Assembly: GCA_965261735.1 (NCBI GenBank) | Contig: OZ253470.1 | Span: 2,080,001 to 2,144,000 of the forward strand | Length of the DNA: 64,000 nucleotides | Reading direction: 5' to 3' | From: Alphaproteobacteria bacterium | GTDB taxonomy: Bacteria > Pseudomonadota > Alphaproteobacteria > SHVV01 | In this document: positions 1 through 64,000 of the stretch, piece after piece | Numbering within the stretch: the first letter of the stretch is position 1 | Layout: the number at the start of each line of letters is the position of its first letter | Position numbers and translations under genes: made by a program | The notes under the pieces: model-generated | Told to the model about the DNA's origin: nothing | The model's database searches: none | The model's input: only the letters and a program-made list of their open reading frames with translations

Positions 1-142
1 GCACGATTGTTCAAGCAATTCAACAGACTGCGATGGGGCCGGACCCTAGCCTATCGTCCGGTCCATTCCCAATAAAATTTTCGTGCGTTTCCGCCCGCGC
101 CGAGGGAACTTTTGTGCCCGCGTTGGCCCGCGGATCGTCGGC

Positions 143-1471
143 TCAGGTCGCGCTCCGGCGCTCCTCGGGACGCTCGAGCGCGGCCAGCATCTCGGCCACG
201 GTGACGAACTTGCAGCGCGGGGACTCTGGCGCCGCCGCCGCGATCTCCATCGCGTCGAGCCGATGCCATTCGTCGTAGGAGAGGGCGCGCGCGCCGCGCT
301 CGTCGAGGAGCGCCACCAAGGCGCTGCGGCCCGGCTTGGTACCGGCCTTGAAATCGGCGCCGATGTGGGCGGCGACGGTCACGCCGTCGGGCCGGTTGGT
401 CGAAATGACGCCGGTGGGGCCGCGCTTGACCCAGCCGACCGCATACAGACCGTCGGCGATGCGGCCGTCGGCGTTGCGCGCAATGCCCTCGCGCTCATCG
501 AACGGCATGCCCTCGAGGGGCTCCGCGCGGTAGCCGATGGCCGGAACGACAAGCCCGCAGGGAATTTCGAAGAACGCGCCGGTGCCGACGGCCCGCCCAC
601 CTTCGACGCGAGTGCGCTCGAGGCGCAGGCCCTCGACGCGTTCGCCGCCGAGGATCTCGACGGGCGCGGCGTAGAACGCGAAGTGCACCCGCTTGGGTGC
701 CTCGTCCGCCTTACGCGGCGCGAATTCCTTCAGCGTCGCGAGGTTCTTGTCCTTGAGGCGGCGGTCGCGCTCGGGCATGTCGCCCTCGACGCCGTCGGGA
801 AGCTGGGCCGGGTCGACCTGGGGTACGCAGTTCTCGAGCCGGCCCATCTCGCGCAGCTCGACGTTGGTGAATTTGGCGTCGTTGGGGCCGCGCCGCCCGA
901 ACATATAGACGTCGCTCAACGGTGAGTCGAAGATCGTCTTGGCGGCATAGTCCGGCAGGTCCGAGGCGGCCATCTCGGCCGGCGTCTTGACGAGCACGCG
1001 GGCGACGTCGATGGCCACGTTGCCGACCCCGATCACGGCCACCGCCGAGATATTCAGGTCGGGGTCGAGGTCGCGAAAATCGGGGTGGCCGTTGTACCAA
1101 CCGACGAACGCGGCGGCGCCGATGACGCCCTTCTTGTCCTCGCCGGGCAGCCCGGCTGGGCGGTCGAGCGGCGCGCCCACGGCCAGCACCACCGCGTCGT
1201 ACAGCGCGCGCAGCTCTTCGATGCTGACGTCGCGGCCGACCTCGACATTACCGTAGTAGGCGACCGGCTCCTTCAGCGCCGTCTTCTCGAAGGCGCGCCA
1301 CACGCCCTTGGTCGTCTGATGATCGGGCGCCACGCCGCCGCGGATGAGGCCAAAGGGCGTCGGCAGCCGCTCGATGATGTCGATCTCGCAAGCCAATCCG
1401 GACTTGATCAGCGCCTCGGCCGTGTAAAACCCGGCCGGCCCCGATCCGACGACCGCTACACTAACCGGCAT
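143..1471 (-). CDS. Ferredoxin/adrenodoxin-NADP+ reductase (FprA-like flavoprotein)
   Basis: FAD motif VVGSGPAGFY, PTPFGLIRGGVAPDH, NADP motif IGVGNVAIDVAR, C-terminal GWVKRGPTGVI. Confidence 0.9.
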   Translation of the reverse strand: MPVSVAVVGSGPAGFYTAEALIKSGLACEIDIIERLPTPFGLIRGGVAPDHQTTKGVWRAFEKTALKEPVAYYGNVEVGRDVSIEELRALYDAVVLAVGAPLDRPAGLPGEDKKGVIGAAAFVGWYNGHPDFRDLDPDLNISAVAVIGVGNVAIDVARVLVKTPAEMAASDLPDYAAKTIFDSPLSDVYMFGRRGPNDAKFTNVELREMGRLENCVPQVDPAQLPDGVEGDMPERDRRLKDKNLATLKEFAPRKADEAPKRVHFAFYAAPVEILGGERVEGLRLERTRVEGGRAVGTGAFFEIPCGLVVPAIGYRAEPLEGMPFDEREGIARNADGRIADGLYAVGWVKRGPTGVISTNRPDGVTVAAHIGADFKAGTKPGRSALVALLDERGARALSYDEWHRLDAMEIAAAAPESPRCKFVTVAEMLAALERPEERRSAT

Positions 1472-1655
1472 GCGCCTCCCTCTCGTGCTCCGCTGTTTCG
1501 GGCGGGGCGCATCTTTCCATTTGCCGCGGTCAGCGTCCAGAGGCGAGAGACGGCGTGGGCCGTACCGGTGGTTGGGCCGGCAAACCCATGCACGCTAAGA
1601 TGCGAGCCCGGGCGGACGCGGCCCGGCTCGATGCCAATCAACGTCCGAGGGAGCC

Positions 1656-1910
1656 ATGACCTATCCACAAGCCATCGTCGCCGCGGCCGCGCTCTTCGCC
1701 GTCGCCCTCATCGTCACCGATTCGCGACCGACCACCGCGCAGGCGCGGCGCGCCGGGTCGTATCAGATCGCGCCGCAGGCCGTCACCGGTAACGTGTGGA
1801 TCGTCAATACCGCGACCGGCGATCTACGCCTGTGCAAGCCGCCTCCCACCTTCGCCACGGTCGTCGTCGACTGCACGCAGCTACCGCCGCCGGCCAAGAA
1901 GAAGGAATGA
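1656..1910 (+). CDS. Small exported hypothetical protein (84 aa)
   Basis: RBS GAGGGAG; N-terminal hydrophobic segment; WIVNTATGDLRLC beta motif with two Cys. Confidence 0.65.
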   Translation: MTYPQAIVAAAALFAVALIVTDSRPTTAQARRAGSYQIAPQAVTGNVWIVNTATGDLRLCKPPPTFATVVVDCTQLPPPAKKKE

Positions 1911-2011
1911 TCCGAACGCGGCACCGCGGAAACGGTTGCGGCGCGTCGAGCCAGCCGCTAAGAAGCCGACGCTCCGGCCGACGGCGCGGGGCGTAGCGGA
2001 CAGGGGGACGC

Positions 2012-2437
2012 ATGGCGAAGTTCGAGAACATCGAGGTCTTCACGCCGCCCGGCCTGGGCCCCGTGCAGGGGCTCTATTCGCAGTGCACGCGGGTTAAGGC
2101 CGGGACCGACACCTTTCATATCGCCGGTCAGCTCGCGGTCGGCATGGATGGCAGCATCGTCGGCCGTCACGACTTCGCGGCCCAGTTTCACCAGGTGTTC
2201 GACAACATGGGCGCCGTATTGGCGGCGCTCGGCGAGAGCTTCGACAGCGTCATCGTCTTTCGCACCTACCTCACGCACTCGCAGGACATCGAGCTGTTCA
2301 TGGGGCTCAGGGCCGCGCTGTTTCCCAAGATCTTCTCGACGCCCGACTACCCGCCCAACACGCTCCTTGTCATCGATCGGCTGGTGAAGGAGGATTTTCT
2401 GATCGAGATCGAGGCCGTCGCCGCGGCCAACGGCTGA
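2012..2437 (+). CDS. RidA/YjgF/UK114 family protein
   Basis: GLYSQ, IAGQLA, C-terminal LIEIEAVA. Confidence 0.88.
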   Translation: MAKFENIEVFTPPGLGPVQGLYSQCTRVKAGTDTFHIAGQLAVGMDGSIVGRHDFAAQFHQVFDNMGAVLAALGESFDSVIVFRTYLTHSQDIELFMGLRAALFPKIFSTPDYPPNTLLVIDRLVKEDFLIEIEAVAAANG

Positions 2438-2475
2438 CGGGCCGTGGCGGCACGCAAGATCGGGAGGGCGGAGCC

Positions 2476-3105
2476 GTGAGCGAGAACCGAGACGTCACCG
2501 CGGGCACCATCGTCGAGGACACGGTGGTGCCCGCGCGCGAGCCGTGGAGCCGGGTGGTGCGCAAGGGGCAGATGATGCGTATCGTCGATCTCGAGGGCAA
2601 GCAGGCGGTCGATTTCCTGTGCTACAACGCCGACGACTCGGATGACCGCTACTGCGCCGCCGACACGATGAAGATCGGCGGCTCGCTGTTCCTGGCCAAG
2701 GGCACGGTGCTCTACACCGACCGCGACCACGCGCTCTTCACCATCACCGAAGATACTTGCGGCTTTCACGACACCATCGGCGGGTGCTGCTCGGACGAGA
2801 TCAACATCACGCGCTACGCGGCGCCGGGCCAGCGCAACTGCCGCGACAACTTCCTCACCGAACTCACCAAGCATGGCCTCGGCAAGAAGGACATTGTCGC
2901 CAACGTTAACTTCTTCATGTACGTGCCCGTGGCCGAGGGGGGCGCGATGGATATCGGGCCGAGCCTGTCGAAACCAGGCGACTACGTCGATCTGCGCGCC
3001 GAGAGGGACGTGCTCGCGGTCATCTCGAACTGCCCGCAGATCAACAATCCGGCCAACGACTACAACCCGACACCGATCCGCGTCATCGTCTGGGAGCCGG
3101 AGTGA
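2476..3105 (+). CDS. DUF1989 / urea carboxylase-associated family protein
   Basis: GTG start; RIVDLEGKQAVD, HDTIGGCC, NCRDN, VISNCPQINNPAN. Confidence 0.85.
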   Translation: MSENRDVTAGTIVEDTVVPAREPWSRVVRKGQMMRIVDLEGKQAVDFLCYNADDSDDRYCAADTMKIGGSLFLAKGTVLYTDRDHALFTITEDTCGFHDTIGGCCSDEINITRYAAPGQRNCRDNFLTELTKHGLGKKDIVANVNFFMYVPVAEGGAMDIGPSLSKPGDYVDLRAERDVLAVISNCPQINNPANDYNPTPIRVIVWEPE

Positions 3106-3157
3106 CCGGGCGCACCGGGCGCTAAGGGCCCGACCGCCCGCACCCGAAAGGGCCGTG

Positions 3158-4309
3158 ATGGATTCGGACACGGTGAACGAGCTACGCGATACGGTGCGCC
3201 GTTACGTGCGCGAGCGCCTGGTGCCGCTCGAGCGCGAGGTCGAGGAGGCCGACCGTGTGCCCGATGCGGTGCGCCGCGAGATGGCGGCGATGGGGCTCTA
3301 CGGCCTTTCGATCCCGACCGCCCATGGCGGGCTCGGCCTCGACCTCGCCGCCGAGGCCGAGCTCGCGATCGAGCTCGGCTGGACCTCGCCCGCCTTTCGC
3401 TCGGTGATCGGCACCAACGTCGGCATCGGCTCGCAGGGCATCGTCATCGACGGCACCGAGGAGCAGAAGAGCCGCTTCCTGCCGGGGCTCGCCTCGGGTG
3501 AGCTCGTCGGCTCGTTCGCGCTCACCGAGCCCGACTCGGGCTCGGACGCCGCCAGCCTCAAGACGCGCGCGGCGCGCGACGGTGAGCGCTACCTCCTCAA
3601 CGGCACCAAGCGCTACATCACCAACGCGCCGTTCGCCTCACTGTTCACGGTCATGGCCCGTACCGACCCCGAGACGCCGGGCGCGGCCGGCATTTCCGCC
3701 TTCATCGTCGCCGCCGACACGCCGGGCCTCAGCCTCGGTGCGCCCGACCGCAAGATGGGCCAGCGCGGCACGGTGACGTCCGACCTCGTGTTCGAGGATG
3801 CCGCCGTGCCGGCGGCGAACCTCATCGGCGGGATCGAGGGCCGGGGCTTCAAGACCGCGATGAAGGTGCTCGACCGGGGTCGGATTCACCTCGCCGCAGT
3901 GTGCGTCGGCGCGGCCGAGCGCCTGATCCACGAAGCGCTGAGCTACGCCGGCGAGCGTCGGCAATTCGGCAAACCGATCGCCGAGTTTCAGCTCGTTCAG
4001 GCGATGCTCGCCGACAGCCGCGCCGAGTCCTACGCCGCGCGGACCATGTTGAGCGATGCGGCCGCGCGTTACGACCGCGGCGAGAACGTCGCGCTCGAGG
4101 CGGCGTGCTGCAAGTACTTCGCCTCCGAGATGGTCGGCCGGGTCGCCGACCGCGCGGTCCAGATCCACGGCGGCGCCGGCTACATGGCGGAGTACCCGGT
4201 CGAGCGCTTCTACCGCGACGTGCGCCTGTTCCGCATCTACGAGGGCACGAGCCAGATCCAACAGCTCGTCATCGCCCGCGAGATGAAACGCCGCGCCGAG
4301 GGCGGCTGA
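3158..4309 (+). CDS. Acyl-CoA dehydrogenase
   Basis: FALTEPDSGSDA, RRQFGKPI, QIHGGAGYM, RIYEGTSQIQ; ATG at 3158 preferred over the longer ORF start. Confidence 0.93.
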   Translation: MDSDTVNELRDTVRRYVRERLVPLEREVEEADRVPDAVRREMAAMGLYGLSIPTAHGGLGLDLAAEAELAIELGWTSPAFRSVIGTNVGIGSQGIVIDGTEEQKSRFLPGLASGELVGSFALTEPDSGSDAASLKTRAARDGERYLLNGTKRYITNAPFASLFTVMARTDPETPGAAGISAFIVAADTPGLSLGAPDRKMGQRGTVTSDLVFEDAAVPAANLIGGIEGRGFKTAMKVLDRGRIHLAAVCVGAAERLIHEALSYAGERRQFGKPIAEFQLVQAMLADSRAESYAARTMLSDAAARYDRGENVALEAACCKYFASEMVGRVADRAVQIHGGAGYMAEYPVERFYRDVRLFRIYEGTSQIQQLVIAREMKRRAEGG

Positions 4310-4391
4310 AACCGGCGGCGATTGCGCGGCTTTCGTGCGGGCGCTACCATCGCGGGGCGCGCAACGGTGCGCGACAGGCGGGGTTAGATAC

Positions 4392-5213
4392 ATGCCCTTG
4401 GTCGAGCTTGAAACGCTGGTCAAGCGTATTCCAGACGGCGCCCTGTTGGCGGTGCCGCCCGATTACAGCGGTGTCGCCATGGCATCGACGCGGGCCTTGA
4501 TCCGGCGCGGGGTGCGCGATCTGCACCTGCTCGCGGTGCCGACGAGCGGCTTGCAGGCCGACCTCCTGATCGGCGCCGGCGCGGTGGCGACGCTCGAGGC
4601 CGCGGCCGTCAGCCTCGGCGAATGGGGTCCGGCACCGCGCTTCGTGGCGGCGGTCAAGGCCGGCGCGCTCGCGATCAAGGACTCGACCTGCCCCGCCATC
4701 CATGCCGGGCTCCAGGCGGCGGAAAAGGGCATCCCGTTCATGCCGCTGCGCGGCCTACTCGGTTCCGATCTCATGCGCCATCGCGACGACTGGCGCGTGA
4801 TCGACAATCCGCTTGCGGCCGGCGGCGAGCCCGACCCCATCGTCGTTCTGCCGGCGATCACCCCCGACGTCGCCCTGTTTCATGCGCCGCTCGGCGACCG
4901 CTCGGGCAACGTCTGGGTCGGCCGCCGGCGCGAGCTCGCGACGCTTGCCCATGCCGCGCGCGAGACGCTGGTCACCGTCGAGGCAGTCTCCGAGGTCGAT
5001 CTGCTGGCCGACGAGCGCCTGGCGGCGGGCGTCGTGCCCGCGCTCTACATCGGCGCCTGCGCCGAGGCGCCGCGCGGGGCCTGGCCGCTCGGGCTCACCG
5101 AGCACTATGGCGTGGATGGGCCGCACCTCGATTCCTACGCCGATCTCGCGGCGAGCGCGGTGGGATTCCGCCGCTATCTCGACGAGCGGGTGTATGCCCG
5201 GCCGGCGGCCTGA
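4392..5213 (+). CDS. CoA-transferase subunit A (glutaconate/3-oxoadipate type)
   Basis: QAAEKGIPFMPLRGLLGSDL, PDVALFHA; paired with the downstream B subunit. Confidence 0.8.
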   Translation: MPLVELETLVKRIPDGALLAVPPDYSGVAMASTRALIRRGVRDLHLLAVPTSGLQADLLIGAGAVATLEAAAVSLGEWGPAPRFVAAVKAGALAIKDSTCPAIHAGLQAAEKGIPFMPLRGLLGSDLMRHRDDWRVIDNPLAAGGEPDPIVVLPAITPDVALFHAPLGDRSGNVWVGRRRELATLAHAARETLVTVEAVSEVDLLADERLAAGVVPALYIGACAEAPRGAWPLGLTEHYGVDGPHLDSYADLAASAVGFRRYLDERVYARPAA

Positions 5214-5216
5214 GAG

Positions 5217-5975
5217 ATGGCTGACCCCTTCACCGCGCGCGAGCTACTGATCGCGACCATCGCGCGGCGCCTACGCGGTGCGCGCCACATCGCCGTCGGC
5301 GCGGCGTCACCCATCCCCGCGGCAGCGGCGCTGCTCGCCCAGGCGCTGTCCGAGGGAGGCACCCGGGTGAGCCTGCTCGGCAGCCGCGAGCACAACTTCT
5401 TCACCGACGGCGGGCGCGAGCTTTTCGACTGCGCGGCCCAGGGGCGCATCGACGCCTTCTTCCTCGGCGGCGGTGAGATCGACGGCGAGGCCAACGTCAA
5501 CCTCGTGGGCGTCGGCGGCTACCCGGCATCAAGGGTGCGCTTCGCCGGCTCCTACGGCTCGGCCTACCTCTACTTTCTGGTGCCCAACGTGATCCTCTTT
5601 CGCGAGGAGCACAGCCCGCGCACGCTGGTCGAGCGCGTCGCCTTCATCAGCGCGCCCGGCACCAGCCCCGAGGGCGTCTACCGTCCGGGCGGCCCACGAG
5701 CGCTGATCACCGGGCGCGCCGCCTTCTCCTTCGACCGCGGCGAGCGCCGCTTCCGGCTCGACAGCGTCCATCCCGGCCACAGCGCGGCGGAGATCGCCGC
5801 ACAAACAGGCTTCGCGTTCGATCGGCCCGAGCGCGTTCCCCAGACGCCCGCGCCGCCGACCTCGTGGCTCGCTCTCATGCGCGGGCACATCAGCGAGCAG
5901 GTCGCCGAGGCCTACCCCCGGTTCGCCGCCGCAGCGCCGGCACAAGGGGCAGGCGCGGTCGAGGCGAGCCTTTGA
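5217..5975 (+). CDS. CoA-transferase subunit B
   Basis: FFLGGGEIDGEANVNL, FAGSYGS, SVHPGHS; starts 3 bp after subunit A. Confidence 0.8.
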   Translation: MADPFTARELLIATIARRLRGARHIAVGAASPIPAAAALLAQALSEGGTRVSLLGSREHNFFTDGGRELFDCAAQGRIDAFFLGGGEIDGEANVNLVGVGGYPASRVRFAGSYGSAYLYFLVPNVILFREEHSPRTLVERVAFISAPGTSPEGVYRPGGPRALITGRAAFSFDRGERRFRLDSVHPGHSAAEIAAQTGFAFDRPERVPQTPAPPTSWLALMRGHISEQVAEAYPRFAAAAPAQGAGAVEASL

Positions 5976-7186
5976 ACACGGCGCAGACCGGCACGGGCGC
6001 GCTCGCCGGCTGGCGCGTCGTCGACCTGTCGCGCATCCTCGGTGGGCCGTTGTGCGGGCAGATACTCGGCGATCACGGCGCCGAGGTCATCAAAGTCGAG
6101 CCGCCCCATGGCGACGACACGCGCGGCTGGGGGCCGCCCTTCCAGGATGGCGAGAGTGCCTACTACACCGGCCTCAACCGTAACAAGCGGAGCATCTCGC
6201 TCGATCTGTCGCGGGCCCAGGGCCGCGAGGTCCTGCTGCGCCTGCTCGAGGGCGCCGACGTCCTCCTCGAGAACTTCAAGATCGGCACCATGGAGGGCTG
6301 GGGGCTCGGCTACGAGGAGGTCCTCAAGGAGCGCTTCCCGCGCCTCATCTATTGCCGCATCTCCGGCTTCGGCGCCGACGGGCCCTATGGCGGGCTGCCC
6401 GGATACGACGGCGTGGCGCAGGCGCTGAGTGGGCTGATGAGCGTCAACGGCACGCCACAGTCGGGGCCGACGCGGATCGGCGTCGCGCTCGTCGACCAGG
6501 GCACCGGCATGATGGCGGCGATCGCGGTGCTGGCGGCGGCGCAGGAGCGCACGCGCTCGGGCCTCGGCCAGTTCATCGAGGCGACCCTATTCGACACCGG
6601 GGTGAGCCTGCTCCACCCCTATGCCTATAATTGGTTCATGTCGAACAAGCCGCCCGTGCTCACCGGCAACGAGCACGCCAACGTCGTGCCCTACAACAAA
6701 TTCGAGACGGCCACCGGGCCGATCTTCCTCACCGCCGCCAACGACCGCCAGTTCCGCCGCCTGTGTCATGAGATCGGCGAGCCGGACCTGGCCGAGGACG
6801 CCCGCTTTCTCAGCAACGCCGACCGCGTCGCCAACCGCGCGGCGCTCGCCGAGGCCCTGGCGGGGGCGCTCGAGGACAGGAACGGAGAGGCTGTGTGCAA
6901 GGCCCTCCTGGCGGCCGGGATCGCCGCCGGGCCGGTGCTCGATACACCTGCGGTCCTCAACCATCCGCACACGCGCCACCGCGACATGGTGGTCGAGATC
7001 GACGGCTATCGCGGCACCGGGATCCCCGTGAAGCTGAGCCGCACGCCAGGCTCGGTGCGCCGCGCGCCGCCGCGGTTCGGCGATTCGGGCCGCGCCGTGC
7101 TCGCCGAGGCCGGCTACGGCGCGGCCGAGATCGAGGCGCTGGTCGAGGCCGGCGTGCTGGTCGAAACCCGGCGTACGCTGACGTGA
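5972..7186 (+). CDS. CaiB/BaiF family (class III) CoA transferase
   Basis: TTG start overlaps the upstream TGA (TTGA); VVDLSRILGGP, GAEVIKVEPPHGDDTR, NRNKRSISLDL, PGYD. Confidence 0.92.
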   Translation: MNTAQTGTGALAGWRVVDLSRILGGPLCGQILGDHGAEVIKVEPPHGDDTRGWGPPFQDGESAYYTGLNRNKRSISLDLSRAQGREVLLRLLEGADVLLENFKIGTMEGWGLGYEEVLKERFPRLIYCRISGFGADGPYGGLPGYDGVAQALSGLMSVNGTPQSGPTRIGVALVDQGTGMMAAIAVLAAAQERTRSGLGQFIEATLFDTGVSLLHPYAYNWFMSNKPPVLTGNEHANVVPYNKFETATGPIFLTAANDRQFRRLCHEIGEPDLAEDARFLSNADRVANRAALAEALAGALEDRNGEAVCKALLAAGIAAGPVLDTPAVLNHPHTRHRDMVVEIDGYRGTGIPVKLSRTPGSVRRAPPRFGDSGRAVLAEAGYGAAEIEALVEAGVLVETRRTLT

Positions 7187-7191
7187 CCGCC

Positions 7192-7620
7192 ATGAGGGGG
7201 CTGCTCCGCGCGCTGCCGACAATGCTCTTCCTGGCCACGGCCGTGCTCGGGGGGTCGCTCGAGGTCGATGCGGCCGGCGGCGGCGGTGGTGGCGAGAGCA
7301 GCCAGCCCGAGGGCACCGTGGTCTTCATCAAGCTCGACCCTTTCCAGGTGCCCGTGGTGCAGGACGGCAAGCTCAAGGGGCGTATCGTCGTCGTCCTCAA
7401 CCTCGAGACCAAGGTGGGCCCCGAGCGGAACAGGGCCGAGCACTATCTGCCAAGGATGAGGGCCGAGTTCCTCACCTTCCTGCGGCGCTACGGCAGCCTC
7501 GACCGCGGCGCCCGGATCAACATCAATCTGATCAAGGCGCGCCTGCAGCGAATCGCAGACGACGTCGTCGGCCCCGACACCGTGGTCGTGCTGATCCGCG
7601 AGGCGACGCGCGTCAGGTAG
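7192..7620 (+). CDS. FliL-like flagellar basal body-associated protein
   Basis: Signal/TM segment, Gly-rich linker, FIKLDPFQVPV...PRMRAEF pattern; no other flagellar genes nearby. Confidence 0.55.
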   Translation: MRGLLRALPTMLFLATAVLGGSLEVDAAGGGGGGESSQPEGTVVFIKLDPFQVPVVQDGKLKGRIVVVLNLETKVGPERNRAEHYLPRMRAEFLTFLRRYGSLDRGARININLIKARLQRIADDVVGPDTVVVLIREATRVR

Positions 7621-7635
7621 CGCCGCCCGCCGCCG

Positions 7636-8325
7636 TCAGTGATCGAGCCAGATCGCGAGGAAGCGGTTGAGCCAGCCGGGAATCGCGCGCTCGTGGCGGC
7701 GGCGGTGGCGGAATTGCTCGTCGCGCGATTGCGCCCCGGGCAGCGTCAGGCGATGCGCGGCCGCCGTGGTCCATCGCTTCATGATCGCCCCCGTTACCTC
7801 GGGGTGAAACTGGATGCCGTAGGCGTTCTTCCAGCGGAAGGCCTGGTTGGTGAAGGTCTCGCCCTCGGCGAGCAGGGTCGCGCCCGGCGGAAGGTCGAAG
7901 CCCTCGCGGTGCCATTGGTAGAAATGGGTCTCCTCATTCAACACATGCCGGCCAGCCGACGTCGGCCGCACGGGGAAGTAGCCGATCTCGCACCTGCCCT
8001 CGGGGTGCTCCTCGACCCGGGCCCCGAGGGCGCGCGCGAGCAGTTGGCCGCCGAGGCAGATGCCGAGAAACGGCTTGCCCGAATCGAGCGCCGTCGGAAT
8101 CCACGCGAGCTCGGTGCGCAGGAAGTCGTGATCGTCGTTGGCGCTCATCGGTCCGCCGAACACGATGGCGGCCGCGTGATCATCGAGCGTTTCGGGGAGC
8201 GCATCGCCGCCACTCGGCCGGCGGACGTCGAGCCGGTAGCCCATGCGTGCGAGCGATCGACCGACCCGCCCCGTGTTGGAGCCCGCGCTATGGACGACGA
8301 GAAGGACCTTGCCCCGCATGGCCAC
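7636..8325 (-). CDS. Class I glutamine amidotransferase (GMP-synthase-like)
   Basis: GGPMSAND, LGICLGGQLL, QFHPE catalytic triad motifs. Confidence 0.9.
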   Translation of the reverse strand: MAMRGKVLLVVHSAGSNTGRVGRSLARMGYRLDVRRPSGGDALPETLDDHAAAIVFGGPMSANDDHDFLRTELAWIPTALDSGKPFLGICLGGQLLARALGARVEEHPEGRCEIGYFPVRPTSAGRHVLNEETHFYQWHREGFDLPPGATLLAEGETFTNQAFRWKNAYGIQFHPEVTGAIMKRWTTAAAHRLTLPGAQSRDEQFRHRRRHERAIPGWLNRFLAIWLDH

Positions 8326-8423
8326 ACCTAGATAAGGGTTGCGGCGGTGCGGGGCAAGCCGCAGGCGCGGCGCGCCAAGCGCCGTAGAGTATGCGACCTC
8401 AAATATCCCAAGCGGGGAACACG

Positions 8424-9665
8424 ATGAGATACCGTCTTGCCCAACTGCTCGCGGTCATCGTACCGGCCCTCGTCCTTGCACCAGCGGTACAGGCGCAGGG
8501 CGTTAGCGATCAGACCGTCGGCCAGCGTATTCATATCCGCGCCGCCGACCTGCCGGCGCCCTACGCCACGCCGAGCACCGGCAACCCCGCGCGACGCATC
8601 GCCCGCCCCGCGGCGCCGAGGTGGAACCTGCCGCCGGGCTTCCGCGCCAACCTCTTCGCCGACGGCCTCGATCACGCGCGCTGGATGGCGGTGGCGGCGA
8701 ACGGTGATGTCTTCCTCGCCGAGCCCCGGGCCGGGCGCATTACGGTCCTGCGCGACGGCGACGGCGACGGAGCTGCGGAAACGGTGGCGCCGTTCGCGCG
8801 CGGGCTCGGGCGCGTGCATGGCCTCGCCTTCCACGGCGGCTACCTGTATTTCGCGGACACCGGTCAGGTATGGCGCTTCGCCTATCGACCCGGCGACCTG
8901 CGCGCCGCGGCGCCGCCCGAGCCCGTAACCTCGGCGGCCGCGCTCGGGGCGGGCGGGGGCCACTGGACGCGCAACATCGCCTTCGGCCCCGACGGCCGCC
9001 ACTTCTACGTCTCCGTCGGTAGCCGCGGCAATATCGGGATGGAGGCGCCGCCGCGCGCCACCGTGCAGCGCTTCGATACGGACGGCGGTGGCCAGATCAC
9101 GTTCGCGCACGGCCTACGCAATCCCGTCGGCATCGCCATCCATCCCGGCTCCGGCGACCTCTACGTCGTCGTCAACGAGCGCGACGGGCTCGGCGACGGG
9201 CTGGTGCCGGACTACCTCGCCCGCATCGTCGAGGACGCCTTCTACGGTTGGCCCTACGCCTATGTCGGGCCCAACCCCGACCCCACCTTCGGCGCCCGCC
9301 AGCCGGCGCTGGTTGCCAGGACGCGCGTGCCCGAGGTGCTGTTCCGCTCCCATTCGGCGCCGCTCGGCCTCGTCTTCTACGATGCCGGCCAGTTTCCCGG
9401 CGACTACCGCGGCGACGCCTTCGTCGCCCTGCACGGCTCGTGGAACGCCTCGCGCCCGACCGGCTACAGCATCGTCCGCGTGCCCTTCGCCGAGGGCCGG
9501 CCGCAGGGGCATTACGAGATCTTCGCCAGCGGCTTCTGGGCCTCCGGCGAGCGCACCGCTCAGGTCTGGGGCCGCCCCGCCGGCCTCGCCGTGGCCCGCG
9601 ACGGCAGCCTGCTCGTCGCGGACGACGTCGGCCAGGTGGTCTGGCGCCTCAGCTACGGCGAGTGA
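8424..9665 (+). CDS. PQQ-dependent sugar / sorbosone dehydrogenase family protein
   Basis: Signal peptide; HWTRNI, GLRNPVG, VNERDGLGD, HGSWN, GRPAGL. Confidence 0.88.
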   Translation: MRYRLAQLLAVIVPALVLAPAVQAQGVSDQTVGQRIHIRAADLPAPYATPSTGNPARRIARPAAPRWNLPPGFRANLFADGLDHARWMAVAANGDVFLAEPRAGRITVLRDGDGDGAAETVAPFARGLGRVHGLAFHGGYLYFADTGQVWRFAYRPGDLRAAAPPEPVTSAAALGAGGGHWTRNIAFGPDGRHFYVSVGSRGNIGMEAPPRATVQRFDTDGGGQITFAHGLRNPVGIAIHPGSGDLYVVVNERDGLGDGLVPDYLARIVEDAFYGWPYAYVGPNPDPTFGARQPALVARTRVPEVLFRSHSAPLGLVFYDAGQFPGDYRGDAFVALHGSWNASRPTGYSIVRVPFAEGRPQGHYEIFASGFWASGERTAQVWGRPAGLAVARDGSLLVADDVGQVVWRLSYGE

Positions 9666-9849
9666 GGGGGCACTTTGCGCTATCAACTAGGCGCTTTGTC
9701 GCGCTGCCTGTCGGTGGTTTCGTCTTGCACGATCTTGTCTCGCCGAAAGGTGTGAGCTCGATGCTCCGCTGGTCCTCGCGCTGACGGATCGATAGCTGAC
9801 TGGGGGTCAACTATTGATCTACAGCATTGACAGGTTGCGCGCTTTGGAG

Positions 9850-10208
9850 GCGATTGGCTACAAGGCGGAACTACTCCCGCAGGTCTGCGAAGTCTATCTT
9901 GACGCACGCGATGCAGGTGTCCTGCTGCCCTCGCAAGAGCGAACAGGTGCTGTCTGTGAACTACTCATGCGTGGGCTGGCCCACGTAGGGATCATCGCGT
10001 TAGTAGATGAGGCGACCAGCTACCAGGAGATACGCGATAGGAAATCCCTTAATCGGCTTCTCGACAAATACCTCTTGGCGCAACAGGCCAAGTGGTCGAA
10101 GCGTTTCCCGGACGAGTTCTACAAGGAAATTTTCCGCCTGCGTGGATGGGAGTGGCAGGGCATGAGGGTAAACCGACCCCAAGTCGTCGGACACTATACA
10201 AATGACAT
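9850..10208 (+). pseudogene. Internal fragment of a P63C-domain (phage/island) protein
   Basis: GYKAELLPQVCEVYL, LAHVGIIALVDEAT, WSKRFPDEFYKEIFRL, VVGHYTNDI; cut at the IS terminal repeat (10209); N-terminus absent. Confidence 0.75.
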
Positions 10209-10255
10209 CGCGATTATCAACTTGACACGTCACGGCGGGCGAGTACGCTTCGGGC

Positions 10256-10771
10256 ATGGACCAGAGCAAGATTCTCCTGGGCAAGGCCCTGTACGTGGTG
10301 CGGCTTCTGGGCTGGTTGTTGTTCTTCGGAGGTCTCGTATGGAGCGTCGTCTCATGGATTTGGGGCGGAGGCTTGAAGGAGTTGAGCACACCGGAATATG
10401 CCGCCTTCACTGCCATGTTCAGTGTGGCGTTCATTTATATGAGCTGGCATCTGCACCAGCCTTTCCGCCCATCCAATCGCTTGGGAGGTATGACCGATGA
10501 ATTCACCAGCGTGCGGGTCAGTCTTGAATGGTATGTGAACCCCGGCCGAATTGGGCAGGTAGAAATAGAAGGGCGTAATGAGGAAAACGTTCGCAAACTA
10601 GCGAGAGCTTTAGACGGATTACGTATTCCCCATCCACCTGTGACAGGGAAGGGGATCACTGCGGGCTGGCACAGATTTCTCGTCCGCCTTGGTGCTGAAG
10701 CGAGAGTTCGGAACATACGCGGCGCTCGGCGCCTATGGGGAAAGATGCAATCGGAGGCGGGCGGTGAATAA
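10256..10771 (+). CDS. Passenger membrane protein of unknown function (2 predicted TM helices, 171 aa)
   Basis: Two hydrophobic segments; lies between the TIRs, convergent to the transposase; lower GC than host genes. Confidence 0.65.
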   Translation: MDQSKILLGKALYVVRLLGWLLFFGGLVWSVVSWIWGGGLKELSTPEYAAFTAMFSVAFIYMSWHLHQPFRPSNRLGGMTDEFTSVRVSLEWYVNPGRIGQVEIEGRNEENVRKLARALDGLRIPHPPVTGKGITAGWHRFLVRLGAEARVRNIRGARRLWGKMQSEAGGE

Positions 10772-10833
10772 AGACAATGCCTATCCGCCCGAGATCGCAT
10801 GGCAACGCTTCGATGCGCTCTTGGACCGGATGC

Positions 10834-11688
10834 TTAGAAGCGGGCCACCAGATCGCCAAACATCGTTCCAGGCCGCTTCCGGCGGTTATAGCGATACTCA
10901 AACTCCTTCACATACTTCTGAAGGTGCTTCCCGGACACATGAACGTGCGTCCCGCGAATCGACAGCTTCAACCGCGCCCAAAAGCCCTCAATCGAGTTCA
11001 CATGGCTAGAGCTGCGCGCGTACTGGCCCGCGCTGTGGTTGACGGTCTGGTGCGTATACCCAATCGTCGCCAATCCGCTGTAAGACTTGAGTTCGTCAGT
11101 ATGAACGGTGCTACCCGGCTCGACGTTCTCGGAGATAAACGCCTGCAAAGTCCGCTTTCGAACGTTCGGGACAACGTTCGCCATCACGTCGCCGTCGCGC
11201 TCCAGCATCCCGAACACCACGGTCTTGTTCAGAGCGCCGCGACCGCGCTTGCCACCGGTCGTACGGCCACCAACATAGGTCTCGTCGGCTTCAATATCGC
11301 CGTCCAGCGGCCACTCTCCGTCAGTATTAGCCATGTGCTTGCGGATCAAATGGCCCATGCGCCAAGCCGTGGGATAGGACACGTCAAGTTGGCGCTCCAG
11401 TTCCTTCGCGGGGACGCCGTGGCGCGATGTGGTGAACAGGACTATGGCGTAGAACCACTTGTGAAGCGGCAGATGCGTGCGGTGCATGAATGTGCCTGCG
11501 CACGGATAAATGTGGTGTTTGCAGTGCTGGCAGAGATACGCGCGATCACGTGCCAGGCGGTAGAACTTCCCATGCGCCCCGCACTTCGGGCAGTCAATCT
11601 CGGTGCCGCCGTAACGCTTCACCATTATGTGGTGAAGGCACGCCTCGTCATCGGGAAACTGCTGCTGAAAATCGTAGAAAGTCGTCAT
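10834..11688 (-). CDS. IS1595-family transposase
   Basis: RBS AGGAGG; FPDDEAC, CPKC..CQHC Zn ribbon, EADETYVGG, VHTDE, HVNSIEGFW, HLQKYVKEF. Confidence 0.93.
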   Translation of the reverse strand: MTTFYDFQQQFPDDEACLHHIMVKRYGGTEIDCPKCGAHGKFYRLARDRAYLCQHCKHHIYPCAGTFMHRTHLPLHKWFYAIVLFTTSRHGVPAKELERQLDVSYPTAWRMGHLIRKHMANTDGEWPLDGDIEADETYVGGRTTGGKRGRGALNKTVVFGMLERDGDVMANVVPNVRKRTLQAFISENVEPGSTVHTDELKSYSGLATIGYTHQTVNHSAGQYARSSSHVNSIEGFWARLKLSIRGTHVHVSGKHLQKYVKEFEYRYNRRKRPGTMFGDLVARF

Positions 11689-11889
11689 TATTTCCTCCTG
11701 TCCCCTGCATATGGGGATTGAGGCGTGACGTGTCAAGTTGATAATCGCGTAAAAATATGGTGCATTGATAGCGGTTATTATTCCGAACCTGGATTTCCCG
11801 ATAGAGTGCACTCTGTTGGCCTTCGACACCGATTCGTATACAGGAATCAATGTTTTGTGGCGATATAGAGGAATCGGTCATGGCGTGCC

Positions 11890-12015
11890 CATTGGATGGT
11901 GAAACTTGGACAGAAGCGACGCATTTCCTTCGGCGGCCGGCCGAGGGGCCGCTTGAGCAGGAGCGTGATGCACTCTTGTAGCGCTTGATCGGCGGGAGGG
12001 CGGATCGCGCCCTTT
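11890..12015 (-). pseudogene. Degraded IS1380-family transposase shard
   Basis: AIRPPADQALQECITLLLKRPLGRPPKEMRRF resembles the AIRLPAN..LLKRPVGRPP..VRR segment of IS1380 transposases (from recall). Confidence 0.5.
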
Positions 12016-12197
12016 TGATCAATACGCAATAGTGCTACCGTCTTCGTCGCTTGGGGGAACCAACTGGGAAATCCCGGTCAAGAGCGCTGGCTCGGGACCG
12101 CGCCCATGGCCCGGCCGGGTCGTCGGCGGAATGGGTAGGCGGGTCGGATACCGGCGGGCACGACGCGCGGACTGACGAAGGAAGGAGGCAGCACGGC

Positions 12198-12737
12198 ATG
12201 AGGGATACGAGCGCGGGAGCCGACCAGCCCATCGGCGCGACGCCGCAAGTAGGCGCGCCTGTATGCAGCGATGGGTTACCTGCGGTGAGGGACCACAGTC
12301 GACGACGGGCGCGACGACCGCACCTAGCGCGCGGCGTGGTGCTCGTGTTCGCGGCGGCGCTGAGCCTCGCCCTCGCCGTCGGTCCCGCGGCGGCGGGCGA
12401 CGCCGAGGCGGGCAAGAAAGTCTTCAAGAAGTGCGTGGCCTGCCACACCCTCGCGGAGGGTAAGAACAAGGTGGGACCGAGCTTGTTCGGCATCGTCGGC
12501 CGCCCGGCCGGCGTCGTCGCAAAGTACAAGTACTCCTCATCGATCAAGGCGGCGGCCGAGAAGGGGCTGGTGTGGACGGCCGAAAACATTATCGCCTATG
12601 TCGAGAACCCCAAGGAGTTCCTCAAGGCCTATCTCGGCGAGAAGAGGGTCAAGAACAAGATGGTCTTCAAGCTCAAGAGCCTGCCGCAGCGCGAGAATGT
12701 GGCCGCCTACCTCGAGCAGGTTGCAAAGACGAACTAG
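12198..12737 (+). CDS. Class I c-type cytochrome (cytochrome c2-like)
   Basis: GDAEAGKKVFKKCVACH heme motif, KVGPSLFGIVGR, axial Met in KNKMVF; RBS AGGAGG before ATG 12198; true start may be later. Confidence 0.88.
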   Translation: MRDTSAGADQPIGATPQVGAPVCSDGLPAVRDHSRRRARRPHLARGVVLVFAAALSLALAVGPAAAGDAEAGKKVFKKCVACHTLAEGKNKVGPSLFGIVGRPAGVVAKYKYSSSIKAAAEKGLVWTAENIIAYVENPKEFLKAYLGEKRVKNKMVFKLKSLPQRENVAAYLEQVAKTN

Positions 12738-12809
12738 GCCTGCATTGCTATCGAACGGCCGGATTCCGAGTCATGGAGGGCAACAGCGCGGCGTCCTTTC
12801 GATGAGCTT

Positions 12810-12896
12810 TCAGTTGTCGAGCGACCGGACGAGCCGCCATACGGCATACATGATCAGCCCGCCCAAGATCAAACCGACTATCAACCCCGTCCACAT
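12810..12896 (-). CDS. Putative 28-aa single-TM peptide (MWTGLIVGLILGGLIMYAVWRLVRSLDN)
   Basis: Manual translation; strongly hydrophobic; below the ORF-track length cut-off. Confidence 0.35.
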   Translation of the reverse strand: MWTGLIVGLILGGLIMYAVWRLVRSLDN

Positions 12897-13055
12897 CGAT
12901 ATCCGCCCCAATTAGCCCGCCCCTCTATACCCACACGTCGGGGTGCGGTCACGCATTGACAAATGTGCCGATCGGTATGGCTCGAGGATCCGGCTCTTTC
13001 GTAGCCGACAACTCGGGCAGGTGTTGAGCGTTTCAGCGGGCGGTAAAGACTTTTC

Positions 13056-14098
13056 CTTGCCTATCCGGTTTACACCCACACCCACTAGGGCTAGAATGGG
13101 CGCAAACCGGATATAGGGGAGCGCGCCATGGATGTTCTCGACCGCGCCGATCTCCCATTCCCGCATTCGCTACCCGAGTTCCAGCGACTTTTCCCCGATG
13201 ATGCGGCCTGCGCCGCCTACCTGGAGAAAGCCCGCTGGGGAGACGGCTTTGCGCTGCCGCAAGTGCCGCCAGAACACCGGGCTGACGGTGGGAACAGTGA
13301 TGGAGCGTAGCCACACTCCGCTGAACGTCTGGTTCTGGGCCGCTTATCTGGTCGCCAGTCAGACGCCCGGCATGTCCGCCGTGCAGTTTCAGCGGCAACT
13401 TGGTCTTTCGCGCTACGAGACGGCCTTTCAAATTCTCCACAAGCTCCGCTCGGGCATGGTGCGGCCCAACCAAGACAGGATCGGTGGACAGCCCAAGAAC
13501 CATGTTGAGGTGGACGAAACCTGGGTTGGCGGGCGAACGCGTGGGGAAGGCCGTGGTGTTCACCACAAGGTTCCCGTCTCCTGTGCCATTGAGGTGCGTC
13601 ATCGAAAGCCGGGCACCAAGCTCGACAACCGGAAAGACGGACGCTATGCCGGACGCGTTCGGCTCGCCGTCGTGCTCGACCGTAGCGCCGAGTCGCTCTG
13701 TGGGTTCGTCGAGAGCACCGTCGCGCCGCGATCGCTGATCGTTACTGACGATTGGAGCGGCTATGCTGGCCTCGGTAAGCGCGGCTATGAGCACTTCGCT
13801 GTTGCCGAGTGTGGTGATCCAGAGGTTGCCGAGCAATACCTGCCGATCATCCATCTGATTTTCGCCAACCTGAAGACGTGGCTGATCGGTATCCACCACG
13901 GCGTTAGCCACCAGCACCTACAAGCCTACCTCAACGAGTTCACCTTCCGCTTCAACAGGCGGTTCTACCCGTTCAACGCCTTCCGCTCATTGCTCGGCAT
14001 CGCGGGCGACACCTCTGCTCCAACCTATGCCGAGCTTTACTCGGGAGAGTGGCGGCACCCTACATGTAGCGGTCATGGGTGTTAACCGGATAGGCAAG
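13056..14098 (+). mobile_element. IS1595-family (ISSod11-like ends) copy 1, transposase frameshifted by a 62-bp internal deletion
   Basis: TIRs CTTGCCTATCCGGTT; 8-bp TSD GACTTTTC at 13048-13055 and 14099-14106; 1043 bp versus 1105 bp for the intact copy; CPHC segment missing. Confidence 0.95.
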
Positions 14099-14226
14099 GA
14101 CTTTTCTTTCCGCTCGTTCCTTCGGAACGCTACCCTCTTAGGCTCGGTAACGGTTTATAAGGGCCTCAAGAACCTAGGTTGCCCAAAACTCAGTACCGGG
14201 AATGCTGGTGCTTTGAGCCGGCAGCC

Positions 14227-14331
14227 CTAAAGATTTACGAGAATACCTACTAATCCCAACGAAAGGACAATAATCGCGATTATTGCGGCGACCGTTCCCA
14301 CATGTCGTAGCTCGAAATGATTAGACGTCAT
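14227..14331 (-). CDS. Putative 34-aa single-TM peptide (MTSNHFELRHVGTVAAIIAIIVLSLGLVGILVNL)
   Basis: Manual translation; GGGAG RBS upstream; hydrophobic C-terminal two thirds. Confidence 0.4.
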   Translation of the reverse strand: MTSNHFELRHVGTVAAIIAIIVLSLGLVGILVNL

Positions 14332-14766
14332 TGTCGGTTGCTCCCGTTGCCTTGTATGGCTTTCATCCACCCCGCTGCCATCGCTTGCGTTCAAGGTGAT
14401 TGTCGGGCCTCGAAATCTCTCGGGCCGAATGCTTCGCTCATCGTCACAGCCACTTCAACCTCGTCATGCCAGTCTCAAATCATAACGCATTCCCCGCGAT
14501 CCGAAAACCATTGGATGCACCCGGCTCCAATCTGTTCGACACTCGCCCTGGATTCTTATTAGCAGACAGACGGCACACCGCGAGCGACGTCGCAACGATT
14601 GTTCAACGCCCCAGCGGACAGCCGCACGTTTTCACGTGCTACCTTGTTTGGCAGTCATATCGATGGGTCAATTTGGCCTCCGGCTCGACCCGAATTGCGG
14701 CGTGGAACGGAGCATCAGCAGGGACGCCCACGAATCACCCGCATGAGCAATGGTCGAATCGACGGC

Positions 14767-14841
14767 TCAGGCGGTCGCCGAGGCGTTCCGCACCCTGAGG
14801 AAGAGCTCGGCGACGATCAGGTTCGGTACCCACGCGAGCCA
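14767..14841 (-). pseudogene. C-terminal shard of a DUF2306-like membrane protein
   Basis: WLAWVPNLIVAELFLR followed by a stop. Confidence 0.45.
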
Positions 14842-14963
14842 GGGCTGAAGTCGTTGATCTTGCGGGTAACCTTGCGAAATATGTTAGGCGCATCGAGCGT
14901 CAGCACCGTGTCGCGCCGTTCCTCGGGCTTGCCTCTGTCGAGGAGCCAGAGTTCGCAGGGCAC
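14841..14963 (-). pseudogene. Shard of a type I R-M methyltransferase (HsdM)
   Basis: VPCELWLLDRGKPEERRDTVLTLDAPNIFRKVTRKINDFSP matches the LWF.DR.K...R...VL..DAR..YRKV.R....FS segment of HsdM (from recall). Confidence 0.6.
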
Positions 14964-15242
14964 CGCATCCAGTATTCAAGCACCCTTCGGATGGGACCCG
15001 GCGGTAACATCATGATGGACGTCACCTACGGCGAGAAACCATACCGCGTCGTGATTCTGCGTGAGGTCATCAACGACACGGATGGTTCATCAACCGGTAA
15101 ATCCAGAAGAAGTTGCGCGCGCGGTTAGCGCCCGGCTGCGTGTCTACGTTGCAACCGCCGAGCGAGCGATCAAGGCGGGCCGAATCTCAGACAACGGCTA
15201 CGTGTTCCTATCGCACGAGAAGTTCGAGCCCGGGACGTTCTA

Positions 15243-15572
15243 GTGAGCCCCGCCGCAGCAACACGCGGGTGCAATGGCTGCACTATGTGCTGCAAGTTGC
15301 TCAGCATCGCCGAGCTTGCGAAGCCGAGACTCAAGTGGTGTCAACACTGCGCACCGGGGGTTGGGTGTCGGATTTACCCGGACCGGCCGCCATCATGTCG
15401 TGCATTTGTCTGCGGCTACTTGGGCGACAACAACTACGGAGAACATTGGCGCCCATCGGTCTGCAAGATGGTGGTGGCATTTGAAGAGCACGCGAACCGT
15501 CCGGACCTACTGATTACGAATCAGCTAAGTCCGCCAGGCCGACACTGTCGAGGTTCGTACGTGCGCCGCTAG
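15243..15572 (+). CDS. YkgJ-like cysteine-cluster (Zn/Fe-chelating) protein, possibly C-terminally truncated
   Basis: CNGCTMCCK, WCQHC, GCRIYPDRPPSCRAFVC. Confidence 0.65.
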   Translation: MSPAAATRGCNGCTMCCKLLSIAELAKPRLKWCQHCAPGVGCRIYPDRPPSCRAFVCGYLGDNNYGEHWRPSVCKMVVAFEEHANRPDLLITNQLSPPGRHCRGSYVRR

Positions 15573-16654
15573 GGCCATCGTGGAGGTCAGCAGCAAATCA
15601 AGGCAGTTGCGGGCCCCCGTAACCAGCGTTAATTGCGCCCCGGCTTCCTTTGAGCCGGGGCGTTTTTTCGTGCCGAGGCCGAGCATCGCGGCGAGGTTGC
15701 CGATGAGGTAGATGCCGAGTCCGTCGTCGACGGGGACGAGGCGGATCTCGTCGATCAGGCCGCGGAAGATCTCGGCGGATGCGGCTCGAACATCGTCCTG
15801 ATCGAGCGCTTGGCGCAGGTCTTCGACCCTCTGCCGGTATGTTTCCGCGACGTTGGGATGCAGCCTCACCGGGGCCGGTGGCTCGGCGGCGAGCAGCGCC
15901 TGCAGGGTCTGCTTACGCACCTCGAGCGATTCGAGCTCGGCCGCCATCGAAGCGCTTCGAATACCTGCTTTGATGGCGTCGATGATCTCGCGGATTTCGC
16001 GCTCCAGGGCGGCAAGCTCATGGGCGAGCCGCTTGTGCTCGCCGTCGCGCATCGCCGCCAGACGGTTGATCTCGCGGTGGTACTCGGCGACGAACTCCTT
16101 CACCAGCTCAAGGTTCATCAGCTCTTTCTTCAAACCAGACAGAACGCTCTCCTCGATGACATCGCGCCGGATGGTCAGTCGGTTATCACAGATGCCCCGG
16201 TTGCGGGCGTTCGAACAGCCGTAGTGGGTGGTGTTGATCATGGAGAAGCCGCCACCGCAGGATCCGCACTTGATGAGACCGGAGAGCAGGTAGCGCGGCC
16301 GCCGTGCCCGTTCCGATCGGACCCCTTGCCGATCGTTGACGAGGATCGCTCGGGTAGCTTGTTGCCGCTCCTTCACCGCCTGCCACAGCTCGTCACCGAT
16401 GAGGCAGAGGTCGGGGACGGCTTGGATGATCCACTCGCTCTCGGGGTTGGCCTTGGCGATGCGCCGCCCTGTGTCGGGGTCCTTGACGAAGCGCTGGCGA
16501 TTCCAGACCAGGTGGCCGATGTAGAGCTCGTTGTTGAGGATGCCAGTACCGCGGCGCCAGTTGCCATAGATGGTCGACGGGCCCCAAGGGCGACCCCGCG
16601 GGCCCGAAACGCCTTCACGGTTAAGGGTATGGGCGATCGTCTTGGGCGACCGCC

Positions 16655-18088
16655 GATCGTGTCCCGCGGAGTGGTGTAAGAGCGTTGCGCTCTACGCGGC
16701 TCCCGGCGTGTAGGGCCGGGACGTTCAGGCTGCCACGGTGGGCAGCGTGATGGGGACACCATCGCTCAGCGGAGCGATGGATTCCAGCGTCATGTATCTC
16801 CTTGAGACGGCCCACTCGTCGTTCTGCTCGAGAAGGATGGCGCCGACGAGCCGTGTGATGGCGGCTTCGTTGGGAAAGATACCGACGACGTTGGTGCGAC
16901 GCTTGACCTCGGCATGGAGCCGTTCGATCGGGTTTGTGGAGTGCAATTTCTGGCGGTGCTCCCTGGGGAAGCTCATGTAGGCGAGGACGTCGTGCTCGGC
17001 TTCGTCCATGAGAACTGCCAGCTTGGGCACCTTGGGCCTGAGCTGGTCGGCGACCTGGCGCCACTGGACCTTCGCGCTGTCGGCGTCCTCCTGGGCGAAG
17101 GCGGAGACGACGCGCCGGCCCTGGCGGCCGGCATGGGCCAGCAGGTTGCGGGCGAAGTGCACGCGGCAGCGCTGCCATGTGGCGCCGAGGATCCGGGTCG
17201 CGGCGGCCTTCAGGCCCTTGTGGTCGTCGGAGATCACCAGCTTCACGCCGCGCAGCCCGCGCCGGGCCAGCGAGCGCAGGAACTCGGTCCAGAAGGTCTC
17301 GGCCTCCGACGCGCCGATCGCCACGCCCAGGACCTCGCGGCGGCCTTGGTCGTTGACGGCCACAGCCACGGTCACCGCGACCGAGACGATGCGTCCGGTC
17401 TGGCGCACCTTCACGTAGGTGGCGTCGAGCCACAGATAGGGCCAGTCGCCCTCCAGCGGTCGATCGAGGAAGCCGGTGACCTTATCGTCGATCTCGCCGC
17501 ACAGCCTGGAGACCTGGCTCTTGGAGGCGCCCGACATCCCCATCGCCTGAACCAGATCGTCGACCGAGCGGGTCGACACCCCCTGGATGTAGGCCTCCTG
17601 GATCACCGCAGCCAGCGCCTTCTCGGCCATCCGCCGCGGCTCCAGGAAGCCCGGGAAGTAGCTTCCCTTCCTCAGCTTCGGGATCTTCAGCTCGACCGTG
17701 CCGGCCCGCGTCTCCCAGGACCGGTCGCGGTAGCCGTTGCGATGGGTGATACGATCCGCCGAGCGCTCGCCGTGCCCGGCGCCGGTCAGGCCCTCAACCT
17801 CCAGTGCCATCAGCCGCTCGGCCGTGAAGCCGATCATCTCGCAAAGCAGATCGGCATCGGAGCTCTTCTCCAAAAGCGCGCGCAGGGTCATCATGTCCTG
17901 GGTCATCGTGGTTCTCCTTCGGGTCAGGTTGGTTTGCACTAGCCCAACCCTAAACCGGAACCGCGATGGCCTCCGCTGTGGATAGCCGGCTTGCCTACGC
18001 CAGACTCTCGGCGGTCGCTACGGCAAGCCGCCTACCCACAGCTAACAGAGGCTCCAACAACTCCTACACCACGTCCTGGGACACGACC
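16655..18088 (-). mobile_element. IS256-family insertion sequence
   Basis: Imperfect TIRs GATCGTGTCCC..GTGGTGTA / GGTCGTGTCCC..GTGGTGTA; 8-bp TSD CGACCGCC at 16647-16654 and 18089-18096. Confidence 0.93.
16725..17906 (-). CDS. IS256-family (Mutator) transposase
   Basis: [41 protein letters not shown]. Confidence 0.92.
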
Positions 18089-18655
18089 CGACCGCCCCGA
18101 CGCAAACTCCTGGAAGATGCGCCCAATGATGCCTGCTTCCGCTTCGACGATCAGGCGGCGACCGCGGATCGGCGAGCCGTCGGCCGCGCGCTCCTGGAGA
18201 ACCTCGTAGCCGTAGCAAACCCCCGCCCGAGCGACCCTGGCGGACCCGTCCCTCGAGGCCGCGGCGGGTTTTTTGCGCAAGGTCTTTCAAGAAAATCGCG
18301 TTCATCGCGCCTTTGAGACCAACATGCATCTCGTTGATTTCGCCCTCGGCGATGGTGACCAATTTGATGCCGAGGAAAGAGAGGTGCTTGTAAAGATTGG
18401 CCACGTCGGCTTGATCGCGGGAGAGGCGATCGAGTGCCTCGGCGACAACGACTTCGAATGCGCCATTTCGGGCGGCCTCAAGCAGCTGCTGATAGCCCGG
18501 CCTCAGTGCCGAAGCGCCACTCAGCGCCTGGTCTTTGTAGATTTCGACGCAGGTCCAGCCCTGGCGAAAGATAAACGCCTTGCAGGCCCGCAATTGATCC
18601 TCTGCCGACGCCGCGTTCTGAAGCTCGCTGCTGTAGCGCGCATAGGCGCTGCATT

Positions 18656-18910
18656 TCATGTCTTAGCCCTCCGCTTTCCAGGATAGGTTCGTTCGCGCAA
18701 GGCGGCCAGGGCCTCCTGGTGGGCCTTGGCGGCTTACAGGTTGCTTGCGAGGATATAGTTGTTGCGCGTGGTCGAAGGATTGCGGTGTCCGAGCAGGTGC
18801 TGGGCGGCGCCTACCTGGTCAGGCCGATGTATGGCAATGGTCGTGGCCCCGGCGCGGCGGAATTCGTGTGGGCCCACCTGCCGCCCGAAGGCCTCGCGCG
18901 TGCGCTCGTC
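18656..18910 (-). pseudogene. C-terminal fragment of a tyrosine recombinase with an internal TAA, coupled (ATGA) to the serine recombinase
   Basis: Manual translation RTREAFGRQVGPHEFRRAGATT..AAQHLLGHRNPSTTRNNYILA shows HxxR, LGH and the catalytic Y; stop at 18734-18736. Confidence 0.8.
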
Positions 18911-19165
18911 GGGAAGGTCGTGGTCGGCACGCCGGCCAAAGCCAGTACCTTGTGGTTGTAGGCCTAGTCAGTGAGCTCTTAGATAACGAACTCCTGGTCG
19001 CTAGTAAGAATGCCGGTCCCCGACAGAATGCCACTGCCGAACGACTGCTCGGTGACGGTTACCGTGAAGCTCCCCGCCTGGACCGGCGCCGTGAAGCGCG
19101 AATTGAGTACGGCGTCGAAATGCCGCTCGTGGCCGGTGGCGCCGGTGAACGCGATATTGAGCGTC

Positions 19166-19310
19166 GCGCGGCGCCGATCGCATCTTCGTGCGGCAGGACG
19201 GCCGCATCGTCGAAACCGGCCCGCATGACGCGCTGATCGAGAAGGGAGGCCTCTACGCCACGCTGTGCGCCTACAACTACGCGTCGTTCGACGACGTACT
19301 CGCGGGTCTA
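19166..19310 (+). pseudogene. C-terminal shard of an ABC exporter ATP-binding domain
   Basis: [33 protein letters not shown]. Confidence 0.65.
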
Positions 19311-19377
19311 GGGGTCGAGAAGACCCACCCGGGGCAGACCTAATCCTTGCACCCGCTGTTGCGATTTCAACGGGCGT

Positions 19378-20242
19378 TCACTCGCGGGCCTGGTAGCGGA
19401 TTTCGCCCTCGTAATAGTCGGGGAATCCGACCAGCGCCTTGATCTCCTCGAAGGTGAGCTGCGCCGGGGCCTCGGCGTGGCCCTTGCCGATAGCCGCGAG
19501 CGCCTCACGCGCGGCGTACATCGCCGGCGCCAGGACCGCCAAGGGGTAGAGCGCAATCTTGTAGCCCATCTCCTGCAGCCGCAGCGGCGGCAGGACGGGC
19601 GTTTTTGCCGCCGACCACCATGTTGGCCAGCGTCGGCTGTTCGAACGCATCGCAGAAGCGAGCCATCTCCTGCTCGTTGTCGGGTGCTTCGAGGAAGATG
19701 ATGTCGGCGCCCTCCTCGGCAAAGATATGGCAGCGTTCGAGCGCATCCTCAAAGCAATGCACGGCGCGCGCATCGGTGCGCGCCAGGATCAGGATGTCGG
19801 CCGCTTGCCCGGCATCCACCGCGGCGCGAATCTTCATCCGCGCCTCGCCGCGCCCGATCACCTCCTTGCCCTTGGTGTGGCCGCATTTCTTGGGGCTGAC
19901 CTGATCCTCGATCATCACGCAGGCGGCCCCGGCGCGCGCATAGTCGCGCACCGTGCGCTGGACGTTCATCGCGTTGCCATAGCCGGTGTCGCCGTCGCCG
20001 ACGACCGCAAGGCGCGGCACCGCCAGGCAGATGTTCTGCAGCTGGTCGCGCATTTCGGCGAACGAGATGAGGCCGGTATCGGGCATGCCGAGACGTACCG
20101 CCGATACGGCAAAGCCGCTCATGAACGTCGCCCTGTAGCCGGCCTCACCGATCAGCCTGGCCGATAGCGCGTCGTAACACGATGGCATGATGATAATGTC
20201 GGGGCCGTCGAGCAGCCCTTTCAGGTCACCGGCCGAGCTCAT
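19378..20242 (-). pseudogene. Isocitrate lyase/PEP mutase family enzyme, frameshifted at an A5 run (19602-19606)
   Basis: DGDTGYGN, IEDQVSPKKCGH, ARTDA; GGK|TPVLPP continues in the other frame; may be a sequencing error. Confidence 0.85.
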
Positions 20243-20361
20243 GGCTCTTCTCCTTGTTGATCCCCGTCCGCCGCCGCGCCGGCACGGGTGGCTCACATCA
20301 TGGCGGTGCGCCACGGCGGTCACAAGCCGCCCATCCGGGCTCCAACCGCTAAAGCTTAGAC

Positions 20362-21405
20362 CTTTCCTATCCGGTTTACACCCACACCCACTAGGGCTAG
20401 AATGGGCGCAACCCGGATATAGGGGAGCGCGCCATGGATGTTCTCGACCGCGCCGATCTCCCATTCCCGCATTCGCTACCCGAGTTCCAGCGACTTTTCC
20501 CCGATGATGCGGCCTGCGCCGCCTACCTGGAGAAAGCCCGCTGGGGAGACGGCTTTGCCTGCCCGCACTGCGGCACGGCGGGAGAGCCGTTCCACTTTGA
20601 AAACCGCCCTGGCGTCCTGCGCTGCCGCAAGTGCCGCCAGAACACCGGGCTGACGGTGGGAACAGTGATGGAGCGTAGCCACACTCCGCTGAACGTCTGG
20701 TTCTGGGCCGCTTATCTGGTCGCCAGTCAGACGCCCGGCATGTCCGCCGTGCAGTTTCAGCGGCAACTTGGTCTTTCGCGCTACGAGACGGCCTTTCAAA
20801 TTCTCCACAAGCTCCGCTCGGGCATGGTGCGGCCCAACCAAGACAGGATCGGTGGACAGCCCAAGAACCATGTTGAGGTGGACGAAACCTGGGTTGGCGG
20901 GCGAACGCGTGGGGAAGGCCGTGGTGTTCACCACAAGGTTCCCGTCTCCTGTGCCATCGAGGTGCGTCATCGAAAGCCGGGCACCAAGCTCGACAACCGG
21001 AAAGACGGACGCTATGCCGGACGCGTTCGGCTCGCCGTCGTGCTCGACCGTAGCGCCGAGTCGCTCTGTGGGTTCGTCGAGAGCACCGTCGCGCCGCGAT
21101 CGCTGATCGTTACTGACGATTGGAGCGGCTATGCTGGCCTCGGTAAGCGCGGCTATGAGCACTTCGCTGTTGCCGAGTGTGGTGATCCAGAGGTTGCCGA
21201 GCAATACCTGCCGATCATCCATCTGGTTTTCGCCAACCTGAAGACGTGGCTGATCGGTATCCACCACGGCGTCAGCCACCAGCACCTACAAGCCTACCTC
21301 AACGAGTTCACCTTCCGCTTCAACAGGCGGTTCTACCCGTTCAACGCCTTCCGCTCATTGCTCGGCATCGCGGGCGACACCTCTGCTCCAACCTATGCCG
21401 AGCTT
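20362..21405 (+). mobile_element. IS1595 copy 2, right end deleted
   Basis: Left TIR variant CTTTCCTATCCGG; near-identical transposase ORF 20434-21414; identity stops after GCCGAGCTT. Confidence 0.93.
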
Positions 21406-21651
21406 GGCGTATAGCCCCATCAGCACGCTGAATGGTTGCTTTGGAGATGCCAGTGAACGGCGGGTTTGGAGACAACTGCCGTTGGAACCGGTGATCGCGT
21501 ATGTCCGCTTCTCAGCTATACCCGGAGGTGACGGAAGCTCCGCCCCAAGTCCGCCTTCGGGCACCTAGCGGACAACGGTGCGGCATTCTATCATCTAATC
21601 GCGACGTCATTTTGTGAGTACATAGCGTAGGTCGGGCGCCGGCGCGGTGGA

Positions 21652-22818
21652 ATGCGGATGACAGAGATCAAGGAAATCGATGCGCTCGCACTCGCGCGCG
21701 AACTGGTGCGCTGCGACAGCGTCACGCCGCACGAGGCGGGCGCGCTCGACCTGTTGGAGCGCACCCTGCGCGAGATCGGCTTCACCTGCCATCGCCTAAC
21801 TTTCGACTCGGGCGGCACGGCCGCCGTTGACAACCTCTACGCGCGCTACGGGACGGCGCCGCCCAACTTTTGCTTCGCCGGGCACACCGACGTCGTGCCC
21901 GTGGGCGCGCGCGAGAGCTGGAGCGTCGATCCCTTCGCCGCCGAGATCGTGGATGAGGCGCTTTATGGGCGCGGCGCGGCCGACATGAAGGGGGCGATCG
22001 CGAGCTTTGTCGCCGCCGCGACCCGCCTCCTTCGCGGCCGCAGCGGCACGCTTCCCGGCTCGCTCAGCCTGCTGATCACGGGCGATGAGGAAGGCCCGGC
22101 CGTGAACGGTACGGTCAAGGTGCTCGAGTGGATGCGCGGGCGCGGCGAGGTCATCGATTCCTGCTTGGTCGGCGAGCCGACCAACCCGACGCGGCTCGGC
22201 GAGATGGCCAAGATCGGGCGCCGCGGCAGCCTCAACGCAACACTGACCGTCGCCGGCACGCAGGGCCACGTCGCGTATCCCGACCTTGCCGACAATCCCA
22301 TCCCGCGCCTTTTGGCCATGCTCGGGCGCCTCACCGAGAAGCCGCTCGATGCCGGCAGCGAGCACTTCCAGCCCTCGGGCCTGCAGATCTCCAGCATCGA
22401 TGTCGGCAACGAGGCGAGCAACGTCATTCCGGCTCGTGCGAGCGCGCGCTTCAACATCCGCTTCAACGACCGGCATCGCTCCGAGGACCTCATCGCCTGG
22501 ATGCGCCGCACCTGCGACGAGGTCGGGGGCGCCTACGAGCTCAAGGCCGAGGTCTCCGGCGAGGCGTTCCTGTCGCCGCCCGGCCGGCTCACCGAGATCC
22601 TGGTCGCCGCGGTCAAGCAGACCCTCGGCGTCGAGCCCGAGCTCAGCACCAGCGGCGGCACCTCCGATGCCCGCTTCATCAAGGATGTCTGTCCGGTCGC
22701 CGAGTTCGGCCTTATCAGCCAGACCATGCACAAGGTCGACGAGCATGCGCGGCTCGGCGACATCGCGGCCCTGACCGAGGTCTACGCCGCCGTTCTCGAC
22801 GCCTATTTCGCCGACTGA
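21652..22818 (+). CDS. dapE: Succinyl-diaminopimelate desuccinylase
   Basis: [49 protein letters not shown]. Confidence 0.96.
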
Positions 22819-22830
22819 GCCGGGCCCGCG

Positions 22831-23415
22831 ATGCCGGATCGCGACAGTGTCATTCGCTCGATCTATGGCGCCTGGCGGCTGGCCCTACTCGACCCCTCGG
22901 GCCTGAACTGGTTCGACGTTTCGATCGAGGGATTCTGGCGCTCCTTCTTCGCCGCCGCGATCGTCGCACCGTTCTATGCCCTGGCGCTGGTGCTGAACAG
23001 CGAAGCGGCGATCGCGGCCGCCGGCGTGGGCGCCCTCATTCTCGTCAAGGGCGCGGCCTACATCCTTAGCTTCATCGCCTTTCCGGTGGTGATGATCTTT
23101 CTGTGCCGCCTGCTCTCGCTCACCAACTACGTCCCCTACATCGTCGCGGTGAACTGGTCTGCGGTCATCCAGATGGCGGCGTTCCTGCCGTTCGTCCTGC
23201 TCGGCGCCAGCGGCGCCGTTTCAGCCGGCGTGGCCGGCAGCCTGCTGATAGCGGTATCGATGGCCGTCTTGTTCTACGCCTGGTTCATCACCACCGTGGC
23301 GCTGCGCGTCAGCGGCGTGACCGCCGTCGCCCTCGTGCTCGTGGACCTCCTACTCGGCATTGTCATCGACGCCGGCTCCGACCGCCTGCTCTCGGGGACG
23401 ACGGGCCTGGGCTAA
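22831..23415 (+). CDS. Conserved multi-pass membrane protein
   Basis: GFWRSFFAA, YIVAVNWS; several TM segments; 12 bp after dapE. Confidence 0.8.
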   Translation: MPDRDSVIRSIYGAWRLALLDPSGLNWFDVSIEGFWRSFFAAAIVAPFYALALVLNSEAAIAAAGVGALILVKGAAYILSFIAFPVVMIFLCRLLSLTNYVPYIVAVNWSAVIQMAAFLPFVLLGASGAVSAGVAGSLLIAVSMAVLFYAWFITTVALRVSGVTAVALVLVDLLLGIVIDAGSDRLLSGTTGLG

Positions 23416-23457
23416 CGGGGGGTGCTCGCGGGGACATGCAAGCGAATAACAGTCGGC

Positions 23458-24943
23458 TCACCGCCTTTTCAGGAGAACCAGGGCCGCAAATGCGCGCTTA
23501 TCTGGGCGAGGCGCTTTCTTGAGTCTGGCAATCGCCTGCTCGGCATTCGAAATCAGAATCAGCGTCTCCGCACGGCTATATCTCGCGCGCGGGTCATAGT
23601 CTGCGCGATGCCGCTCCTCCTGCAGCGACACGAACGAGTCTGCGAAGTTTAGAATATCCCTTGCCTATCCGGTTTACACCCACACCCACTAGGGCTAGAA
23701 TGGGCGCAACCCGGATATAGGGGAGCGCGCCATGGATGTTCTCGACCGCGCCGATCTCCCATTCCCGCATTCGCTACCCGAGTTCCAGCGACTTTTCCCC
23801 GATGATGCGGCCTGCGCCGCCTACCTGGAGAAAGCCCGCTGGGGAGACGGCTTTGCCTGCCCGCACTGCGGCACGGCGGGAGAGCCGTTCCACTTTGAAA
23901 ACCGCCCTGGCGTCCTGCGCTGCCGCAAGTGCCGCCAGAACACCGGGCTGACGGTGGGAACAGTGATGGAGCGTAGCCACACTCCGCTGAACGTCTGGTT
24001 CTGGGCCGCTTATCTGGTCGCCAGTCAGACGCCCGGCATGTCCGCCGTGCAGTTTCAGCGGCAACTTGGTCTTTCGCGCTACGAGACGGCCTTTCAAATT
24101 CTCCACAAGCTCCGCTCGGGCATGGTGCGGCCCAACCAAGACAGGATCGGTGGACAGCCCAAGAACCATGTTGAGGTGGACGAAACCTGGGTTGGCGGGC
24201 GAACGCGTGGGGAAGGCCGTGGTGTTCACCACAAGGTTCCCGTCTCCTGTGCCATCGAGGTGCGTCATCGAAAGCCGGGCACCAAGCTCGACAACCGGAA
24301 AGACGGACGCTATGCCGGACGCGTTCGGCTCGCCGTCGTGCTCGACCGTAGCGCCGAGTCGCTCTGTGGGTTCGTCGAGAGCACCGTCGCGCCGCGATCG
24401 CTGATCGTTACTGACGATTGGAGCGGCTATGCTGGCCTCGGTAAGCGCGGCTATGAGCACTTCGCTGTTGCCGAGTGTGGTGATCCAGAGGTTGCCGAGC
24501 AATACCTGCCGATCATCCATCTGGTTTTCGCCAACCTGAAGACGTGGCTGATCGGTATCTCACCACGGCGTTAGCCACCAGCACCTACAAGCCTACCTCA
24601 ACGAGTTCACCTTCCGCTTCAACAGGCGGTTCTACCCGTTCAACGCCTTCCGCTCATTGCTCGGCATCGCGGGCGACACCTCTGCTCCAACCTATGCCGA
24701 GCTTTACTCGGGAGAGTGGTGGCACCCTACATGTAGCGGTCATGGGCGTTAACCGGATAGGGCCCAAGCCGCTTCGCTGCGAGCTGCCCCGACTCCGACA
24801 AAGAGGTCCGCGCACTGGCGTGCGAGGGTATGGAACAACGCGAAATAGGCGGTGCTGACGGCCCGCCTCAAATCAGCATGTCTTGGGCGGCGCGGATTTG
24901 CTCGCGCGAGGCGTCGCGCGGTCGTAATCAGGTCGTCGCTCAA
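23458..24943 (-). pseudogene. HEPN-like protein split by IS1595 copy 3
   Basis: N-half ADLRRAVSTAYFALFH (24762-24943); C-half DILNFADSFVSLQEERHRADYDP..AALVLLKRR* (23458-23658, manual translation). Confidence 0.85.
23660..24761 (+). mobile_element. IS1595 copy 3 (1-bp insertion near 24559; last 4 bp of the right TIR missing)
   Basis: Left TIR at 23660; GGTATCTCACC versus GGTATCCACC in other copies; ends GGATAGG with no TSD. Confidence 0.93.
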
Positions 24944-25248
24944 GACGAACGGGCTACCTGCTGCTGCTCGTCAAAATGGTGACGTATGTGGGGAAACCTC
25001 GTCTCGCCGGCGGCTTCAAGCGCCTCGCGCAGTGCCCGGAGCAGCCCAAACGTGACTCCCGCATCGATCGGTCTGTCGCTTAGATTGTAGCGAGCTTCGA
25101 TGAAGAGCACGGGATCACCGTCGTGATCCCAACCCGGGTCAACCTTCGCACCTTGAAAGCCGAATGGCCCCATCCGCTCTTTCAGCACGCGTTCGACCGC
25201 CTCGATGGCCTTTCTGGCGACGCAATCCGTTTCCCCGTTCCCGCTCAT
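24940..25248 (-). CDS. Small hypothetical partner of the HEPN-like gene (putative antitoxin)
   Basis: DHDGDPVLFI..GETRFPHIRH; its stop overlaps the TTG start of the HEPN gene. Confidence 0.65.
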   Translation of the reverse strand: MSGNGETDCVARKAIEAVERVLKERMGPFGFQGAKVDPGWDHDGDPVLFIEARYNLSDRPIDAGVTFGLLRALREALEAAGETRFPHIRHHFDEQQQVARSS

Positions 25249-25582
25249 TTTCACATCATAGCCCAATGGGCTCACGGCCGCTACGTGCGGGCGGCAACGA
25301 GGCACCCTTCCAACGCCCTGTCCCGTCACCATAACCCGAATTCGCCCCTTGACCTGCGACAGATTAACACCCATTTAGGGCATGCTGGTGGGAGCAAAAG
25401 CTCCGTAAAATAACGCCTTGACGCATCCGCAAGGTTTCAGCGGCCCACGTCGAGGTTTTTCAGCCGACAGGCTTTACTCCGTAGCTTTTTTGAAGCTTGT
25501 TCAGGTGAGCAATCGCCTGCGAATTGCTGTGTGCGGCCTGCGGTTGAAGTTCGGCATAGGCACCCAGCAAAGGAGGAGTGTG

Positions 25583-25753
25583 GTGGCAAGACTTGATTGG
25601 GAAAAAAACAATCGGCAAGTACGACTGCGGAAGAGAGGTCGCGGTCGCGCTGGCGAAGAGGTTATTTCGACTGAAGAAGCGGTTTGGCGGGCCCCAAGAG
25701 TTCCCCGACCCCCCGAAGACCGACGTCGAGGAGCGGAAAAGAAAAGAGCCTGA
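25583..25753 (+). CDS. Putative small basic protein (MARLDWEKNNRQ...)
   Basis: Strong RBS AAGGAGGAG before GTG; 56 aa, Arg-rich. Confidence 0.35.
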   Translation: MARLDWEKNNRQVRLRKRGRGRAGEEVISTEEAVWRAPRVPRPPEDRRRGAEKKRA

Positions 25754-25945
25754 TTCGGTGGCGAGGCTGGGAAGATGTGACCGAGGAACCGTATTGGGCG
25801 GCCGGGGCCCCGTTCCTCGTCCAGCTTAGCAGGCATCCTCGGGCGAGCACGTCTTCCCAGCAATCCCGTAAATTTGTCGCGCGGGTGCCATCACCGCATC
25901 AAGGCGCTGCAGCCTGCTGGGCCGCGCCACATGAGGAATGCCGGG

Positions 25946-26695
25946 CTATTCCGCCTCGCCGTAGGCGACGCACGCAAGGTAGAGGCCGCACGCGGGGGCT
26001 GTGGGGCCGCAGGCGGCGCGCTCGCGGGCGGCGAGTGCGGCGGCGACGTCGGTGGTGCGCCACTTGCCCTCGCCCACCAGCTTGAGCGTGCCGACCATGG
26101 CGCGCACCTGGCGGTGGAGGAAGGATCGCGCCCGCGCCTCGATGCGGACCTCCGAGCCGCGGCGCGTCACGCTCAGCGCATCGAGCGTCTTCACGGGCGA
26201 GCGCGCCTGGCAGTGGACCGAGCGGAAGGTCGTAAAGTCGTGGCGGCCGACGAGGGCCTGCGCGGCACGGCGCATTGCCCGCACGTTGAGCGGCGTCGGT
26301 GTGTGCCATACCCGGCCCACATCCAGCGCCGGGGCCGAGGGCCGGTCGAGGATGCGATAGAGGTAGCGCCGCTCGAGCGCGGAAAAGCGGGCATCGAAGG
26401 CGGCGGATACCTCGCTCGCGCCGATCACCGCAATGCGCGCGGGCCGGAGATGGAAGTTGACCGCCTTGCGCACCGTATCGGGGGCGAAGTGCCGGGCGAG
26501 ATCCACATGCACCGCTTGCGCGAGCGCGTGCACGCCGGCATCGGTGCGCCCGGCCGCACAAGTGGTGACGGCCTCGCCGGTGAAGGCGGCGATCGCCTCC
26601 TCGAGCGCCTGCTGCACCGACGCGCCGTTGGCCTGGCGTTGCCACCCGACGAAGTCGGTGCCGTCATATTCGAGGACCAGCTTGTAGCGCGTCAT
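25946..26695 (-). CDS. truA: tRNA pseudouridine(38-40) synthase
   Basis: [44 protein letters not shown]. Confidence 0.96.
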
Positions 26696-27621
26696 GGCGC
26701 CTCGAGGTGGGCGCCGGGCGCGATCGCGAAGCCGCGCACAAAATCGGCCGCTTCCATCGGCTTGCGGCCCGCGCGCTGGAGCCGCTCGAGGCGGAGCGCG
26801 CCGGCCGCGGTGGCCATGGTGGGCCGCGCATCGAGCACCACACCCGGCGCGCCCGAACCCTCGACGACGCGCGCCGCCAGCACCTTGACGCGCTCGCCGG
26901 CGAAGACGAACCACGCGCCTGGCGCCGGCGCCAACGCCCGCACCTGACGTTCGAGCTCCGCGGCCGGCCGGCGCCAGTCGAGGCGCTCCTCGTCCGGGGT
27001 GAGCTTGGCGGCGTAGCTCACGCCCGTATCCGCCTGCGGTGTCGGGCGCAGCCTTCCCGCGGCGAGCCCATCGAGCGCCTCGACCATGAGTCGGGCGCCC
27101 AGGCGCGCGAGCTCGTCATGCAGCCCGCCGCCCGTCGTCGCCGGCCCGATGGCGACGCTCTCGCGCAACAGCACCGGGCCGGTATCGAGGCCCTCGTCCA
27201 TCTGCATGACGCACACGCCGGTCTCCTCGTCGCCGGCCATGATCGCGCGCTGGATGGGGGCGGCGCCGCGCCAGAGCGGCAGCAGTGAGGCGTGCACGTT
27301 GAGGCAGCCGAACCGTGGCGCCGAGAGGATCGGCGGCGGCAGGATGAGGCCGTAGGCACACACCACGGCGGCGTCCGCGGCCAGCGTCGCGAAGGCCGCG
27401 GCTGCCTCGTCATCGCGCAGACTGGCGGGTGTGTGTACGGTCAGTTCACGTGCCAGCGCGGCCTCGTGCACCGGCGAGCGGCGCAGGGCCCGGCGGCGGC
27501 CGGCGGGGCGCGGGGCGCGCGTGTAAACGGCCGCGATCTCGTGGCCGGCCGCAACCAGCGCATCGAACGTCGGTAGGGCGAATTCAGGCGTCCCCATGAA
27601 CACCAGCCGTAGCCGGGCCAT
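26692..27621 (-). CDS. fmt: Methionyl-tRNA formyltransferase
   Basis: [31 protein letters not shown]. Confidence 0.96.
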
Positions 27622-28145
27622 CAGTCGCTCGTCTGGTCCTTCTGGCGCTTCGCCTTGGCCATCTTGCGCATGATGATGCTGCGCTTCACCGCCGAGAGAC
27701 GGTCGACGAACAGCGTCCCGTCGAGGTGATCGATCTCGTGCTGCACGCAGGTCGCGAGCACGCCATCGGCTTCGAGCGTGCGCGGCTCGCCGTCGTAGTC
27801 GGTGTAGCGCACCTCGACCTCGGCCGGGCGGGCGATCTCGGCGAAATGGTCGGGAAACGACAGGCATCCCTCTTCGTAGACGATGAGCTCGTCCGAGACG
27901 CGAACGATCTCCGGGTTGACGAGCCGGGTGAGGCGGGAATCCTCGCCCTCGCGAGTCGGGTCGACGACGACGATGCGCTTGGCGACGCCGAGCTGGACCG
28001 CGGCGAGGCCGATCCCCGGCGCCGCATGCATGGTCTCGACCATGTCGTCGATGAGGACACGGATCGCCTCGTCGACGCGCTCGACCGCGACCGCGGTCTT
28101 CCTGAGGCGCCGGTCGGGCGCGATGATGATGGGCAGGAGGGCCAT
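27621..28145 (-). CDS. def: Peptide deformylase
   Basis: GIGLAAVQ, EGCLS, QHEIDHLDG. Confidence 0.97.
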   Translation of the reverse strand: MALLPIIIAPDRRLRKTAVAVERVDEAIRVLIDDMVETMHAAPGIGLAAVQLGVAKRIVVVDPTREGEDSRLTRLVNPEIVRVSDELIVYEEGCLSFPDHFAEIARPAEVEVRYTDYDGEPRTLEADGVLATCVQHEIDHLDGTLFVDRLSAVKRSIIMRKMAKAKRQKDQTSD

Positions 28146-28241
28146 CGACCACTCCGTCTTGTTCGCTACGCAGGCTAAGTAGACGCGCCGGCGCACCCGG
28201 TCAAGCCGCCAACGCCCTGCGCGGCGTGGCCCGCCGTGCTA

Positions 28242-29390
28242 GTGGATTGATCGGAACGAAAGAGTCCGATTTGAGATTCCGTATTGTGCGGTGTCATGCG
28301 AGTCTGTGCTATGCGCACCGGCATCCATTTTACTGTCACGTCTGGCGACCGTCAGCGATTGCAAGCTATCGTCGCGGACCCGAAGAGCTCGCAGAAACAT
28401 GTCTGGCGGGCGCGGATCATCCTGAAGAGCGACGAGGGGCTCGGGAACTCGTCGATCATGGCCGAGACCGGCAAGTCCAAGACCTGTGTCTGGCGCTGGC
28501 AGGAGCGGTTCATGCACGAGGGTGTCAACGGCTTGCTTCGCGACAGGTCCCGTCCGCCTGGCAAAGCGCCGATCCCGCCGGAGCGCGTCGCCGAGATCGT
28601 CCGCCTGACCCAGCAAGCGCCGCCGCACGAGGCGACCCACTGGACGCTGCGCGCGATGGCGAAGGTTGCTGGCGTCGCGGCGTCGACGGTCCAAGCGATC
28701 TGGAAGGCCCATGGCCTCAGCCCGCACCGCTGGCGGCACTTCAAGCTCTCCAATGATCCCGCCTTCGCCGAGAAGCTCACAGATATCGTCGGCTTGTATG
28801 TCGATCCGCCGGCCCATGCCGTGGTGCTGTCGGTTGATGAGAAATCACAGATCCAGGCGCTCGACCGCACCCAACCCGGCTTGCCGATGAAGAAGGGCCG
28901 CGCCGGTACGATGACCTATGATTACAAACGGCATGGCACGACGACGCTGTTCGCCGCGCTCAACGTGCTGGACGGTACGGTCATCGCACAGAACATGCAG
29001 CGCCACCGCCATCAGGAGTTCATCCGCTTCCTCAACCGCATCGAGCGCGAGGTGCCGACGGACAAGGCCGTCCACGTCATCCTCGACAACTACGCCGCGC
29101 ACAAGAAGGACAAGGTCCGCGCCTGGCTCGCCCGCCATCCACGCTGGACCTTCCACTTCACGCCAACCTCGTGCTCGTGGCTCAATGCCGTCGAGGGCTT
29201 CTTCGCCAAACTAACGCGGCGCAGGCTCAAATACGGCGTCTTCCAATCCGTCGTCGACCTTCAGGACGCCATCAACCGATTTGTCCGCGAATACAATGAC
29301 GCAAACCCAAAACCCTTCATCTGGAAAGCCGACCCCGATCATATCATCGCCGCACGAAACAGAGGGTTCCAAACGTTGGAATCAATCCAC
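28242..29390 (+). mobile_element. IS630-family element copy 1 (transposase 28311-29393)
   Basis: TIR GTGGATTGAT..ATCAATCCAC, TA duplication within CTAG; VDEK, ILDNY, WLNAVEGFF. Confidence 0.95.
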
Positions 29391-29430
29391 TAGAGTGGGC
29401 CGTCGATCTCGCCGCGGCAACTCTTGGCTG

Positions 29431-30522
29431 ATGGAAACCGGTCTTCTCCTCCTGGCGGGTGCCGTTGTCGGCGCCGTGGTGGTTGTGCTCGCCGCATTGC
29501 GGCTGCTGCGCGGCCGTAGATCGGGCGAGGAGGCGCAGCTCGGGCGCACGGTCCATGAGCTCGCCGGCCGCCTCGATCAGATGGCGAGCGAGGATGCGGC
29601 GCGCTGGGCGAGCTTCGGCAAGACCCTCGAGGACCGCCTCGATGCGGTGTCCAAGCGGCTCGGCGACGGCTTGACCCAGTCGGCGACGACGACGGCGGAA
29701 TCGCTCGGCGACCTCAAGAAGCGCCTCCACGTCATTGACGAGGCCCAGAAGAACATCACCGAGCTCAGCGGCCAGGTGGTCGGGCTTCAAGACATCCTCG
29801 CCAACAAGCAGGCGCGCGGCGCCTTCGGCAACATCCAGCTCGAGAACCTGGTGCGCGCGGCCCTGCCGCCCTCGGCCTACGCCTTCGAGGTGACACTGAG
29901 CAACAAGCGCCGCGCCGACTGCCTGATCAAGCTGCCCAACCCGCCGGGATCGATCGTCGTCGACTCTAAGTTCCCGCTCGAGGGCTACAGCGCGCTGCAC
30001 AACGCGCGAGACGAGCCGGCCCGGATTGCAGCCGGCCGGGCCTTCGGCCAGTCCATCCTCAAGCACGTCCACGACATCGCCGAGCGCTACATCCTGCCCG
30101 GCGAGACCGCCGAATCGGCGCTCATGTTCCTGCCCAGCGAAGCGGTCTACGCCGAGCTCCACGCCAACTTCACCGGCGTGGTCGAGAAGTCCTACCGGGC
30201 GCGCGTGTGGATCGTGTCGCCGACGACGCTGATGGCGACGCTCAATACGGTGCGCGCGGTCCTCAAGGACGCCCACATGCGCGAGCAGGCCGGTTTCATC
30301 CAGACCGAGGTACACACCATGCTGCGCGACGTCGGCCGCCTCGACGAGCGCGTCGCCAAGCTACAGCGCCACTTCGACCTCGCGCGCGAGGACATGCGCG
30401 AGGTCCGCATTTCCGCCGACAAGGTGGGCAAGCGCGGCGAAAAGATCGAAACCATGCAGCTCGGCCCGACCGAAGCGGCCGAGGACCTGGAACAGCCCCG
30501 CCTCCGCATCGAGGCTGAATAG
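29431..30522 (+). CDS. rmuC: DNA recombination protein RmuC
   Basis: N-terminal TM, KQARGAFG, VVDSKFPL, MFLPSEAVY, VSPTTLMA. Confidence 0.92.
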   Translation: METGLLLLAGAVVGAVVVVLAALRLLRGRRSGEEAQLGRTVHELAGRLDQMASEDAARWASFGKTLEDRLDAVSKRLGDGLTQSATTTAESLGDLKKRLHVIDEAQKNITELSGQVVGLQDILANKQARGAFGNIQLENLVRAALPPSAYAFEVTLSNKRRADCLIKLPNPPGSIVVDSKFPLEGYSALHNARDEPARIAAGRAFGQSILKHVHDIAERYILPGETAESALMFLPSEAVYAELHANFTGVVEKSYRARVWIVSPTTLMATLNTVRAVLKDAHMREQAGFIQTEVHTMLRDVGRLDERVAKLQRHFDLAREDMREVRISADKVGKRGEKIETMQLGPTEAAEDLEQPRLRIEAE

Positions 30523-30637
30523 AGCATCCCTCCTCCCCGCCGCCAGCGCGGGCCCACGCCGCAAGAAACGGAATGCCGCCGCCTCTTCGGTCTCGTAGTG
30601 TCGAGACCGATCACCGAACTGGCGGGCGCAGGCGACG

Positions 30638-31573
30638 ATGCAAAACGAGATCACGCGGGCGATGGGTCCCCTCACATGGGCCCTGCTCATCGCGCTGTCG
30701 ATTCTTTGGGGCGGCTCGTTCTTCTTCGTCGGCGTCGCGCTCGATGCGCTGCCGCCGTTCACTATCGTGGCCTTGCGCGTCGGGCTGGCCGCGCTCGCGC
30801 TCAATCTGGTCGTCGTCGCCGTGGGCCTGCGCATGCCGACGGACCTGCGGACTTGGGCCGCGTTCTTCGCCATGGGGCTGGTCAACAACGCGGTTCCCTT
30901 CAGCCTCATCGTCTGGGGGCAGACCCACATCGCGAGCGGCCTCGCCTCGATCCTCAACGCGACGACACCGCTCTTTACGGTCGTGGTCGCGCATGTCCTG
31001 ACTTCCGACGAAAAGATGTCGCGCGGCGGCGTGGCCGGCGTGCTCGTCGGCGTTGCCGGAGTCGTGGTGATGATCGGCCCCGAGATGCTGGGCGGATTGG
31101 GCACCAACGTCGTCGCCCAGATCGCGGTGCTCGGCGCCTCGCTCGCCTACGCCCTCGCCGGCGTGTTCGGCCGCCGTTTCGGGCGCATGGGCGTAGCACC
31201 CCTGCTCACGGCCACGGGTCAGGTCACGGCCTCGACGCTCCTGCTCATACCCGTCGCGCTCGTCGTCGACCGGCCCTGGACGCTGGCCGCGCCCGGCGCC
31301 GAGATCTGGGCCGCCGTGGTGGCGCTGGCGCTGCTCTCGACGGCACTCGCCTATGTCCTCTATTTCCGCATCCTGGCGAGCGCCAGCGCGACGAACCTGC
31401 TTCTCGTGACCTTCCTGATCCCGGTCAGCGCCATCGTCCTCGGCGCGAGCCTCTTGGGCGAGCAGCTTGAGCCCAAGCACTTCGCCGGCATGGCGCTGAT
31501 CGGCCTCGGGCTCGCCGCGATCGACGGGCGGGCGCTCGGCTGGCTCGCGCGCCGCGTCGATAAGCCGCGGTAG
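30638..31573 (+). CDS. DMT/EamA family transporter
   Basis: WGGSFFF, NATTPLFT, LVTFLIPVSA; about 10 TM segments. Confidence 0.9.
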   Translation: MQNEITRAMGPLTWALLIALSILWGGSFFFVGVALDALPPFTIVALRVGLAALALNLVVVAVGLRMPTDLRTWAAFFAMGLVNNAVPFSLIVWGQTHIASGLASILNATTPLFTVVVAHVLTSDEKMSRGGVAGVLVGVAGVVVMIGPEMLGGLGTNVVAQIAVLGASLAYALAGVFGRRFGRMGVAPLLTATGQVTASTLLLIPVALVVDRPWTLAAPGAEIWAAVVALALLSTALAYVLYFRILASASATNLLLVTFLIPVSAIVLGASLLGEQLEPKHFAGMALIGLGLAAIDGRALGWLARRVDKPR

Positions 31574-31586
31574 CCGGATCGAGGCG

Positions 31587-32204
31587 CTAAGAGCGCTCGC
31601 CGTAAGGCCGGCGTTCATCGAGGGCGGCCGACAGAGTGCCCTCGTCGAGGAAGTCGAGCTCGCCGCCGAAGGGGACGCCGTGGGCGAGGCGCGAGACGAT
31701 GACGCCGCTCCCGGCCAGCGCGTCGGTGATGTAGTGGGCGGTGGTCTGGCCATCGACGGTGGCGTTGGTGGCGAGGATGACCTCGCGCACGCCCGTCTCG
31801 CGGGCGCGGGCGATCAGCGCCGGGATGCCGAGGTCGTCGGGCCCGACGCCGTCGAGCGGCGACAGCACCCCGCCGAGGACCTGATAGCGGCCGCGGTAGC
31901 TGCCCGAGCGCTCGAGCGCCCACAGGTCGGCGACCTCCTCGACGACACAGATGAGGCCCGCGTCGCGCTCCGCATTCGCGCAGATGGCGCATGGGTCCGT
32001 GGTGTCGAGGTTGCGGCAGATCGAGCAGCCGCGCACGTTCGCCGCCGCCGCGACCATCGCCTCGGCCAACGGCTCGAGCAGCGCCTCCTTGCGCTTGAGC
32101 AGATAGAGCGCGGCACGGCGCGCCGATCGCGGCCCGAGGCCGGGCAGCTTGGCGAGCAGCTGGATAAGGCGTTCGATGTCGGCGCCGCGCATGGCCCGCG
32201 TCAC
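31587..32204 (-). CDS. recR: Recombination mediator RecR
   Basis: [36 protein letters not shown]; start may be ATG 32192. Confidence 0.96.
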
Positions 32205-32235
32205 GATAGATGCACGGCCCGCGGGTGCGCCGCCG

Positions 32236-32559
32236 TCAAAACGGCAGCTTCATGCCCGGCGGCAGCGCCAGCCCGCCCGTGAGCTTGCCCATCTCCTCGG
32301 CCGCCCGGGCCTCGACCTTGGCCTTGGCGTCGTTGTGGGCGGCTACCACCAGGTCCTCGACGACGGCGGCCTCGCCGCCCTCGAGCAGCGATGGCTCGAT
32401 CGCGAGCTTGCGCATGTCGCCCTTGCCGTTGAGCGTCACGCTGACCATGCCGCCGCCAGCCGACCCGGTCAGCTCGATACGCTCGAGCACGGCCTGCATC
32501 TCGCCCATGCGCTCCTGCATCTCCTGCGCCTGCTTCATGATCTGGCCGAGGTTCTTCAT
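32236..32559 (-). CDS. ybaB: YbaB/EbfC nucleoid-associated protein
   Basis: [27 protein letters not shown]; dnaX-ybaB-recR synteny. Confidence 0.95.
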
Positions 32560-32566
32560 CACCGCT

Positions 32567-34414
32567 TCACCCCTCCTGGTCCCCGGCACCGCCGGCCCGC
32601 GGCCCGGCGTCTGCCGCCGCCTCGGCGTCGCCATCGAGGTCCGCATCCATCGGCTCGCCCTCGGCCGCCAAGGCGGCGATCCCGGCCGCGATGCCCGGCC
32701 GCTTGCGCACCTCGGCGATCTCGGCGCCGGGAAAGGCGGCGAGTGCGGCCTTGACCAGGGGATGCTCGGCCGCGGCCTCGCGCTCGCTCGCCACGCGGCG
32801 CACGTTCTGTTCGGTCAGCGTCGGCGCGCCCGCTTCGTTCGACAAGGTCACGACCCAGCGCGCCCCGGTGCACTCGCTGAGGAAGGCGGTGAGGCGGGCC
32901 GCGAGATCGGCGGGTGCGTGGGCCGAGGGGCGGAACTCGATGCGTCCCGGCTCGAAACCAACCAGGTGGACGTCGTTGACCAGGTGGGCATAGAGCCGGA
33001 CCTCGCGCCGCACTGAAGCGAGCTTTGCCACGGCAGCGAAATCGGCGACCTCGGATCGCGCCGAGGGCGCCGGCTCCGAGGCCCGGGGCGCCGCGCGCTC
33101 TGCCGGTTCATCGGGCGCCGCCGCGTCCTCGGGCACCGGCTCGGGCACCTCGGCGAGCGCGGCCTGTGGGCCGGCCTGCGCGCCGGACGGAAACGACGGC
33201 ACCGGCTGGGCGGGGGGAGCGGGCGCCGGCGCGTCCGCACCGGCAGCGTCCGCGCCGCCGCCGGCCTGAATGAGCTCGGCCGGCGTCAGCAGGTCGGCGA
33301 CGTAGGCGAGGCGCACGAGTAGCATCTCGGCCGCCGCCAGCGGCGCCGGCGCGAGACGGGCCTCGCCCAAGCCCTTAAGCAGCATCTGCCAGGTCCGCGC
33401 CAGCATCGCCATCGACAGGCGCCCGGCCATCTCGGCGCCGCGGCGCCGCTCGGCGGCCGCGATCGCGACGTCCTCGCCCGCGCCGGCAACGATCTTGAGC
33501 CGCGTGAGCCAGTGCGTGAGGTCGAGCAGGTCCTGCACCACGACGAGGGGATCGGCGCCAGCGTCGTACATGTCGCGTAGCACCGCCAGCGCGTCGCCGA
33601 CCTCGCCTTTCATCACCAGGTCGAACAGGTCGAACAGGCGCGCACGGTCGGCGAGGCCGAGGATATCGCGCAGCGCCGCCTCGCCGACCGTACCCTCGCC
33701 GTGCGCGATCGCCTGGTCGAGCAGCGACAGGCCGTCGCGCACCGAACCCTCGGCGGCACGGGCGATGAGAGTGAGCGCGGCCGGCTCGACCACGGCGCCC
33801 TCGCGATCGGCGATCTCGCCGAGATAGTCGGCGAGCACGTCGAGCTCGACGCGGCGTAGATCGAAACGCTGGCAGCGCGACAGCACGGTCAGCGGGATCT
33901 TGCGGATCTCGGTGGTGGCGAAGACGAACTTGACCCGCGGCGGCGGCTCTTCGAGGGTCTTGAGCAGCGCGTTGAACGCCTGCGTCGACAGCATGTGCAC
34001 TTCGTCGATGATGTAGACCTTGAAGCGCGCGGAAGCTGGCAGGTAGCGCACGCCGTCGACGATCTCGCGGATATCGGCGACGCCGGTGTGGCTGGCGGCG
34101 TCCATCTCGAGGACATCGACGTGGCGGTCCTCGGCGATGGCGCGGCAGTGCTCGCACACCCCGCAGGGCGTCGCCGTCGGGCCGCCCGCGCCGTCGGCGC
34201 CGATGCAGTTGAGCGAGCGCGCGATGATGCGCGCGGTCGTCGTCTTGCCGACGCCGCGCACACCGGTCAGCATGAAGGCATGCGCCAGGCGCCCGCCGGC
34301 GATGGCGTTCTTCAGCGTGCGCACCATCGCCTCCTGGCCGATGAGCTCGCCCAGGCTCGCCGGCCGGTACTTGCGGGCGAGGACGCGATAAGCGGGTTGC
34401 GGGGCCTCGGTCAT
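32567..34414 (-). CDS. dnaX: DNA polymerase III subunit gamma/tau
   Basis: YRVLARKYRP, GVRGVGKTT, IIDEVHML, SRCQRF. Confidence 0.97.
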   Translation of the reverse strand: MTEAPQPAYRVLARKYRPASLGELIGQEAMVRTLKNAIAGGRLAHAFMLTGVRGVGKTTTARIIARSLNCIGADGAGGPTATPCGVCEHCRAIAEDRHVDVLEMDAASHTGVADIREIVDGVRYLPASARFKVYIIDEVHMLSTQAFNALLKTLEEPPPRVKFVFATTEIRKIPLTVLSRCQRFDLRRVELDVLADYLGEIADREGAVVEPAALTLIARAAEGSVRDGLSLLDQAIAHGEGTVGEAALRDILGLADRARLFDLFDLVMKGEVGDALAVLRDMYDAGADPLVVVQDLLDLTHWLTRLKIVAGAGEDVAIAAAERRRGAEMAGRLSMAMLARTWQMLLKGLGEARLAPAPLAAAEMLLVRLAYVADLLTPAELIQAGGGADAAGADAPAPAPPAQPVPSFPSGAQAGPQAALAEVPEPVPEDAAAPDEPAERAAPRASEPAPSARSEVADFAAVAKLASVRREVRLYAHLVNDVHLVGFEPGRIEFRPSAHAPADLAARLTAFLSECTGARWVVTLSNEAGAPTLTEQNVRRVASEREAAAEHPLVKAALAAFPGAEIAEVRKRPGIAAGIAALAAEGEPMDADLDGDAEAAADAGPRAGGAGDQEG

Positions 34415-34462
34415 GAAGATCCTGTACCCCGAGGGCTTCGGGGCGGGCGGTGGCGCCGGGGC

Positions 34463-34558
34463 GGGGGGCTGAACGAGCGAACCGGGCCTGGCTCGTTACG
34501 GCTGCTTCCTTCCGGACCTGACCGGGTTGGCGAGGGACCCGTCCACCGCCAACCCCCC
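34463..34558 (-). ncRNA. ffs: Small SRP RNA (4.5S)
   Basis: Conserved helix-8 core CCGGTCAGGTCCGGAAGGAAGCAGCC, complementary G/C-rich ends, located upstream of dnaX. Confidence 0.93.
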
Positions 34559-34631
34559 TGCACGCATTTCAGCCCAAGGGGCGAGCCCATGCAAGCGCGT
34601 TCGCGGGCGGCGCGCCGTCGACGGCGAACCG

Positions 34632-35678
34632 CTAGTCGCTTCCCGTGCGGAACACTTTGTCGAGGAAACGCGCGAGGTCGGCGTTCGAGCGCGCGCGGAC
34701 ATCATCGTCGCGGCCGATGAGGTAGCCGGCCTGGTCCGCGCACAGGGCCAGGATGAGCTTGCGCGTCCACGGGTTGAGCATGGGCAGGAGCCAGCGGCCG
34801 TGGTGGACGCCGCCGTCGCGCTCGACGACGAGGCGGCAGCCGGCCAAGTTGCGGCCGATCTCGCGCGGGCGGGCGAACCGACCGTCCCACTGGTGGTAGG
34901 CATCTTCGTAGACGACGACCTCGACCGGCGCACCGCCGGATCGCAGCGCGCCCGCCGTCCCTTCGCAGCGGCCGCGGTCGACGATGGCGTCGCGGCCGCC
35001 GAACAGCATGAGCACTGGGGCGCCGGTGGCGCGGTTATCGCGGAAGGTGACGATGCACGGCGCGTAGAAGGCGACGTGGCCGGCGAAGCGCTCGCCGCCC
35101 GGCGCGAAGCGCCGCGCCACCTGGTCGTAGGCCGCGTAGGTCGCCGCCATCCCGCCATAGGAGAAGCCGATGAGCGCGACGCGGCCGGCGTCCACGTCGG
35201 CGCGCCCCGCGAGATAGCGCAAGCCGGCGAAGGCATCGGCCAGGACCATGGCCTCTGTGATCTCGATCAACCGGTCGATGAAACGGCTTGCGCGCTCGCG
35301 CCGCGCCGCGAAGGCATCGATGACGAGGGCCGCAACCCCCATCGATGCGAGCTGCCGCGCGTACGTAAGCTCGCGCGCCCACATCACGCCGGCGGCCCCG
35401 TGGAGGATGATCGCGGCGGGTGCCGGCGATTGCGCCGAAGCCCCCGGTGGCAGGAACAGGGTGGCGAGCGCCGCGGTCGGCGCCTCGCACGAAGCGCGGC
35501 GATCGGAGAGGACGAACGGGCTGGAGCTGGGAAAGGTCACGCGGGTGCCAGCGATGTCAGCGAGGCGCTGCACGCTCGGCCACGGCGGCGTGAGGTCGGG
35601 CGCGGCCCGGCCGGGTGCACATACCGCGAGGACGAGAGTTGCGGCGAGCACCAGGGTGGGCGGTTGTGGCATTCTCAT
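34632..35678 (-). CDS. Dienelactone hydrolase-family alpha/beta hydrolase, exported
   Basis: Signal peptide; ILHGAAG, IGFSYGG nucleophile elbow, YEDAYHQWD. Confidence 0.82.
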   Translation of the reverse strand: MRMPQPPTLVLAATLVLAVCAPGRAAPDLTPPWPSVQRLADIAGTRVTFPSSSPFVLSDRRASCEAPTAALATLFLPPGASAQSPAPAAIILHGAAGVMWARELTYARQLASMGVAALVIDAFAARRERASRFIDRLIEITEAMVLADAFAGLRYLAGRADVDAGRVALIGFSYGGMAATYAAYDQVARRFAPGGERFAGHVAFYAPCIVTFRDNRATGAPVLMLFGGRDAIVDRGRCEGTAGALRSGGAPVEVVVYEDAYHQWDGRFARPREIGRNLAGCRLVVERDGGVHHGRWLLPMLNPWTRKLILALCADQAGYLIGRDDDVRARSNADLARFLDKVFRTGSD

Positions 35679-35814
35679 GGCGCGCTGCGATTCTAGGCGA
35701 GGCGGACGCCGACGCCCACCCGAGGAGCTGCGCAGTAAGTGGAATGCGCCTGTCGTACCCGGCCCACCCGGCCTAAGATGCGGGCGGCGGATCGGGGCGC
35801 GTGGGACGAGATCG

Positions 35815-36603
35815 ATGGGCGCGGGCTTGGCGAGACTCCTCGTACTCATCGCGGCCCTCGTGACGGCGCATCCGGCAGCCGCCCAGAATCGCGGCGCGCC
35901 GGTGAAGGTCGACCTGGAGCTCGTGCTCGCCGTCGACGTGTCCGGCTCCATGGACGCCGAGGAGCACGCGGTCCAGCGCTCGGGCTACGTCGAGGCCCTG
36001 CGCCACCCGGACCTATGGGCAGTCATCTGGAGCGGCGTCCACCAACGGATTGCGCTCACCTACATGGAGTGGGCGGGGCCTCACTCGCAGGTCATCGTCC
36101 TGCCGTGGCGGGTCATCGACAGCCCGGAGGCGGCGCGTGGCTTCGCCGAGGATCTCGCGGCGCGTCCCATCGCCTACATCCGCGGCACGTCGATCTCGGG
36201 CGCGCTGCACTATGCCGCCAGGCTGTTTCACAGCAACGGCTTCGAGGGCTCAGGCCGGGTGATCGACGTCTCGGGCGACGGGCCGAACAGCGCGGGGAGC
36301 CCGGTAGAGCCGGCGCGCGATGCGGTCCTCGCCCAGGGTATCACGATCAACGGCCTCCCCATCATGCTGCGCCCGACGCGCGGCGCCGTGGAGCTCGACC
36401 GTTACTACCACGACTGCGTGATCGGCGGTTTCGGGGCCTTCGTCCTGCCGGTGACGCACCCCGCCGAGCTCGCCAAGTCCATCCGCCGCAAGCTCGTTCT
36501 CGAGATCGCCGGCGGCGCCGCGCCGGCCGTCGTGCGCGCTCAAGCGCGCGCCCGCGCCGACTGCACAACCTACCGGCTCCGCCGGATCTGGGAGGTCCCC
36601 TAG
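35815..36603 (+). CDS. DUF1194 (vWA-like) exported protein
   Basis: ELVLAVDVSGS MIDAS motif, GTSISGAL, IDVSGDGPN, ITINGLPI. Confidence 0.88.
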   Translation: MGAGLARLLVLIAALVTAHPAAAQNRGAPVKVDLELVLAVDVSGSMDAEEHAVQRSGYVEALRHPDLWAVIWSGVHQRIALTYMEWAGPHSQVIVLPWRVIDSPEAARGFAEDLAARPIAYIRGTSISGALHYAARLFHSNGFEGSGRVIDVSGDGPNSAGSPVEPARDAVLAQGITINGLPIMLRPTRGAVELDRYYHDCVIGGFGAFVLPVTHPAELAKSIRRKLVLEIAGGAAPAVVRAQARARADCTTYRLRRIWEVP

Positions 36604-36738
36604 GCGGGCGCAGTCGAGGCAATCGGAAACCGATCCAGATCAAGGCGTGCGCGCCGAGCGCGCTGCTATGGGGTGGGCACAGGCGTTTAAGTCGCAATCC
36701 AGGCGACCCTGTGATCGATGAAGGCTGGAGGAGAGTTT

Positions 36739-37020
36739 ATGGCTACTGGCAGCACCCGGTCGGAGGAGCGCGCCGTGGGTCCGATGCCGATGTGCCCGAT
36801 GGGCGAGACCTGCAAGCGCATGGTCGGGCGCCGCCCGTCGCGCTTCCTGATCTTCGTACCCGGGCTCGCGTTCATCGCCGCCGGCCTATTGATTTTCGTC
36901 GCGCCCCAGATCCTGGCTTGGCTCGTCGCCGCCGCGCTGCTCCTCGCCGGTCTCGCCATGCTGGGCGGCGCCTATTTTGTCCATGCGATAGGCAGGCGGC
37001 TCATGAGGACGCACCCCTAA
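36739..37020 (+). CDS. Small membrane protein with a Cys/Met motif
   Basis: RBS GGAGGAG; MPMCPMGETC followed by two TM segments. Confidence 0.65.
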   Translation: MATGSTRSEERAVGPMPMCPMGETCKRMVGRRPSRFLIFVPGLAFIAAGLLIFVAPQILAWLVAAALLLAGLAMLGGAYFVHAIGRRLMRTHP

Positions 37021-37119
37021 GCCTACCCGCGCGGCCCCGGCTCCGCAGACGCCCCGGCCGCAACACGGGCCCTTCCACGAATTCCTGGCGGCCGATGATT
37101 TGCGCTGGCGCCGGCTTCC

Positions 37120-38070
37120 ATGGCACCCTCGGCCGCCGCGATGACCGCCCCCGTCAACGTATTCGCCGGAAGCCCGCTCGACCGCGCGGGAAACCTGCGC
37201 CGTGACGCGGGCTGGCTGGCCTCGCGCCTCGTCGCCCCGGAGACCCGCTTCGTGCCGCTATGGCGCCTCCATCCGCTGGTCGGCGGCGGCGAAGCGCCCT
37301 CGATCGCCTGGCAGAGCCGCGAAGCCATGCGCCCCTTCGTCGAGGGTGGCGCCCCGTGGGTGCTGCTCGGCCTCGAGGGTGACGTGGCCCACTTCGCCGT
37401 CGACATCTCGCGCCTCGAGGCGCCCGAGGACAGCGCGCCCTTTGCCGGCGCCGGCACCTTCGCCGAGCTGCGCGCCGCCGCGGCGAGTCTGCCGGCCGGC
37501 GATGCGGCGATCCTGGCCCAGGCGCGCTCGCTGATCGATTGGCATGCGCGCCATGGCTTTTGCGCGGTTTGCGGGTCGCCTACCGTGGCCCAGGAAGGCG
37601 GCTCCATGCGGGTTTGCAGCCGCGAGCCCTGCGCCGCCCAGCATTTCCCGCGCACCGACCCCGTCGTCATCACCATCGTTGTGCACGACGATCACTGCCT
37701 CCTCGGCCGCAACGCGCGCTTCCCCGGAGGCTTCTACTCGGCGCTCGCCGGGTTCATCGAACAGGGCGAGACGATCGAGGAAGCCGTGCGCCGCGAGGTC
37801 GGCGAGGAGGCAGGGGTCGCCGTCGGCGCCGTCCGCTACCACTCCTCGCAGCCGTGGCCGTTCCCGTCCTCGCTGATGATCGGCTGTATCGCCGAGGCGG
37901 CCGCCACGACCATCAAGATCGATAAGCACGAGCTCGACGACGCGCGCTGGTTTCACCGCGACGCGGTACGCAAGGCCCTGGCCGGCGAGGACGAGGCCTC
38001 GGGGCTGCGCATGCCGCCGCCACTCGCCATCGCCCACCAACTCGCGCGCTGGTGGATGGAGACGTCCTGA
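37120..38070 (+). CDS. nudC: NAD(+) diphosphatase
   Basis: FCAVCG..C Zn site, FPRTDP, Nudix box GETIEEAVRREVGEEAG, SQPWPFP. Confidence 0.94.
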   Translation: MAPSAAAMTAPVNVFAGSPLDRAGNLRRDAGWLASRLVAPETRFVPLWRLHPLVGGGEAPSIAWQSREAMRPFVEGGAPWVLLGLEGDVAHFAVDISRLEAPEDSAPFAGAGTFAELRAAAASLPAGDAAILAQARSLIDWHARHGFCAVCGSPTVAQEGGSMRVCSREPCAAQHFPRTDPVVITIVVHDDHCLLGRNARFPGGFYSALAGFIEQGETIEEAVRREVGEEAGVAVGAVRYHSSQPWPFPSSLMIGCIAEAAATTIKIDKHELDDARWFHRDAVRKALAGEDEASGLRMPPPLAIAHQLARWWMETS

Positions 38071-38101
38071 CCGCTCGAATCGGCTCACACAAACCCGGGG
38101 T

Positions 38102-38245
38102 GTCACCCCCGCCCCACCCTCCCCCATCAAGGGGGAGGGCTAGAACTCGGAGTCGTTCGGTAATACCCCCTCCCCTGGGTGGGAGGGGAGTAGGGGGAGG
38201 GGGACGAATCGAACAGGGGGAGGGGCGAGTAAGTTACTTCCTTCG
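38102..38245. repeat. Intergenic palindromic REP-like element (CCCTCCCC..GGGGAGGG pair)
   Basis: Two GC hairpins between convergent nudC and pheA; reverse-complement homologue at about 62540-62667. Confidence 0.8.
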
Positions 38246-38255
38246 CGAGCGGGTA

Positions 38256-39119
38256 CTAGTCCGTGGCGCGAAACGGGTGCGCGGGATAGACGCCGAGGAT
38301 CTTCACCTCGGCTGAGAAAAAGCCGAGCTCCTCGAGCGCGAGGCGCACCGGCTCGTCGTCCGGGTGGCCCTCGATATCGGCATAGAACTGCGCCTGGTTG
38401 AAGCTGCCGCCGACCTGGTAGCTCTCGAGCTTGACCATGTTGACGCCGGTGGTGGCGAAGCCACCGAGCGCCTTGTACAGGGCCGCCGGGACGTTGCGCA
38501 CGCGGAAGACGAACGTCGTCATGACGAGCCCCGACGATGGCGCCGGGTCGATGCGGGCGCGCCCCATGACGCCGAACCGCGTCGTGTTGTGTTGCGCGTC
38601 CTCGATATCGGCTTCGAGCACGTCGAGGCCGTAGATCTCGGCGGCGAGAGTGGAGGCAATGGCCGATTCGGCGGCGTCGCCGCGCTCGGCGATATCGGCG
38701 GCCGCGCCGGCCGTATCGGCGTGCACCTGCGGCTGCAACTCGTGCCGGCGGATGAAGTTGCGGCACTGGCTGAGCGCCTGCAGATGGCTGTGTACCGTCT
38801 TAAGACCCTTGAGCGAGGCGCCGCGGGGCGCCAGCAGCTGGTGGCGCACGCGCTGGAAATGCTCGGCGACGATGTAGAGGTCTGAGTCGGGCAGCAGATG
38901 GTGAATGTCGGCCACACGCCCCGCGAGCGAGTTCTCGATTGGGATCATGGCGCGGTCGGCGCGGCCCTCGGCGACCGCGCCGAAGGCATCATCGAAGGTT
39001 GCGCACGCGAGCGGCGCGAGGTCGGGATAGACCTCGCGGCAGGCGAGGTGCGAGTAGGCGCCGAGCGATCCCTGAAAGGCGATCGTGCGATCGGGCGCCG
39101 CGGGTTCGGAGGTGGGCAT
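38256..39119 (-). CDS. pheA: Prephenate dehydratase
   Basis: FQGSLGAYS, PIENSLAG, SHLQALSQC, NTTRF, ACT domain KLESY. Confidence 0.94.
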   Translation of the reverse strand: MPTSEPAAPDRTIAFQGSLGAYSHLACREVYPDLAPLACATFDDAFGAVAEGRADRAMIPIENSLAGRVADIHHLLPDSDLYIVAEHFQRVRHQLLAPRGASLKGLKTVHSHLQALSQCRNFIRRHELQPQVHADTAGAAADIAERGDAAESAIASTLAAEIYGLDVLEADIEDAQHNTTRFGVMGRARIDPAPSSGLVMTTFVFRVRNVPAALYKALGGFATTGVNMVKLESYQVGGSFNQAQFYADIEGHPDDEPVRLALEELGFFSAEVKILGVYPAHPFRATD

Positions 39120-39127
39120 GGGCGGGG

Positions 39128-39889
39128 TTAGTTCGCGCGCCCGGCGCCAAGCTCGGCGCGCACGCGCTCAAGATCGGCCGGAGTATTGACTTCGAGGATC
39201 GGACTGTCAACGAGGGCCGCGTCGATGCGCATGCCGGCCTCGAGCGCGCGCAGCTGCTCGAGCCGCTCGCGCTTCTCGAGCGGCGCCGGCGGCAGCGCGA
39301 CGAAGCGGGCGAGCGCCTCGGGCCGAAAGGCGTAGATGCCGAGATGATGGTAGAGCGGGCCCTCGCCCGCCGGCGCCGCGGCGCGGGTAAAGTACAGCGC
39401 GCGGCCGACGTCGGCGCCGGGCGCCAGCGACAGCACGACCTTGACGGTGTTGGGATCCACGGCCGCGGCGGCATCGCTCGTGGCTATAGCCAGGGTCGCG
39501 ATATCGACATTCCGTTCTTCGAGCGGGCGCAGCACGGCGCGGATGACGTCGGGATCGATGACCGGCAGATCGCCCTGGAAGTTGACGATGGCATCGAAGC
39601 GCCCGCCCGGATTGACCTTGCCGAGGGCCTCATGGACGCGGTCCGAGCCCGAGGCATGGTCGGGTCGCGTCATCACCGCCGCACCGCCCGCCGATTCGAC
39701 GGCGGCGGCGATCTCGGCCTCGCCGCAGGCGACGTACACCGGACCGATGTCGGCCTCCTCGGCGCGCCGCAGGACATGGACGATCATTGGCGTTCCTGCG
39801 CCGTCGATGGCGGCGAGCGGCTTTCCCGGCAGGCGCCGCGCCGCCATGCGGGCGGGAATGATAACGACCGGATGGGTGGGGAGAGTCAT
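39128..39889 (-). CDS. kdsB: 3-deoxy-manno-octulosonate cytidylyltransferase
   Basis: [41 protein letters not shown]. Confidence 0.94.
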
Positions 39890-39989
39890 CGCAGTAGTGC
39901 TCGGCGCGCGCACTTATACGGGTTGCGCGGTGTCGGGGGAAGCCGCTAATCTCCCCGCGCACGAAACTCCGCTTTGCCGAAGCTTGCGC

Positions 39990-40526
39990 ATGAGCGCGTT
40001 CGAGTTCAACAAGTTTGCCGGCGCCTTCCTCGGCACCGTGATTCTGATCGTGGTCCTCAACCTGGTCGGGAACGAGCTGTTTGCGCCGCACGAGCCCGAG
40101 CAGCGCGCCATCGCCGTCAGCGAGCAGGCGGCACCGGCTGCGACCGAGGCGGCCGCCGAGACGCCGCCGCTCGGCGTTCTCCTGGCTGCCGCCGACGTCG
40201 AGAAGGGCAAGAAGGTCGCGAAAAAGTGCGCCTCGTGCCACACCTTCGTGCAGGGCGGCAAGAACAAGATCGGCCCCAACCTGTGGGCTACCCTTGGCGC
40301 TCAGCGGGCGCGCGTCGAGGGCTTCAAGTACTCCTCGGCCATGGCCGGTGCCGGCGGGGCCTGGGGCTACGACGAGCTCGACGCCTTTCTCGCCAACCCC
40401 AAGGCCGCGATCAAGGGCACTAAGATGACTTATGCCGGCGTCAAGAAGGCGACCGACCGGGCCGCCCTCATTCTCTACCTGCGGACGCTGAGCGACGCGC
40501 CGCCGCCGCTGCCGGCGGCGAACTAG
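39990..40526 (+). CDS. cycM: Membrane-anchored cytochrome c (CycM/c552-like)
   Basis: MSAFEFNKFAGA N-terminal TM, CASCH, GTKM; divergent from kdsB. Confidence 0.88.
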   Translation: MSAFEFNKFAGAFLGTVILIVVLNLVGNELFAPHEPEQRAIAVSEQAAPAATEAAAETPPLGVLLAAADVEKGKKVAKKCASCHTFVQGGKNKIGPNLWATLGAQRARVEGFKYSSAMAGAGGAWGYDELDAFLANPKAAIKGTKMTYAGVKKATDRAALILYLRTLSDAPPPLPAAN

Positions 40527-40557
40527 CGGCCCGCCCTCGGCGCCGCCGACGCGGTCC

Positions 40558-41337
40558 ATGGGCGGCGCCTGTCCCGACGCCTTCGTAGCTCTCGCCGAGC
40601 GCCTCGCGGATGCCGCGGGCGCCATCATCCGCACTCACTTTCGCACGCCCGTGGCGGTCGAGCACAAGCCCGACGCGAGCCCGGTGACGATTGCCGACCG
40701 CGAGGCCGAGGCGGCCATGCGCGAGTTGATCGAACGCGCCTATCCCGATCACGGCATCCGCGGCGAGGAGCTCGGAGACATCCGCGTCGACGCCGAGTTC
40801 GTCTGGGTCCTCGACCCAATCGACGGCACGCGCTCCTTCATTACCGGCAAGCCCCTGTTCGGCACGCTGATCGCGCTGTGCGGGGACGGCCGCCCGGTCC
40901 TCGGCCTTATCGACCAGCCGATCAGCCGCGAGCGCTGGCTCGGGCGCGCCGGCGAACCGACGACGCTGAACGGCGCGCCGGCGCGCACCCGGCCCTGCGC
41001 CGATCTCGGCAAGGCCGCGCTCTACACCACCGGCCTCGAATGGTACGCGCCCGACGAGCGCCGCTCGTTCGAACGCCTGCGGGCCCGGGTCGGCATGACG
41101 CAGTACAGCGCCGACTGCTACGCCGTGGGGCTGCTCGCCAGCGGGTTTGTCGACCTGGTCGTCGAATGCGATCTCGAATGCTACGACTTTTGCGCCCTCG
41201 TGCCCGTGGTCGAGGGCGCCGGCGGTACCATCAGCGATTGGCAGGGGCGGCCGCTCGATCTGGCGAGCGGACGTCGCATCCTGGCGGCCGGGGATGCGGC
41301 CGCGCACGCACAGGCACTGACCCTTCTCGGGCCCTAA
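40558..41337 (+). CDS. hisN: Histidinol-phosphatase (inositol monophosphatase family)
   Basis: SPVTIADREAE, GEE, WVLDPIDGTRSFITGKPLFGTLIAL, YD..AL.P. Confidence 0.85.
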   Translation: MGGACPDAFVALAERLADAAGAIIRTHFRTPVAVEHKPDASPVTIADREAEAAMRELIERAYPDHGIRGEELGDIRVDAEFVWVLDPIDGTRSFITGKPLFGTLIALCGDGRPVLGLIDQPISRERWLGRAGEPTTLNGAPARTRPCADLGKAALYTTGLEWYAPDERRSFERLRARVGMTQYSADCYAVGLLASGFVDLVVECDLECYDFCALVPVVEGAGGTISDWQGRPLDLASGRRILAAGDAAAHAQALTLLGP

Positions 41338-41440
41338 GCCCTCGGCCGGCGCGGGGCCGCGCTCGCCATCACGACGGGCGAGCGTCGCCGGACACGATCG
41401 GTTATGGTCACGGGCCGAGGATCGCGAGAGAAGGTGCGCC

Positions 41441-43258
41441 ATGAGACTCACCACACCTGGGTTGGCGGTCGCGTTAGTGGCGCTGGGGATTGCCGGCGCC
41501 GCCGCCGAGGAGAAGGTCACGGTCAGCCATGCGCTGTCCCTCACCGGGAGCCCCAAGTACGGGCCCGACTTCGAGCAGCTCGACTATGCCAACCCGGCGG
41601 CACCCAAGGGCGGGGTCTTCCGCCAGCACGCCATCGGCAGCTTCGATACCCTCAACCCGTTCATACTGAAGGGCGCACCCGTGGGCGGGACGGGCCTCAC
41701 CTTCGAGGCGCTGATGACGTCGACGAGCGATGACATGTCCGCCGAATACGGGCTGCTCGCCGAGAGCATCGAGGTACCCGACGATCTTACCTGGGTTGCC
41801 TTCACCCTGCGCCCCGAAGCGCGCTGGCACGACGGCACGCCGGTCACGGTCGAGGACGTGATCTTCAGCTTCGAGACACTGAAAGCCAAGGGCCGCCCCT
41901 TTTACCGCTTCTACTATGCCAACGTGGTCAGCGCCGAAGTGACCGGCCCGCGCAAGGTCACCTTCCGTTTCACCGGCCAGACGAACCGCGAGCTTCCGCA
42001 GATCATGGGCCAGCTGCCGATTCTGTCGAAGGCGTACTGGTCGACGCGCGACTTCGAGAGGGCGACGCTCGAGCCGATGCTCGGCAGCGGCCCCTATCGC
42101 GTCGCCGCGGTCGAGGCCGGGCGCTCGATCACCTACGAGCGCGTTCCCGACTACTGGGGCAAGGATCTACCGATCAACCGCGGCCGCTTCAACTTCGATC
42201 GGCTTCGCATCGACTACTATCGCGACGATACGGTGGCGCTCGAGGCGTTCAAGGCCGGGAAGTACGACTTCCGCCTCGAGTCGACCTCCAAGGTTTGGGC
42301 GACGCTCTACAACTTTCCGGCGCGCACGAAGGGCGATGTCATCAAGACCGAGGTGCCACATTCGCGGCCCACGGGGATGCAGTCCTTCGTCTTCAATACC
42401 CGCCGCGACAAGTTTCGCGACCGCAGGGTGCGCCAGGCCTTGGCGCACGCTTTCGACTTCGAGTGGAGCAACAAGACGCTGTTCTATGGGCAATACACCC
42501 GCACCTCGAGTTACTTCTCCAACTCCGAGCTGGCCGCTCGGGGCATGCCGACCCAGGCCGAGCTCACGATACTCAACCCGTTCCGCGGCGTGGTGCCCGA
42601 CGAGGTGTTCACCGACCTGTATCAGCCGCCGATCACCGGCGGCTCGGGCAACATCCGCCGCAACTTGCGGACCGCCAGCAAGCTGCTCGCCGAGGCCGGC
42701 TGGGTGATCCGGGGCGGCAAGCTAGTGTGGCCCGAGACCGGCGCACCTATGGAGATCGAATTCCTCCTCGTGCAGCCCGCGTTCGAGCGCGTGGTGTCAC
42801 CGATCATCAAGAACCTCGAGCGCCTTGGCGTCGTCGCGGGCATTCGCACGATCGACAGTTCGCAGTACATCAACCGCATTCGCGAGTACGATTTCGACAT
42901 CGTCGTCAGCAGCTGGGGCCAGTCGGAATCGCCGGGCAACGAGCAGCGCGATTTCTGGAGTTCGGAGGCCGCCGACCGCCCGGGCAGCCGCAATCTCGCC
43001 GGCATCAGGGACCCGGCGGTCGATGCGTTGATCGAGAAGATCGTCGCCGCGCCCGACCGCGCAAGCCTCGTCACCGCGACGCGCGCGCTCGACCGGGTGC
43101 TGCTGTGGGGCCACTACGTCATCCCCAACTGGCATATCCGCTTCGAGCGCATCGCCTACTGGAACAAGTTCGGCAAGACCGGCGAGACACCGAAATACGG
43201 CATCGATTTATTCGCATGGTGGATCGACCCGGCCAAGGCAGCGGCGCTCGGGCAGTAG
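41441..43258 (+). CDS. yejA: ABC peptide transporter substrate-binding protein (YejA-like) 1
   Basis: YANPAAPKGG, FDTLNPFI, ARWHDG.PVT.EDV, SPGNEQR. Confidence 0.9.
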   Translation: MRLTTPGLAVALVALGIAGAAAEEKVTVSHALSLTGSPKYGPDFEQLDYANPAAPKGGVFRQHAIGSFDTLNPFILKGAPVGGTGLTFEALMTSTSDDMSAEYGLLAESIEVPDDLTWVAFTLRPEARWHDGTPVTVEDVIFSFETLKAKGRPFYRFYYANVVSAEVTGPRKVTFRFTGQTNRELPQIMGQLPILSKAYWSTRDFERATLEPMLGSGPYRVAAVEAGRSITYERVPDYWGKDLPINRGRFNFDRLRIDYYRDDTVALEAFKAGKYDFRLESTSKVWATLYNFPARTKGDVIKTEVPHSRPTGMQSFVFNTRRDKFRDRRVRQALAHAFDFEWSNKTLFYGQYTRTSSYFSNSELAARGMPTQAELTILNPFRGVVPDEVFTDLYQPPITGGSGNIRRNLRTASKLLAEAGWVIRGGKLVWPETGAPMEIEFLLVQPAFERVVSPIIKNLERLGVVAGIRTIDSSQYINRIREYDFDIVVSSWGQSESPGNEQRDFWSSEAADRPGSRNLAGIRDPAVDALIEKIVAAPDRASLVTATRALDRVLLWGHYVIPNWHIRFERIAYWNKFGKTGETPKYGIDLFAWWIDPAKAAALGQ

Positions 43259-43279
43259 ATCGAGCCCGAGGGCGCGGCA

Positions 43280-45130
43280 ATGCGGGAGCAGGTGATGAAA
43301 GCGTGTGGGCCCGCGACGGGGGCGATCGTGGCCCTTGCCCTTTGCTTCGCCGCCAGTGCGGCAACCGCCGAGCCCAAGCACGGCATATCGGTGTTCGGCG
43401 ACCTCAAATACGGGCCCGATTTCGCCCACTTCGAGTACGTCAACCCGGACGCCCCCAAGGGCGGCGAGATGCGGCTCTCGTTCATCGGCTCGTTCGACAA
43501 CCTCAATCCTTATATCCTCAAGGGTGATGCCGCGGAGGACGCGGGGCTGCAGTTCGATACCTTGATGGCGGCGGCTGGCGACGAGCCGGACGCGCTCTAC
43601 GGCCTCGTCGCAGAGGGCATCGAACTGGCACCGGACCGCTCGTGGGCGTTGTTCACCCTCAGGTCCGAGGCACGCTGGCACGATGGCAGCCCGATCACCC
43701 CCGAGGACGTCGTCTTCTCCTTCGAGACGCTCAAGAGCAAGGGCCACCCACGCCTAAGGCTCGTCTACCGCGACATCGAGGGCGCCGAGGCGGTGGCGCC
43801 AAATCAGGTCAGGTTCCGCTTCAAGCCCGTGGAAAACAGGGATCTGCCGGTCATTGCCGCAGGCCTCCCGGTGCTCTCGAAGGCCTACTTCAGCGCCCAT
43901 CCCTTCGAGCGCACGACACTCGAGCCGATCATGGGGTCCGGTCCCTATCGGGTCGCCAAGGTCGAACCGGGGCGCTCGGTCACCTACCGCCGGGTGACCG
44001 ACTACTGGGCGCGCGACCTGCCGGTCAACCGCGGCCGCTACAACCTGGATGTGATCCGCTACGACTACTACCGCGACCGCGACGTCGCCATGGAAGCGTT
44101 CAAGTCCGGGGACTACGACTTCCGCGAGGAATTCACCTCCAAGGTTTGGGCCACGGGCTACAACTTTCTTGCGATCGAGCGCGGATGGGTGGTGCGCGAG
44201 ACCCTACCCGACGCGCGGCCCGCGGGAACGCAGGCCTTCTTCCTCAACGTCCGCCTCGACAAGTTCGCCCACCCCAAGGTGCGTGAAGCGATCGGTTACG
44301 CCTTCGACTACGAGTGGCTGAACAAGAACATGTTCCACGGGCAATATGGCCGCACCCGCAGCATGTTCCAGAACTCGCCTTTGGCCGCGAGCGGCCCGCC
44401 CTCGACCGCCGAGAGCGCCGTGCTCGAAGCGTATCGCGACCAGCTCCCGGCGCACGCCTTCACCCAGGAGTACAACCCGCCGGCGACCGACGGTAGCGGC
44501 AACATCCGCGGGCAGCTGCGCGCGGCCGCCAAGCTGCTCGCCGAGGCCGGTTGGGAGATCAAGGACGGCGTGCTCGTCGGGCCCGACGGAGCGCCGCTCG
44601 AGATCGAGTTCCTGATCGACGAGCCCACGTTCGAGCGCATCATCGGCCCGTTCATCAAGAATCTCGAAAAGCTCGGCATCGCGGCGCGCATTCGTACCGT
44701 CGATTCGGCCCAGTACCAGAACCGCTTCGAGCAGTTCGACTACGACGTGGTCGTCGCTCGCTTCCTGATGTCGATGACGCCGGGGGTCGAACAGCGCAAC
44801 ATGTGGGGCTCCGAAGCCGCCGACCTGCCGGGCAGCTACAACCTGAGCGGAATCAAGAATCCGGTCGTCGATGCGCTGATCGAGCAGGCCGTCGCGGCCC
44901 CCGACCGCGCCAGCCTGACCACCATCGTGCGCGCGCTCGACCGGGTGTTGATGTGGAACCACTACGTCGTCCCGCAGTGGTACAAAGCGGTGCACAACAT
45001 CGCCTATTGGGACAAGTTCGCGCGCCCGGCGATGAAGCCGAAATTCGCGCCCGGCTATCACGACACCTGGTGGTTCGATCGAGACAAGGCCAAGGCCCTG
45101 GAGGTCGCGCGCAGCGGCAGCAAGGGGTGA
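43280..45130 (+). CDS. yejA: ABC peptide transporter substrate-binding protein (YejA-like) 2
   Basis: YVNPDAPKGG, FDNLNPYI, ARWHDGSPITPEDV; diverged paralog of the upstream gene. Confidence 0.9.
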   Translation: MREQVMKACGPATGAIVALALCFAASAATAEPKHGISVFGDLKYGPDFAHFEYVNPDAPKGGEMRLSFIGSFDNLNPYILKGDAAEDAGLQFDTLMAAAGDEPDALYGLVAEGIELAPDRSWALFTLRSEARWHDGSPITPEDVVFSFETLKSKGHPRLRLVYRDIEGAEAVAPNQVRFRFKPVENRDLPVIAAGLPVLSKAYFSAHPFERTTLEPIMGSGPYRVAKVEPGRSVTYRRVTDYWARDLPVNRGRYNLDVIRYDYYRDRDVAMEAFKSGDYDFREEFTSKVWATGYNFLAIERGWVVRETLPDARPAGTQAFFLNVRLDKFAHPKVREAIGYAFDYEWLNKNMFHGQYGRTRSMFQNSPLAASGPPSTAESAVLEAYRDQLPAHAFTQEYNPPATDGSGNIRGQLRAAAKLLAEAGWEIKDGVLVGPDGAPLEIEFLIDEPTFERIIGPFIKNLEKLGIAARIRTVDSAQYQNRFEQFDYDVVVARFLMSMTPGVEQRNMWGSEAADLPGSYNLSGIKNPVVDALIEQAVAAPDRASLTTIVRALDRVLMWNHYVVPQWYKAVHNIAYWDKFARPAMKPKFAPGYHDTWWFDRDKAKALEVARSGSKG

Positions 45131-45139
45131 ACCGGCGCT

Positions 45140-46252
45140 ATGTTCGCCTACATCGTCCGCCGACTGCTGCTCATCATCCCGACCCTGTTCGGGATCATGG
45201 TCATCAACTTCGCCGTCGTGCAGGTGGCGCCGGGAGGTCCGGTCGAGCAGCTGATCGCGCAGATCACCGGCACGGCGGTCGATGCGACGGCGCGCATCGG
45301 CGGTAGCGCCGGCGGCGAGCTCGGCCCCGGCCAATCGAGCGGCGGCACCGCCGCCAGCGACGTCACCAGCAAGTATCGCGGCGCGCGCGGTCTCGATCCC
45401 GAGTTCATCAAGGAGCTCGAGCGCCTCTACGGCTTCGACAAGCCGCTGCACGAGCGCTTCATCCACATGATGGGGAGCTACCTGCGCTTCGATTTCGGCG
45501 AGAGCTATTTCCGTGACCGCTCGGTCATCGACCTCGTCCTCGACAAGATGCCGGTGTCGATCTCGCTCGGCCTGTGGACGACGCTGATCGTCTACCTCGT
45601 CTCCATACCGCTCGGCATCCGCAAGGCAGTGCGCGACGGCAGCACCTTCGACGTGTGGACGAGCGGTGTCATCATCGTCGGCCAGGCGGTGCCGAGCTTC
45701 CTGTTTGCGGTGCTGCTGATCGTCCTGTTCGCCGGCGGCAGCTACTTCGACTGGTTCCCCTTACGCGGGCTGACCTCGGAGAACTGGGCGGAACTATCGG
45801 GGCCCGAGCGCATCCTCGACTATTTCTGGCACCTCGCGCTGCCGATTCTGTCGCTGGTGATCGGCAGCTTCGCGGGGCTCACCATGCTGACCAAGAACTC
45901 CTTCCTCGATCAGATCAACCAGCAATACGTGCTGACCGCCCGCGCCAAGGGGCTGAGCCAGCGCCGCGTGCTCTACGGCCACGTGTTCCGCAACGCCATG
46001 CTCATCGTCATCGCCGGTTTTCCGAGCGCGTTCATCGGCATTCTGTTTACCGGCGCGCTCCTGACCGAGATCATCTTCTCGCTCGACGGCCTCGGCCTGC
46101 TCGGCTTCCAGGCCGTGATCAACCGCGACTATCCGGTCTTCCTCGGCACCCTGTACGCGTTCACGCTGCTCGGCCTCGTCATGACCATCATCAGGGACCT
46201 GATGTACGTCATCGTCGACCCGCGCATCGACTTCGAGACGCGCGAGGTCTAG
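45140..46252 (+). CDS. yejB: Microcin C/peptide ABC permease
   Basis: [41 protein letters not shown]. Confidence 0.94.
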
Positions 46253-46257
46253 GGGCC

Positions 46258-47407
46258 ATGAGCGAGCGCATCCTCGGAATGAAGCTCACGCCGCTCGGGC
46301 GGCGGCGGCTTCGCAACTTCAGGGCCAACCGGCGCGGCTTCTGGTCGTTGTGGATATTCCTCGTCCTCTTCGCCGCCACCCTGCCGGCCGAGTTCGTCGC
46401 CAACGACCAGCCCTTGTTGGTGCGCTTCGACGGCAGCTTCTACGTCCCGGTGTTGTTCGGCTATGCCGAAACCGAGTTCGGCGGCGATTTCGCGACCGAA
46501 ACCGACTACCGCGACCCGTTCGTCAAGGAGCTCATTACCGAGCGTGGGTGGATCCTGTGGCCGCTGATCGAGTACGACTACTCGACCATCAACCTCGATC
46601 TGCCGGTGCCGGCGCCGGCGCCACCATCGGCGGAAAACTGGTTCGGCACCGACGACCAGGGGCGTGACGTGGTCGCGCGCCTGATTTACGGCTTCCGCAT
46701 CTCGGTGCTGTTCGGCCTGGTGCTCACCTTCTTCAGCTCGATCATGGGCGTCGCGGCCGGCGCGGTGCAGGGCTATTTCGGCGGCTGGACGGACCTCCTG
46801 TTCCAGCGCTTCATCGAGATCTGGTCGGGGCTGCCGACCCTGTTCCTGCTCATCATCCTGGCGAGCATCGTCGAGCCCAATTTCTGGTGGCTCATGGGTC
46901 TCATGCTGCTGTTCAGCTGGATGGCGCTGGAAGGCGTGGTGAGGGCCGAGTTCCTGCGCGCGCGCAACTTCGACTACGTCCGCGCCGCCCGCGCGCTCGG
47001 CGTCGGCAATGTCACGATCATGTTCAAGCACCTCCTGCCCAACGCCATGGTGGCGACGCTTACGTTCCTGCCGTTCATCCTCAGCGGGTCGATTACCGTG
47101 CTGACCTCGCTCGACTTTCTCGGCTTCGGCCTGCCGCCGGGATCGGCCTCGCTCGGCGAGATGCTCGCGCAGGGCAAGGCCAACCTCCAGGCGCCGTGGC
47201 TCGGCATCGCCTCGTTCCTCGTCATCGCCATCATGCTGAGCCTGCTCATCTTCATCGGCGAGGCTGTGCGCGATGCCTTCGATCCGCGCAAGATCATCGC
47301 CGCGGTCGAGGACGATGCGCCAGCGCCGGCGGCGCCGGCACTGGCCACGGCGAAGGCCGAGGTCGGCGGCGAGAGCGGCGCGCACGGCGGCGGCGGCGGG
47401 TCGCGCG

Positions 47408-47415
<8 letters not shown>
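46258..47415 (+). CDS. yejE: Microcin C/peptide ABC permease
   Basis: GTDDQGRDV.ARLIYGFRIS, VRAEFLRAR, GEAVRDAFDPRK. Confidence 0.93.
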
Positions 47416-49032
<1,617 letters not shown>

Positions 49033-49036
<4 letters not shown>

Positions 49037-49959
49037 AGCCGGCCGCGCTGTTCACGAGCGACTACTACCGCGCCGAGGATTGGCTGCCGGCGCTCGCCCG
49101 GCGGCTACCCGAGCTCGAGGTTCGCGTCTGGCCCGATATCGGCGCCGCGGACGAGATCGACATCGCGCTCGTCCACAATCCGCCGCCGGGCTTCTTCGCC
49201 AGCCTACCGGGCTTGCGCGCCATCATCGCCATCACGGCGGGGGTCGAGAACCTGCTCGCCGACCCCGAGCTGCCCGAGGTACCCATGGCCCGCGCCGTGG
49301 ACGAGCGCTTCTCGCTCGACATGGCCCAGTACGTGGTGTTGCACGCGCTGCGCCACGCCCGCCACATGCCCGAGGTCGTGGCCCACCAGCGCGCCCGGCG
49401 CTGGCGCCCGATGCTGCCCCGGCGCGAGGCCACCGCCGGGGTCATGGGCCTCGGCGCGATGGGCGCCACAGCGGCGCGGGCCCTTGCGGCCGTCGGTCTC
49501 GGCGTCGCCGGGTGGAGCCGCACCGCCAAGGACATCGCCGGGATCGACTGCTATTCCGGCGCCCAAGGGCTGGGGCCGTTCCTCGCCGCGACCGATATTC
49601 TCGTCTGCCTGCTGCCGCTGACCCCGGCCACGCGCGACCTGATCGACGCTGAGATGCTCGGCCGCCTGCGACCCGGCGCCTGTTTCATCAACGCCGGGCG
49701 CGGCCACCAGGTGGTCGATGCCGACCTGCTGGCGGCGCTCGACTCGGGCCAGCTCGCGCACGCCACCCTCGATGTCTTCCGCGAGGAGCCGCTGCCCGCC
49801 GATAGCCCCTACTGGGACCACCCGGGCGTGACCCTCACCTGCCACAGCGCGTCCGACCCCAACCCCGACTCGATGGCGGTCACGATCGCCGAGAACATCC
49901 GCCGCGCCCGCGCCGGCCAACCGCTGCTCGACCCCATCGACCGCGCGCGCGGGTATTGA
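49033..49959 (+). CDS. ghrA: Glyoxylate/hydroxypyruvate reductase A-like D-2-hydroxyacid dehydrogenase
   Basis: GVMGLGAMG, LLPLTPAT, INAGRG, LDVFREEPLP. Confidence 0.82.
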
Positions 49960-49980
49960 GGGGGCCTGCTCCGCGGCCGC

Positions 49981-50216
49981 AAGGCCAGCCCTGAGGACAC
50001 AAGGCGTGAGGACATCAGGCATGGGGACGCGAGGCCGCCCCATGACGCCCGAGGCCGTCCATGAGGACATGAGATATGAGGAGGCAAGCCGCCCCATGAG
50101 GAGGCGAGACCAGCCTTGAGGACGCAGGCAGGCGATGAGGGCACAGGGCCGTAGGGCACGAGGACATGAGGCATTAGAACGGCGAGACCGGCCATAAGGA
50201 CGCAAGGCGTGACGAC
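49981..50216. repeat. Degenerate direct-repeat array, about 13 units anchored on TGAGGA(C/G), mostly 15 or about 20 nt long
   Basis: Unit starts at 49992, 50007, 50022, 50043, 50062, 50077, 50097, 50117, 50136, 50159, 50174, 50195, 50210. Confidence 0.85.
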
Positions 50217-50222
50217 TTCGCG

Positions 50223-50276
50223 TTGACAGGTGGCTTCGGCGCGGAGATACTAATAGGAGTTATACTCCTTTTAGTA
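50223..50276 (+). promoter_or_regulatory. Sigma70 promoter with an overlapping 29-bp palindromic operator
   Basis: TTGACA (50223-50228), 17-bp spacer, GATACT (50246-50251); palindrome TACTAATAGGAGTTATACTCCTTTTAGTA at 50248-50276. Confidence 0.75.
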
Positions 50277-50288
50277 GGTGTGAGACTC

Positions 50289-50687
50289 GTGCCAACCATC
50301 GAGCTGACCGAGGAAGTTTGGAAGGAGATCGCTCGACGGGGGCAATTCGGAGAGACCGAAGACGTGGTCTTGCGCCGTCTCTTCGGTCTCGAACAGATCC
50401 GCCACCCAAACCCCGCCGCGCCGGCCAATCGAAGCTCGCAGGGAACACCTCGCAGAAGATTCGCGACGGACCGGCAGTCGGTGTATTCGCGCGGTGATCG
50501 GTTGATCGTGTCCTACGAGAGTGGCGCACGCCAACAGTGGTCCCTACCGGCCCAGGACGACAAGCTCTCTATTCGCCGCTTGATCGACGAAGTGACGGTG
50601 TTCGGCCATGCGAACGGCGCCACTCACGGGCAGGTCTTGGCGCTCCGCAAATGGCTCACCGAACGCGGCTGGCACCTGACCAAGTAG
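50289..50687 (+). CDS. Hypothetical protein: SeqA-N/ribbon-helix-helix-like N-terminus plus an unrecognised C-terminal domain
   Basis: GTG start MPTIELTEEVWKEIARRGQFGETEDVVLRRLFGL resembles SeqA-N (MKTIEVDDELY..GESASDILRRML); Pro/Ser linker; compact C-domain. Confidence 0.7.
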   Translation: MPTIELTEEVWKEIARRGQFGETEDVVLRRLFGLEQIRHPNPAAPANRSSQGTPRRRFATDRQSVYSRGDRLIVSYESGARQQWSLPAQDDKLSIRRLIDEVTVFGHANGATHGQVLALRKWLTERGWHLTK

Positions 50688-50702
50688 CGACCGCCGCTGC
50701 CC

Positions 50703-51056
50703 TCAACCCTCGATCTGTTCGCCGGCCTTGGTGATTAGCCAGGCGAAGTCGCTCAGGTACACCGAGCCCTTGATCGTCGGCAGGACGAGCACGCTGCGCC
50801 GGTCGGCGCCGTCGCGCGACCGCCGTACGAAACCGAGCCGGCCCAGCGAATCGAGGGCCCGCGTGATCGCCGGCTTGGAGACGTTGAGGGTGGCGGCCAG
50901 GCTACCCGCCGTGTGCGGCTCCGGCGTCAGGTACACGGTCAGCATGAGCGCCATCTGCCGGGCCGAGAGATCGGGGCCGTCGCGGCGCACGTTTTGGACC
51001 AGCGCCTCGCGCCACAAATTGAGCGCCTGCCGCATGGTGTAGCTTGCTTCCGTCAT
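50703..51056 (-). CDS. MarR family transcriptional regulator
   Basis: DLSARQ, LNVSKPAITRALDSL, DRRSVLV. Confidence 0.9.
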   Translation of the reverse strand: MTEASYTMRQALNLWREALVQNVRRDGPDLSARQMALMLTVYLTPEPHTAGSLAATLNVSKPAITRALDSLGRLGFVRRSRDGADRRSVLVLPTIKGSVYLSDFAWLITKAGEQIEG

Positions 51057-51138
51057 GCCGCCTCTCCGCGGCTGCCAGATCGTTCCGGTTCCGGTTTAAT
51101 ATAGCACGGATTGCCGCCAGCGGTGCGGCGGCCGGCGA

Positions 51139-52462
51139 TCAGCCCGGATAACGCTCGGCGATCAAGGCGTAGAGTGCGCGCAAGCCTTGCGCCTCGCCGC
51201 CGAGGGGGCGGCCGGGCCGAGGTTTATGGCTCCAGGCATAGAGGTCGAGATGGGCCCAGCTCGCGGCACCGGCGACGAAACGCTGCAGGAACAGCGCCGC
51301 GGTGATGGCGCCCGCGAAGGGCGAGTCGCCGGCATTGTCGAGGTCGGCCACCCGGCTGTCGAGGACAGTCGCGGTAGGGCGCCCATAGGGGCAACCGCCA
51401 CAGCGGGTCGGCCTCGGCCTCGGCGTGGCGGGCGAGCGCGCCGGCGAGCGCATCGTCGGGCGTGAACAGGGCGGGCAGGTCGGGGCCGAGGGCGCTCCGC
51501 GCGGCGCCGGTGAGGGTTGCGCAATCGATCACCAGATCGGGCGCCTCCTCGCCCGCGAGCGCCAGCACATCGCCTGGCCGGATCGCATTGCCGGCGACGC
51601 TGTTCTCGACCGCCGGGATCAGCACCCGCAGCCGCACCGGCAGGCGCGCCGCCATGATCATTTGGGCGAGCCCGAGGACCGTGGCGGCGCCGCCCATGTC
51701 CTTCTTCATGAGCCGCATGGTGCGCGCCGGCTTAAGGTCGAGGCCGCCCGAATCGAAGCACACGCCCTTGCCGACGAGGGTCACCTTTGGTGCCGACGCC
51801 TCGCCCCAAGCAAGATCAATGAGGCGCGGCTCCCGCGTGCTCGCTCGCCCCACCGCATGGATGGCCGGCAGGTTTCGCGCCAATAGGGCGTCGCCGGCGA
51901 TGGTTTCGCAGGTGGCGCCGTGCGCCTGGGCGAGATCGGCGGCCGCGGCGGCGAGCTCGGCCGGTCCCATGTCGGCGGCCGGCGTGTTGATGAGATCGCG
52001 CACGAGGAAGACGGCGCGCACGCAGCGCACGACGTGATCGGCATCGGCCGCCGCCGGGGTCAGCAGGGTCGCGGCGTTCTCGTTCGCGCCCGCCTTATAG
52101 CGGGCGAAGCGATAGCCGCCGAGGGCGAAGCCGAGCGCGGCGTGGGTCGCTTCGCCGGCTTCAAGGGCGGCGTCGATGCGGTAGGCGGCGGCCGGCAGCG
52201 CACCCGGCAACACCGCATAGGCCCACGGGTCGATCTCGTCCGCAACCCCGAGGGCCACACCGGCAAGAACCCCGCCCTCGCCCGGCACCAGCAGCACATG
52301 GCCCGCCTTGGCGGCAAAACCCGCACGCTCGACCCACGCCGCAACGGCGGCGGGCTGCGAGCGCCGCCACGCATCGAGCCCGGCGGGCGTGAGCGGCCAA
52401 ATCGGGATGGCGCCCGAATCGGGCGCGGCGGGTGCGACGGGGGCGGCGGTGTCGTCGGACAT
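51139..52462 (-). pseudogene. Leucyl aminopeptidase (M17), catalytic NTDAEGRL segment deleted and frameshift near 51367
   Basis: LVGKGVCFDSGGLDLK, MKKDMGGAA, RPGDVL|ALAGEE, ATLTGAAR; C-terminus AGAITAALFL..WAHLD lies in another frame. Confidence 0.88.
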
Positions 52463-52686
52463 GGCACGGACCTGATATGTAGGCGGGGATAGGAGCGGAC
52501 TCTGCATCAACAGTCTCTCACCAGCCCCGTGCCGGCAACCCCGCGAGGCTCGGTATTGGTGCCGCCGAGGTGCGGCACCTAATCTCGGAGCGTCCGCCCC
52601 GCCGCGCGGGCACGTTGGCCCGCTCGCGCCTCGGCGCTCGAGGAGATCGGACGGCAACTCGCCGCGATTGCCGAGCCGGGCCGCAA

Positions 52687-53020
52687 TTAGCAGAGATCGA
52701 GGGGCTCGATCGCACGCAATACGGCGTCCGGTTGCGTGCGCGTCATCGCCATCAGGTCGTGCTTGTCGGGCGACACCTCAGACGGCGCGCCGCTATGGCC
52801 GACGACCACATCGTCCCAACCGTCGCCGTTGAAATCGCCGCGCGCGACGATCTCCAGGTAGCGCCCGCCACGCTCGGTTAGCACGACCAGCAATTCCGCG
52901 CTCGGCACTTCGACCAGCGGCGTGTCCTCGAAACGGCGCCATGGGACGCCCTTGTCGTTGGCGGCGCGGGCCCGACAGTACTGGTCATCGGAGGGGTTGG
53001 GCATCAGGACCGCCGGCAGG
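52687..53020 (-). pseudogene. C-terminal fragment of an exported protein with an FG-GAP-like Ca-binding loop
   Basis: ARGDFNGDGWDDVVV; N-terminus replaced by the transposase remnant. Confidence 0.45.
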
Positions 53021-53795
53021 TAATCTGCACGTGGACTGATGTTGTCGTTGGCCGGTGTGTCGGTTGCGCTGATCAGGGCCTTCCATGCGCGCTCGAAGCG
53101 GCCGGATTTGATCAGGGCGCGGAAGGTCAGAACAGCCTGTCCGCCGACGATCCGCCAGCGCATGCCGGAGCGCTTCATGCGCTGTGTCACCAGGGATCTT
53201 GTTGGCAGCCTCGACCACGCCTGAGCCGATGGCGATGCCCTCTTCCTTCAGGGCGTGGTAGCGCATGCGATGGCGATGCTTGCGGAAGAAGGCGAGTTCC
53301 CGCTCGGTCTCGGCCCGGTCCGGCGCAGCGGCGGCATCGCGAAGGTGGCGCAGCGCCCGGATCACCTTGGCGACGCCACGGGGATCGTGACGGAGGATCT
53401 CGCGGTACTTCTCGAACCAGCCGGGCGCCACGGCATGGTCGGACGCGGTTTGCAGATGTTCGCAAGCATGCCAGAAGTCGATCACCTCGGTTTCGGGCGA
53501 CAGGGTCTCCAGGAAGGTCCAGTTGTCGGCGGCGCCATCGGCGATAGCGACGATCCCGATCTCGGGGCGTGCTCGCCTGATGTGTGCGACTTCGCTTGCA
53601 AGCTGCGCCTTCAGCGTGAGCTTGCCGCTCTCCGGCATGGGGCCGAGATAGAGGGTCTTCAGGCGCTTGCCCTCGGCGTCGTGGAAGGAGACCGTGCCGC
53701 AGGCGGCCTCGCGCCAGGAGGCCTTGGCGCGACCGTCCTCGCCGGGTCTCAGCGGCACCATGACGCCGTCGAGGGAGACCGAGGCGTCGGCGGCG
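53020..53795 (-). mobile_element. ISKra4/ISLre2-like transposase remnant (5'-truncated, frameshift near 53195)
   Basis: VSLDGVMV, IADGAADNW, IDFWHACEHL, IGSGVVEAANK|LVTQRMKRSGMRW. Confidence 0.8.
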
Positions 53796-53891
53796 AGCGG
53801 CTCCAGCCTGTCGCGGCGCAGGACTTGGCCGACCAGGAAGATCGTTACAAGGGCGAGCACGATGACGCTTTCCATGGTTTCCTCCCATGTC

Positions 53892-54010
53892 TGAATGATG
53901 TTCACTCATACCAGAGAATTATACATCGTTTAAAACTATTTTTGAACAATGTCCATTTCCTTGGAAAAGGCGGATTCTCGCCCTGTTTATCCGTCGGTAA
54001 ACAGTGTTCA
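53892..54010. promoter_or_regulatory. Four TGAACA-N-TGTTCA-like operator palindromes in an AT-rich divergent promoter region
   Basis: TGAATGATGTTCA 53892, TATACATCGTTTA 53920, TGAACAATGTCCA 53943, TAAACAGTGTTCA 53998; next to the TetR gene. Confidence 0.65.
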
Positions 54011-54055
54011 AATAGTTTTCGAACGAGCGTCAGTTATGTGCGAGGATAGCCGCCA

Positions 54056-54718
54056 ATGGCGCGACGCACGGACCACACCCGCGAGGAACTCTACGAAGCC
54101 GCCCTCGCGGCTGCCTGGGAAATAGCTGAATCAGAAGGGCTTAGGGGCTTGACCGCGCGGCGAATAGCAGGCCGGATCGGCTACTCGCCCGGCACTCTCT
54201 ACAACATTTTCGAAGATTTGGACGATCTGGTCGTCCATCTGCTCGTTCGGATTCTTGACGCCATGTACAAGGCATGCGCCGCCGCACCCCCTGACCCGCG
54301 GCCGGCAAAGGCCCTCAATGCACTTGCTCAAGCCTACATAAGCTTCAACCGCGACCATCCGAAGCTGTGGGGCCTCCTGTTCGAGCATCACCTGCCCGAC
54401 GGCCGCGAGCTCTCCGACTGGTACAGAGCCAAGGTGCTGCGCCTGCTCGGCCTCGTCGAGACCGCACTGGCACCCCTGTTCGCAGCCGGGTGCGAGGAGG
54501 CACGGCTCCATTCGGCCCGAGTGCTCTGGGGCTCCTTACATGGAATGTCTTCACTCGCCGCCGCCGAGAAGTTGGCGCGCCCACGCCCGGTTGCTGACTC
54601 GTCTGGCGAGACCTCCGAGATGAAGTCGCGCACCGAGATGCTCTCGGCCCTCGTCGAATCGCTGGTCGAGAATTACGTGGCCGGTCTCGAGCAGACGGTT
54701 TCAAGGACCACCGGTTGA
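54056..54718 (+). CDS. TetR/AcrR family regulator (WHG-type C-terminus)
   Basis: LTARRIAGRIGYSPGTLYNIF HTH; LWGSLHG. Confidence 0.92.
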   Translation: MARRTDHTREELYEAALAAAWEIAESEGLRGLTARRIAGRIGYSPGTLYNIFEDLDDLVVHLLVRILDAMYKACAAAPPDPRPAKALNALAQAYISFNRDHPKLWGLLFEHHLPDGRELSDWYRAKVLRLLGLVETALAPLFAAGCEEARLHSARVLWGSLHGMSSLAAAEKLARPRPVADSSGETSEMKSRTEMLSALVESLVENYVAGLEQTVSRTTG

Positions 54719-54790
54719 CCCCGCCGCTGGGGCCTATCGAGCGCTGCCCGCAAGCATTCCTGGAAGATGCCGGGCTGTGGCGAGGCCATT

Positions 54791-55183
54791 CTAGCCCCCC
54801 CCGAGGTCGGCCACGGCCTCGAGCTCCATCAGCCACGCCGGGTTGGGCATCGAGCTCACGATCATCCCGGTGGCCGCCTGATCGTCGGTGCCGAAATACT
54901 TGGCCCGCACGTCGCGGTAGACGGGGAGCTGGGCCGGGTCGGTGAAATAGACGTTGAGCTTGACGATGTCCTCGAAGCCGCCGCCCGCCTCGGCGAGGAT
55001 CGCCTTCATGTTCTCGAAGATCTGCGTGAGCTGAGCCTCGGGATTTTCGGGCTCGACATCCTCGTCCGCCGGGTTCTTGGCGACCTGACCGGAAATGAAC
55101 AGCAGCCCGGCGCTCGTCAGCACGCCGTGAACGTATCCTTGCGTGGGGTGAAGGGTGGGGGGTCGAATGATTCGTTTGCTCAC
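54791..55183 (-). CDS. RidA family protein
   Basis: LFISGQVA, DIVKLNVY, LMELEAVA. Confidence 0.88.
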   Translation of the reverse strand: MSKRIIRPPTLHPTQGYVHGVLTSAGLLFISGQVAKNPADEDVEPENPEAQLTQIFENMKAILAEAGGGFEDIVKLNVYFTDPAQLPVYRDVRAKYFGTDDQAATGMIVSSMPNPAWLMELEAVADLGGG

Positions 55184-55351
55184 CTGATCCTCCCTGGTGC
55201 CGCCGCCTTCCGCGGCTAAGCTCCCTTTTTACTTCGTGCCCGCGCCGCCGTCGAACGGTGACGGCGCCTCACCGGGCGTCGCCGGCGGGGCCCGCGTCTT
55301 GTCGCCCGATCCGCCTTGATCATATACTTGTCCGGACCTGGACCCCACGAC

Positions 55352-56236
55352 ATGAACCGCAAACCGCCCCGTCCCATATCGCGCGAGGAGATCGAGCGCT
55401 TCGAGCGTGACGGCGTCGTGTGCGTGCGGGGCCTGCTCGACGATGACTGGGTGGCGCGGATGCGGCGCGCGACCGATGACCTGCTCGACCACCCGGGCCC
55501 GCGTGGCGGGGACCTCAACGACGACGACGATGGGCGCTTCGCCTACGACAACTACCTGTGGACCTTCAATGCGGACTTCCGCGCCGTCGCGTTCGAATCG
55601 CCGCTGGCCGAGGTCGCCGCCACGCTCATGCGCTCGAGGAGGGTGAACGTCATTTTCGACTTCATCCTCGTCAAGGAGCCGCATACGTCCAAGGTCACGC
55701 GCTGGCACCAGGACATGCCCGCCAACGCCTGCCAGGGATCGCAGACCTGCGGCGTCTGGGTCTCGCTCGATCGCGCCACGGTCGACAGCGGTGCGCTCGA
55801 GTCTGTTCAGGGCTCGCAGCGGTGGCCGGCCTACTCGATCGCGAGCTCGAGCGATCCGGCCCGGCACAAGTACCTCGAGGGTTTCGGCAAGGACGCGCCG
55901 GCCGACGCCGCCGGGGCCGCCGAGGCGGCGGAGCCCCTGCCCGACATCGAGAACAACCGCGACGCTTACGACATCGTGTGCTTCGACACCGAGCCCGGAG
56001 ACTGCCTGTTCTCGAGCCTCATGACGACCCACGGCGCGCGCGGCAACGCGACCGACCGGCGCCGGCGTGCCTTCGGCTACAAGCTGATCGGCGACGACGG
56101 GACCTATGCGGTGCGGCGCAGCCCGGTGGCGATCAAGCCGCTACGCGATCCCCACCTCGCGCACGGCGACCCCTTCCCGCAAGACCCCGATCACCCGGTC
56201 TTCCCGATGCTGTGGCCGCGCCCGCAGGCGCGCTGA
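55352..56236 (+). CDS. Phytanoyl-CoA dioxygenase (PhyH) family Fe(II)/2OG enzyme
   Basis: FERDGVV, TRWHQD, VWVSLD, EPGD, THGARGN..RRR. Confidence 0.88.
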   Translation: MNRKPPRPISREEIERFERDGVVCVRGLLDDDWVARMRRATDDLLDHPGPRGGDLNDDDDGRFAYDNYLWTFNADFRAVAFESPLAEVAATLMRSRRVNVIFDFILVKEPHTSKVTRWHQDMPANACQGSQTCGVWVSLDRATVDSGALESVQGSQRWPAYSIASSSDPARHKYLEGFGKDAPADAAGAAEAAEPLPDIENNRDAYDIVCFDTEPGDCLFSSLMTTHGARGNATDRRRRAFGYKLIGDDGTYAVRRSPVAIKPLRDPHLAHGDPFPQDPDHPVFPMLWPRPQAR

Positions 56237-56251
56237 GACAGGAGCGGCCGC

Positions 56252-57346
56252 CTACAAGCCGTAGAGCGCGGCGGCGTTGCCGCCGACGACGCCGGCGAGG
56301 GCCTCGGGCGCGAGCTCCTTGAAGTGGCGGGCGAGCACCGCCGGCGTGTCCTTGGTGATCGAGCGCACGTGGGGATAGTCCGATCCCCACAGGATTTGGC
56401 TCGCGCCGATCGCCGGAATCGCGAGCGCCGCCGCCTGGTCGTCGATCACGCCGTGCCATATGCGGCGGCGCAGGTAGTTGGAGGCGCGCTCCTTGATCGG
56501 GCGCAGCTTGAGCCGGTGCGCCATCGACGCCTGCATCTGGTCGAGCCGGTACATTAGATACGGGATCCACGAAATCTCGAACTCGCTGCACACGAGCTTG
56601 AGGTCGGGAAACCGGTCGAGCAGGCCACCGAAGACGAAATCGTTGGCGAGCACGACCATGATCTCGTTGTAGCCGCTCAGCAGCACGCCGGGCCCCTCCT
56701 CGCGCTCCTTGTCGGTGCCGAAATGGAAGGGATCGTCGAAGCTGCCCGAGCCCGAGTGCAGGGTGATCGGCACCCCGGCCTCGCTCGCGCGCCCCCAGAA
56801 CGGATCGTATACGGGGTCGCGGTAGGGCGGACAGTCGCGCGGCGCCCCGAGATTGATCAGCGCACCCTTGAAGCCGCGAGCCAGGTTGCGGTCGAGCTCG
56901 GCCACGGCCCACTCGATGTCGTGCATCGGGATGACGGCGATGGCGACGAGGCGGGCCGCGTCGTAGGCGCAGAACTCGGCGAGCCAGTCGTTGTAGACGG
57001 CCGCGGCTGCACGCAGGACTTCCGCGTCGCGGCCGCGCAGCTGGCCGAGCATGGCCGAGGTGTACATCAGCTCGCAGGCGACGCCGGCCTCATGCTGAAA
57101 CGCGATGCGCTTCTCGGGCACGTAGCCGTCCTCGCTCGAGCCCCGGGTCTCGGCGTCCTTTTCGATATCGCCGAGGTTGCGCACCTGCCCCCCGGTATAG
57201 AAGAAGCGCCCCTTCTGGCCCTGCCACTCGCCCATCACTCGCGGCGTGCGGTCCCCGAACTTGTCACCGAGAGCGTTCCACCACAGATCCGGCGGCTCGA
57301 CGACATGGGAGTCGCCGGAAACGATATAGGTTGGGATCTCGCTCAT
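56252..57346 (-). CDS. Amidohydrolase_2 family metal-dependent hydrolase/decarboxylase
   Basis: DSHVVEPPDLW, YNDWLAEFC, YDPFW, WGSDYPH. Confidence 0.9.
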   Translation of the reverse strand: MSEIPTYIVSGDSHVVEPPDLWWNALGDKFGDRTPRVMGEWQGQKGRFFYTGGQVRNLGDIEKDAETRGSSEDGYVPEKRIAFQHEAGVACELMYTSAMLGQLRGRDAEVLRAAAAVYNDWLAEFCAYDAARLVAIAVIPMHDIEWAVAELDRNLARGFKGALINLGAPRDCPPYRDPVYDPFWGRASEAGVPITLHSGSGSFDDPFHFGTDKEREEGPGVLLSGYNEIMVVLANDFVFGGLLDRFPDLKLVCSEFEISWIPYLMYRLDQMQASMAHRLKLRPIKERASNYLRRRIWHGVIDDQAAALAIPAIGASQILWGSDYPHVRSITKDTPAVLARHFKELAPEALAGVVGGNAAALYGL

Positions 57347-57454
57347 GGGTGCTACTCCGGTGGCGGTCGCGGCCCGCCACCATAGCGCGGGCGGCCGCGA
57401 AAACCATGCTAAACTTACTGGTACTCGTCAGCGTCGGGAGCACGGAGACTAGCC

Positions 57455-58879
57455 ATGGCCGAGAGAGCCAGCGCCGCGGTCGCGAGCGAGGCCGCCCACG
57501 CCGAGCCGATCGCACGCAGACTCGCCGATTTCGCCCACACCCTGCGCTACGAGGACATTCCCGAGGCGGTGCGCGAGCGAGCGCGCTACCTCATTCTCGA
57601 TGCGGTCGGCAACGCCTACGCCTCCACCCACTACGAGTTCTCGAAGGACATACTGGCCGGCTTGACCGAGCTTGCCGGTGCCGGCGAGCACCCGGTGATC
57701 GGCCTCGCGGCGCGCCTTCCCTTGCGCGACTCGGTGGTCATGAACGGCGCGCTCATCCACGGCCTCGACTACGACGACACCCATCTCGAGGCGATCGTCC
57801 ACCCGACGGCGAGCGCGTTCAGCGCCGCGCTCGGTATGGCGGCCCATCTCGATCTTTCGGGCCGCGACCTGCTCACGGCCTATGTGGTCGGCATGGAGAC
57901 GGTGATCCGCATCTCGCTCGCCGCCCGCGGCGGGTTGCACCGATACGGCTTCCACCCGACCGGCATTGCCGGCCATTTCTCGACCGCGCTGGCGGCCGGC
58001 CGGCTCCTCGGGCTTTCGCGGCCACAGCTCGCGATGGCCCAGGGCCTCGCCGGCAGCACCGCCGCGGCAAGCCAGGAGTTCCTCGAGGAGGGCGGCTGGA
58101 ACAAGCGCTTCCATCCCGGCTGGGCGGCCGCCTCGGGCATCACGGTCGCCTACCTCGCGAAGAACGGGTTCATCGGGCCTACCTATCCCTACGAGGGCCG
58201 CTTCGGCCTCTACCGAAGCCACATGCACGATGATGCCGACACCATCGACTACGAGGACGCCACCAGCGGGCTGGGGCAGGTTTGGGAGACCACGCGCACC
58301 GCGGTTAAGCCCTTCCCGACCTGCCACTTCACCCACTCGATCGCGGATTCAGCCCTGGCGATCCGCGAGGCGCATGGGGTTGCGGCCGCCGACATCGTGC
58401 ACATCCGCGCCCAGATGCCGGAGGTCGCGGTGCCGCTGATCGCCGAGCCGGTCGCGCGCAAGCGCCGGCCGGTCAGCGATTACGACGCCAAGTTCTCGAC
58501 TCCCTTCATGGTCGCGGCCTGCTTCGTGCGCGGCAAGTTCGGCCTCGCCGAGCTCGAGCCGGAGGCCCTACAGGACCCGGAGATATTGGCGCTCGCGGAC
58601 AAGGTGGACTACGAGCTCGACCCCAAGACCGGCTTCCCGCAGTACTACTCGGGCGGGCTCATCATCACCACCCGGGACGGCGCCGAGTACGTCCACCACG
58701 AGCGCGTCAACCGCGGCGCCGGTGAGCGCGCGCTCACCGGTGACGAGATCGCGGCCAAGTATCTCGACAACGCGACGCTGGTCATGGGCCAGGGCGAGGC
58801 GCAAGCCGTACGCGACCGGGTGCTCGCGCTCGATTCGGTCGGCGCGAGGGACTTCGCCGAGTCGCTCGCGCGCAGCTAG
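57455..58879 (+). CDS. MmgE/PrpD family protein
   Basis: HGLDYDDTH, GFHPTG, KRFHPGWAA, KPFPTCHFTH, AKFS. Confidence 0.92.
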   Translation: MAERASAAVASEAAHAEPIARRLADFAHTLRYEDIPEAVRERARYLILDAVGNAYASTHYEFSKDILAGLTELAGAGEHPVIGLAARLPLRDSVVMNGALIHGLDYDDTHLEAIVHPTASAFSAALGMAAHLDLSGRDLLTAYVVGMETVIRISLAARGGLHRYGFHPTGIAGHFSTALAAGRLLGLSRPQLAMAQGLAGSTAAASQEFLEEGGWNKRFHPGWAAASGITVAYLAKNGFIGPTYPYEGRFGLYRSHMHDDADTIDYEDATSGLGQVWETTRTAVKPFPTCHFTHSIADSALAIREAHGVAAADIVHIRAQMPEVAVPLIAEPVARKRRPVSDYDAKFSTPFMVAACFVRGKFGLAELEPEALQDPEILALADKVDYELDPKTGFPQYYSGGLIITTRDGAEYVHHERVNRGAGERALTGDEIAAKYLDNATLVMGQGEAQAVRDRVLALDSVGARDFAESLARS

Positions 58880-60027
58880 TGGATTGATCGGAACGAAAGA
58901 GTCCGATTTGAGATTCCGTATTGTGCGGTGTCATGCGAGTCTGTGCTATGCGCACCGGCATCCATTTTACTGTCACGTCTGGCGACCGTCAGCGATTGCA
59001 AGCTATCGTCACGGACCCGAAGAGCTCGCAGAAACATGTCTGGCGGGCGCGGATCATCCTGAAGAGCGACGAGGGGCTCGGGAACTCGTCGATCATGGCC
59101 GAGACCGGCAAGTCCAAGACCTGTGTCTGGCGCTGGCAGGAGCGGTTCATGCACGAGGGTGTCAACGGCTTGCTTCGCGACAGGTCCCGTCCGCCTAGCA
59201 AAGCGCCGATCCCGCCGGAGCGCGTCGCCGAGATCGTCCGCCTGACCCAGCAAGCGCCGCCGCACGAGGCGACCCACTGGACGCTGCGCGCGATGGCGAA
59301 GGTTGCTGGCGTCGCGGCGTCGACGGTCCAAGCGATCTGGAAGGCCCATGGCCTCAGCCCGCACCGCTGGCGGCACTTCAAGCTCTCCAATGATCCCGCC
59401 TTCGCCGAGAAGCTCACAGATATCGTCGGCTTGTATGTCGATCCGCCGGCCCATGCCGTGGTGCTGTCGGTTGATGAGAAATCACAGATCCAGGCGCTCG
59501 ACCGCACCCAACCCGGCTTGCCGATGAAGAAGGGCCGCGCCGGTACGATGACCTATGATTACAAACGGCATGGCACGACGACGCTGTTCGCCGCGCTCAA
59601 CGTGCTGGACGGTACGGTCATCGCACAGAACATGCAGCGCCACCGCCATCAGGAGTTCATCCGCTTCCTCAACCGCATCGAGCGCGAGGTGCCGACGGAC
59701 AAGGCCGTCCACGTCATCCTCGACAACTACGCCGCGCACAAGAAGGACAAGGTCCGCGCCTGGCTCGCCCGCCATCCACGCTGGACCTTCCACTTCACGC
59801 CAACCTCGTGCTCGTGGCTCAATGCCGTCGAGGGCTTCTTCGCCAAACTAACGCGGCGCAGGCTCAAATACGGCGTCTTCCAATCCGTCGTCGACCTTCA
59901 GGCCGCCATCAACCGATTTGTCCGCGAATACAATGACGCAAACCCAAAACCCTTCATCTGGAAAGCCGACCCCGATCATATCATCGCCGCACGAAACAGA
60001 GGGTTCCAAACGTTGGAATCAATCCAC
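58879..60027 (+). mobile_element. IS630-family element copy 2 (transposase 58948-60030)
   Basis: Same TIRs as copy 1; inserted in the CTAG containing the MmgE/PrpD stop codon; three amino-acid differences from copy 1. Confidence 0.95.
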
Positions 60028-60075
60028 TAGGCCACCCCAGGCCACCGAGCCCATGCATCGGCGCGCCGGCATCGC

Positions 60076-61026
60076 ATGAGCGTTCTCATTATCGGCGGCA
60101 CCGGCTTTATCGGCGCGAGCCTGGCGCGGCGGCTCGCGGGCGCGGGCGAGACCGTAGTATGCATGGACACCAGTCTGGACCCGTGGCACCTGCGCGAGAC
60201 GGCCACGCGGGTCAAGCTCGTGCGCGGCGATATCTCCCAGTTCGACGAGGTCGCCGCGGCCATTCTGGAGAACCGGGTCAACCAGGTGGTGTGCCTCGCC
60301 TACGTCCTCAGCGCGGCGAGCGAGACGGCCCTGCACCTCGGCGTCCGCGTCAACGTCCTCGGCATGGACAACGTCTTCGAGGCGGCCCGGCTGACGGGCG
60401 TCCGCAAGGTCCTGTACGCGAGTTCCGTGGCCTACCACGGGGCCAATCCTTCGCCCGAAGCCTCCACGATCACCGAGGAGACGCCGGCGCGCCCGCTCGG
60501 CGCCTATGGCTGGCAGAAGCAGTTCAACGAGGTGATGGCGGCCCGCTACGCGAAGGCCCACGGCATGACGATGGTCGCGGTCAGGCCGCCCGTGGTGTTC
60601 GGCCCGGGGCGGCGGCTCGGCCAGATCGCGCAGGCGCAGATGATCAACGAGGCCGCGCTCGGCCGCCCGGTTCGCGTGCCGGCGCGGCCGAAAGCGAGGG
60701 CCGCTCTCGTTTATGTGGACGACGTCGCCGAGCTGTTTTTCCTGCTCGCCACAGCGCCGAGCATACGCCACGCGGCCTATCTAACCGGTGGTGAGGTCGT
60801 GAGCTATGAGCGCCTCGCCGACATTGTCCGTGAACTGATTCCCTCGGCCGAGATCTCGTTCGACCCCGTCGCCACGTCGACCGGCTACGGCCTCTCCTAC
60901 GACTACGACCACACGAGGGCCCGCGAGGAGTTCGGCTATCGCCTCCCGCCGCTCGCCGAGCGCGTGCGCGACAGCATCAACGCCACCCGGACGATCGCCG
61001 GGCTACCCGATCTGGCGCCAAGCTGA
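60076..61026 (+). CDS. NAD-dependent epimerase/dehydratase (extended SDR)
   Basis: GGTGFIG, YASS, YGWQK (YxxxK), VFGPG. Confidence 0.9.
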   Translation: MSVLIIGGTGFIGASLARRLAGAGETVVCMDTSLDPWHLRETATRVKLVRGDISQFDEVAAAILENRVNQVVCLAYVLSAASETALHLGVRVNVLGMDNVFEAARLTGVRKVLYASSVAYHGANPSPEASTITEETPARPLGAYGWQKQFNEVMAARYAKAHGMTMVAVRPPVVFGPGRRLGQIAQAQMINEAALGRPVRVPARPKARAALVYVDDVAELFFLLATAPSIRHAAYLTGGEVVSYERLADIVRELIPSAEISFDPVATSTGYGLSYDYDHTRAREEFGYRLPPLAERVRDSINATRTIAGLPDLAPS

Positions 61027-61039
61027 CTGGCGGACCGGA

Positions 61040-61408
61040 ATGGGTCGCGGGCGTTTCGATATTTCTCTCAAGCGCGCCTATGACGCGCCTTCCAGCACCG
61101 ACGGGGTGCGCATTCTCGTCGAGCGCTTGTGGCCGCGCGGCGTGACGAAGGAGAAGGCACGCATCGACCATTGGCTCAAGGACATCGCACCGAGCCCGGC
61201 CCTGCGGCGCTGGTATAGCCACGAGCCCGAGCGCTGGCCCGAGTTCACCACGCGCTATCGCGCCGAGCTCGCGGCCAACGCCGCCGGCGTAGCGGAACTC
61301 GAGGCCTTGTGCGCCGCCGTCCCGATCAGCTTCGTCTTCGCCGCTCGCGATACGGAGCGCAACAGCGCCGTCGTCCTCAAGGACTATCTGGCCGGGCGCG
61401 CCCGCTAG
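61040..61408 (+). CDS. DUF488 (YeaO-like) protein
   Basis: KRAYD, DGVRILVERLWPRGV.KE, IAPSPALRRW, NSAVVL. Confidence 0.9.
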   Translation: MGRGRFDISLKRAYDAPSSTDGVRILVERLWPRGVTKEKARIDHWLKDIAPSPALRRWYSHEPERWPEFTTRYRAELAANAAGVAELEALCAAVPISFVFAARDTERNSAVVLKDYLAGRAR

Positions 61409-61426
61409 TACTTGGTTGCTTGGTTG

Positions 61427-62531
61427 CTTGCCTATCCGGTTGACACCCACACCCACTAGGGCTAGAATGGGCGCAACCCGGATATAGGGGAGCGCGCCAT
61501 GGATGTTCTCGACCGCGCCGATCTCCCATTCCCGCATTCGCTACCCGAGTTCCAGCGACTTTTCCCCGATGATGCGGCCTGCGCCGCCTACCTGGAGAAA
61601 GCCCGCTGGGGAGACGGCTTTGCCTGCCCGCACTGCGGCACGGCGGGAGAGCCGTTCCACTTTGAAAACCGCCCTGGCGTCCTGCGCTGCCGCAAGTGCC
61701 GCCAGAACACCGGGCTGACGGTGGGAACAGTGATGGAGCGTAGCCACACTCCGCTGAACGTCTGGTTCTGGGCCGCTTATCTGGTCGCCAGTCAGACGCC
61801 CGGCATGTCCGCCGTGCAGTTTCAGCGGCAACTTGGTCTTTCGCGCTACGAGACGGCCTTTCAAATTCTCCACAAGCTCCGCTCGGGCATGGTGCGGCCC
61901 AACCAAGACAGGATCGGTGGACAGCCCAAGAACCATGTTGAGGTGGACGAAACCTGGGTTGGCGGGCGAACGCGTGGGGAAGGCCGTGGTGTTCACCACA
62001 AGGTTCCCGTCTCCTGTGCCATCGAGGTGCGTCATCGAAAGCCGGGCACCAAGCTCGACAACCGGAAAGACGGACGCTATGCCGGACGCGTTCGGCTCGC
62101 CGTCGTGCTCGACCGTAGCGCCGAGTCGCTCTGTGGGTTCGTCGAGAGCACCGTCGCGCCGCGATCGCTGATCGTTACTGACGATTGGAGCGGCTATGCT
62201 GGCCTCGGTAAGCGCGGCTATGAGCACTTCGCTGTTGCCGAGTGTGGTGATCCAGAGGTTGCCGAGCAATACCTGCCGATCATCCATCTGGTTTTCGCCA
62301 ACCTGAAGACGTGGCTGATCGGTATCCACCACGGCGTTAGCCACCAGCACCTACAAGCCTACCTCAACGAGTTCACCTTCCGCTTCAACAGGCGGTTCTA
62401 CCCGTTCAACGCCTTCCGCTCATTGCTCGGCATCGCGGGCGACACCTCTGCTCCAACCTATGCCGAGCTTTACTCGGGAGAGTGGCGGCACCCTACATGT
62501 AGCGGTCATGGGCGTTAACCGGATAGGCAAG
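61427..62531 (+). mobile_element. IS1595 copy 4, intact (1105 bp; transposase 61499-62518)
   Basis: Both TIRs present; TSD CTTGGTTG at 61419-61426 and 62532-62539; CPHC..CRKC, EVDETWVGG, VTDDW, HLQAYLNEF. Confidence 0.96.
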
Positions 62532-62539
62532 CTTGGTTG

Positions 62540-62667
62540 GAAAGGAAAGTAACTCATTACTTCGTCCCCCTCCCCCTGCCCCCTCCCACCAGGGGAGGGG
62601 GATTTGTGGTGCGATGCCGATTTCGTCAGCCCTCCCCTTGATGGGGGAGGGTTGGGAGGGGGTGACC
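62540..62667. repeat. REP-like palindromic element, second copy
   Basis: Reverse-complement homologue of 38102-38245. Confidence 0.8.
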
Positions 62668-62760
62668 GAAAACTTACTCAGGCAAATATTGGCCAGTCGG
62701 GCAAGGCCACGGGACGAGGCGACGGACGAGCGCCGCCCCGTTCCCGCTTCCGCTATGCGG

Positions 62761-63405
62761 CTAGCGTCCCGCCGCGAAGTACTTGCGGATGCGTTCGTTG
62801 AACCAGTCCTTGGAATGGATGCTCCATAGCCGGTTCGCGTCCATCGGCTCCATCATCGCGTCGTTGAGGCGGGCGAAGCCGCCCGGGCGGTTGGCAGGAT
62901 CCGCGGGGATCTTGCCGGTGCCGCCAATAATCTCCTGCGCCTCCGGTGTCAGGATGAAGTCGACGACGAGGCGAGCCGCGTTCGGGTGCGGTGCCGACTT
63001 GTTCGCCTGAACGGTGAGGCCGACGAAGAACATCGGCGTCGGCGTACCCCAGTCGATCGGCGCGCCCTTGATCTTCAGGGGCTCGGTGTAGTCGGGATAG
63101 GCGGCGAGCTGGATCGCGATCTCACCCGAGGCGAGCGATTCGCGGATCGGGAAATAGCGGCCGAACTTGCCGATCTGGCCGCCCATTCTTGTCCATGAAC
63201 TCGAACCACCTCTCCTCGCCGTAGACCTGGTACATCCGCGCCACCCAGGCGTGGGCGCCGCCGCCGCCGGACTTCGGGTCCTGCATGCCGACCTTGCCCT
63301 TCCACTTGGGATCGAGCAGGTCCTCCCAGGTCTTGGGCGCCTCGCTCGGCTTCACGAGGTCGGTGTTGTAGGCGAAGCCGACCGTGTTCAGGCCGTAGTT
63401 GTACC
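62761..63405 (-). pseudogene. ABC substrate-binding protein (Fe3+/thiamine/polyamine-like), interrupted by IS1595 and frameshifted near 63187
   Basis: AYNT.LV, APKTWEDLLDPKWKGK, APHPNAARLVVDFILTPEAQ. Confidence 0.82.
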
Positions 63406-64000
63406 CTTGCCTATCCGGTTAACGCCCATGACCGCTACATGTAGGGTGCCGCCACTCTCCCGAGTAAAGCTCGGCATAGGTTGGAGCAGAGGTGTCGCCC
63501 GCGATGCCGAGCAATGAGCGGAAGGCGTTGAACGGGTAGAACCGCCTGTTGAAGCGGAAGGTGAACTCGTTGAGGTAGGCTTGTAGGTGCTGGTGGCTAA
63601 CGCCGTGGTGGATATCGATCAGCCACGTCTTCAGGTTGGCGAAAACCAGATGGATGATCGGCAGGTATTGCTCGGCAACCTCTGGATCACCACACTCGGC
63701 AACAGCGAAGTGCTCATAGCCGCGCTTACCGAGGCCAGCATAGCCGCTCCAATCGTCAGTAACGATCAGCGATCGCGGCGCGACGGTGCTCTCGACGAAC
63801 CCACAGAGCGACTCGGCGCTACGGTCGAGCACGACGGCGAGCCGAACGCGTCCGGCATAGCGTCCGTCTTTCCGGTTGTCGAGCTTGGTGCCCGGCTTTC
63901 GATGACGCACCTCGATGGCACAGGAGACGGGAACCTTGTGGTGAACACCACGGCCTTCCCCACGCGTTCGCCCGCCAACCCAGGTTTCGTCCACCTCAAC
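63406..64000 (-). mobile_element. IS1595 copy 5, opposite orientation, runs off the window
   Basis: Right TIR CTTGCCTATCCGGTTAAC at 63406; transposase C-terminus 63419-63994. Confidence 0.94.

Follow-up and report, generated by a model that had tools for sequence, protein, structure and literature searches.

The 132-aa gene that lies between a ghrA-like gene and a convergent marR gene in the window (the whole stretch of 64,000 nt analyzed here) was horizontally acquired, and its product ends in an uncharacterized domain which also occurs fused to defense-type effectors. On balance, we favor the explanation that this is a mobile solo gene driven by a promoter of its own, and that the protein likely dimerizes through a SeqA-type N-terminal domain and likely represses itself at a palindrome, the C-terminal domain being a predicted nucleic-acid sensor of the anti-phage gene pool and the upstream repeat array probably a local minisatellite. 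This explanation draws on the insertion, the lower GC3, the enrichment of promoters and palindromes among homologues, the SeqA-N homology, the effector fusions of the C-terminal domain and the absence of the array from homologue loci. The features of the locus are collected in Table 1.

Table 1. Features of the locus between ghrA and marR (positions are those of the window).
Feature	Position	Strand	Remarks
ghrA-like D-2-hydroxyacid dehydrogenase	49033..49959	+	Left flank, host gene; PF02826 (E-value = 3e-43); NF012013 (E-value = 1e-60); GC3 0.93
Degenerate minisatellite-like array	49980..50222	.	7-, 8- and 12-nt units, YRAGG core, higher-order unit of ~35 nt; array absent from homologue loci
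Sigma-70-type promoter TTGACA-17-GATACT	50223..50251	+	Predicted; sole match in 49500-51200, 0.1 expected
29-bp palindrome, 13-3-13, one mismatch	50248..50276	.	Predicted operator, overlying the -10 box and the likely start site
Shine-Dalgarno-like AGGTG	50276..50280	+	8 nt ahead of the GTG start, which corresponds to the start position of homologues
132-aa gene	50289..50687	+	Converges on marR; GTG start
N-terminal SeqA-N-type ribbon-helix-helix domain, residues 1-35	50289..50393	+	Likely dimerizing; profile and Foldseek
Uncharacterized C-terminal beta-beta-beta-alpha-alpha domain, ~residues 57-132	50457..50687	+	Conserved basic residues, GAT.GQ motif
MarR-family regulator	50703..51056	-	Right flank, host gene, convergent; PF01047 (E-value = 2e-11)

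Insertion site and promoter

After the ghrA stop codon at 49,959, the array, the promoter, the palindrome and the 132-aa gene follow in this order before marR. The spacing between ghrA and marR is 0 to ~200 nt in all five genomes examined out of the seven of the bacterial family, compared to 743 nt in the window, and none of these five, in which the two genes are adjacent, has a match to the 132-aa gene. The GC3 of the ORF is 0.75, while that of its neighbors is 0.90-0.93. The comparison of the interval supports the inserted cassette proposed in the original prediction. Since single contigs from runs of three studies contain the whole stretch, it does not result from misassembly; one of these runs (X3) is nearly identical and possibly derives from the source sample. 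Neither a target-site duplication nor a terminal repeat was seen at the insertion.

It had also been stated that no transposase, cas or rep gene is adjacent. There is indeed no rep or par gene beside the 132-aa gene, but a split ISKra4-type transposase in two pieces (NF033572) is located 2 kb away at 52,687-53,905 on the minus strand, outside the insertion and separated from it by marR and an aminopeptidase gene. The second frame of the transposase continues into a stretch with an FG-GAP-like match. The aminopeptidase gene (M17; 51,139-52,657, minus strand) is split over two frames near 51,400-51,450, by a frameshift or a sequencing error, and the marR orthologue of genome G002 (L006, G002:C4 1666099-1666423) is frameshifted.

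One contig of a diverged organism (run X3 record 5, depth 2, n = 1) joins the end of ghrA to the apparent last ~20 codons of the gene; by eye, 36 intervening letters with an 11-nt exact match to 50,625-50,635 are followed by matches from 50,652. This suggests that a relative once had the gene between ghrA and marR and later deleted it with the array and the promoter. As the array, the promoter and most of the gene are apparently deleted there, the gene may be a dispensable passenger, which counts against the explanation that we favor.

Homologue loci (110) were retrieved via a peptide pattern of the N-terminus, derived from an alignment of 19 members (the metagenome part being 80 of 112); without one that lacks a profile match and 15 duplicates, 94 distinct loci were left, two of which match the N-domain only. 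The promoter of the window's copy and the near-perfect palindrome overlapping it were confirmed as first described; the palindrome hairpin has a z of -5.0 and its arm patterns have no second occurrence in the genome. A strict sigma-70 promoter is present within 90 nt upstream in 39/86 homologue loci compared to 6/246 neighbor genes (base-shuffled: 3.9 ± 1.7), and palindromes at p ≤ 0.05 in 27/86 compared to 21/246, in a comparison where the controls had fewer shuffles and kin are not independent. Homologues are thus enriched in palindromes, although not universally: the 47/86 loci lacking a strict promoter match and the 59/86 lacking a significant palindrome speak against the favored explanation. 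Given the enrichment of both elements in the family, the proposed autoregulation through a palindrome over the gene's own promoter is likely. Own promoters are frequent and an upstream gene ends within 40 nt in only 6/69 loci with a flank (crude ORF caller), so the gene typically starts its own transcript. It would arrive in a new host as a portable unit of promoter, operator and gene. In one RNA library, a contig covers 50,327-50,712 at a depth of 5.5, which gives a mere hint of expression because DNA can be present.

A SeqA-type N-terminal domain and an uncharacterized C-terminal domain

The resemblance of the N-terminus to the SeqA N-terminal/RHH domain, noticed at the outset, held up in both profile and structure comparisons. 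The profile of the family, from an alignment of 73 near-full-length members, matches residues 1-44 of SeqA (1XRX; E-value = 4e-7), and Foldseek superimposes the N-domain on 1xrx_A (probability 0.99, rmsd 1.7 Å over 35 residues, E-value = 0.41). The query alone matches SeqA_N weakly, under the Pfam cut-off (E-value = 0.027), and PF17206 (SeqA_N) is found at E ≤ 0.05, a weak level, in 43/73 members. AlphaFold2 (mean pLDDT 88.5) predicts a two-helix N-domain and, beyond a flexible linker, a C-domain that comprises three strands and two helices. This organization is similar to that of SeqA of E. coli (PF17206 and PF03925; PDB 1XRX, 3FMT), with its homologous N-terminal dimerization domain, flexible linker and separate C-domain. 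However, neither the query nor the 73 members match the SeqA C-domain (PF03925), the NCBIfam SeqA model NF008389 scores 15 bits against a cut-off of 185 and over residues 1-52 only, and the protein has 132 aa instead of 182. Moreover, it is sporadic and mobile, and SeqA sites are clusters of GATC, which the array does not contain. Without the SeqA C-domain, Ala25 or GATC, the 132-aa protein is outside the SeqA family.

Replacement of SeqA Ala25 by Arg is described to abolish filaments and to give dimers instead (PMC2691817). The query has Glu24 in this column, where Glu (25), Pro (22), Ala (11) and Val (10) occur among the 73 members, Glu, Pro or Val accounting for 57/73. The Glu at the Ala25 position makes a dimer more likely than a filament, and the SeqA-like polymerization that had been envisaged is not supported. 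At position 5 of the beta-strand the query has Glu where 44/73 members have Arg; this copy may therefore bind DNA differently or poorly, a further point against the favored explanation.

Self-repressing RHH regulators (the Arc/CopG type and type II antitoxins) have in common with this gene the RHH-type N-domain and the palindrome over the own promoter, but there is here an additional folded C-domain and no conserved toxin or regulated partner. Arc-like and VapB-like matches are weak and concern few family members. The protein is built like SeqA, with a dimerization domain, a linker and a reader, and its mode of regulation is likely that of an RHH autorepressor. The dimer formed by the SeqA-type N-domain would bind the palindrome, perhaps through its two C-domains as in SeqA, and negative feedback would keep this DNA-binding protein low in any new host. 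As for the domain that reads the operator, one promoter class (19 loci), with varying strand positions 3 and 5 and a fixed residue in a C-domain strand, offers a hint only, because promoter classes coincide with clades, and what sets the TGTGAT class apart may be just an extended -10 element.

The structure prediction proposed for the C-domain gave a confident AlphaFold2 fold (pLDDT ~97 for residues 61-130), but no fold match stands out. Among 48,161 chains, VIA places ribosomal proteins at the top along with a designed protein, with a Z of 6.4 at best (phage P7 reaches Z 4.9), and among known reader folds (SRA, EVE/PUA, winged helix, RAMA) none stands out either (best VIA Z 6.4). Foldseek against BFVD and PDB yielded nothing at E ≤ 0.001, which implies neither a new nor a different fold.

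The C-domain also behaves as a separate module. With phmmer, 177 proteins of a 50%-identity library were matched at E ≤ 0.001, the top match being ~50% identical. Among the 149 other proteins in the 150 of 177 matches listed, 99 are short with both domains, three long with both, 27 short with the C-domain only, 14 long with the C-domain only and six have the N-domain only. The 14 long C-only proteins comprise five with HSDR_N, one with Mrr_cat and HARE-HTH, one NucS-like, one with TIR and one with Hypoth_Ymh (HEPN-like in PADLOC), together with a weak PADLOC type IIG match, a weak CI-type HTH and three without a family, so that restriction-type nucleases, TIR or HEPN-like domains are fused to the C-domain in 9-10/14 long proteins among the matches listed. 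HARE-HTH is added to the N- and C-domain pair in P0147 and co-occurs with the C-domain in P0119, and in P0160 the C-domain follows an ADP-ribosylglycohydrolase. P0135 combines it with a more distant SeqA-N-like start. In P0141 it stands inside an 836-aa protein without a family match, the N-terminal part of which presumably resembles a phage head morphogenesis domain, judging by eye.

It was from contextual fusions that Iyer et al. came to predict RAMA and HARE-HTH as readers of modified DNA (PMC4738411). Like the domains described there, the C-domain is small, has been exchanged between nucleases of the REase-fold, Mrr and NucS-like types and is fused to SeqA-type domains; in contrast to them, it has no Pfam match to either and is a candidate sensor with no apparent methyltransferase or m6A link. 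By this analogy, it is likely a nucleic-acid-sensing module of the anti-phage and conflict gene pool. Since the C-domain probably recognizes nucleic acid for the effectors fused to it, the solo form can be placed in the same pool, where it would act as a sensor, a decoy or a DNA-coating factor, for example by sensing or coating foreign or modified DNA once repression is lifted. Against this stand the lack of a catalytic effector in the solo protein and the lack of any PADLOC match for the four solo proteins scanned (P0001, P0003, P0004, P0006). A bolder proposal, which we regard as doubtful, would make the C-domain a new nucleic-acid sensor of many anti-phage effectors and its combination with the SeqA-type domain an effector-less one-gene defense or decoy module, mobile among bacteria and archaea and equipped with a feedback promoter of its own and two tethered reading domains as in SeqA. 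No description of the solo family or of the C-domain was found in the literature outside supplements, and the domain-architecture supplement of PMC4738411 may include it.

Distribution and neighbors of the family

The family is sporadic, mobile, undescribed and without a conserved neighbor. Among 401 genomes of the class, only the genome of the window has a full-length match, 12 others matching mainly the N-domain, and homologues are found in MAGs whose titles name many bacterial phyla as well as two archaea. One of 72,556 plasmids, from Methylococcus sp. EFPC2, carries a homologue (WP_205434823.1) 52% identical to P0010, among toxin-antitoxin modules; none of 50,697 phages carries one. Searches with the single protein among 60 relatives and in viral contigs returned nothing, and word-index homologue searches missed the family, with one match and one longer protein among 8000 scored candidates. 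An Atlas search with the whole protein led to unnamed clusters (0.96), one of them with 15% SeqA_N.

The 485 neighboring ORFs fall into 440 clusters, the largest being common to five loci. In a scan of 90 hand-picked neighbors, some belong to defense, toxin-antitoxin or mobility functions (GmrSD, AbiEii, TOTE, Eco57I-type, NucS, HNH, PIN, DUF4160/2442, transposases, integrases), others are housekeeping genes and many have no family; that many neighbors are ordinary housekeeping genes weakens the favored explanation. Locus L088 adjoins an integron integrase, and attC-like hairpins were detected upstream in 2/81 loci and not at the window's copy, by a crude pattern-and-fold test. At L088:2128-4738 and L016:1515-2390, the homologues come after attC-like hairpins, and a recurrent 105-108-aa putative zinc-binding protein is encoded 11-13 nt downstream of them. 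Integron cassettes carrying promoters are known, as described in PMC8876359, and the few homologues after attC-like hairpins, one with an integron integrase, recall them. However, most homologue loci are not integrons, and an integron gene cassette was rejected for the window's copy, which has no attC-like site by the same crude test.

According to a different account, which we consider unlikely, the protein is an orphan regulator or antitoxin-like repressor that normally heads small, variable operons resembling toxin-antitoxin operons, the cargo being missing here so that only self-repression is left. In line with it, a co-oriented ORF lies within 40 nt downstream in 28/82 loci with a flank, including DUF4160/DUF2442 pairs and the recurrent putative zinc protein, VAPB_antitox is weakly matched by 8/73 members, and the plasmid copy sits among toxin-antitoxin modules. 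Yet this proportion (34%, by a crude ORF caller) is close to the 29% of the controls (70/242), no partner is common to more than five loci, and the fusions of the C-domain to nucleases, TIR and HEPN-like domains are left unexplained. A proper type II toxin-antitoxin pair was rejected, the next gene being the convergent marR and the family having no conserved partner.

The repeat array and the meaning of the locus

The degenerate array between ghrA and the promoter, as first noticed, was confirmed statistically. Its units (8-nt TGAGGACA-like, 7-nt YRAGGCR-like and 12-nt CGAGRCCRBCCA-like) form a mosaic with 96 repeated 6-mer pairs compared to 24.6 ± 6.6 (maximum 55) when the dinucleotides are shuffled 1000 times. 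The autocorrelation, which peaks at lags 15, 20, 55 and 70 (z 3.0-4.3), fits a higher-order unit of ~35 nt (12+8+7+8), the first and last copies of which are 79% alike, and TRF reports a period of 55 with 2.1 copies (score 127). The array is not extreme, as 83 of 37,830 windows across the genome are equally repetitive. Contigs of other studies differ from it by an 11-nt insertion after 50,149 (2/3) and by the absence of one base at 50,181 (3/3), which taken together restore clean 12-, 7- and 8-nt units, and the protein calls P0002 and P0154 (other assemblies), when compared, imply a further 9-nt length variant. Without the extra base at 50,181, one open frame spans part of the array and the gene, hence the gene calls of 180-183 aa elsewhere. 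These calls (P0002, P0154) run through the promoter, and we rejected them as probably over-extended starts.

The lack of an upstream array in homologues had been named as a result that would refute the predicted module, and none of the 94 distinct loci has a similar array: the highest motif count in all 416 kb of loci is 7 per 250 nt, compared to 16 here. Over the 270 nt that precede the promoter zone, repetitiveness exceeds z = 4 in only 2 of 78 loci with at least 200 nt (own locus z = 10.4), and both were rejected as arrays: in L066 the signal comes from a groEL-like gene with its Gly-Gly-Met tail, in L033 from an inverted-repeat element. Plasmids, phages and 400 genomes of the class gave only chance matches of 22-47 nt, and a three-unit pattern gave none in 151 genomes, a weak test, since the pattern misses the own array too. 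The array is not found elsewhere in its own genome, unlinked to the gene, as the original prediction had considered: blastn returned self matches only, and the two clusters with the highest motif density turned out to be acidic coding repeats. Absent near homologues and, as minisatellites do, varying in length between strains, the array is probably a local slippage minisatellite without a role in the function of the family. As the closest homologues tested for the array are only ~40-50% identical, a lineage-specific co-option of the array is conceivable.

The array contains six CATG (1.1 expected) and no GATC; near homologues neither site is enriched, and GATC is depleted upstream of them, so that the absence of methylation-site enrichment goes against the favored explanation. 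As RNA, the plus strand folds with a z of +0.4 and the minus strand with a z of -2.0 relative to shuffles, and no Rfam family reaches its gathering score. One RNA run has no cover over the array, nor over the end of ghrA, and hence is uninformative. On the results for folding, Rfam, PF02599 and PF01798, a structured RNA, a Csr sponge, TIGR or another Rfam family were rejected. Specifically, a Csr/Rsm small RNA with GGA repeats is countered by the fold and Rfam results and by the absence of PF02599 (CsrA) from the 98%-complete genome. TIGR-Tas systems are described as having a Nop-domain Tas protein beside the array and variable spacers between UG...CCA repeats (PMC12045711); here the ORF has no Nop match, PF01798 is absent from the genome, and each unit is a variant of a single YRAG-core monomer, without variable spacers and with CCA followed by TG directly or after 4 nt. 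An iteron or centromere (rep/par) module finds no support either, because the array is not kept with homologues and the flanks are ghrA and marR, with no Rep or ParA/ParM.

Similar repeats were looked for in viral DNA through the TGAGGAC pattern, a search that selects for this motif by design: 70/80 loci are triplet-spaced and 10/80 non-triplet, and by eye none is like the mosaic of the window. Viral locus L165 has TGAGGAC units of 8/7 nt, and the viral contigs L201, L221, L229 and L198 have intergenic, inverted TGAGGAC repeat sets beside a similar gene pair. A contig of 4769 nt (run X6 record 18, depth 2) matches 40 nt of the array (50,154-50,193), which may reflect a similar array in another organism, or chance. 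Other intergenic arrays of short units exist in the own genome (G000:C1, near 2643361, 4293361, 4191301, 234541, 229141 and 4497901), and several adjoin ORFs that resemble integrases, recombinases or IS elements, as labeled by eye from the translations.

Such arrays beside mobility-type ORFs, and viral loci such as L165, would fit an origin of the array as the relic of a larger mobile element, with origin- or packaging-type repeats of a phage or satellite, which brought the gene and was then deleted. We consider this improbable in view of the chance-level matches in plasmids, phages and class genomes, the design of the viral search and the lack of a target-site duplication or terminal repeat; it covers the origin of the array only, and is compatible with the favored explanation for the gene. 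Most improbable is the module first predicted, in which the protein polymerizes on the array as on iterons or a centromere, or binds it as RNA: the array abuts the promoter on its upstream side within the same insertion, is rich in CATG and has a parallel in the short TGAGGAC runs of non-coding phage DNA (the 10/80 non-triplet viral loci), but it has no counterpart at the 94 homologue loci, lies upstream of the promoter, folds as plus-strand RNA no better than shuffles and reaches no Rfam gathering score, and the protein has Glu at the Ala25 position and no adjacent rep or par gene. As the proposed array-protein system fails, the layout of the locus is probably a one-off.

The value of the finding therefore lies not in the array but in the uncharacterized C-domain, an unannotated, well-folding domain of 75 residues at the C-terminus of several unrelated defense-type effectors; other DNA-sensing domains came to light through the same kind of recurrence across unrelated effectors. 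The family also supplies dozens of predicted regulator-operator pairs and reuses the SeqA N-domain with a different C-domain outside the SeqA family, and its cultured carrier, the plasmid of Methylococcus sp. EFPC2 (WP_205434823.1), makes it testable.
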